Shown here piece after piece: positions 1 to 32,000 of a stretch of DNA of 32,000 bases. Numbering within the stretch: position 1 is the stretch's first letter; each line of letters starts with the position of its first letter. The notes under the pieces were generated by a model. It saw only the letters and a program-made list of their open reading frames with translations. It was not told the DNA's origin and made no database searches. The DNA comes from Mesoplasma florum L1. Its GTDB lineage: Bacteria > Bacillota_I > Bacilli_A > Mycoplasmatales > Mycoplasmataceae. The translations under genes and the position numbers were made by a program. The stretch is from NCBI RefSeq assembly GCF_000008305.1, contig NC_006055.1, positions 761,225-793,224 on the forward strand. The letters are read 5' to 3'.

Positions 1-1687
1 TGGTAAAAGTGCGGATAAAATTATTCTTGCTTCCGATCCCGACCGTGAAGGAGAAGCTATTGCTTGACATTTAGCAAATCTTTTTGCTAAAGATAATAAA
101 GAAATAAAAAGAATAACATTTAATGAAATTACTGAAAGTGCTGTTGTTAAGGCTTTTGGTGAAATGAGAGAAATAGATATAGATTTAGTTAACGCACAGT
201 TGTCTAGACAAATGTTAGATAAAATAATCGGATATATGGTTTCTAATTCTCTTCAAAAAAGCACAGGATTATTAAGCGCAGGTAGGGTTCAAACACCAGC
301 ATTAAAAATACTTGTTGATAGAGATAAAATAATTAAAGCTTTCGTTGAAACTATTTATAAAAAGATTTTTGTTATGGATTCAAAGCAAAATGTTAAATTA
401 TTTTTATACAAAGACGATAATAACTTAGTTGTAAATGATCCAAAAAATTATTATATTTCTGAAGAACAATCTAAAGTTATTATAAATAACTTAGGTGAAG
501 ATTATAAATGTACTAAATATAAAGCCAAAGAATTTGAAGTAAGAAGCTTTAAACCTTATTCAACAGCTAGTTTGCTACAGGATGGTTTTAGTAAATTGAG
601 AATGAGTGCTGCTCAAATTACAGTTGCTGCTCAAAAACTTTATGAAGCAGGACTTGTGACATATATAAGAACAGATTCTAATAGATATTCTAGTGATTTT
701 GTTCTTGAAGCTAAGAATTTTATTAATAAAAATTTTAAAGGTGATCTTTTTAAAGAAGCTGTTCCTGTAAGAACTCAAGCTAATGCGCAAGAAGCCCATG
801 AGTCAATTAGACCAACAGATTTAAACCAACGACCAGAAAACATATCTTCACAAATAGAAGACAAAAATATGATTAGACTTTATAACTTAATTTGATGAAA
901 TACAGTTAAATCATTAATGAAAGGTCCTAGTGGTTTCTATCACAACTGAACTTTCTGAAATAATGGTTATGAATTTAAACAAAGTTGAAAAGAAGTATTG
1001 GATTTAGGATACAACAAATTGGATAAATTTGAAACCGATGAGGATGTTGAGCTTGATGAAAATGATGATGAGATTTCTAATGATGATGAAATCAAGCCAC
1101 CTTTTGAATTTAAGGAAAATTATGTTTTCTCAATTAATAAAAACGCAATAGTCACAGAAGAGGCTAAAACATCTCCACCAAGAATGTTTAACCAAGCAAG
1201 TTTGGTTAGAGAGCTAAAAGATTTGGGTATTGGAAGACCTTCAACTTATACTCCAACTCTTTCAAAATTAAAAGAACGAGAATATGCAATACCACATAGA
1301 GGTAAACCATTTGAAGTTACTGAAAAAGGGTATCAAGCAGAAGAGTTTTTATATAATAAATATGAAGATTTCTTCAATGTTAATTACACAGCTAAAATGG
1401 AAGAAAATTTAGATGAGATAGCAGAAGGTAAGTTTGATTACAAAGATTGAATTAAGACAATTTATGAAGACTTAAATGCTTCTGTGAAAGCTCAAATTCA
1501 AGAAGCTAAGACTAGCGATATAAAATGCCCTAGATGTCATGAAGGTAATCTTGTATTTATTAAATCTAAATTTGGTAGAGGTAGAGGTTGTTCTAACTTC
1601 ACAACAACTAAATGCGGATATCGTGAATATGAACAAAGAGATGGTTCATGATTAGAATACGTTGCTAAGCCAAAAGAAACAAAATAA
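1..1687 (+). CDS. topA: DNA topoisomerase I (5' end cut by window edge)
   Basis: Frame starting at nt 2 reads [25 protein letters not shown] (Toprim acidic motif; W is TGA at 76-78). Track ORFs 164-895 and 998-1450 are the same frame, joined through in-frame TGA codons. C-terminal zinc ribbon CPRCHEGNL...GCSNFTTTKCGY. TAA stop at 1685-1687. Confidence 0.97.
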
Positions 1688-1690
1688 AAA

Positions 1691-1719
1691 AACAAGGTTT
1701 TAAAAATCCTTGTTTTTTT
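1691..1719. terminator. Bidirectional rho-independent terminator between convergent topA and the nuclease gene
   Basis: Stem aacaagg (1691-1697) pairs with ccttgtt (1708-1714). A T-run follows on + (1715-1719) and an A-run lies upstream (1681-1690), which is a T-run on the minus strand. It sits between the stops at 1687 (+) and 1721 (-). Confidence 0.75.
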
Positions 1720-1720
1720 A

Positions 1721-2404
1721 TTATATTTTTAAAGATTTTAAAATGGCTAAAATTTCTTCTTTTTCAGTATTTGCTTTTAATAAAGTTTCTTCATCAATCA
1801 AATATATTTGTTTGTTAATTAGATTACAATTTATAACAAAAAAACTTTGTAACTCAAAACCTGAAAATTTTACTTGTTTAAATCTTTCTTTTAGTAAATC
1901 ATTATATAAAACAACTTGTAATGCTTCTTTGTTTTTAGCAAGTAATTTAGTTGTTTTTATATCTCCTATTACATACTTTTTAAGCTTTGTATTTATTAAT
2001 AACAAATCAAGTGTTCCAACGTATTCTTTTCCTATCATTGAAAGTTCGCTTATTATTTCTCATCCTTCAGATTCAGGATAGTCATTAGAAATTTTGTTTA
2101 AAACTCATAACAATCACTCTTTCATTTCAAAATGCGATTTGATCTCACAACAATTCTTAGTTACTTTTTCATTTATAAAGTTTTCAGCAATTTTATGTAA
2201 ATGTTTTCCTCTTGCAATTGCTAAATCTAATATTTGCTGACCTTCAGGTGTTTCGGCAAAAGATGTATCAAATACATGATGAGGAAGTAAATCAATAAGT
2301 TTTGACACACTAGGTTTGTTAACTTCAATTCCATCTAAATAATATTTGTGAGTTAACTCTTCAATTAAAATATTTCTTTCTAGAATTTTTTTTACTTTTT
2401 TCAT
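1721..2404 (-). CDS. PD-(D/E)xK nuclease, RecB/Cas4-like family (227 aa)
   Basis: Track ORFs 1721-2038 and 2114-2404 are in one frame. The gap holds three in-frame TGA (W) and no true stop (translated codon by codon: ...FEMKEWLLWVLNKISNDYPESEGWEIISELSMIGKEY...). Motifs GTLDLL (GxhD), IGDIKT (D/E-h-K) and ALQVVLY (QhxxY). SD AAAGGTGGTG lies upstream of ATG 2404. TAA stop at 1721-1723. Confidence 0.8.
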
Positions 2405-2472
2405 TACACACCACCTTTAAACATTATTATACAAAAAAGATTAAAATATATAAAAACAAGGAAGTAAACTAA

Positions 2473-3168
2473 ATGCAAAAATACATAAAAAATTTTAAAG
2501 TTTCATTTTTAAATGATGCTAACAGTTATTTAATTGTTAATGAAATATCTAAAAAAGCAATATTAATTGATGGCGGTTACAATGCAAATTTAATATTAAA
2601 TTATTTAATAAATAACAATTTAGATTTAACAGATATTTTTATTACACACTTTCACCATGATCATATTGTTGGTCTGGACTACATCTCTATACAAACAAAC
2701 GCTAATATTCATATACATGAATATGATTTCGAATATTTATTTGACGTCAATGTAAATGGAACTCAAAATGGTCAAAAAGTTGATTTTACTAATCAGAAGA
2801 TTTCATTTAAAGTATTTGATAAAAATTTAAAGTTAACAATTAATGATTTCTTAATAAATGTTATACATAAAGGCGGTCATTCTAAAGGAACTACATTTTA
2901 CGAGGTAGATAACCAATATTTATTTGTGGGAGATACGCTTTTTATTGATGGATTTGGATATCATAAAAAACTTTTTAGTGACGCAGTCAACCACCCTTTA
3001 AAGAATATGTTTGATAAGACTTGTAATGATGAAATATTTTTTGAGTCCATAAAATCTATTGGTAACGAATTTAGTGAACATTTAATTTATCCTGGTCACT
3101 GAAAAGAAGGTTTTAAAATAAAAGAGATTATTGCGAACAATAATCATCCTTTTAATAAATTAAAATAA
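2473..3168 (+). CDS. MBL-fold metallo-hydrolase (hydroxyacylglutathione hydrolase-like)
   Basis: THFHHDH (HxHxDH) motif. The track ORF ends at TGA 3100-3102. Reading it as Trp extends the frame to TAA 3166-3168 (...YPGHWKEGFKIKEIIANNNHPFNKLK). SD AAGGAAG lies upstream of ATG 2473. Confidence 0.85.
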
Positions 3169-3188
3169 GTGTTATCATACTATAAAAA

Positions 3189-3212
3189 AAGATGTGTACT
3201 CACATCTTTTTT
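3189..3212. terminator. Bidirectional rho-independent terminator
   Basis: Stem aagatgtg (3189-3196), loop tact, stem cacatctt (3201-3208). Flanked by an A-run (3183-3190) and a T-run (3207-3212). It lies between the convergent stops at 3168 (+) and 3214 (-). Confidence 0.8.
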
Positions 3213-3213
3213 A

Positions 3214-3798
3214 TTATCTTAATTTCTTAGGTATAAATATAACTAAAAGTCCAGCTACACAAATTAAAATTAATATTCCTGAAAATGCTCCCATATCAAA
3301 AATTTGAGATGCTGATGTATAAATATCTTGCCCATTTGAATTTGTTATACTATTTGTTATATTAGTAAATTTAAGAACAAAAAATACTATAGAAACTAAA
3401 ACTAAAATAACTCCCACAAAAGCAAATAATCTTGACACTAAAAATATTTTATTATTTCCTTTTTCTTCCTTAACTTCAATAAAGCTTGTTAATAAAGGAA
3501 TGAGTGCTGAAAGAAAACTTATTGTTAATCCAGCAACTAAAAGTCCATAAGTGTCATGATATAAAACATTATAAGGAGACACTAAATTAAGTGAATTATT
3601 AATTTGCTCATTGATCAAAGCTATTTTTGATAGATTTATTACGTTTAAGTAATATAAATCATTTTCTCCATAATAAACTTTTTGTCTTAAACCTATTCCT
3701 TCAACAGCAGCTATTAATAAGCAACTAACTGTAATTATTACAAACATATTTAAAAAAACATTTTTATGTTTATTAAATCATTCATTTTTTATTATCAT
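3214..3798 (-). CDS. Uncharacterised integral membrane protein (about 4 TM segments)
   Basis: Track ORF 3214-3747 (177 aa) is strongly hydrophobic. In code 4 the frame stays open upstream to ATG 3798 (MIIKNEWFNKHKNVFLN-MFVIIT...), which follows AAAGAGGA. ATG 3747 is an alternative start. Confidence 0.6.
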
Positions 3799-3839
3799 AT
3801 GATCCTCTTTTCTATTTGAATTATACAATATATATTATT

Positions 3840-5234
3840 TTATTTTTTAAATTTAGATTTTATTCATTCTATGCACATAAAACCTTCATTTAATTTTGTC
3901 GGTAATATTAAATTTAAAATTATACCTATAAATGCAGCTAGCCCTAATCCAGGTAAATTGAATGAACCTATGTCTATTCCTTCACCTAATACGCTAAGAA
4001 CAACTCCAATTACTAATACTGTAGCTGATATGAATACATTTCTCATATTCATAAAATCTGTTTTACTTGTTATCATTATTCTTACACCATTAATACTTAT
4101 AAATCCAAACATAATCATTCCAACACCACCCATTACAGGCTCTGGTAGCATTGATATTGTTTGGTTAACTGGTGCAACAAATGATAAAATTATAGCTATT
4201 ACTGCGGCTCCACCAGTTACTCACACAGATGCAACCTTTGTCATACCAATAACCGCTGTATTTTCACCATAAGTAGTGTTTGGTGGGCCACCAACTAAAC
4301 CATCAAATACTATAGAAACACCATCTGCAATAAGTGTTCTATGTATACCAGGGTCTTTTACAAAATCTTTTTTAGTTATGTATCCCATTGCTATATGATC
4401 GCCAATATGTTCTGCCATTGCAATTATTGCTAATGGTGATATTGCTAATATCGCTGGCAATATATTTTTGGCTTCTTGTTTTCATAATGGTTTGAATGAA
4501 GGATATCATTCTCACTGAGATACATCTGTTATTTTTGTTGTATCTATTAATGTTGAATTTTTCATTGAAAAATGAATAATCAAACTTAAAACGAATCCTG
4601 ATAATATTCCAATCATAACCGGAATAACTTTTGCTATCCCTTTAGCTTTCAATGTTACTATAATAGTCACCATAAAAGTAAATACTGCTATTAGTGCTGC
4701 AATTCATTGTGCATATCCCTTTGCTGAATCACTCCAACTTTTTGCACTTGTTATACCCGCATTAGCTAATGCAGAAGGTGCTGCGCTTAATCCAATTATC
4801 ATTATTAAAGGTCCTATAACAATTACAGGAAATATTTTTTCAATAAAACCAGTACCTAAATAATATACTAATATCCCAAATAATATATAAATCAGTCCAG
4901 CAACCATTATAGCCACAAATACTGAATTTCCATATGCTTGATAATTCATTCCGATCGCTGTCATATACGCAAACGAACTACCTAAATACATTGGCACTTT
5001 TGCTTTTGTTAAAGCAATATATATTAATGTTCCAACACCAGAACAAAATAATGCCATTGAAGAAGTCATTACAACCTCTTTAGCAAGTCCATTTATAATA
5101 ATGGGAACAAGCACTGTTGATCCAAACATAGCAAACACATGTTGAATAGAAAATATAAATCATTGTCCATAACTTTTTGGCTTTTCTCTCGGCTCTAAAG
5201 CAAGACCTATTTCTTCTTGTTTTAACTCTTTCAT
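3840..5234 (-). CDS. pyrP: Uracil/xanthine permease, NCS2 family (464 aa)
   Basis: Track ORFs 3864-4151, 4221-4460 and 4704-5138 share one frame (their offsets are multiples of 3) and join through TGA codons. N-terminus MKELKQEEIGLALEPREKPKSYGQWFIFSIQHVFAMFGSTVLVP is typical of UraA/PyrP. SD GAAAGAGGGG lies before ATG 5234. The apparent stop at 3864 is TGA; the true TAA is at 3840-3842. Confidence 0.85.
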
Positions 5235-5253
5235 TTTCCCCTCTTTCCGTTTT

Positions 5254-5289
5254 TACAAAAAAAATAATCGTCTATAAAAGACGATTATT
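5254..5289 (-). terminator. Intrinsic terminator/attenuator hairpin 29 nt upstream of the pyrP start
   Basis: Perfect 11-bp stem aataatcgtct (5263-5273) with agacgattatt (5279-5289) and loop ataaa. On the minus strand a run of eight T follows (complement of the A-run at 5255-5262). Confidence 0.75.
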
Positions 5290-5356
5290 TGGTTGTTAAA
5301 AACTTGTTTTCGATTATTGGTGGATTTTTTAAAAAATGTTTAATTAATTTTTTCAT
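5285..5356 (-). CDS. Candidate 23-aa leader peptide MKKLIKHFLKNPPIIENKFLTTK
   Basis: GGAGGTG, 6 nt spacer, then ATG (5356). The TAA stop (5285-5287) lies inside the 5' arm of the terminator hairpin. It was too short for the ORF track. Confidence 0.4.
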   Translation of the reverse strand: MKKLIKHFLKNPPIIENKFLTTK

Positions 5357-5386
5357 AAAAAACACCTCCAACAAATCTTAAAATTT

Positions 5387-5392
5387 ATTATA
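5387..5392 (-). promoter_or_regulatory. Candidate -10 box (TATAAT) for the leader-pyrP transcript
   Basis: Exact TATAAT on the minus strand, about 18 nt upstream of the GGAGG of the leader ORF and downstream of the ygjP-like stop. No convincing -35 box. Confidence 0.3.
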
Positions 5393-5412
5393 GTTTATTT
5401 AAAATAAAAAAT

Positions 5413-6105
5413 CTATATTCCTGTTGAATTTAATTGAGTTTGCAATTCTTTATAATTTGGGCAATACCTTTCAACAAAATGTCAAAATTCTTTTGAATGA
5501 TTTGGGTGTAAAATATGTGTTAACTCATGAATGATAACATAACTAATGATTTCATCATTAAAATGCAATAATTTTGTGTTGTACGCTATTTTAGAATCTT
5601 TAGGCAAACAATATCCTCATTTAGCCTTCATAAGTTTAACATTGACATTTCTAAATTGAACATTCATTTTCAAGCTTCAATCAATTGTTCTTGAAATGAA
5701 TCAATTTTTATAATGTTTAGCTAAAATACTATAAAGCTTTTTAACTTGTTCTTCTTGGTTAAAATAATTTTTCATATAAATCTTATTGTTTTCAATTTTA
5801 GATCTTGTTAAATTTTCATCTATTATTATTTCCATCTCTTGGTCAAAAACTTTAACTCAAGGTTTTAAAGTATTGAAATCATATACTGATGCAATTATAT
5901 GCTTATTTTGAACTGAAACTATTTTTGAAATATTTTTATAAATAATTTTTTCAATTTCTCAATCAGGTGTATTAAAAGGTGCACTAATTCTAACTTCGCC
6001 TTGTATAACTCTTAAAATGATGTGTTTCTGTTCTTTATATGTAATTGTATAGCTTAAATTATTGCCTTGATAAGACAACGTTTTTTTAATTTTTAAACTA
6101 GACAT
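5413..6105 (-). CDS. YgjP-like (DUF45/M48-type) zinc metallohydrolase (230 aa)
   Basis: Absent from the ORF track because about six in-frame TGA codons fragment it. Hand translation gives [17 protein letters not shown]...[68 protein letters not shown], with the HExxH...FW signature. TAG stop at 5413-5415. Length is 693 nt, divisible by 3. Confidence 0.8.
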
Positions 6106-7192
6106 TAAATTTAAAGAAACAAACATCACCGTCTTGCATTATGTAACCTTTACCTTCAAGACGCATTTTTCCAGATTCTTTAACTTTCTTTTCATCCCCT
6201 AATTCAATAAGGTCTTGAACATTATAAATATCTGCTTTAATGAATCCTCTTTCAAAGTCAGTGTGTATTACACCAGCACATTGAGGTGCTGTTCATCCTT
6301 TTTTATATTGTCAGCTTCTAGCTTCTTGTGGTCCTGCTGTAAAATATGTTTCTAAGTCTAGTGCTTCATATGCCGCTTTTATAACTTGTTCTAAACCAGA
6401 ATATTTAACACCTAAGTCATTTAAAAACTCAGCCTTTTCTTCAGGTGTTGCTTCACTTAAATCTTCTTCAATTTTGGCACAAATTTTTACAACTGAAGCG
6501 TTATTATTTAAAGCAAATTCTTTAACTTGTTTAACATATTCATTGTCTTCAATTAATTCATCATCATTAACATTAGCAACATAAATGAAAGTTTTTGCAG
6601 TTAAGAATTGGAAACCTTTAAGAATTTTATCTTCTTCATCATTTAATTCTAATGTATTTAAAAGTTTATTTGAATCTAAACATTCAGCAGCCTTTTTTAG
6701 AACTTCCATTTCAGCTACTAAAGTTTTATCTCCACCACGAACCTTTGGAGTTATTCTTTCAATACGTTTTTTAATTGTAGCTTCATCAGATAACATTAAT
6801 TCTAAGTTTATGATTTCAATATCTCTTATAGGGTCAACGCTTCCTTCAACGTGTGTTATATCTTTATTTTCAAAACATCTAACAACTTCACAAATTGCAT
6901 CAGTCTCTCTAATGTTAGCTAAAAATGCATTACCCAAACCTTCACCTTTTGATGCTCCTGCAATTAAACCTGCAATGTCAACAAATTCAATTGTCGTAGC
7001 TATTTTTTTCTTTGAATTAAATATTTCATTAATTTTATCTAATCTTTCATCTGGAACTTCAACAACACCTACGTTTGGTTCTATTGTTGCAAATGGATAA
7101 TTTGCTGCTTCTACATTTGAATTTGTTATTGCATTAAATAAAGTTGACTTACCTACATTTGGTAAACCTACTATTCCTACTTTTAAACTCAT
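6098..7192 (-). CDS. ychF: Ribosome-binding ATPase YchF (364 aa)
   Basis: N-terminal [14 protein letters not shown]-loop. Track ORF 6311-7192 continues through TGA to ...[16 protein letters not shown], the typical YchF C-terminus. TAG stop at 6098-6100. SD GAAGGAG lies before ATG 7192. Confidence 0.97.
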
Positions 7193-7193
7193 C

Positions 7194-7391
7194 TTATTCT
7201 CCTTCTTTTTTTATTATTTGTTTTATTTGTTTATCTAAAACACTTCTTCTTAATTCTATAAATAAATCAAACTTGTCAGTACTTTTAAATTTGTATAGCG
7301 CACCAATGCGAATTAGTTCTCATTTTACAGTTCCACTTGGGTGCGATTTTTTAAAGACAACTAAATCACCGATTTGTAATTCTGTATGCAT
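7194..7391 (-). CDS. DUF951 family small protein (65 aa)
   Basis: Hand translation: MHTELQIGDLVVFKKSHPSGTVKWELIRIGALYKFKSTDKFDLFIELRRSVLDKQIKQIIKKEGE. The KK-HP-G---W-(L/V)-R-G pattern and its position next to ychF match the DUF951/YyzM family in Firmicutes. One internal TGA hid it from the track. Confidence 0.7.
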
Positions 7392-8095
7392 TATTTTTTA
7401 CCGCTCTCTTTAACTATTTTTGCATATTCTCTTGGATAAAGTTCTGGAGTTGATTTTTCTTTTTCATAAAATAAATTTATTCTTTCTCCGAAACCTGTAT
7501 CAGCAAGAGACTGTTTATTAGTTAATTTTATTTTAAGTTTTTGATCAATATTTTTTGAGTTTTTTATTTCCTCATCAGCTCTTGGTCCTTTTAACAAAAT
7601 TAATTTTCCTTGAATCTTTAAGAATCTAACGGCTAATTCTAAAATCACATCCAAATATGCAACAGCTCTAGAAATTGCTATATCATATTTTTCGTTTTCA
7701 ATTCTAGCCAATTCTTCTGCTCTTGCATGTTTTGCTTCAATTTGTTTTAGATTCAGTTTTTTAATTACAATGTTAAGAAAATTTATTTTTTTATTATTTG
7801 AATCAATTAGAGTAATATCTGTTTCAGGAAAAAATATTTTTAAAACTATTCCTGGGAAGCCAGGCCCTGTTCCAATATCTATAATTTTTTGATTATCAAT
7901 TTTTGTTTCCTTTGTAAATAATAAAGAATCTAAAAAATGTTTTTCATAAACATCTTCTTCATTTGTTATTCTTGTTAAATTATATTTTAAGTTTTCTTCA
8001 ACAAGTATTTTATAATACTCATTTAATTTATCTTTTATTTCTTCTGATGGAACAAAGCCTAAATTGTCTTCAAAAATTTTTCAATTATTAAACAT
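7391..8095 (-). CDS. rsmG: 16S rRNA (guanine527-N7)-methyltransferase
   Basis: Track ORF 7391-7711 extends upstream in frame to ATG 8095 (MFNNWKIFEDNLGF...DIGTGPGFPGIVLKI SAM motif). SD AAAAGGAG. Its TAA stop shares one nt with the ATG of the downstream gene (TAATG). Confidence 0.93.
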
Positions 8096-8168
8096 TGTTC
8101 ACATCTCCTTTTCTTCTTTTAACTTAAATTATTATAGCACATACCTTCTTTTTAAGATTGCTAAATAA

Positions 8169-8188
8169 AAAGGAACATAAGTTCCTTT
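8169..8188 (-). terminator. Rho-independent terminator after pgsA
   Basis: Stem aaaggaac (8169-8176) with gttccttt (8181-8188), loop ataa. T-rich tail on the minus strand. It lies 6 nt past the pgsA stop. Confidence 0.6.
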
Positions 8189-8193
8189 GTTTA

Positions 8194-8811
8194 CTAAAAT
8201 AAATTTTTTCTTGCTTTTAAGAAATAATCCAAACCACTATATAAACTGAAAGCTACAGCTATATACATTGGAATTAAAATCAATTGTTCTTGTCAAACTT
8301 CTATATTAAGAGTAAATGAGCTAAAAAAGAATAAGATTGATAATCCAATCATTTGGAAAACTGTTTTTAATTTTCCAAAAATTCCTGCAGATAAAGTTAT
8401 ATTTTTTGAACTCAATATCATTCTAATAAAATCTACAAATATATCTCTTAGGATTAAGACTAAAGTTACTCAAACAGGTATTATAGAAATACTTGAAGCG
8501 AATAAAATTAAAGTTGCATTAACAAGAAGTTTGTCTGCTATTGGGTCAAAGAATTTCCCAAATTCTGTAACTTGATTATTCTTTCTAGCTAAGTATCCAT
8601 CTAAAAAATCTGTGAAACTTGCTACGATGAATACAATACCAGCTAATAGCATTGTTAATGTTATATGGAATGTTGAAGTGTCAGTTCCAATTATAAAACT
8701 TTTATCTCAATCACAAATGTTTGATATAACAAGCATAACAACAACAGGAACTAAAAGTAATCTTATTAGAGTTAATCAATTAGGTAGATTTAATTTTTGT
8801 TTTTGTTTCAT
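8194..8811 (-). CDS. pgsA: CDP-diacylglycerol--glycerol-3-phosphate 3-phosphatidyltransferase
   Basis: CDP-alcohol phosphatidyltransferase motif DFLDGYLARKNNQVTEFGKFFDPIADK. Frame joined across TGA codons from ATG 8811 (MKQKQKLNLPNWLTLIRL...) to TAG 8194-8196. Length 618 nt. Confidence 0.92.
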
Positions 8812-10426
8812 TGTTTATTTCTCTAAGTTCTTGGGCTTCTTTGGCTGCCATTCAGTTATTAACTTTCATGTCTTTATCAATTTCGCCTTCAAATCCATTT
8901 TCAAATGGATTTATTTTGAACATTCTTTCTTGTAATAATCATATAACAATTGTCGCTAATAAAGTAACGATGAAAATAATTGTAAACATCATTCCGCCAT
9001 TTGTTTTTCAATTCATGTCAGATGAATCAATTAATTGAGGTGCTAAGAAAACAATTAATCCACATATTGTAAAGAATAAGAATAATGTTGTTGAAATGAT
9101 TGCTGAAGGTCAAAAGAATTTAACTTTACTTACTTTTACTTTTTGAGTTTTTCTATTTCACATTGCTGCAATCATTAACATTGATATAACAATAAATATT
9201 AGAACTACACAAACTGATGACATTATTCCTACATAGAACATAGGAGATGTTAAATAAGCAATGTAAATTACTTTTTGAGTTTCAGGATCAAAGAAATTTA
9301 TGTTTACATTTGTTGACATACCCGCTCATTTTCCATGAGATGAAAGACCACCTACTAAAATTAACGCAACATAAAAAGTTACTGATATAGCCATTTGTGT
9401 AAAAGCTGATTTTTTAAATCCATTACCACCTTTTCTTAAATATGTTAATTTCATATTATGATCTGATAGTAAATTAGACGTTCCAAAATGTGTAAACATA
9501 TTTATATTTAGTAAGCATATTAAAAACATTATTAAGTAAACAACTGTACTTGCAGCTTTTATTGATGTGTCTGATGGGTGTTCACTGAAACCTGAAAATA
9601 CTTGTATCAAAACAGTTTCAACACTTCCATCACCACCTAAAAATAAGGATATAGCCATTAAAACATAAAACATTGTTATGAATATTAATCCTGAAATAAT
9701 CGCGATTGGTACAACTTCTTTGTTTTTAGCACTCTTTTGAGTGTTAGCTGTAAAAATATAGCCATCAAATGAAAAAAGTATAGCTCCCATTCCCCCTAAA
9801 AAGTTCATGAAAAGTAAATCTGTTCCACTATCCATTCCCATTCCATTACCTTTGGGATTTGAACCTAATATTGCAATTAAAAATCCTGCAAAAAAAGCTA
9901 TTATTAAAGGTATGAATTTAATAAACATTGCAAAAAATTGCATCTTTCTTGAAATATTTGCTGAATACACATTCACAAAAGCAAATAGTACAAATAGTGA
10001 AACTCCCACAAGTATGTAAACACTCAATAAAGCTTTCGGATCTGGAGTTATTCCTGTGAAAGCAAAAAAGTAGGCAATAGTTAAGCTTACAAATATTGAT
10101 TGATAAGCTGGCATATAAATAGTTGTATATAATACAGAAACAAATGACGCAAATTTTCTATTTATGAATAATTTACATCAGTTGCTTACTGTTCCGTTTC
10201 CTTCTTTTTCAGTTGATTTTGCTATTTCCATAAAAACTACAATTGAAATAACACATACTAGTCCAATTGTTAGTCATAACACAGTAGCTATTCAAGGACT
10301 CTTTGTTTGGCTTATTAGTTCTTGGTTTTTAACATAAATTCCTGAACCAATACAAATTCCTACAATAAGTAAAAATAAGTATCAAAATTCATAAACCTTA
10401 GAACTTTTATCTCTTTTTTTAAACAT
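8780..10426 (-). CDS. Amino acid permease, APC superfamily (548 aa)
   Basis: Polytopic hydrophobic protein. Track ORF 9326-10114 extends in frame through TGA codons from ATG 10426 (MFKKRDKSSKVYEFWYLFLLIVGICIGSGIY...) to TAA 8780-8782. Length 1647 nt. The hydrophilic C-terminal tail overlaps the pgsA start by 32 nt. Confidence 0.8.
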
Positions 10427-10503
10427 CGATTTTTTCTCTTTCTTTTTTAAGTTAGTTATAAAAAAATATATCAAAAAAATAGAGGCAAAACAAGTCCAAG
10501 TAA

Positions 10504-10527
10504 AAAGACACATATAAATGTGCCTTT
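10504..10527 (-). terminator. Rho-independent terminator after deoD (end of nucleoside operon)
   Basis: Ten-position stem 10504-10513 / 10518-10527 with one mismatch, loop ataa. T-run on the minus strand. It lies 16 nt past the deoD stop. Confidence 0.6.
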
Positions 10528-10542
10528 AAAAAGTATTATTTT

Positions 10543-11250
10543 TTAGTTAGATTCAACAGCAGCATCTAAAGCAATTTCAACCATTTGCATAAAATTGTTT
10601 TGTCTTTCTTCGGCTGTCGTAACCTCTTTTGTTACCAAGTTATCTGATATTGTTAATAAACATGCAGCTTGTTTTTTAGCTTTTATTGCATTTGCAAATA
10701 AAGCAACAGATTCCATTTCAACAACATCTAAATTGTTTTCTTTTACAAATTCAGTAATATCATCATGACGGTAAAATACATCTGCTGAATGTGCTCTTCC
10801 AGTTAATGTTTTAATTTTTTTATCTTTAGCAATTTTTTCAATCAATGAATAAAGTTTATCTCCTGCTTTAATAACTTTATCATCAATATTTGCTGCTAAT
10901 TTAGCATAGTTACTATCTCCATATGCTTCTTTTACATTGTAAACATCATAAACTTTGATTTCTTCTTTGTAACTTCCAGCTGAACCAATTCTAATAATGT
11001 TTTCTACATTATAAAAATTGAATAGCTCATATGAATATATTCCAATACTTGGGCAGCCCATTCCGCTTCCTGCTATTGTTACTTGTATACCTTTATATGT
11101 TCCTGTGTACATGAACATATTTCTAACTTCGTTAACTAACTTAACATTTTCTAAATATGTTTCAGCAATTTTCTTAGCTCTTAATGGGTCTCCTGGCATT
11201 AAAACAGTTTTTGCAATATCTTCTTTTTTTGCACTAATGTGTGGTGTCAT
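10543..11250 (-). CDS. deoD: Purine nucleoside phosphorylase, DeoD type (235 aa)
   Basis: Intact track ORF. MTPHISAKKEDIAKTVLMPGDPLRAKKIAE...GSGMGCPS...EMESVALF is the characteristic hexameric PNP/DeoD sequence. SD AGAGGAA. TAA stop. Confidence 0.95.
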   Translation of the reverse strand: MTPHISAKKEDIAKTVLMPGDPLRAKKIAETYLENVKLVNEVRNMFMYTGTYKGIQVTIAGSGMGCPSIGIYSYELFNFYNVENIIRIGSAGSYKEEIKVYDVYNVKEAYGDSNYAKLAANIDDKVIKAGDKLYSLIEKIAKDKKIKTLTGRAHSADVFYRHDDITEFVKENNLDVVEMESVALFANAIKAKKQAACLLTISDNLVTKEVTTAEERQNNFMQMVEIALDAAVESN

Positions 11251-11278
11251 AATAATTCCTCTTTTTTCTAATATTATT

Positions 11279-12178
11279 TTATCTTAAAGTTTTATCAAAT
11301 GGTACACCACTTGCTTGTGGCGGTGATGATCATTTTGATGCAATAACCATTACAACAATTGACATGATGAATGGAAGTGCTCTTGGCAATGAGTTTCATC
11401 CCGTAATTCTTTGACCTATACTAAACATTATTGAAAATATTATACAGAACATAACAATTAGGCTCACTCTTCATTGACCAATTATCATAATAGCTAATGC
11501 AATAAACCCTAATCCTTGAACACTTCCATTAAAATTTTGAAGTGATTGGGTAACAACAAACATTGTTCCTGCTAAACCAGCTATAGCACCTGAAATAATT
11601 ATACAAACAAATCTATATCTATTAACTTTAACACCTGCTGCATCTAAAGCTTGTGGGTTTTCCCCAGCAGCTATATGCCTTGTACCTACTTTTGTAAAAG
11701 TAAAATATAAACCTATTGTAACAGTTACTAGCATTGTAAATATGGCATAAGCAATAAAGTAATTTAATGATATTAGCTTAGGGCTTAGCGAACCTAAAAT
11801 AGTTCCACCAGTTCCGAATCCTTGAATATGAACAATAAATAATGCAATACCTTGAGCTAATAAATTAATTACTGTACCAGAAATAATTTGATCTGTTTTT
11901 AATTTTAAAACCATTAATGTTTGTAACAATGAAAATAAACCTGCAACAACCATTGAGAATAGCGCACCAATTAATAAGTATAAGACATGTAAGTCTTCAA
12001 CGTTATTTGATGTTTTTTTAACCATAAAGCAAAATGACACGTATGCCAAAGCCCCGATTGTCATAAAACCTTCAATCCCAAGGTTTACAACCCCTGATCT
12101 TTCAGAAAACATTCCTGATATAGCGGCTAATGTGAAAACAACAAAAAATCCTAACGCTAAACTAAATATTGCTTCCAT
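11279..12178 (-). CDS. Nucleoside/sugar ABC transporter permease 2 (YufQ/NupQ/RnsD-like, 299 aa)
   Basis: Track ORF 11471-12178 (SERSGVVNLGIEGFMTIGAL motif) ends at a TGA. My codon-by-codon extension reaches TAA 11279-11281. SD GGAGG lies upstream of ATG 12178. Confidence 0.88.
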
Positions 12179-14000
12179 AAATTTTTACAACCTCCATTTG
12201 TTTTTCTAGTAGATCGATTTTTAATTTTCTAATTTTTAATTTTTTAAATGTTCTAGAACCTTTTTTTGCTTCTAACTCTTTTATTTCTTTTTTATAAATT
12301 AGTTTTAAATCATTTAAATATGTTTTTGCTTCTTGTTTTGTTGATGCAAAATTATTTTTAAAATATTTTATTTGCGACTCTTGCTTATTAATTAAAGAAG
12401 CAGCTTTTAATTCTAACTTATTTTTCTTAGCTATTAATTTTTCTTGTTCTTTAATATTTGAATTTGATAAAGATTCTTTTATATTTTGTATTTCAGATTC
12501 TATTGAAACAACCTGATCCAAAATAGGAAATGTTGTAGAATTATATTTACCTTCATAAACTTTTTTCAAACCTTTAATTGAATGTTCATTATATTTATCT
12601 AGCTCTTTATTTATAAATAAGTGTTTTTCCAATTTTAAATCTTTTATTTTATTTTTAATTTTTGAAATTTGGAATGCTTTATTTTCTTTATACTCATTTG
12701 TTAGACTGTTTAATTCATCTCTTAAAATTTCAAGATTTTCTGACTTATTTTGTATTTGTTTTTTCAACTCTTTTATTTTTAATTTTTCATTTGTTGAATC
12801 TAAATTCAAAATAAGGATATTTTTTTCTTTTTTCAATTCTTTAATATCAGAATTTATAATTTCAATTTCAGTTTTAAATTTTGGATCTCTAATTTTATGA
12901 ATAATAATATTTACATAATTAGAAATATTTATTTTCATTAATAATAGATACATAGTTGAGAACAATATTATTATTCCAAATAATAAATCTGATGTTTCTG
13001 AAGGAAGTCCCATATATTGAGGTGAATTCATAGTTAATTGAATTCCATCTTTTAAAACAGCTCACAATATTGCAACTGGTATTATTCCCAAGAAGTTATT
13101 AAATGCAACTAATGCAATTGGTATACCATCAAATCCTAATAAAGGCATAATGTCATTTGTTACAGATATATTACTTTTTAAACCAAAGTAATAAAAGAAT
13201 CCTGCGGCCGATATAAAAACCCCTTGTAAGGCTGTTACACCAATAATAAATGAGTTTGTTTTTATACCTGCATATTTAGCTGCTGTAGATTGAGTTCCAA
13301 CAACTTTATATTTATAACCAACTGTTGTAGTTTCACAAACAACAAATACCAATACTATTGAAACTAGAGCAAAGATAATTGCAAATACTCACAACTGTGA
13401 TCCAAATACTTCAGGTAAATTTGGTGAGTTTAATTGAGTATCAAATTTAATAAATAAAACGTATTTAAGTAAATATCACAATATTCAGTTTATAACTATT
13501 GAAGTTGCAACTTCATGAATATTGAATAAAACTTTTAATATCCCAGTAAGTGATGAAACTATTGCACCTGATACTATAAAAATTAGAAATAATAAAATTC
13601 CATATCCACCAGGTAAATTAGAGAAATCAGAACCACCTGTTACAGCATTCAAGAATAGATATGTTATTAATAAACCACCTATCGCTTGACCACTACCTCC
13701 CATATTAAACAGTTTTATTCTAAAACCTAATGCTAATCCAAGACCTAAAAGTATAAATACAGCTAATAATATAACTGTCCCTTCTGGTTCAACTGGTGAA
13801 GTAAAAGGTTTAATTAAACTACTAAAAATAAAACCAAACCCATTCATACCAAAGCAATATAAAAATATAATTCCACAAAGCAATCCTAATATAATTGAAA
13901 TGAATGATACTTTGACATAAGAAGTTTTTGTTTTAAAAGTGGTTGATTTAATATATGCTATTGATTTTGTTTTAAATTTTCATTGATTAATTTTTCTCAT
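12162..14000 (-). CDS. Nucleoside/sugar ABC transporter permease 1 (YufP/NupP/RnsC-like) with 257-aa C-terminal coiled-coil extension (612 aa)
   Basis: Track ORFs 13485-13883, 13062-13352 and 12162-13031 share one frame (offsets are multiples of 3). I translated the 13031-13064 junction and it contains only a TGA. ATG 14000 lies 3 nt after the ATPase stop. The TM core is about 355 aa (LFNMGGSGQAIGG motif). It is followed by a K/E/N-rich tail ending at TAG 12162-12164. Confidence 0.85.
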
Positions 14001-14003
14001 AAA

Positions 14004-15539
14004 TTACTCCACCACCGATGAAACCATCATCTCTCCTAATTTTTCCCTTGTCGCATTTTTACCTGAAATTTCTCCAACTATTTGACCTGAATTTAAAACT
14101 AAAATGCGATCTGATAGTTGCAATATTTCTGATAACTCATATGAAATTAATAAAATAGCTTTTCCTTCTTCTTTTGCTTTTAATATTTCTGAATGAATAA
14201 ATTCAATTGAACCCACATCTAAACCTCTTGTTGGCTGAAATATTATTATGAAATTGTTGTCTCTTGAAAGTTCACGGCCAATTATCATTTTTTGTTGGTT
14301 ACCACCTGATAGTTGTCTAGCTATCGCAAACCCTGCATCAGCATTTCTAACATCAAATTTACTAATTATTTTTTGTGTATGAGTTTGCATTGCAGTTTTG
14401 TTTATAAAACCATGCTTACTATATTTCTTAGTTGAAATATCTTGAAGTGCAACATTAGTAATTAAGTTTGCGTCTAAAACTAAACCAAATTTATGTCTAT
14501 CTTCTGGGATAAACCCCATTTTATGAACATTATATCTTTTGCTTATTGATTCATGAGTAATGTTTTTATCATTGACATATATTTTTCCACTATCAACTTT
14601 AGTCATTCCACTTAATGCTTCAGCCAATTCTATTTGTCCATTCCCTTCAACACCAGCTATTCCCAAAATTTCTCCGGCTTTGATTGTCGTTGAAAAATTC
14701 TTTAAACCTAAAACTTTGTTATTACTATGTTTTTTTACATTTAAATTCTTAATAACAATTAAGTCTTCATTGTTATTTTGTTTATGAGTGTTTTTTATTT
14801 CAATTATTTTTCTTCCAACCATGGCTTCTGCTAATTTGCTTGCAGAAGTTTTCTTAACATCAAAAGTTCCAACATAATGTCCTTTACGGATTATGGTTGC
14901 TCTGTCTGCAACTTCTTTAATTTCTGCCATTTTATGTGTTATTAAAATTATTGTTTTTCCCATGCCTTTTAATTCTTTTATCACTTTTAAAAGACCATCT
15001 ATTTCTGATGGTGTTAGAACAGCTGTTGGTTCATCAAAAACCATTATCTCAGCTTTTCTGTAAAGAATTTTTAATATTTCTACTCTTTGTTTCATTCCTA
15101 CAGAAATATCTTTAACCTTGGCATTTAAATCAACTTCAAGATTATATTCCTTCATTATTGAAGTTAAATCTTCAATGATTTTTTTCTTATTAATTATTTG
15201 TTTATACTGAGTTTCTTCAGAACCTAAAATTATGTTCTTTCAAACAGGAAATATATCGACCAATTTAAAATGTTGGTGAACCATTCCTATTCCTAATTTA
15301 GTTGCTTTTACCGGCGAAGATATTATTTCTTCTTTACCGTTTATAAATATATTTCCCTCTGTTGGTTCATAAATCCCAAACAAGATTGACATTAATGTAG
15401 ATTTACCTGCACCATTCTCGCCCATTAAAGCATGTACTTCACCTTTTTTGACATCTAAATTAATGTTTTTATTGGCAATGATTTTTTTATTGAAAATCAT
15501 TGAAATATTTTTCATTTCTACAGCATTAATATTTTTCAT
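14004..15539 (-). CDS. ABC transporter ATP-binding protein, duplicated ATPase (YufO/NupO/RnsA-like, 511 aa)
   Basis: Track ORFs 15240-15539 (Walker A GENGAGKST) and 14004-15155 (LSGGNQQK signature, second P-loop GVEGNGQ) are in frame across a TGA. SD AAAGGAGAA. TAA stop at 14004-14006. Confidence 0.93.
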
Positions 15540-15548
15540 GATTCTCCT

Positions 15549-16922
15549 TTACTCATTAATTTTTTTTGTACTTTTGTTAAGTTCGTTTAGTATAGTATCA
15601 GCGTAATCTTTAATTGGTTCTTGCGCGATTATAGTTCCTGTTGAAGGTATTGTTCCATTGATATATTTAGAAAATAATGATTTTGAAGCCTCTGTCAGAG
15701 CTTCTGCACTAAAGTATTTTTTAATTTTAATAGCTAAATCTTCATCTAAAAGATTTGATCCTCCATAAGACATTGTTCCGTTAACTCAAACATCAGTGCC
15801 TGTTCAAAGTTCTTTGTCACCTATGTTTACATCCACAAACTCTGATTTATTATCAGTTATAACTTCTTTTGTTATTTGAATTTTATCTTTATAACCTTCA
15901 TCCACTTTTTTTAAAATATCTGGGTATTGTTCATTATTCATTCATTCCGGAGTGTGAGCCAAAGAAACTATTGCTGCATTTTTTAAATCTTTCTCTGCTG
16001 AAGTAATAAACCTATTTTGAGCATCTTTCCCATATGATTCTGCTTGATTTGTATCCACTCCTATCACTTTTCAAGATGTATCATAACTAAGCGCATCAGA
16101 AGTTTGAGGACCCGCAACAGGCATTAAAACATTTGGCTTAATTGATTTTGAGGTGTCTCTTAAATTATCTAATACTAGTTTTGATTGACCTATAAGGAAA
16201 CTATTTGAAAATCATGTTGTATCATCTTTAGACTTCGGTCAACCTGTTTGAGCTTTTGTAACAGTTACATTTCTAGTTGCTTCAGGGATATCAAAATGAT
16301 TTAAAAATTCTGTATCTTTTGCTAAATAATTATAAACTTCTATCGAAGCCAAGTATCCAACAATAAAGTTATCAACTGATGCTGGATTAGAAACTCCACC
16401 ATAAGCACCTAGTGATAGTGTATTATTTGTATAATTTTCGTTTTTTAATGAATATATTATTGATGACATTCCAGCGTAGAATCCAGAAACATCTCCCCTA
16501 AACACAACTCCTATTTCATTATTTGCTGCGCTATTTGAATCTAATATTATTGTAGATCCAGAATTTTTCATAACTTCTGCGGCTTGGTGTTCACCTTCAC
16601 CAGGCATTGCATGGTGAAAACCTGGAAGTAAAAGTGTTTTTGCATTGTTGCTTTCAGCAGTTTTATACGCTCTCTTCATTGTTTTTGGTGCTGTTGACTC
16701 AGGTTGTATGTATGCGATTTTTTGGTTTATTCCCAAAATTTCTTGAACAAACTCTGTTCCAGCTTCGTATGTTGATTGATTGAAAGATTTATCATCTACT
16801 TTACCTGAATCGGTAATTAAATAGATTTCACCAAAGTGTTTTTCTGTACCGCAAGAAATTACTGTAGTGGCACTAGTGCTTATTATTGTAGTACTCAATA
16901 AAGCTAATAATAGTTTTTTCAT
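15549..16922 (-). CDS. BMP-family ABC substrate-binding lipoprotein (PnrA/YufN/RnsB-like, 457 aa)
   Basis: Signal peptide plus lipobox MKKLLLALLSTTIISTSATTVISC-G. Track ORFs 16239-16922 and 15549-15773 are in frame (offset 690) and bridged by TGA codons. SD AGAAGGAG lies before ATG 16922. Confidence 0.88.
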
Positions 16923-16940
16923 TAATACTCCTTCTAAAAC

Positions 16941-16975
16941 AAAATAAAAAAGGTTTCTTATTAACTAAAAAACCT
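16941..16975 (-). terminator. Expression-platform terminator of the riboswitch
   Basis: Minus-strand AGGTTTTTT (16967-16975) pairs with AAGAAACCT (16951-16959), 9 bp including one G.U, with a 7-nt loop. TTTTTTATTTT follows. It lies between the aptamer and the SD of the lipoprotein gene. Confidence 0.7.
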
Positions 16976-16980
16976 CTGCG

Positions 16981-17041
16981 CTTATAGTCTTTGGATGGGT
17001 CCTAAGGCAGGTCGACAACCCGTTATGTTGTCATGTATAAG
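16981..17041 (-). promoter_or_regulatory. Purine-riboswitch-fold aptamer (guanine/2'-deoxyguanosine class)
   Basis: Minus strand: CTTATA-CAT-GACAAC-ATAACGG-GTTGTC-GACCTGC-CTTAGGA-CCCA-TCCAAAG-AC-TATAAG. P1 is 6 bp, P2 is 6 bp with a 7-nt L2, and P3 is 7 positions with one A.A and a 4-nt L3. The GG of L2 is complementary to the CC of L3. J3/1 carries the specificity C. It sits in the 5' UTR of a nucleoside uptake/deoD operon. Confidence 0.8.
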
Positions 17042-17066
17042 TTTTTTTTATTCAATTGTTTGAAAT

Positions 17067-17072
17067 ATTATA
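17067..17072 (-). promoter_or_regulatory. Candidate -10 box (TATAAT) for the riboswitch/nucleoside operon
   Basis: Exact TATAAT on the minus strand, about 25 nt upstream of the aptamer P1 and downstream of the preceding terminator. The -35 box is weak. Confidence 0.4.
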
Positions 17073-17107
17073 TCTTTTTTTATTTATAAATAAAAGCACA
17101 AATAAAA

Positions 17108-17125
17108 AAACACCTGTCGGCGTTT
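17108..17125 (-). terminator. Rho-independent terminator after the HU-like gene
   Basis: Minus-strand AAACGCC GACA GGTGTTT (7 bp including one G.U) followed by TTTTTTTATTT. It starts 8 nt after TAA 17133-17135. Confidence 0.65.
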
Positions 17126-17132
17126 TTATTAA

Positions 17133-18458
17133 TTATTTTTTAATTTCTTTTTTGACTTTTGTTAAACCTGTTCATTTACCTTTTGACATATTTTCTTTTA
17201 AATGTTTATTGGCTTTGAATTTAACTGTATTTGACGCAGGAATATCAATTGTTTCACCTGTTGATGGGTTAATACCTTTTTTAGCTTCCTTGTGTATTTT
17301 TGTTAGTTTTCCAAAATTTGAAATTAAAACTTCTTCATTATTTATAATTGCATTGCTCATGATTTCAAAAGCACTATCAACTACTTCTTTAACAGATTTT
17401 TTGCTAAATTCTGAATGAGTTTCTTCTAACTTAATTAAAAGATCTTTTTTAGAAACTTGATTGTAGTGTTTTTTAATAACATATTTTGATTCAGTTTTAG
17501 CTGTTGCTGCTACTTTAGTTTCTTCAACTTTAACTTCTTCAACTTTTTTAGCTACTGGTTTTTTAGCTACTGGTTTTTTAGCAACTACTTTAGCTTCTTC
17601 AACTTTTTTAGCCGCTGGTTTTTTAGCCGCTGGTTTTTTAGCAACTACTTTAGCTTCTTCAACTTTAGCTTCTTCAACTTTTTTAGCCGCTGGTTTTTTA
17701 GCTACTGGTTTTTTAGCAACTACTTTAGCTTCTTCAACTTTTTTAGCTGCCGGTTTTTTAGCTACTGGTTTTTTAGCAACTACTTTAGCTTCTTCAACTT
17801 TTTTAGCTGCCGGTTTTTTAGCTACTGGTTTTTTAGCAACTACTTTAGCTTCTTCAACTTTAACTTCTTCAACTTTAACTTCTTCAACTTTTTTAGCTAC
17901 TGGTTTTTTTACTTTTTTCTTAACTGGTTGTTTTGCTACAATTTCTTCTTCTAATTTTTCTTCTAATTCAATTGCTTCTTGTTTAATTTCTTCTTTAGTA
18001 ATTTCTTTAGTTTCTTCAATAGCAGTTGTTGTTCCTTTTTCTGAAAGAATCTTGTTAATTTTATTTTCTTTTACAAAACTCAATACTATTGAAACTACTA
18101 AAAAGATGATTCCAACAAGAGCTATTCAGTTAATTAATAAATCTCAAAAAATTGGCAACAAGAATGTACTATATGTTTCTGTTGTTCCAACAGTTGCAAC
18201 TAATTTGAATTGAGCAAATGATTTGAATCCCATTGGACCTGCTAAAAAATGACTTAGACCTTTATCTGTAAATCACACTGCATTTATGTGTTTACTTTCT
18301 ATTAATCCAGAGCCTGCAATTGTTTGTGCTCATTGTGATGTTCCATTTGTAGCTTGGTTTATAAGTTTAAATGCAAATATTAAAGCTATAAATAAAACTA
18401 AAAGAAATATTAAAGCAATGGTTCTTGTGTGCTTTTTATTTTTCATTTCGATTGACAT
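17133..18458 (-). CDS. Membrane-anchored HU/IHF-fold DNA-binding protein with lysine-rich tandem repeats (441 aa)
   Basis: The M of track ORF 17172-18083 is a TTG and its stop is a TGA. In code 4 the frame runs from ATG 18458 (SD AGGAGG) to TAA 17133-17135. Order of parts: two hydrophobic spans (TIALIFLLVLFIALIFAF; WIALVGIIFLVVSIVL), an acidic linker, (VEEAKVVAKKPxAKKPxAKK)x5, then the HU domain ...NFGKLTKIHKEAKKGINPSTGETIDIPASNTVKFKANKHLKE. Confidence 0.8.
17514..17905. repeat. In-frame tandem repeat array (60-bp units plus 15-bp sub-units) inside the HU-like gene
   Basis: 17701-17760 and 17761-17820 are identical, and the identity continues to about 17860. Earlier units (about 17544, 17604, 17679) differ by a few substitutions. 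15-bp tttaRcttcttcaac units flank the array. Confidence 0.95.
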
Positions 18459-18522
18459 GATTATGCCTCCTTCTTTTTTATATAATTATAAACAAATTAT
18501 TTTGCTGAGTGAACTTTTAGTG

Positions 18523-20403
18523 TTACTTTTGCTCCGTTGCATAGTTATTTTTAAGATAAAACAGCAACATTTGTATGTCTGCAGGGTTAACTCCAGTAAT
18601 TCTAGAAGCTTGTCCTATGTTTAATGGTTTAACTTTTTTTAACTTTTGTCTAGCTTCTGTTGCTAAATTTTCAACCTTATCATAATCAATATCTGAAGGT
18701 ATTTTTTTCTTTTCAAGCTTAACAAGTCTTTCAACAGTTTTTCTTTCTGTTTTTACATAACCGGCAAATCTAGTTTCTATTACAATAGACTGAAGTTGAT
18801 TATTTTTTAGGTTTTGTAAAGAACTAATGTACGGAATCATAACCTCTATATCAACAGTTGGTATTTTTAAAATTTCAATACCACTATATCCATGACTTAA
18901 GTCTGCTTGACCTAATTCTTTTAATTTTATTGCTAGTTCAGACTTAGGAGTAAATCTGATTTCTTCAAGCTCTTTTATTGCGTTATTAATTTCTTCTGTG
19001 TATTTCAAGTATTCATTATATTCTGCTTGTTTAATTAGGCCTATCTCATATCCTTTTTCTTTTAGCCTATGTTCAGCGTTATCATTTCTTAACAATAATC
19101 TGTGTTCTGCCCTACTTGTTAAAAGTCTATAAGGTTCCCATACGCCTTTGTTAATTAAATCATCTATCATGACACCTATATATGCTTCATCTCTTCTTAA
19201 AATCAAAGGATCTAATCCATCAATTTTTCTAGATGCGTTAATACCAGCAATTAATCCTTGGCCAGCTGCCTCTTCATAACCACTAGTTCCATTTATTTGA
19301 CCTGCTGTAAATAAATTATTAATATTCTTAATTTCTAATGAGGGATTCAATTGCATAGGATTTACACAATCGTACTCAATGGCATATGCCCAAGTTTTTA
19401 CTTCAGCTTTTTCAAAACCTGGCAATGATCTTATCATTAACAATTGAACATCTGTTGGCATTGAAGTTGAAAATCCCTGAATATATCAAGCATCACCAGA
19501 AATTGATTCTGGCTCAATAAAAATTTGATGAGTTTCTTTTGATGAAAATCTTACAATTTTATCTTCAAAACTTGGACAGTATCTAGGACCTATAGATTCT
19601 ACTTTACCTGAATACATTGCTGATTTTGTCAAATTATCTTCGATTATTTTTTTTGTTTCAGAACTTGAATGAATTAAGTAGCAAAGTTCTTGCTTTTCAA
19701 TTGGTGTGTATTCATTTGTAGAAAAACTGAAAGCTAATTTTGCGTCAGTCCCTGGTTCTTTAATAGCTTTAGAAAGATCAACAGAGTTTTTGTATATTCT
19801 TGGAGGAGTTCCTGTTTTAAATCTAAAAAGTTCAACTCCAGATTTTTTTAAAGATTCACTTATTCCATTAGATGTCGGTTCTTCGTTTGGGCCTGAAGAA
19901 AATTTTTCATGTCCAGTTAAGATCTCTGATTTTAAATATGTTCCCGTTGTTAAAACAACACATTTTGATTTTAAAATTTCTCCATCTTTTAATAAAACAC
20001 CCGTTACTGTATTATTTTCAATAATAAGATCTGTTGCAATAGACTCTATTAATTGTAAATTTATTTGTTCTTCAACAATTTTTTGCATATATTTTGAATA
20101 TTCTTCTTTATCTGATTGGACTCTTAGTGCTCAAACACCAGGCCCTCTAGAAGAATTGAGTAGTTTTGTTTGTAAAGCTGTTTTATCAGCAGCTTTTGCC
20201 ATTTCGCCACCTAATGCGTCAATTTCTCTTACAACTATACCTTTTGCAGGTCCACCAACACTTGGGTTGCAAGGCATTGCGGCAATTCTATCTTTATAAA
20301 GATTAATTAATGCTGTTTTTTTGTTTAATCTTGCAGATGCCAAGGCAGCTTCAACACCTGCATGACCACCACCAATAACAATAACATCAAAATGTTTATT
20401 CAT
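18523..20403 (-). CDS. mnmG: tRNA uridine 5-carboxymethylaminomethyl modification enzyme MnmG/GidA (626 aa)
   Basis: Track ORFs 20131-20403 (FAD motif [14 protein letters not shown]), 19486-20088 and 18523-19461 share one frame and join through TGA. SD AAAAGGAGAA. TAA stop at 18523-18525. Confidence 0.97.
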
Positions 20404-20490
20404 AGCAATTCTCCTTTTCTAATTTTATGTCTATTTAATTTTAGTCTTTTTTAATTTATAAGCAATTATAAATAAATTACTTAAAGTAAA

Positions 20491-20510
20491 AAATACCTTA
20501 ACAGGTATTT
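20491..20510 (-). terminator. Rho-independent terminator after ftsH
   Basis: Stem aaatacct (20491-20498) with aggtattt (20503-20510), loop taac. T-run on the minus strand (the A-run 20486-20493 on +). Confidence 0.65.
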
Positions 20511-20536
20511 TAATTTTTATAAAAACCAACTTTAAT

Positions 20537-22489
20537 CTAATCAATATCTAAATCTTCTACTTTAATGTCGATGATTTCACCTTTTTTTATTTTTTCATCT
20601 TCTTTTGCCATTCTGTTTTTTTGTTCTAAAACTTCTTCTGGCAATTTTTTATTAACATTAATGTATTCAATTTGTTCAGCAGTAATAGTTTCTAAAACCC
20701 TTAGTGATTCTGCCAATAATTCTAAAGTTTCCATATTTTCTTTAATTATTTTTAAAGCAATTTTGTATGACTCTTCAAGAATTTTTGAAATTTCAGCATC
20801 AATTCTAGCTGCTGTTTCATCAGAATAAGTACCTTCCATTTTACCGTATGACTCTTCAGCCATAGTTAAGAATTTTGTCATACCTAAACTTGACATACCA
20901 AATTGAACAACCATTCTTCTAGCTATATTTGTAGCTTTATCTAAGTCATCATGAGCCCCTGTTGTAACGTTTTCTTTACCAAACATTATTTCTTCAGCGG
21001 CTCTTCCACCTAAATAACCTGCAATAGTTGCGAATAAATCTTTTTTAGATGAGAATACTGTTTCATCTTTTGGAGTCATGATTGTGTAACCACCAGCATT
21101 TCCACGAGGTATAATTGTTACTTTTTGAACTTTTGATGCACTATCAAGTTTTAAACCAATTAAAGCATGTCCAGATTCATGATATGAAACAATATCTTTA
21201 TCTTGTTTAGTCATTGCTCTTGATTTTTTAGCTGGCCCACCAACTACACGATCAATAGCTTCATCAATTTCAGTAATTGTAATAATGTCACGTTTTTCTC
21301 TAACCATTAATATAGCAGCTTCGTTTAAAACGTTTTCTAATTGAGCACCTGAGAAACCTGGTGTTCTTTCAGCAACTCTATATCAATCAACAGAACCATC
21401 AATTTTTTTACCTTTAGCATGTAATTCTAAAATAGCTTTACGTTCTTTAATATCAGGTAAAGATACTTGGATAACTCTATCAAAACGACCTGGTCTTAAC
21501 AAAGCAGGGTCTAAAACGTCAGCACGGTTTGTAGCTGCCATAACAATAATTCCTGAGTTAGTTCCGAATCCATCCATTTCAACCAATAATTGGTTTAATG
21601 TTTGTTCGTTTCCACCTGAACCCATTCCATTATTTCTTTTTCTACCTACTGCATCAATTTCATCAATAAATATAATTGCTGGTGCTGATTTTTTAGCATC
21701 GTTGAACATTTCACGCACACGACTTGCACCAACCCCAACAAACATTTCTTCAAATTCTGATCCAGCGATAGAGAAGAATGAAACTCCAGCTTCTCCAGCT
21801 ACTGCTTTAGCAAGTAATGTTTTACCAGTCCCTGGTGGACCTTCCATTAGAACACCTTTTGGCGCTCTTGCTCCAGCTTCTGCATATTTTGCAGGGAATT
21901 TTAAATAATCTACTAATTCTACTAATTCTGATTTTTCTTCTTCGATTCCAGCTACGTTGGCAAATTTAACATCTGATTTTTCAGCACGAGCTCTATTTTT
22001 ACCCATACCAAATATATTACCTGCTCCAGCACCAGCACCAGAAGAACTTTTCATCATGAATCAAATAATTCCACCAAATAATAATACATAAATTAATAAT
22101 GGTGCTAATGAAACTAATAATGCCATTCCTACAGATCCTTGGTAAACAAGCGCTGGTCATGGGTAAGGTTTATCAGCCATTATAGTCTCAAACCTTTTTT
22201 GTGTCAAATATGCCACAAAATTTACATATTTTCCTGTACTTTCTAAAAAATAACTACCCTTTACAACAACCGTATTGTTTGAACCATAATAAATAATTAC
22301 ATTTTTTCAATATTTATCAGCGTTCGGATCTATTTGTGGTGATTTTGACATTCAATCTGCGAAAGTCGCGTCACTTATAACCTGAGTTGTTCCTTTAACA
22401 GTAACGGCAATAATAATAATTGTAACTATAATAGCTAATAAGATTATTAACCAAAACCATAAAGTTGACTTACTTTTTTTAGTCTTCAT
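20537..22489 (-). CDS. ftsH: ATP-dependent zinc metalloprotease FtsH (650 aa)
   Basis: Walker [14 protein letters not shown], the SRH region and the HESGHA zinc motif. Track ORFs 21383-22057 and 20537-21307 are in frame. The N-terminal TM region extends to ATG 22489 ([22 protein letters not shown]...) behind GGAGGAA. Confidence 0.97.
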
Positions 22490-22551
22490 TTTATTCCTCC
22501 ATCTCAAGATTTTTATTCTATTTTAATAATACCATTATTTGTATTATTACT

Positions 22552-23748
22552 CTACTTAATGGTATTTAAGATTTTCTTTGTTTTAGTACTGTAAACTACA
22601 GCTTTTAACATTCTATTTTTATATCTTATTTTTTTATCAATTAAATATCTATTTGTTTTTTTACCAAACGTATAAGTATTTAATTTATAAGTTAAAAAAT
22701 CATTTGTTATTACGTAGGGATAATTTTCCTTATTTCTTTTGATTGCGTTTAATAAATCTAATCAATTTATAAATTCTTCTGACAAGTATAAATCTTCTTT
22801 TGACTTGATTAAAATTGTTTTAGGTTGTATAGCTTTTGTTTCAATAATAAATAAGTTTTCATAATCTTTTATTATTGAGTATTCACCTATATTTATTTCT
22901 CAAAAAACTTTTTCTGAAACTTTAATATTTTTAGCAATTTCAAAAATAGTTTTGTTTCTTCTATTCTGGATAACAAAATCTTTTTTAATTACTTCTAATC
23001 ATTTATAAATTGTTCTTTGAATAAACTCTAGATCTTGGTCTTGTAAATTTTTATTTATTTTTAATTCATCAGCTGACATATTATTATTTACATATCAATT
23101 AACTTCTAAATTTATTATTTCTAATTTTTTATTTAATTTTTTTATTGTCTCTTCAAAATCATTAAAAGTGGATTCAGATAGATTTGCTCTTATTTTATTT
23201 CTTTTATATTTTTTATCTTCATTAGTTGAATCAATGACAAATGCTATATTTTCTTCTTTTAATGATTTAAGAATTTCAGATTTTAAAATATTTAGCATCG
23301 GTCTAACAATTGTTATTTCTTTATAAGTAGAAGTCTTATTTAAACCATAATGTTTAACATATCCTTTTCTATCTTGTTGTAATAAAAATGTTTCAACTAA
23401 ATCATTTCTATTGTGTGCTATAAGTACATTTTGAATATTATATTTCTTTGATATTTCAACAAAAAAATCATATCTGATATTTCTTGCTCAACTTTCAAAA
23501 TTTTCTTTTAGTTTTGAGTAATCTTGATTAATTATAAGTTTTTCAAGTTTTAAATTATTTTTTAAACAGAAATCTTCAACTAGTTTTTGATCTTTTCATG
23601 AGTCTTCTCTGAAATTATAATTAACATGACAAACAACAATTTCTTTAATATTCATTTTAATTAATTCGTTTAACATAAACATACTATCAGGCCCACCTGA
23701 CACAGCAACTAGATATGAAAGTGTTGTATTTAATTTAAATCTTTCCAT
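22552..23748 (-). CDS. tilS: tRNA(Ile)-lysidine synthase (398 aa)
   Basis: Hand translation from ATG 23748: MERFKLNTTLSYLVAVSGGPDSMFML (PP-loop SGGxDS). It is in frame with track ORF 23095-23298. TAG stop at 22552-22554. Several TGA codons fragment it in the track. Confidence 0.88.
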
Positions 23749-23751
23749 GCC

Positions 23752-24474
23752 TTAATCCTTAAAATACCTTAGTAATTCATTTGTATAAGATTCATCATCT
23801 TTATGAGAAATAAGCGGTTTAAGTATTTGCATACCTTCATTGCCTTCTAATATAGCATCAATTAAAACAGTTTTGGCTTCATCGTTTGCTTTTGAGTGAA
23901 CAAATTGCATTCTTTTTGGTGCAAATTTATATTTGTACATTAAATTGATTATTTCACCAATTCTTTCAGGTCTATGAACTAAAGTGAATGATCCACCATT
24001 TTTTAAAATTAAACCTGCGTTTTTAATTATTTCTTCCAAAGTAATTAAAGTTTCATGTCTGGCATTTACAACTTCTTCACTAATTTTTTTAACTTTTGAT
24101 TCTTCATGTTTTTTAAAAAAAGGAGGATTGCATATTACTGCATCAAATTTATTTGCCATTTCTTTTGCATAAGTCTTAATGTCAGAATTAACAATTTCAA
24201 CTTGCTCTGTTAACTTGTTTAACTCAATGTTTTCAATAGCCAACTCAGCAGCTTTTGTTTGAATCTCTACTCCTACAATTTTTGCATTTGTATATTTAGA
24301 AACTATTAACGGAATTACTGCATTATTTGTGCCAAAGTCTACTATTTTTTTAATACTACTTTTTAAATTTATAAATCTTGCAATCAATACACTATCTAAT
24401 GTGAAGTTAAACATTTCCGAGTCTTGATAAATTTTTCTATCTTCATAACCTAAAAGGTCATTTAAAATTTTCAT
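23752..24474 (-). CDS. SAM-dependent N6-adenine methyltransferase, YabB/TrmN6 (YfiC)-like (240 aa)
   Basis: Intact ORF. SAM-binding VDFGTNNA and catalytic CNPPFF (NPPF) motif. Its position after holB matches the Firmicute holB...yabB neighbourhood. Confidence 0.8.
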   Translation of the reverse strand: MKILNDLLGYEDRKIYQDSEMFNFTLDSVLIARFINLKSSIKKIVDFGTNNAVIPLIVSKYTNAKIVGVEIQTKAAELAIENIELNKLTEQVEIVNSDIKTYAKEMANKFDAVICNPPFFKKHEESKVKKISEEVVNARHETLITLEEIIKNAGLILKNGGSFTLVHRPERIGEIINLMYKYKFAPKRMQFVHSKANDEAKTVLIDAILEGNEGMQILKPLISHKDDESYTNELLRYFKD

Positions 24475-25217
24475 TACACTACCTCACTTATATGTATTAA
24501 GAAAACATCTATTGCTAAATTTGTTTGAAATGTAAATTTTAAATCATTAATTAATTGCAAAGTTGCTTCTGCTAAATTTAAATATTTTTTTATTATTGTT
24601 CTATTGTATGCAACTTCTAGCATAGCAATTAATTCAGACTTATCAATCTTTTTCAATTCAGCGTTTGCAAGCAAAATTGAGTTTTTATCTTTTTCTAAAA
24701 GTTCTTCAATAATATTTTTAGGTGATTCATCTTGATTTTCATTTTCTAAAACAATTAATTTACATCTTGATTTTATGGTTGGTAAAACTTGACTTTTATT
24801 TTTAGTTAATAAAATAGCAATTGTATTTTCAGGGGGTTCTTCAATAAATTTTAATAAAGAGTTTGCAGATTCATTTTTTAAATTTTCTGCATTAGATAAA
24901 ACATATACTTTAAACTTATTAACTTCATTAGTCGTCAAAGAAAACTTTTGCATAAGTTCAACGACGTCATTTTTGTTTATTGCAAGACTTCCATCTCCTA
25001 ATACTACAAAATTTGACAAACTTTTATTTTCAAATCTTTTGCAGTTATCACAAGAATCTTTTTCAATACCTAAGTTTTCACAAAAAATTGTTCTAGATAA
25101 ATTGTTTGCAAAATCATTTAAAGTTTCTTGATTATCGTTTGAAATTAATATAGAGCTAAACATCTTTTTATTTTTTAATTGCTCAACAAATTTTTCTAAC
25201 GCTTCTCTTTTTTTCAT
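24474..25217 (-). CDS. holB: DNA polymerase III subunit delta' (247 aa)
   Basis: Intact ORF lying between tmk and the yabB-like gene, as in Firmicutes. Clamp-loader-like pattern with a degenerate P-loop and a Cys cluster (CENLGIEKDSCDNC), then LKFIEEPP and TIKSRC (sensor). Confidence 0.85.
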   Translation of the reverse strand: MKKREALEKFVEQLKNKKMFSSILISNDNQETLNDFANNLSRTIFCENLGIEKDSCDNCKRFENKSLSNFVVLGDGSLAINKNDVVELMQKFSLTTNEVNKFKVYVLSNAENLKNESANSLLKFIEEPPENTIAILLTKNKSQVLPTIKSRCKLIVLENENQDESPKNIIEELLEKDKNSILLANAELKKIDKSELIAMLEVAYNRTIIKKYLNLAEATLQLINDLKFTFQTNLAIDVFLIHISEVV

Positions 25218-25831
25218 AATTCAATCTTTTCTAAGATAACTTTTTTAGTTTCTTCAAAAACTTCTTCAGGTGATTTTGAAGCATCAATGACAGTTATTCT
25301 ATTTGGTTCTTTAACCACTAATTCTTCGAAAGCTAATTTTACTGCTTCTTTAAACTTTCTTCCTTCTTCATCTAATCTATTCTTTTCTTCAGGTCTTGCA
25401 GAAAGTCTTTTTTCAGCATCCTCAAAACTTAATTCAAAATATAAAGTTAGATCAGGAAGAAAACCTTCAAGAATATTTTTTTGTAACTCATTTAAGTAAT
25501 CAACCCCAAGCCCTCTAGCTCCACCTTGATATGCGGTTGTTGAATCCATAAATCTGTCAGATATAACTATATATCCTTTTTTAAGATAAGGTTTGATAAC
25601 TTTTTCAAGATGTTCTTTTCTTGCAGCAATAAAAAGCAACGCCTCTGTTCAAGGTTCCATTCCTACACCATCTTTATTTAAAATTAGTTCTCTAATTTTT
25701 TCAGATAGCGGTAGTCCACCAGGTTCTCTAGTCATAACTACTTTATAATTCAAATCTTCTAAATATTGTTTTACTCTTTGTAGTGCAGTTGTTTTTCCAC
25801 TACCATCCATTCCTTCAATTGTTATGAACAT
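25196..25831 (-). CDS. tmk: Thymidylate kinase (211 aa)
   Basis: [16 protein letters not shown]-loop at ATG 25831 (the longer start in the track lacks an SD and overlaps recR). Track ORFs 25649-25906 and 25214-25639 are in frame. The stop at 25214 is a TGA; the true TAG is at 25196-25198. Confidence 0.93.
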
Positions 25832-25832
25832 A

Positions 25833-26423
25833 TTAAACCTCGTATTTCTTTCTATTTTTAAATGCGCTTTCAAGTGTTGTTTCATCCATATAATCAAGGC
25901 TACCACCCATTGGTATACCTTTTGCTATTCTCGTAATGTTTATATTCATGTTTTTAGTTAATTGATAAATATAATTTGTTGTTAGCTCTCCTTCAAAAGT
26001 TGCGTTTAATGCTAATATCAATTCAGTGTTTTTTTCAATTCTAGATAATAAGCTTTCAAAATTTATTTCTGAAGGTGATCTTTTTTTGTTTAGATTTATT
26101 TCTGATCCAAGTACATGATAAAGACCTTTATATTTATTAATTTTTTCAATATTATTAACATCAAGTTGACTTGCAACAACACAAATAACATTTTGGTTTC
26201 TAGTTTCATCTGAGCAAATCAAACATTCGTTTTTAATTTGATAGTAATTGCAAATAGGGCAAATAGAAAAATTGTCTTTTATAAAATTTAATTGTTTAGA
26301 AAAATTGTCTAAAGCAAATTTATCTATAATCAAATTATTTACCAATCTCTCACTTGTCTTTTTAGTAAGTCCATTGTTTTTATTTATATTATTTATAATT
26401 TCTTCAAACAATTCATTATTCAT
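25833..26423 (-). CDS. recR: Recombination protein RecR (196 aa)
   Basis: Intact ORF. C4 zinc finger [16 protein letters not shown] and a Toprim region ([10 protein letters not shown]...). SD GAGGAT lies before ATG 26423. Confidence 0.95.
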
Positions 26424-26425
26424 AT

Positions 26426-28321
26426 CTAATCCTCTATTTCTAATTCATCTATATTAAATAATCTTGATGCTGCCTCAATTGTTTTATCATCAAAATGACT
26501 TAGCACCATAGATTGCTTTTTCTTGTCAAAATATGAATCATAATTTATTTCTTCATAACTTGGCAATTGATTATTTTCTTTAAGTCTCTTAAATGATATT
26601 TTAACTTCATTTCAAAGAGTTTCATCAATTGGTAAAAATAAAGCTTTTCCAAATTCTTTTTGAATAGACTCTCTATATTCTTCATTTTGTAAAAATACTA
26701 ATAGGTTATTTACATTTTCAAAATCATCAGCTCTTAAAAGGATTTCATTTTGAGATGCAGCTATAACTTTAAAGTTGAAAAAATTAATATATTTTTTTGC
26801 TAAATCAGGATTTAATAAATTATCTTGTTCATCCACTTTAAAGAAGCTATTTATTTTATTTTCAATATCCTCTCTTTTATTTTTATTGGCTCCAACTAAT
26901 AAGTTTATAACTTCATTAATTTCGACTTTATAAGTTTTCTTTTCTTCGTTATCAACTAAATTTTTATTTAACTGTATTTTTAAATTTGTTAATGTTTTTA
27001 ATTCATAATCATCATCTATTGAAACGCTTTCTTCTTTTATTTCAATATCTTTTACTTGTGTAATTTTTTCTTCAAATGTTTTTATTGGTTGTTCTATAAC
27101 TTCTTCTTTTATTTCTTCAACTTTTTCAATTAAAATTTGTTTTTCTGGTTCTTGTATATGAACTGGTTCAGCAATGACTTCTTTTACAATTATGTTTTCT
27201 TGAATTGTTAAAACACTTTCTTCAATTTTTATTTTATGTTCAGTTGGTTCTTTTAAAGTTTTTAATAAGCTAATTAATAAATAATTAAAATTAATATTTG
27301 TACCTTTTGTTTTTGCATATGCTTCACTTAAATTATCAGCCACTTCAAATAATGACTTTACATTTACTTGAGCAAATTCATTTAAATCAGATTTGTCTAA
27401 TATATTTAAAACATTTTCGTCATTTGTAAATTTGAACTCAATTATTTCTTTTACTATTTCTATTAAGCTTAAAGTGAAAACATCAAAATCCATTCCTTGA
27501 TTATTAGCTTTTTCAAAATAATTTATTATTGTTGCTGGATCATTATTTAAGATATTAGTTAATATTTTCATTTTTTCATTTTTTGTTGCAACATAGAAAA
27601 CTGATTTTAAATCTTCAACTGTTATGTGATCTGAAGTTACAGTCATTAATTGTTCAATTACGTTTGATGCATCTCTTAGTGATCCTTCTGAAATAATTGC
27701 TATTTCTTCAAGTACAGCTTTATCAATTTTATATCCTTCATTTTCACAAATGAAACTTAATCTATTCATCAATGATATTCTGTCTATTTTTTTAAAATTA
27801 AATATCTGACATCTTGAAAGTATTGTTGCTGGTATTTTTGCATATTCAGTTGTTGCTAAAATAAATATTGCATGAACAGGAGGTTCTTCAAGTGTTTTAA
27901 GTAATGCATTAAAAGCCGCTTTTGTTAACATATGAACTTCATCTATTATGTAAATTTTGTATTTACCTATAAATGGTAATGAATTAATATTATTTTTTAT
28001 TTCTCTAATTTCATCAACACCATTATTAGATGCAGCGTCCATTTCTATAATGTCAGGATTTCTTTGTTCATTTGAAGCTATACAACTTTCACAAACTTCA
28101 CAAGCAAGTCCATCTTTAATATTTAAACAGTTAACACTTTTGGCTAAAATTCTTGCTATTGATGTTTTTCCAGTTCCTCTTTGACCAGCAAAAAGAAATG
28201 AGTGACTTATTTTATTATTTTTTAATTCGTTCTTTAATATTTCAACAACATTTTGGTGCCCTGCTATATCACCAAAATTACTTGGTCTATATTTTCTATA
28301 TAAAGCTTTATTTTGTTCCAT
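26426..28321 (-). CDS. dnaX: DNA polymerase III subunit gamma/tau (631 aa)
   Basis: MEQNKALYRKYRPSNFGDIAGHQ...GQRGTGKTS...CEVCESC...IIDEVHMLT. The start ATG 28321 follows TTGGAGGA (the 31 extra N-terminal residues in the track are unlikely). The stop at 26612 is a TGA. My codon-by-codon extension adds 62 aa and ends at TAG 26426-26428. Confidence 0.95.
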
Positions 28322-28472
28322 GAATCCTCCAACTAATAAATTATATTTATTATTAATTTTAACATTTTTGAGTGTTGTTATAAACCTCTTGTGTGTAATT
28401 AATATATAAATCAATACTAATTTTAATAACGATTAAAAACCAAAATAATATTGCTATTTTAAAATAAAAAAA

Positions 28473-28483
28473 GCCCTATGGGC
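28473..28483 (-). terminator. Weak candidate terminator after tadA
   Basis: Minus-strand GCCC ATA GGGC followed by TTTTTTTATTTT. The stem is only 4 bp, all G:C. Confidence 0.35.
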
Positions 28484-28494
28484 ATTACTTTATC

Positions 28495-28923
28495 CTATCT
28501 TTTCTTTTGAAAAAAATCTGAAATTATTTTTTGGTATTTTGATTGAAGTTCTTCATGATCAAGTTTACGTATATTTATTTTAATTTGATCTATGTTCACA
28601 TCGTTTCTAAAGCTCAACTTTACATTTTCTGTTAAATATATTATTTCTTTTATCTTTGCCTGTTTTATTGCACCATAACACATCAAACAAGGTTCTAAAG
28701 TTGTAAACAGTGTATATTCAGAAAGGTTACCTTTTTTTATTTTTTTAAAGGCCTTGTTCATAACATTTATTTCAGCATGACCTGTTATTTTTTTTATTTT
28801 ATAACTATTATTTTTTGACTTAAAAACTATTTTATTGTCTTTTATTAAACAAGAAAAAACAGGTATGTCTTTTGATTTATTTTTAACTTTTATTTTATTT
28901 ATGTACGTATTTAAATTCTTCAT
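28495..28923 (-). CDS. tadA: tRNA-specific adenosine deaminase (142 aa)
   Basis: Intact ORF with the deaminase zinc motifs GHAEINVM (HAE) and EPCLMCYGAI (PCxxC). Confidence 0.9.
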   Translation of the reverse strand: MKNLNTYINKIKVKNKSKDIPVFSCLIKDNKIVFKSKNNSYKIKKITGHAEINVMNKAFKKIKKGNLSEYTLFTTLEPCLMCYGAIKQAKIKEIIYLTENVKLSFRNDVNIDQIKINIRKLDHEELQSKYQKIISDFFQKKR

Positions 28924-28945
28924 ATTTTAATTATAAACAAAAAAA

Positions 28946-29020
28946 CCGTGATACAAGACACATTCCCTTATAGCTGCTACCTTCCGGTCCTGACTCATTC
29001 GGGCGTAATCTTTATCACGG
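28946..29020 (-). ncRNA. ffs: Signal recognition particle RNA (small 4.5S-type)
   Basis: Minus strand: CCGTGATAAAGATTACGCCCGAATGAGTCAGGACCGGAAGGTAGCAGCTATAAGGGAATGTGTCTTGTATCACGG. A single long hairpin closed by CCGTGATA/TATCACGG, with the conserved domain IV GTCAGG-(A)CC-GGAA tetraloop-GG-(T)AGCAGC. A T-run follows it. Confidence 0.92.
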
Positions 29021-29027
29021 CAATATT

Positions 29028-29033
29028 ATTATA
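29028..29033 (-). promoter_or_regulatory. Candidate -10 box (TATAAT) for ffs
   Basis: Exact TATAAT on the minus strand, 7 nt upstream of the first base of the SRP RNA hairpin. Confidence 0.5.
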
Positions 29034-29056
29034 CATTTAAAATTGCTTTTTTAAAA

Positions 29057-29857
29057 CTAATCCAATTTAATATCACTCAAACTATCAATAATAAATTTGG
29101 CTTTATCTCTTATATTTTTATTATGTTCTTGCATCACTATGTAAGAATTATCATAAAACTCTTTAAACATTGATAAATCATTATTATCATCACCAGCAAC
29201 AATTATATCATCATTACATATATTGAAAACTTTCGCCATTTCTTTTATCGCATTACCTTTTGAAACGTTTGCATGATGTATCTCATTAAAAGTTATTTCT
29301 TTTAAATTATTAGAAACATAACTAAACTTTAAATTTTTATTTTCAAGTGTTTGCATAAGTTTTGTTCATACAGATGGTGTACAACTCATTTTAAAACATA
29401 TTATTTGCTTACCATCTATGTAATCAAAAGATCTATTCTGTGGTTTCATACCCATAAAAGTTATTTCCATCTCCTCTTTTCAAAAGTCATGATAAAAGAA
29501 ATCTTCTTCACCTTTAAATGAATAAACAAGACTAAATATTTCGCTTCGATTATTTTTAACAAATTCGATTATTTCTTTTGATAAATTTTCATCTAAATAT
29601 TGAGAAAAGATTTCTTTTCCTTGATTGTCATATATAGCTGCCCCTGCATTAGTTAAATAATAATCAGGTAAAAAATCAGAATAGGTTTCTTTAATATGTT
29701 TATCTATGTGCTCAAAAGGTCTACCTGTTGATATTATTATTTTATTTCCTTTTTGTTGTAAATTCTTAACAAAATTCATATCTTTTTCAGATATTATATT
29801 TTTTTCATTTCTACTATTTCTTAAAGTTCCATCAAAGTCTGTAAATAACCATTTCAT
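29057..29857 (-). CDS. Cof-type HAD-IIB phosphatase (266 aa)
   Basis: MKWLFTDFDGTL (DxDGT motif I), STGRP (motif II) and GDDNNDLSMF (motif IV). Track ORFs 29480-29872 and 29057-29356 are in frame across TGA codons. ATG 29857 is preferred because GGAG lies 9 nt upstream. Confidence 0.88.
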
Positions 29858-29931
29858 TATAAAAATCTCCATATTTATTTCTACAAAAATTATACATTTA
29901 ATGTCTCATTTAAAATAAATTTTTAATAAAA

Positions 29932-29953
29932 AAATAACAGTTTCCTGTTATTT
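29932..29953 (-). terminator. Rho-independent terminator after yidC
   Basis: Stem aaataacag (29932-29940) with ctgttattt (29945-29953), loop tttc. The minus strand then has TTTTTTTATT. It lies 4 nt past the yidC stop. Confidence 0.8.
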
Positions 29954-29956
29954 AAA

Positions 29957-31204
29957 TTATTTACTTAGTTTTTTTAATCTTCTTTCTTCTTGTCGTTTTC
30001 TACGTTGAACTTCTTGCACAGAACGATTTGCTTTGTGTTGATTTCAGAAGAAGAAACCTAAAGTTTGAATTATTTGGAAAGTTGATGAGAATATTCAGTA
30101 AATTGCAACCCCTGAGGCAACTGACGCAACAACAAAGATAAATACAAAGGCAAATACACCTTGCATAATAAATTGTTTTTTACGTGATTTTCTTTGTGCT
30201 TCAGTTAATGTTATAGATTTTTGTTTAATTGATTGTAAAACAAGTGGTAATAACATTGAGATGATTTGCAATGGTAAATAAACAGCAAGTAGTGATAGAT
30301 AGATTACTTCACCATTTAACATTTGAGATCATGGTTTTTCAATTAATGCAATCATACCTACGTTAGCAATTTTTAATGATTTTGTTGATCTAACAATTGC
30401 ATAAATAGCGAATAGGAATGGCATTGATGCGAAAGCCCCTGCCATTGATGAAAATGGTGAGAAGCCTTCTTTCTTTTGAAGAGCTTGCATCTCTGCTGAC
30501 ATTTTTTGTCTTGCTTGAGGTGATTTATCACCTTTATATTTAGCTTGAATGTCAGCTTGTTTTAATTGGAAAGCTTGTTGTTTGTGTTGATTTACTTGAG
30601 ATTTTCAAGTAAATGCCAACGAAATAGATTTAATAATAATAACTGTAAACAAGATAGCAAATATAACTGATACACCATAACTTGTATTACCTAGTTCTGG
30701 ATTCAATGTTCCGGACATACCTTTTATTAATGAGTTAAGTAATAAGGCTGTTGGATAAACGAAAAATCCATAGAAAGGTGAACCTGTTTTTGAGAATGCT
30801 TCTGATCATGAACTAATAACATTATAAGCATATTGTTGTCCATTTAAACCAGTTACAATCACTGCTCAGTTTTGAGAAGGTCTTTCACCCAATGCGGAAA
30901 TAACTATTTCAAATGAAACCCCTGGCATATATACTCTTCTACCAGTCATATCTGTTACTTCTTGAATTAAATATGGATCTTGATACATTTGTACACAACC
31001 TCAAATCATTGAGATTATGATGAATAAAAATCCTAAAATTTTAAATCATTTTCAAATTAACTTTAATATTCTTTTTCTATCATTACTGTCTGACATTTTT
31101 TGTCAAAAAGTTTTTTTTGATTTTGTGGTGCTATTTGAGTTCATGTATGACATAACCCCATTTTTCTTTGGGTTAGACATAAATAATTGATTTTCATTAT
31201 ACAA
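29957..31204 (-). CDS. yidC: Membrane protein insertase YidC/OxaA
   Basis: My hand translation is in frame with track ORF 30095-30322. It includes ...KSISLAFTWKSQVNQHKQQAFQLKQADIQAKYKGDKSPQARQKMSAEMQALQKKEGFSPFSSMAGAF..., typical of YidC, and a basic tail RQEERRLKKLSK before TAA 29957-29959. Start is either TTG 31204 (6 nt after AAGGAGGTG) or ATG 31180 (MSNPKKNG...). A possible lipobox is MIWGC. Confidence 0.88.
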
Positions 31205-31220
31205 AATTAGCACCTCCTTG

Positions 31221-31553
31221 CTATTTTAAAAATCTAACAACTAATTTGTTTAATTCTTTTTGATTTTGATCAAATGAATTTTGCATCATTCTGTTTCTTG
31301 CAATAATTACAATATCGTATGAGAATTCAGGCAATATCTTTATTTGATCTTGAATCATCATTCTAATTTGTCTTTTAATTTTATTTCTAGTAACTGCGTT
31401 GCCTAATTTTTTACCAACACTTATACCGTATCTAAAATATCCTTTATCGTTTTTAGAATAATAAATTACAAATGCAGAATTTCTATGAAATTCTTGCTTA
31501 CTTATTATTTCTTGAAATTCAAAATTCTTTTTTATAATTTTTTTATTTTTCAT
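31221..31553 (-). CDS. rnpA: Ribonuclease P protein component (110 aa)
   Basis: Intact ORF with the basic RNR-like motif (KKLGNAVTRNKIKRQIR). Conserved rpmH-rnpA-yidC order. Confidence 0.93.
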   Translation of the reverse strand: MKNKKIIKKNFEFQEIISKQEFHRNSAFVIYYSKNDKGYFRYGISVGKKLGNAVTRNKIKRQIRMMIQDQIKILPEFSYDIVIIARNRMMQNSFDQNQKELNKLVVRFLK

Positions 31554-31565
31554 TTCACAAAAAAA

Positions 31566-31700
31566 TTAAGCAGTTAATTTAGCTCTACCTTTTGCTCTAC
31601 GAGCTTTGATAACTTTTCTTCCATTTTTAGTAGCCATTCTAGCTCTAAAACCGTGAACACGAGCGTGTTTAATTTTTGATGGTTGTCAAGTTCTTTTCAT
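31566..31700 (-). CDS. rpmH: 50S ribosomal protein L34 (44 aa)
   Basis: Hand translation: [44 protein letters not shown] (W is TGA). SD AAAAGGGGG. TAA stop at 31566-31568. It was missed by the track. Confidence 0.97.
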
Positions 31701-31845
31701 TGTATTCAAACCCCCTTTTAAAGTTGATAATTCTTGTTAATTATAATATAAGTGCTGGAAAAAGTATAGTTTTTTATTGTTATTTTTAAGAAAATTTATC
31801 CATTGTGTTTTTATATGAACTTTTTCAACATTTTTTATAACCTTT

Positions 31846-31862
31846 TGTGGAAAAGTGGAAAA
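31846..31862 (-). promoter_or_regulatory. Two tandem DnaA-box variants
   Basis: The + strand reads TGTGGAAAA (31846-31854), the reverse complement of TTTTCCACA, one mismatch from TTATCCACA. It overlaps by one base AGTGGAAAA (31854-31862), the reverse complement of TTTTCCACT, two mismatches. Confidence 0.6.
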
Positions 31863-31933
31863 AAGATATATAAATACTAAACTATTGCTTTTTAGTGTTA
31901 TTCATTATGTTTATTTCTTTTTAAAATATTTTT

Positions 31934-31954
31934 TTATCCACACATTGTGGAAAA
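31934..31954. promoter_or_regulatory. Convergent DnaA-box pair (one perfect)
   Basis: TTATCCACA (31934-31942, perfect consensus on +), then cat, then TGTGGAAAA (31946-31954), which is TTTTCCACA on the minus strand. Confidence 0.8.
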
Positions 31955-32000
31955 CTTTTATTATTATGTGTTTTAATTTATTTTATGAAGGGGAATTAAT

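Follow-up and report, generated by a model that had tools for sequence, protein, structure and literature searches.

The element flagged in the leader of the Mesoplasma florum L1 mfl669–mfl665 operon is a genuine riboswitch of the rare 2′-dG-I family (Rfam RF01510), and it most likely works as a kinetic OFF switch acting at the level of transcription termination. It is not a new kind of element, being already catalogued as one of the M. florum purine-riboswitch variants. The 2′-dG-I class was reportedly first described in 2007, in M. florum, and was later counted as four examples only, all from this species (McCown 2017). A text search of the literature for the labels I-B, II-A, and II-B and for the aptamer sequence gave no match.

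A 2′-dG-I aptamer in the mfl669 leader

The window analyzed here is a 32-kb stretch that constitutes the final 32 kb of the M. florum L1 chromosome. Window positions equal the L1 coordinate minus 761224, an offset that was constant at three gene ends. The promoter and the parts of the aptamer are as follows:

17067–17072, minus strand: −10 box TATAAT (sequence; Matteau 2020 Dataset EV1, L1 778290–778296)
17062, minus strand: transcription start site (TSS; a C), a 5′-RACE gTSS at L1 778285–778286 with 277 RSPM, assigned to peg.671/mfl669 (Matteau 2020)
16980–17042, minus strand: aptamer of the RF01510 2dG-I family (cmscan, full-length)
17042–17036 and 16986–16980, minus strand: P1, ACUUAUA/UAUAAGC (sequence)
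17035–17033, minus strand: J1/2, CAU (sequence)
17032–17027 and 17019–17014, minus strand: P2, GACAAC/GUUGUC (sequence)
17026–17020, minus strand: L2, AUAACGG, 7 nt (sequence)
17013–17007, minus strand: J2/3, GACCUGC (sequence)
17006–17000 and 16995–16989, minus strand: P3, CUUAGGA/UCCAAAG, with one internal A-A mismatch (sequence)
16999–16996, minus strand: L3, CCCA, 4 nt (sequence)
16988–16987, minus strand: J3/1, AC (sequence)
16987, minus strand: C equivalent to xpt C74 and Mfl-IA C80, the Watson–Crick partner of a guanine-type ligand (Rfam alignment)
17009, minus strand: sugar-edge U equivalent to xpt U51 and Mfl-IA C58, directly 5′ of G 17008, the partner of J1/2 C 17035 (alignments)

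The earlier note had described a purine-riboswitch architecture from the letters alone, and all the elements that it listed were found on the minus strand. A cmscan search against Rfam, the check it had proposed, gave a strong match to RF01510 at 73.7 bits (gathering score 51, E 2.3e-14), extending over positions 1–63 of the 63-position model and bearing out the architecture. The best family within clan CL00123 was RF01510 (2dG-I) rather than RF00167, in agreement with the suggestion that the aptamer stands nearer to the M. florum 2′-dG variants than to xpt. The guanine-type cytosine that had been noted before the 3′ strand of P1 is C 16987 in J3/1, and it is unchanged in all nine aligned aptamers, as in the 2′-dG-selective class. 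No second purine-class aptamer was found in the whole window by Rfam at E values up to 1, and a degenerate core pattern matched the window once, against an expectation of 0.00 from 100 shuffles.

The short loops of RF01510 (L2 AUAAnGG and L3 CCnA) are both present. The ceiling pair is C 17035–G 17008, corresponding to C31–G59 of I-A and replacing the U22–A52 pair of guanine-I riboswitches; I-A is the riboswitch of the ribonucleotide reductase operon (dGsw or mfl-riboswitch, PDB 3SKI), from the same genome and the same Rfam family. Above this pair, A 17034, G 17013, and C 17007 form the equivalent of the A32-G53-C60 triple of I-A.

The published 5′-RACE start site at 17062 lies upstream of the aptamer, which begins 20 nt downstream of it; mapping of the TSS below the aptamer had been named beforehand as an outcome that would speak against a riboswitch. 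The element thus sits in a 5′ UTR after a mapped TSS in M. florum, the placement that defines RF01510 in this species and its close relatives.

Operon, conservation, and covariation

Transcription unit TU_380 comprises the five genes mfl669–mfl665 and has a 5′ UTR of 140 nt (Matteau 2020). The genes are:

16928–16933, minus strand: Shine–Dalgarno sequence (SD) AAGGAG of mfl669 (sequence; kept in orthologues)
15549–16922, minus strand: mfl669, BMP-family substrate-binding lipoprotein of 457 aa, with its ATG at 16922 (Table-4 ORF; Pfam PF02608; KEGG bmpA)
14004–15539, minus strand: mfl668, ABC ATPase with two ABC_tran domains (KEGG nupA, K23537)
12162–14000, minus strand: mfl667, permease, BPD_transp_2 (KEGG nupB)
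11279–12178, minus strand: mfl666, permease, BPD_transp_2 (KEGG nupC)
10543–11250, minus strand: mfl665, deoD, purine nucleoside phosphorylase, last gene of TU_380 (TIGR00107)

The translated mfl669 product matched its M. florum L1 counterpart at 100% identity, and mfl665 scored 263 bits against the TIGR00107 deoD model (cut-off 232). NCBIfam assigned the BMP protein to no family and matched the ATPase and the permease to sugar or B6 transporters only, below cut-off. Since NCBIfam was uninformative, the nucleoside substrate is taken from the KEGG nupABC/bmpA assignment and the analogy to rnsABCD, by which mfl669–mfl665 would encode a BMP/Nup-type nucleoside ABC importer together with a purine nucleoside phosphorylase.

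The earlier note placed the whole operon under the switch. TU_380 does span mfl669–mfl665, but control of deoD by the leader is not complete, since this gene has an internal promoter of its own with a mapped TSS at window position 11269 (TU_378). The dataset of Matteau et al. lists the mfl669 leader without a terminator and without a riboswitch annotation. In rich medium, mfl669 was expressed at 119 FPKM, compared with a uniform-coverage value of 630, although its TSS had 277 RSPM. Such low expression is compatible with attenuation, which it hints at without going further.

Orthologous leaders were collected via homologues of the BMP protein, and homologous aptamers were found ahead of the same operon in six other Mesoplasma and Entomoplasma genomes. 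RF01510 matches of 65–78 bits occurred at the same position in M. grammopterae, M. tabanidae, M. entomophilum, M. melaleucae, and Entomoplasma ellychniae, and in two copies each in M. chauliocola and genome CP022508. A genome-wide search with the degenerate core pattern, which is too strict for other variants and covered a set in which M. florum has no separate representative genome, returned only two sites, both in M. grammopterae (the orthologue and an I-A-like copy).

When the nine homologues were aligned, 94.7% of the cells in P1–P3 were paired, compared with 35–48% in slid controls, and 11 of the 21 pairs had changes on both sides. None of 500 shuffles matched the covariation score, so the compensatory changes expected of an RF01510 member are present. 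RNAalifold, applied to six orthologous leaders, recovered both the aptamer and the terminator.

Terminator and predicted antiterminator

The regulatory elements downstream of the aptamer and their predicted pairing partners are:

16951–16975, minus strand: intrinsic terminator hairpin, consisting of T arm AGGUUUUUUA (16975–16966), loop GUUAA, and H arm UAAGAAACCU (16960–16951)
16941–16950, minus strand: U-tract UUUUUAUUUU (sequence)
17039–17047, minus strand: P strand AAAAAACUU of the predicted antiterminator, made up of the 5′ A-run and the initial 3 nt of the 5′ strand of P1
17003–17010, minus strand: 5′ half of an alternative helix, CUGCCUUA, from J2/3 and the P3 5′ strand (predicted, ligand-free)
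16976–16984, minus strand: 3′ half of the alternative helix, UAAGCGCAG, from the P1 3′ strand and linker (predicted)

A terminator with a U-run, as previously described, was found, with a stem of 10 bp, extendable to 12, instead of the 9 bp first given; its folding energy is about −9 to −11 kcal/mol. A simple terminator scan did not call this hairpin because its stem has only two G-C pairs. The terminator stems of orthologues differ in sequence yet still pair (GGGGU6A/UA3GAACCUC and GGAAGU6/A6CUUCC). In E. ellychniae, no obvious terminator was seen 3′ of the aptamer.

One might suppose from such features that the leader is a relic in decay, which still resembles an aptamer but neither binds ligand nor regulates, with expression set by the promoter alone. 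The internal A-A mismatch in P3 of M. florum, mismatches in two orthologues, and a terminator that has two G-C pairs only and was left uncalled by two terminator predictors would fit such decay. However, the model is matched over its full length in seven genomes, the junction nucleotides are invariant except for the A-C-C-U stretch while the flanks diverge between species, and compensatory changes have accumulated in P1–P3 and in the terminator. M. chauliocola and CP022508 also carry a duplicate of the aptamer that accompanies a relocated bmp gene. We regard a relic as very improbable.

No convincing antiterminator had been recognized in the earlier note. We propose a candidate in which the 5′ A-run and the CUU of P1 would pair with the 5′ arm of the terminator, AGGUUUUUU, by analogy with the published helix PT of I-A. 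In predicted ligand-free folds of transcripts of 93–108 nt, the P strand (17047–17039) pairs with 16975–16967, forming a duplex, helix P-T, of −6.4 kcal/mol. The same pairing was predicted in four of five orthologues; the duplex energies in four species were −6.3 to −6.7 kcal/mol, and the duplex of M. melaleucae was weak (−2.7 kcal/mol). Helix P-T is mostly A-U and the genome has 27% G+C, so the complementarity may be partly compositional. As a control, the I-A sequence was put through the same procedure, which reproduced its experimentally established helix-PT antiterminator.

Growing ligand-free transcripts were predicted to pass through a series of structures: the aptamer at 84 nt, the alternative helix at 87–90 nt, helix P-T at 93–108 nt, and the terminator from at least 111 nt. 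The CUGCCUUA/UAAGCGCAG helix was present in the minimum free energy structures of transcripts of at least 87 nt. It is kept in M. tabanidae through a U-A to C-G change and in M. entomophilum as U-G, whereas M. melaleucae lacks it. For the transcript of 102 nt, the P-T state was calculated at −18.5 kcal/mol and the enforced aptamer at −12.3 kcal/mol, a gap of a size that a sub-micromolar ligand could offset. Since the terminator is thermodynamically favored in both states, regulation must be kinetic.

Three other pairings were rejected as antiterminators. The P1 3′ strand and the T strand (GACUAUAAG with UUUUUUAGUU) form 8 weak pairs with a mismatch that are not kept in M. tabanidae, and GACCU with AGGUU forms no more than 5 bp. 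The CUGCCUUA/UAAGCGCAG helix leaves the T strand untouched and coexists with the terminator, and for these reasons it is read as an anti-P1 element.

In the mechanism that we consider most likely, a guanine-type ligand would pair with the J3/1 cytosine at 16987; this ligand is most probably 2′-deoxyguanosine or a related guanine nucleoside, and possibly guanine too. Binding would lock P1 and the three-way junction, leaving the T strand AGGUUUUUUA free for the H strand, and the resulting hairpin and U-tract would stop the transcript before mfl669. When ligand is absent, J2/3 and the P3 5′ strand would capture the P1 3′ strand, and the released 5′ segment AAAAAACUU would pair with the T strand as helix P-T, delaying the terminator so that the polymerase reads through.

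Control could also run in the opposite direction, or at translation, if a ligand-stabilized extended P1 held the T strand or freed the SD. The importer and phosphorylase would then be induced when guanine nucleosides are abundant, as by 2′-dG-III, which is an ON switch of a nucleoside-degrading enzyme (a nucleoside hydrolase). The 5′ A-run can indeed pair with the U6 run of the T strand while P1 is formed, the predicted P-T helix of M. chauliocola stacks on a P1-like helix, and the H strand contains CCUUUU, which complements AGAAGG at the SD. However, the predicted M. florum P-T helix uses the CUU of P1 (17041–17039) and so competes with ligand-stabilized P1, which, when closed, leaves just six A-U pairs spanning a bulge of 8 nt. 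The M. chauliocola helix, for its part, is a P1 in a shifted register, in which J1/2 and J3/1 are destroyed, and hence a ligand-free structure. The terminator does not reach the SD, which the predicted OFF state leaves accessible, and the homologous I-A, with the same strand layout, has been shown experimentally to be an OFF switch. An ON switch or translational control is thus unlikely, and an OFF switch remains the preferred reading.

Ligand specificity and relation to known riboswitches

The aptamer resembles I-A in many respects. P1 (ACUUAUA/UAUAAG) and J3/1 (AC) are identical, and the two share a 7-nt L2 (AUAAYGG), a 4-nt L3 (CCNA), and the C-G ceiling pair in place of U22–A52. Both have an intrinsic terminator and, by prediction for the mfl669 leader, the strand order P, A, T, H, and in both the 5′ flank and the P1 5′ strand complement the T strand. 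In contrast, the P2 and P3 sequences are unlike those of I-A, and the platform is far shorter, with a linker of 4–7 nt compared with ~30 nt and a predicted P-T helix of 9 bp compared with ~15 bp. The regulated functions also differ, being ribonucleotide reduction for I-A and nucleoside import and phosphorolysis for the mfl669 leader. In J2/3, I-A has G-ACCCCG-C and the mfl669 aptamer G-ACCUG-C, with U in place of C58 and 5 nt instead of 6 between the closing G and C, although which nucleotide is considered deleted is a matter of alignment judgement. The affinity and selectivity measured on I-A are not transferable to this aptamer.

The restraint of the earlier note on ligand identity was therefore justified. 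In place of the cytosine found at the sugar edge of I-A (C58), U 17009 stands 5′ of the ceiling G. Because this U is the one found in guanine riboswitches and J2/3 is one nucleotide short of its length in I-A, 2′-dG selectivity need not hold for the mfl669 leader, and guanine or mixed sensing is possible. The same RNA and OFF platform would then respond to guanine or hypoxanthine, or promiscuously to guanine, guanosine, and 2′-dG. We consider this a real possibility, albeit not the leading one. A C58U change in I-A lowers 2′-dG affinity 83-fold, and U 17009 is shared with both guanine-I and the promiscuous 2′-dG-III, in which the sugar-edge U permits guanine binding and the change of U39 to C abolishes it. 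When J2/3 is counted from its 3′ end, the C50-U51 dinucleotide of xpt is retained. The phosphorylase encoded in the operon yields guanine, and some M. florum variants are reported to still bind guanine or adenine.

Relatives of the leader point in the same direction. The orthologous operon of the Spiroplasma endosymbiont of Cantharis rufa carries a canonical guanine-type core, GUUUCUAC, which belongs to guanine-I by its RF00167 score (40.8 bits versus a threshold of 37). The leader of S. cantharicola is the same at 97% identity, and falls below the RF00167 threshold. In the bmp copy of M. chauliocola, J2/3 is GUUUCUGC, separated from xpt J2/3 only by the ceiling-pair swap. Against a guanine sensor, 2dG-I is the best covariance model, the short J2/3 is carried by the Rfam consensus, and McCown 2017 counts four M. 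florum 2′-dG-I members. Furthermore, the sugar-edge position, which is U in eight of the nine transporter-leader aptamers (six of seven genomes), is C in M. tabanidae.

Comparison with the guanine-I class (RF00167) itself likewise gives a mixed picture. Known examples of this class include B. subtilis xpt-pbuX and the nucleoside transporter gene nupG/yxjA. The mfl669 aptamer shares with guanine-I the three-way junction, C74-type recognition, the sugar-edge U, and C50-U51, and would share its mode of action as a termination OFF switch giving feedback on purine or nucleoside uptake. In contrast, of the guanine-I core (GUUUCUAC, U47, U51, U22–A52, C74, and 7-nt L2 and L3), only the equivalents of C74 and U51 are kept. 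The U22–A52 ceiling pair is swapped for C-G, as in I-A. U47 has no counterpart and A-C stands in place of U48-U49, which takes away the lid of the guanine pocket over N9; L3, which in guanine-I has 7 nt and forms the canonical base quadruples, has only 4 nt.

Two further 2′-dG classes were compared. Like the mfl669 aptamer, 2′-dG-III, which controls a purine nucleoside hydrolase in Bacillus, derives from guanine riboswitches, has a sugar-edge U, and is associated with an enzyme that cleaves purine nucleosides. It binds 2′-dG, guanosine, and guanine about equally, behavior that is possible for the mfl669 aptamer as well. However, 2′-dG-III has A37/A38 and three inserted nucleotides in its junction and canonical long loops, is a genetic ON switch, and occurs in Bacillus rather than in Mollicutes. 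The metagenomic 2′-dG-II class (Bacteroidetes; env1) has the purine fold and binds 2′-dG via C74 and a J2/3 sugar pocket, and its residue 48 is often A, like A 17012. The hallmarks of this class are two extra nucleotides in J3/1, a G-C pair at the junction end of P1, and C51, whereas the mfl669 aptamer has only AC in J3/1, A 17036–U 16986 at the top of P1, and U at the position of 51.

Ordered by J2/3, the aptamers form a series consisting of GUUUCUAC in Spiroplasma, GUUUCUGC in the M. chauliocola bmp copy, GACCUGC in M. florum, GAUCCGC in M. tabanidae, and GACCCCGC in I-A. Very tentatively, the Mesoplasma and Entomoplasma nucleoside-transporter leaders, with the short J2/3 (G-ACCUG-C) and the sugar-edge U, might be a distinct specificity subclass of RF01510 that senses guanine, or guanine together with guanosine and 2′-dG. 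They would then preserve, on a single orthologous operon, a stepwise path from guanine-I to 2′-dG-I, and the change between U in M. florum and C in M. tabanidae would amount to a natural switch of specificity; we hold this to be doubtful rather than probable.

As a discovery the element adds little, the class being known in M. florum and present in Rfam. Its value is that of a case study, in that 2′-dG-I, long described as restricted to M. florum, also occurs in six further Mesoplasma and Entomoplasma genomes, and that the orthologous operons, together with the guanine-type version in Spiroplasma, provide a natural series of binding-pocket variants. If the U/C change at the sugar edge alters specificity, this series would provide a test, already at hand, of the shift in recognition from base to nucleoside, and would show what a near-minimal cell senses to throttle nucleoside uptake.

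The 2'-dG-I family aptamer of the mfl669 leader

Mesoplasma florum is the organism in which the 2dG-I riboswitch class was discovered. The window has a G+C content of 27%, and its genes stay open only if TGA codes for Trp. Its BMP lipoprotein matches the M. florum L1 protein with 100% identity, several M. florum genomes encode an identical deoD product, and Logan assemblies agree with the window at 100% identity across 17 kb. The window ends at 793224 (761224 + 32000), a coordinate that we take as the L1 chromosome length. In the tables of Matteau et al. 2020 (PMC7745072), three gene ends map to the window with the single constant offset 761224, and their last transcription start site (TSS), at 793208, fits this length, showing that the window is the last 32 kb of L1.

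The leader ahead of mfl669 contains the box, three-way junction, hairpin and Shine–Dalgarno sequence just as the earlier note had described them:

Sequence elements of the mfl669 leader, minus strand, 17072-16920
17072-17067, minus: -10 box TATAAT
Within 17072-16920, minus: P1, ACUUAUA/UAUAAGC
Within 17072-16920, minus: P2, GACAAC/GUUGUC, with L2 AUAACGG
Within 17072-16920, minus: J2/3, GACCUGC
Within 17072-16920, minus: P3, CUUAGGA/UCCAAAG, with L3 CCCA; J3/1, AC
3' of the three-way junction, minus: terminator hairpin AGGUUUUUUA-GUUAA-UAAGAAACCU, then UUUUUAUUUU
Leader end, minus: Shine–Dalgarno AAGGAG, then ATG at 16922

A whole-window Rfam cmscan at gathering thresholds returned two matches, RF01510 and the SRP RNA. 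RF01510 (2dG-I riboswitch aptamer of M. florum) matched 16980-17042 on the minus strand over its full length (model positions 1–63 of 63) and scored 73.7 bits, where the gathering score is 51 (E 2.3e-14). The conserved core, written as a degenerate pattern, occurred once in the window, versus 0.00 expected from shuffles. By 5'-RACE, transcription starts at a C (277 RSPM) at L1 778286, or window 17062, with its TATAAT box at 17067-17072 and a 5' UTR of 140 nt (PMC7745072). The start thus lies 20 nt upstream of the aptamer, not downstream of it. The observation and interpretation in the earlier note are correct: the covariance-model match is strong, and the published TSS has the aptamer downstream of it. 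The element belongs to a known class, and this individual copy was almost certainly known before.

Expression platform and operon

In the type I-A 2'-dG-I riboswitch of M. florum (I-A), upstream of the ribonucleotide reductase operon, the antiterminator is helix PT: P, the 5' strand of the aptamer, pairs there with T, the switching strand, which otherwise joins strand H in the terminator (Schwalbe group, PMC5838219). The same P/T/H layout is present in the mfl669 leader, and where the earlier note had found no convincing antiterminator we propose a candidate P-T helix. Ligand-free MFE folds of growing transcripts predicted four stages. The aptamer formed first (84 nt), then an alternative helix CUGCCUUA/UAAGCGCAG (87-90 nt), then the P-T helix between AAAAAACUU (17047-17039) and AGGUUUUUU (16975-16967), seen from 93 to 108 nt, and lastly, once H was transcribed, the terminator (from 111 nt). 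The same procedure applied to I-A recovered the known PT helix. At 102 nt, the P-T state was predicted at -18.5 kcal/mol versus -12.3 for the enforced aptamer, a gap of a size that could be offset by sub-micromolar ligand binding together with the loop–loop contact. At full length, the terminator-containing fold was predicted to be the most stable in either case, mirroring the kinetic regime of I-A. Since P-T consumes the CUU of P1, it and a ligand-stabilised P1 would be mutually exclusive, and the element is more likely to be an OFF switch.

For M. florum, M. grammopterae, M. tabanidae and M. entomophilum the P-T duplex was predicted at -6.3 to -6.7 kcal/mol, and for M. melaleucae it was weak (-2.7 kcal/mol); these values are to be read with the caveat that the helix is A-U rich within an A+T-rich genome. 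The terminator stems pair despite their differing sequences (AGG/CCU, GGGG/CCUC, GGAAG/CUUCC), and RNAalifold recovered both aptamer and terminator.

Control of the whole operon by the leader, as inferred in the earlier note, would hold only in part. The transcription unit TU_380 runs from TSS 17062 through mfl669, 668, 667, 666 and 665, and a weaker TSS lies inside the operon (TU_379); deoD (mfl665) has its own TSS at 11269 on the minus strand (TU_378, 130 RSPM, 19-nt 5' UTR; PMC7745072), so the phosphorylase would be only partly under leader control:

Promoter element linked to the deoD TSS (TU_378)
11276-11281, minus: -10 box TAAAAT

FPKM values climb along the operon, from 119 for mfl669 to 356, 365, 574 and 960 (PMC7745072). 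The value for mfl669 is far under the uniform-coverage value of 630, though its TSS is fairly strong; this is compatible with attenuation in rich medium, but is only a hint. The same tables carry neither a terminator nor a riboswitch remark for the mfl669 leader.

The deoD product exceeds the TIGR00107 equivalog cut-off (263 versus 232 bits). The other four genes encode a BMP-family binding lipoprotein (PF02608), a double ABC ATPase and two BPD_transp_2 permeases, named bmpA and nupABC, a general nucleoside transport system, in KEGG. In JCVI-syn3A, import of all ribo- and deoxyribonucleosides is ascribed to the homologous rnsABCD system, and by orthology the substrates here would be nucleosides.

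Other loci in the window

The xanthine/uracil permease gene (3840-5234) has a 145-nt 5' UTR that Matteau et al. marked "possible new riboswitch?" (PMC7745072). Its leader region (5256-5391, minus) had no Rfam match at E up to 1. It carries a Shine–Dalgarno GGAGG and a conserved 23-codon leader ORF (MKKLIKHFLKNPPIIENKFLTTK, ATG at 5356), whose stop TAA overlaps the 5' arm of a terminator, UAAUCGUCU-UUUAU-AGACGAUUA, with U8 after it. A 23-codon ORF is also present in M. chauliocola, where TAA...UUA has become TAG...CUA, preserving both stop and stem. This leader looks like a ribosome-mediated leader-peptide attenuator rather than a riboswitch, perhaps pyrBI-like and UTP-sensitive.

The neighbouring mfl670 (17133-18458, minus) encodes 441 aa that begin with a membrane segment, continue with a long low-complexity stretch of KKPVAKK/VEEAKV repeats and end in an HU/IHF-type DNA-binding domain (PF00216). 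Strains and species differ in the length of this protein (343 to 441 aa), presumably through changes in repeat number. The bacterial small SRP RNA (RF00169, 49.2 bits) lies at 28933-29028, minus; its 3' hairpin is entered in the Matteau tables as a terminator downstream of peg.682 (PMC7745072). At 2473-3168, plus, a 231-aa metallo-beta-lactamase-fold protein is conserved across strains. Among its precomputed Pfam matches is PF23023 (Anti-Pycsar Apyc1), a family of phage nucleases acting on cyclic nucleotides; here the gene is chromosomal, in a near-minimal bacterium.

Conservation, ligand and the J2/3 series

Orthologous loci, reached via homologues of the BMP protein, had RF01510 matches at the corresponding position in seven genomes other than L1:

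RF01510 matches in orthologous leaders
M. grammopterae: 76.5 bits
M. tabanidae: 77.7 bits
M. entomophilum: 72.5 bits
M. melaleucae: 68.4 bits
M. chauliocola, two copies (locus L016, 1505-1568 and 6864-6927): 65.3 and 65.8 bits
CP022508, two copies (locus L019, 1500-1563 and 6864-6927): 65.3 and 68.9 bits
Entomoplasma ellychniae: 65.9 bits

Among nine aptamers, two of them I-A sequences, 94.7% of cells were paired under the Rfam structure and 11 of 21 pairs had changes on both sides. None of 500 shuffles reached the covariation score, and slid controls were 35-48% paired, supporting the aptamer fold independently of the Rfam model. McCown 2017 gave the 2'-dG-I class four examples, all of them in M. 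florum; the class evidently extends wider within Entomoplasmatales than published.

In M. chauliocola and CP022508 (labelled M. florum), one aptamer copy precedes the ATPase operon and another a relocated bmp gene, which follows deoD. The relocated-bmp copies have an almost xpt-like J2/3, GUUUCUGC (xpt being the guanine-I reference); the others (GACCUGC) precede a 60-62-aa ORF, possibly what is left of the original bmp gene, and the ATPase operon. The E. ellychniae aptamer (J2/3 GUCCUGC) stands ahead of bmp, and no convincing terminator was found after it in L017 2859-3003; its expression platform may differ, possibly acting by translational control.

The mfl669 aptamer shares with I-A the C at the C74/C80 position (16987), a C-G ceiling pair (17035 with 17008) in place of U22-A52, the A-G-C triple nucleotides and the short loops. 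In contrast, J2/3 is one nt shorter (G-ACCUG-C versus G-ACCCCG-C), and the nucleotide adjoining the ceiling G, at the sugar-edge position (17009), is U where I-A has C58. The pyrimidine here is reported to be critical for nucleobase-versus-nucleoside selectivity: C58U lowers the 2'-dG affinity of I-A 83-fold, and 2'-dG-III, which has a U here, binds guanine, guanosine and 2'-dG equally and loses guanine binding when that U is changed to C. Among the orthologous leaders, U is found in six of seven genomes and C in M. tabanidae. On balance, 2'-dG or guanine nucleosides would be the ligand with roughly even probability; guanine, or promiscuous binding, is somewhat less probable, and some other ligand is unlikely. 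We file the element under the RF01510 homology family but, given the shorter J2/3 and the U, do not assert 2'-dG selectivity.

The orthologous bmp operon of the Spiroplasma endosymbiont of Cantharis rufa stands behind a purine riboswitch of RF00167 (L018 2814-2909; 40.8 bits versus a gathering score of 37). This riboswitch has the canonical guanine core GUUUCUAC, yet its L2 (AUAAAGG) and L3 (CCGA) are already short, in the M. florum style. The same leader occurs at the same position in S. cantharicola (L020; 97% identity, two aptamer substitutions), below threshold. The M. chauliocola bmp copy combines GUUUCUGC with a C-G ceiling pair; GACCUGC is the form common in Mesoplasma, GAUCCGC that of M. 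tabanidae and GACCCCGC that of I-A. The J2/3 forms on this one operon seem to grade from guanine-I into 2'-dG-I, to us the most interesting by-product of checking the leader.

What the first reader, a model, noticed from the sequence alone, without database searches (positions are those of the whole stretch)
17133..18458. HU-fold DNA-binding domain fused to a two-pass membrane anchor through a histone-H1-like basic repeat tether
Directly seen: under code 4 one 441-codon frame runs from ATG 18458 (AGGAGG SD) to TAA 17133, with no true stop. Its parts, in order:
- a basic N-terminus (MSIEMKNKKHTR)
- a hydrophobic span (TIALIFLLVLFIALIFAF)
- a loop of about 75 aa
- a second hydrophobic span (WIALVGIIFLVVSIVL)
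- an acidic E/K linker
- five 20-aa repeats VEEAKVVAKKPxAKKPxAKK
- about 90 aa that align with canonical HU/IHF (NFGKLTKIHKEAKKGINPSTGETIDIPASNTVKFKANKHLKE against GFGxF...RxGRNPxTGExIxIPAxxVxxFKxGKxLK)

Established knowledge: HU proteins are soluble and about 90 aa long. AKKP-type repeats are a DNA-binding feature of H1-like tails. Inference: the positive-inside rule puts both the repeat tether and the HU domain in the cytoplasm. The protein could therefore physically tether the nucleoid to the membrane. The gene lies about 14 kb from oriC, and this origin-proximal block has none of the parAB/noc genes that Firmicutes usually carry there. I do not know of a characterised transmembrane HU.
Basis: partly seen in the sequence, partly recalled or inferred. 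Interest (0 to 1): 0.8.

Follow-up and report, generated by a model that had tools for sequence, protein, structure and literature searches.

The report
Membrane-anchored HU protein of Mesoplasma florum
This gene (Mfl670 of Mesoplasma florum L1) really does encode a bacterial chromosome-packaging HU domain joined by a long lysine-rich linker to a conserved two-helix membrane module, so it probably holds DNA against the cell membrane; the protein is expressed, dispensable in culture, and its function has never been tested.

Summary
The window is the last 32 kb of the Mesoplasma florum L1 genome (genetic code 4). The frame 18458→17133 (minus strand) is gene Mfl670, 441 aa. In order it has a basic N-terminus, TM1, a conserved ~77-aa loop, TM2, an acidic segment, about five 20-aa K/A/P/V/E repeats, and a full-length HU domain (Pfam PF00216, E=5e-25).

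Published data show that the gene has its own promoter and a transcription start 23 nt upstream of the ATG. No internal start is listed. A terminator follows the gene, and the protein is present at about 520 copies per cell, against about 9,540 for the canonical HU, Mfl201. A transposon screen scored it non-essential.

The "anchor" is not a generic pair of helices. It is a conserved module restricted to Mesoplasma and Entomoplasma. It forms a small paralogous family: most members carry HU, and some instead carry, or add, an uncharacterised C-terminal domain. The membrane module and the HU domain are both under purifying selection; the repeat region is relaxed and varies in length.

The charge distribution across the family puts the HU domain in the cytoplasm. 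A nucleoid–membrane tether is therefore the best reading, but it is untested.

Membrane-anchored HU-fold proteins were already predicted in Bacteroidetes and Halobacteria in 2017. I therefore call this a new variant of a known kind, of moderate interest.

The parts
18485..18513 (-). Sigma-70-type promoter: -35 TTCACT (18513-18508), 17-nt spacer, -10 TATAAT (18490-18485)
   Evidence: Consensus scan, 10 of 12 matches. The published -10 box lies at genome 779708-779714, which is window 18484-18490, and is assigned to a primary gene TSS.
18480..18481 (-). Mapped transcription start site; the 5' UTR is 23 nt
   Evidence: Matteau 2020 TSS table and transcription units TU_381/TU_382: genome 779704-779705. 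No internal TSS row names peg.672.
18466..18471 (-). Shine-Dalgarno sequence AGGAGG, 7 nt upstream of the ATG
   Evidence: Read directly from the sequence.
17133..18458 (-). Mfl670 coding sequence, 441 aa under code 4, five TGA=Trp codons, stop TAA
   Evidence: Proteomics: 33 validated unique peptides, 56% coverage, about 522 copies per cell.
18423..18458 (-). aa 1-12, basic cytoplasmic N-terminus (MSIEMKNKKHTR, 4 K/R against 1 D/E)
18369..18422 (-). aa 13-30, transmembrane helix 1
   Evidence: Kyte-Doolittle maximum 3.04. AlphaFold2 helix 3-38, pLDDT 90-94.
18138..18368 (-). aa 31-107, conserved extracytoplasmic loop. Invariant across the family: K31 N34 W43 W62 F63 G74 P75 G77 S80 P102 D106. 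The model shows short helices and a beta-hairpin.
   Evidence: Alignment A3; AlphaFold2 model; low K/R density with net charge near zero.
18072..18137 (-). aa 108-129, transmembrane helix 2 (invariant W111 at its start)
   Evidence: Kyte-Doolittle maximum 2.89. AlphaFold2 helix 101-139, pLDDT 89-94.
17940..18071 (-). aa 130-173, acidic E/K segment (net charge -6) with the invariant core LEEKLEE (aa 165-171)
   Evidence: dN/dS 0.11-0.19 within the M. florum group.
17499..17939 (-). aa 174-320, lysine-rich K/A/P/V/E repeat linker (net charge +28). About five 20-aa units, with length variable between strains and species.
   Evidence: Tandem Repeats Finder; Pfam HC2 match, which is compositional; ortholog lengths 343-441 aa; dN/dS 0.47-0.67.
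17187..17453 (-). aa 336-424, HU/IHF-fold DNA-binding domain
   Evidence: PF00216 E=5e-25 over the full profile length. 40% identical to the canonical HU Mfl201. Best solved relatives are chains 5L8Z and 5OGU ('DNA-binding protein'), E=3e-16. The arm-tip N-P and the KFKAxK motif are conserved.
17133..17186 (-). aa 425-441 plus stop: family-specific basic tail carrying the conserved KWTG motif
   Evidence: Invariant K428 W429 T430 G431 L432. The motif is shared with paralogs P0060, P0061, P0065 and P0066.
17106..17127 (-). Rho-independent terminator
   Evidence: Scan. The published terminator lies at genome 778333-778347.

Best explanation
Mfl670 is an integral-membrane paralog of the nucleoid protein HU. 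Two transmembrane helices bracket a conserved ~77-aa external loop. Both termini face the cytoplasm.

The cytoplasmic part has three elements: a conserved acidic segment, a flexible lysine-rich linker of about 150 aa that resembles histone H1 tails, and an HU domain. The HU domain retains the DNA-binding beta-arm with its tip proline, the basic residues and the dimer core.

The domain most likely dimerises like other HU proteins and binds DNA with little sequence preference, helped by the lysine-rich repeats. With about 520 membrane-fixed copies per cell, this would keep part of the chromosome physically attached to the membrane.

What is shown: the architecture, transcription from the upstream start, translation, conservation, and purifying selection on both ends. 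What is inferred: the topology, dimerisation, DNA binding and the tethering role.
For: - **Single ORF identical to the annotated protein.**
- **HU domain.** Full-length PF00216 match. DNA-binding and dimer motifs are retained when compared with Mfl201 and the solved chain 5L8Z.
- **Two strong hydrophobic helices.**. The AlphaFold2 model of aa 1-140 has mean pLDDT 81 and pTM 0.71.
- **Topology.** In all 12 family members compared, the N-flank holds 3-10 K/R in 7-22 aa, and the first 20 aa after TM2 hold 3-7 K/R. The 65-77-aa loop holds only 3-8 K/R and has near-zero net charge.
- **Conserved architecture and synteny.** The architecture is conserved in M. florum strains and in at least six further Mesoplasma species with full-length proteins, and in M. 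grammopterae. The position directly downstream of gidA is conserved in M. entomophilum and M. corruscae.
- **Selection.** dN/dS is 0.07-0.18 for the membrane module and 0.10-0.13 for HU, against 0.47-0.67 for the repeats.
- **Expression.** The gene has its own promoter, TSS and terminator, and no internal TSS is listed. The protein is detected with 33 validated unique peptides at about 522 copies per cell.
- **Genomic background.** No ParA, ParB or Noc is named in the genome annotation, while SMC-ScpAB and FtsZ are present.
- **Family theme.** The same membrane module carries HU in at least five further paralog or ortholog types.
Against: - No direct evidence exists for membrane localisation, topology, DNA binding or any phenotype.
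- Transposon insertions are tolerated (scored NE), and JCVI-syn3.0 has no homolog. Any tethering role is therefore dispensable in rich medium.
- The published 56% peptide coverage could come from the C-terminal 312 aa alone, so the proteomics does not prove that the N-module is in the mature protein.
- Some paralogs keep the membrane module but lack HU (P0059, P0062, P0063). The core job of the family may therefore not be DNA binding.
- The strongly conserved external loop suggests a function beyond anchoring.
- About 520 copies is roughly 5% of the canonical HU level.
Confidence: 0.6

Rival explanations
1. Mfl670 is a membrane-integrated one-component regulator, working like ToxR or CadC. The conserved external loop senses a surface or environmental cue, or a partner protein. 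The IHF/HU-like domain then bends or occupies specific promoter DNA at the membrane and so controls transcription.
For: - The loop is the most strongly conserved non-HU part, with 11 invariant positions across distant paralogs.
- NCBIfam profiles rank IHF-alpha above HU, at 56-61 bits against 29-33 bits.
- Paralogs lie directly downstream of genes for large signal-peptide proteins, as locally acting regulators often do.
- By my own knowledge, Mollicutes have few classical transcription factors.
Against: - All IHF equivalog scores are far below their cut-offs, 56 against 111.
- No sequence-specific site or target operon has been identified.
- Mfl670 itself follows gidA and has no surface-protein partner.
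- The lysine-rich H1-like repeats point to bulk, non-specific DNA binding.
- The copy number of about 520 is higher than that of the two paralogs, 21 and 9.
Confidence: 0.15
2. The primary function lies in the conserved 2TM-loop module, for example docking, assembling or signalling with large secreted surface proteins. The cytoplasmic HU and lysine-rich part is an accessory that localises the module near transcribing DNA (a coupling similar to transertion) or simply adds bulk.
For: - Three family members keep the module but lack HU.
- Three paralog loci place the gene 4-46 nt after a gene for a 670-1198-aa protein with a signal-peptide-like N-terminus.
- The module has no homolog outside Mesoplasma and Entomoplasma in 1.84 billion representative proteins.
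Against: - The HU domain of Mfl670 is under selection as strong as that on the module.
- Mfl670 has no adjacent surface-protein gene.
- The upstream large proteins are only weakly related to one another.
Confidence: 0.12
3. The topology is inverted, so the HU domain and basic repeats are displayed on the cell surface. There they bind extracellular DNA, for nucleoside scavenging or for biofilm-matrix organisation of the kind attributed to DNABII proteins.
For: - In M. florum the gene lies just upstream of a 2'-dG-riboswitch-controlled nucleoside-uptake operon.
- By my own knowledge, extracellular HU/IHF proteins are known in biofilms.
Against: - The positive-inside rule is satisfied for N-in/C-in in all 12 members compared.
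- Exporting a 310-aa highly charged tail through a 2-TM hairpin without a signal sequence is unlikely.
- The adjacency to the nucleoside operon is not conserved in M. corruscae.
Confidence: 0.06
4. The fusion is an annotation or sequencing artefact, or only a short soluble product is made from an internal start.
For: Published peptide coverage cannot exclude an N-terminally truncated product.
Against: - The same uninterrupted frame is present in independent genomes of M. florum strains and at least eight other species.
- The Trp-TGA codons are conserved.
- dN/dS of the N-module is 0.07-0.18.
- The TSS lies 23 nt upstream of ATG 18458, a consensus SD is present, and no internal TSS is listed.
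Confidence: 0.03

Closest known systems
Canonical bacterial HU (M. florum Mfl201/HBsu-type; closest solved relatives are PDB chains 5L8Z and 5OGU, 'DNA-binding protein')
   Same: Same fold family (PF00216 over its full length). 40% identical to Mfl201. The arm-tip proline, the basic arm residues, the xFGK dimer motif and KFKAxK are all retained.
   Different: Canonical HU is about 90 aa, soluble, essential, and present at about 9,540 copies per cell. Mfl670 adds a 335-aa N-terminal extension with two TM helices and a KWTG tail, has about 522 copies per cell, and tolerates transposon insertion.
HU proteins with lysine-rich, histone-H1-like extensions (Mycobacterium HupB/MDP1 C-terminal PAKK repeats; Deinococcus radiodurans HU N-terminal extension), and H1-like proteins such as chlamydial Hc2
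   Same: An HU core is combined with K/A/P repeats. Pfam HC2 matches the repeats, E=3e-11. That these extensions increase DNA affinity and compaction is from my own knowledge.
   Different: Those proteins are soluble. In Mfl670 the repeats connect the HU domain to a membrane module and alternate with acidic VEE units. The HC2 and Hc2 matches are compositional: NCBIfam Hc2 scores 20 bits against a cut-off of 135.
Predicted envelope-anchored HU-fold proteins: Bacteroidetes HU-CCDC81–TM–FtsN/LysM proteins, and halobacterial HUs with N-terminal TM helices (Burroughs et al. 2017, PMC5499826)
   Same: The same concept: an HU-fold domain in the cytoplasm, fixed to the membrane, and proposed to tether the nucleoid to the envelope.
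   Different: The lineage is different (wall-less Mollicutes are not mentioned in that paper). The domain belongs to the classical HU clade rather than HU-CCDC81 (13 bits against a cut-off of 26). There is no peptidoglycan-binding domain. The conserved 2TM-loop module is distinct, and an H1-like linker is present. All of these cases remain computational predictions.
Functional analogues that bring DNA to the membrane: B. subtilis Noc (ParB-like, with an amphipathic helix), RacA–DivIVA, and ToxR/CadC-type membrane-bound DNA-binding regulators
   Same: A DNA-binding domain is held at the cytoplasmic face of the membrane. Noc and RacA are cited as parallels in PMC5499826.
   Different: There is no ParB, wHTH or other shared domain. 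The anchoring is integral (2 TM helices) rather than peripheral. No specific binding sites are known.

Membership tests
HU/IHF (DNABII) family, Pfam PF00216 | Profile match above the curated threshold that covers the whole domain | tested here: met
   88 bits against a cut-off of 22.4; aa 336-424 match profile positions 2-89 of 90. PHROG 379 also matches, E=1.5e-22.
HU/IHF (DNABII) family, Pfam PF00216 | Beta-arm with a tip proline and flanking basic residues; FGK dimer-core motif; C-terminal KFKAxK | tested here: met
   NFGKL…HKEAKKGINPSTGE…VKFKANK aligns with Mfl201 and 5L8Z. These positions are invariant in 11 orthologs.
HU/IHF (DNABII) family, Pfam PF00216 | Dimer formation and DNA bending or binding | not testable with these tools
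   Only monomer AlphaFold2 was available, and the HU part of the full-length model had low confidence.
IHF alpha/beta or HU alpha/beta equivalogs (NCBIfam) | Score above the equivalog cut-off | tested here: not met
   Best score is IHF-alpha at 56-61 bits against a cut-off of 111. HU-alpha/beta score 29-33 bits against 157-162.
Histone H1-like Hc2 (PF07382 / NF038052) | Homology beyond K/A/P composition | tested here: inconclusive
   Pfam HC2 scores 44.1 bits, just above its cut-off of 40. NCBIfam Hc2 scores 20 bits against 135. The other hits sharing this region are unrelated low-complexity proteins. I treat the match as compositional.
HU-CCDC81 clade (envelope-anchored HU of Bacteroidetes) | Match to the HU-CCDC81 profiles; TM helix plus FtsN/LysM domains | tested here: not met
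   HU-CCDC81_bac_1 scores 13 bits against a cut-off of 26, E=0.096. No FtsN or LysM domain was found.
Integral (bitopic hairpin) membrane protein with N-in/C-in topology | Two hydrophobic helices of TM length, with K/R enriched on the cytoplasmic flanks | tested here: met
   Kyte-Doolittle maxima of 3.04 and 2.89. AlphaFold2 helices with pLDDT around 90. Charge tally in 12 members. No dedicated TM predictor and no experiment was available.
Mesoplasma/Entomoplasma 2TM-loop module family (unnamed, defined here) | Profile match to the N-terminal 150 aa, with invariant K31 N34 W43 W62-F63 G74-P75-x-G77 S80 P102 D106 W111 | tested here: met
   Thirteen representatives among 1.84 billion proteins; the 12 that align over the module span E=2e-82 to 4e-7, the 13th is a marginal repeat-protein hit, and every named member is Mesoplasma or Entomoplasma.
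Noc/ParB-type nucleoid-membrane tethers | ParB/Spo0J DNA-binding domain plus an N-terminal amphipathic membrane helix | tested here: not met
   No ParB-type domain appears in the Pfam or NCBIfam scans.

The most novel reading that the evidence does not exclude
Mesoplasma and Entomoplasma have evolved their own family of chromosome-to-membrane connectors. Each has a conserved 2TM module with an external loop, linked inside the cell to HU and/or a second uncharacterised domain. Mfl670 is the main, constitutively expressed member.

In wall-less cells that lack ParABS and Noc, this family would couple nucleoid position or segregation to membrane growth. Through the external loop it might also couple it to surface proteins. 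That would be a bacterial counterpart of the chromatin tethers of the inner nuclear membrane, and a concrete molecular candidate for the classical membrane-attachment model of segregation.
Probability: 0.2. Interest if true: 0.75.

Novelty: new variant of a known kind. Interest (0 to 1): 0.5.

Why it matters
M. florum is a near-minimal model organism being prepared for whole-cell modelling and genome redesign. How such wall-less cells, with no ParAB or Noc named in the annotation, position and segregate their chromosome is unresolved. For the related minimal cell JCVI-syn3A, modellers state that no annotated protein attaches DNA to the membrane (PMC8339304).

Mfl670 is an expressed and genetically dispensable candidate for exactly that link, in an organism with working genetics. 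It is therefore directly testable.

It would also be the first membrane-integral HU-family protein to be characterised. The earlier cases are computational predictions. It would also define a new lineage-specific membrane module.

The importance is limited by three facts: the narrow taxonomic range, non-essentiality, and the absence of any functional data.

Tried and rejected
1. **Word-index homolog searches.** The searches with the HU domain alone (2 hits) and with the diverse N-module alignment (2 hits) returned almost nothing. They were uninformative. The exhaustive profile search was used instead.
2. **Genome-collection scan.** The scan used peptide patterns, one of which (FWDLLINW) contains Trp. 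These were probably back-translated as TGG, whereas Mollicutes use TGA. It recovered only M. grammopterae, plus two unrelated short HU genes in candidate-phyla MAGs.
3. **Full-length AlphaFold2 model.** The model was poor (pLDDT 46), so it was not used for fold searches.
5. **Proteomic coverage.** I tried to use the published coverage to prove that the N-module is in the protein. An in-silico digest shows that the observed 248 covered residues could all lie in aa 130-441, so this is inconclusive.
6. **C-terminal domain of orthologs and paralogs.** It has no Pfam or PDB sequence match. My impression that it resembles an HeH/SAP motif is from memory only and is not claimed.
7. **Hc2/H1 homology.** I treat this as compositional.
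8. **Phage origin.** PHROGs match only the HU domain.
9. **Literature.** No paper in the library mentions Mfl670, Mfl428 or Mfl456, and I found no characterised transmembrane HU.
Full report
**Identity of the locus**

The window has 27% G+C and reads as genes only when TGA is translated as Trp. The 441-aa product of 18458→17133 (minus strand) is 100% identical to the NCBI protein 'predicted histone-like DNA-binding protein [Mesoplasma florum L1]', which sits on a 793,224-bp contig.

Published gene tables place it at genome 778,356-779,682 (minus) as Mfl670 / peg.672 / YP_053910.1. The window is therefore genome 761,225-793,224, the 32 kb that ends at the origin next to rpmH-rnpA.

The genes of this stretch are, in order: rpmH, rnpA, yidC, tadA, dnaX, recR, tmk, holB, tilS, ftsH, gidA, Mfl670, bmpA-nupABC-deoD, a permease, pgsA, gidB, and so on. 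No parA, parB or noc is among them. None is named anywhere in the RAST annotation of the genome, whereas smc, scpA, scpB and ftsZ are.

**Check of the observation**

- The ORF has five in-frame TGA codons and a TAA stop.
- AGGAGG lies 7 nt before the ATG.
- Two segments reach 19-residue Kyte-Doolittle averages of 3.04 and 2.89.
- Between TM2 and the HU domain lie an acidic stretch (aa 130-173, net -6) and a basic stretch (aa 174-320, net +28). The basic stretch is encoded by a 60-nt tandem array with a 15-nt sub-period.
- Pfam PF00216 matches aa 336-424 over profile positions 2-89 of 90, E=5e-25.
- The HU domain is 40% identical to the canonical M. florum HU, Mfl201. Its closest solved relatives are the ~95-aa chains 5L8Z and 5OGU, E=3e-16.
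- The arm-tip Asn-Pro, the basic arm residues (Lys in place of Arg), the xFGK core and KFKAxK are retained, and they are invariant among orthologs.

**Evidence that the whole frame is one expressed gene**

Matteau et al. 2020 (PMC7745072) mapped a primary gene TSS at genome 779,704/5, which is window 18480/1. It has a TATAAT box and a 23-nt leader. They also report a monocistronic unit (TU_381, 1,387 nt), a read-through unit from gidA, and a terminator just after the stop codon. No internal TSS row names this gene. My own scans find the same promoter and terminator.

Their proteomics lists the 48.9-kDa protein with 33 validated unique peptides, 234 validated spectra, 56% coverage and about 522 molecules per cell. 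For comparison, Mfl201 has 9,543 molecules per cell.

An in-silico digest shows that this coverage could in principle arise from aa 130-441 alone. The proteomics therefore proves expression but does not prove that the N-module is present.

The comparative data fill that gap. The same uninterrupted frame, with conserved Trp positions, occurs in many M. florum strains and in M. entomophilum, M. tabanidae, M. coleopterae, M. chauliocola, M. melaleucae and M. grammopterae.

| Region | dN/dS (L1 vs M. grammopterae and vs M. entomophilum) |
|---|---|
| Membrane module | 0.07-0.18 |
| HU domain and tail | 0.10-0.13 |
| Repeat region | 0.47-0.67 |

The repeat region also varies in length, which gives proteins of 343-441 aa.

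**The anchor is a domain family**

A profile of the first 150 aa was scored against 1.84 billion representative proteins. It found 13 proteins; 12 align over the membrane module, the 13th is a marginal hit (E=7.6e-4) to an unrelated repeat protein, and every hit that carries a source name is from Mesoplasma or Entomoplasma.

Alignment of these distant members leaves invariant K31, N34, W43, W62, F63, G74, P75, G77, S80, P102, D106 and W111. Most of these lie in the loop or at the start of TM2.

An AlphaFold2 model of aa 1-140 built from this alignment is fairly confident (pLDDT 81, pTM 0.71). It shows a TM hairpin capped by short helices and a beta-hairpin. Foldseek finds no significant solved relative.

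Architectures vary within the family.

| Member | Organism | Architecture |
|---|---|---|
| P0061, 472 aa (positional ortholog after gidA) | M. corruscae / E. ellychniae | Module + HU + KWTG-type (TWTG) motif + extra ~70-aa C-terminal domain |
| P0065, P0066 | M. entomophilum; M. tabanidae | Module + HU only |
| P0064 | M. entomophilum | Module + HU + C-terminal domain |
| P0059, P0062, P0063 | M. tabanidae; M. florum strain | Module + coiled region + C-terminal domain, no HU |

The C-terminal domain has no Pfam or PDB match.

The HU domains of the family resemble one another more than the canonical HU: 39-52% identity to Mfl670, against 28-43% to Mfl201. They also share the motifs YxQVSK, NFGK and KWTG. 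This is consistent with one ancestral fusion followed by duplication.

The L1 genome itself lists four HU-domain genes: Mfl201, Mfl428, Mfl456 and Mfl670. Mfl428 (271 aa) matches the P0065 type by its neighbours (a DUF2130 gene and a very large gene) and has about 21 copies per cell. Mfl456 has about 9 copies per cell. I could not read Mfl456, so whether it has the membrane module is unverified. Three paralog loci place the gene 4-46 nt downstream of a gene for a 670-1198-aa protein with a signal-peptide-like N-terminus. Mfl670 has no such partner.

**Topology**

In all 12 members compared, the short N-terminal flank carries 3-10 K/R with 0-1 D/E. The 20 residues after TM2 carry 3-7 K/R. The 65-77-aa loop carries only 3-8 K/R, balanced by acidic residues.

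By the positive-inside rule (established knowledge), this places both termini in the cytoplasm, and with them the repeats and the HU domain. The first 40 residues contain no Cys, so there is no lipoprotein box. If TM1 were cleaved as a signal peptide, the C-terminus would still be cytoplasmic.

**Mechanism**

The best reading is a membrane-fixed HU dimer on a flexible, DNA-binding, H1-like leash of about 190 aa, which attaches chromosomal DNA to the membrane. If the architecture and topology hold, some physical tethering follows almost automatically. Whether tethering is the selected function is not known.

Four points argue for caution.
- Transposon insertions are tolerated, and JCVI-syn3.0 has no homolog. 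That transposon library also scores gyrA and secA as non-essential, so the call is soft.
- The strongly conserved external loop suggests more than anchoring.
- Some paralogs lack HU.
- Some paralogs pair with genes for surface proteins.

These points keep three rivals alive: a ToxR-like sensing regulator, a module whose main job is at the cell surface, and (unlikely) a surface-displayed DNA binder. The idea that oriC proximity or the lack of ParAB/Noc is functionally linked to the gene is only a correlation. The gene's position after gidA is conserved, but nothing indicates origin-specific binding.

**Comparison with what is known**

The protein is a member of the HU/IHF family by every sequence test. 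It is not an IHF or HU equivalog, and it does not belong to the HU-CCDC81 clade.

HU combined with lysine-rich repeats is known from my own knowledge: mycobacterial HupB and Deinococcus HU. HU-fold proteins fixed to the envelope were predicted by Burroughs et al. 2017 for Bacteroidetes (HU-CCDC81–TM–FtsN/LysM) and for Halobacteria (N-terminal TM helices), and nucleoid tethering was explicitly proposed there. Mollicutes are not mentioned in that paper.

I found no paper that mentions Mfl670, Mfl428 or Mfl456, and none that characterises a transmembrane HU. Public annotation calls the protein 'HU family DNA-binding protein'. [quoted passage not shown]

The 'non-core' label in Baby et al. 2018 arises because L1's peg.672 forms a singleton cluster. 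This is probably an artefact of the variable repeats, because orthologs are present in other strains.

**Verdict**

The feature is real, expressed and well conserved. It is a new, lineage-specific variant of a kind that had already been predicted (membrane-anchored HU), and its conserved membrane module has not been described before. The function is untested. Interest is moderate, at 0.5.

Noticed in passing
window 16980-17042 (-): A 2'-deoxyguanosine (2dG-I) riboswitch aptamer, Rfam RF01510, 73.7 bits. It lies immediately after the Mfl670 terminator and ahead of the bmpA-nupABC-deoD nucleoside-uptake operon. It is a known M. florum element and is not part of the Mfl670 gene.
   Followed up: partly
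window 28933-29028 (-): Small SRP RNA (Rfam RF00169, 49.2 bits), between ORFs at the tadA end of the window.
   Followed up: no
L009 8001-9419 (M. corruscae ortholog); also P0059, P0060, P0062, P0063, P0064: Orthologs and paralogs carry a conserved ~70-aa C-terminal domain (…ERSKIDGS…R.EL…NLRxxTKKEL…) that has no Pfam or PDB sequence match. Mfl670 and its closest orthologs lack it. It may be a second cytoplasmic binding module of the family.
   Followed up: partly
L004 4401-8834; L007 5975-9227; L010 5673-9347: Paralogs of the 2TM module, with or without HU, each lie 4-46 nt downstream of a gene for a large protein (670-1198 aa) with a signal-peptide-like N-terminus. DUF285 or DUF2130 genes are often nearby. 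This suggests two-gene cassettes that link a surface protein to the membrane module.
   Followed up: partly
M. florum L1 genome outside the window (Mfl201, Mfl428, Mfl456): L1 is annotated with four HU-domain genes. Copy numbers per cell are about 9,543 (Mfl201), 522 (Mfl670), 21 (Mfl428) and 9 (Mfl456). Whether Mfl456 has the membrane module could not be checked.
   Followed up: partly
Baby et al. 2018 Data Set S1/S3 (PMC5893858), entry mfl670: Mfl670 is labelled 'non-core' because L1's peg.672 forms a singleton ortholog cluster (4092). Orthologs clearly exist in other strains, so the label is probably an artefact of the variable repeat region.
   Followed up: yes
Matteau et al. 2020 Dataset EV6 as held in the library (PMC7745072, supplementary file 9): The last two columns (conserved domains, amino-acid sequence) are out of register with the gene rows. 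For example, the DnaA row shows the HPr sequence. Only the numeric columns should be used per gene.
   Followed up: no
window 17944-17964 (aa 165-171, LEEKLEE): Within the otherwise variable acidic segment, a seven-residue core (LEEKLEE) is invariant in all 11 orthologs aligned. It could be a dimerisation element or an autoinhibitory, DNA-mimicking element facing the basic repeats.
   Followed up: no
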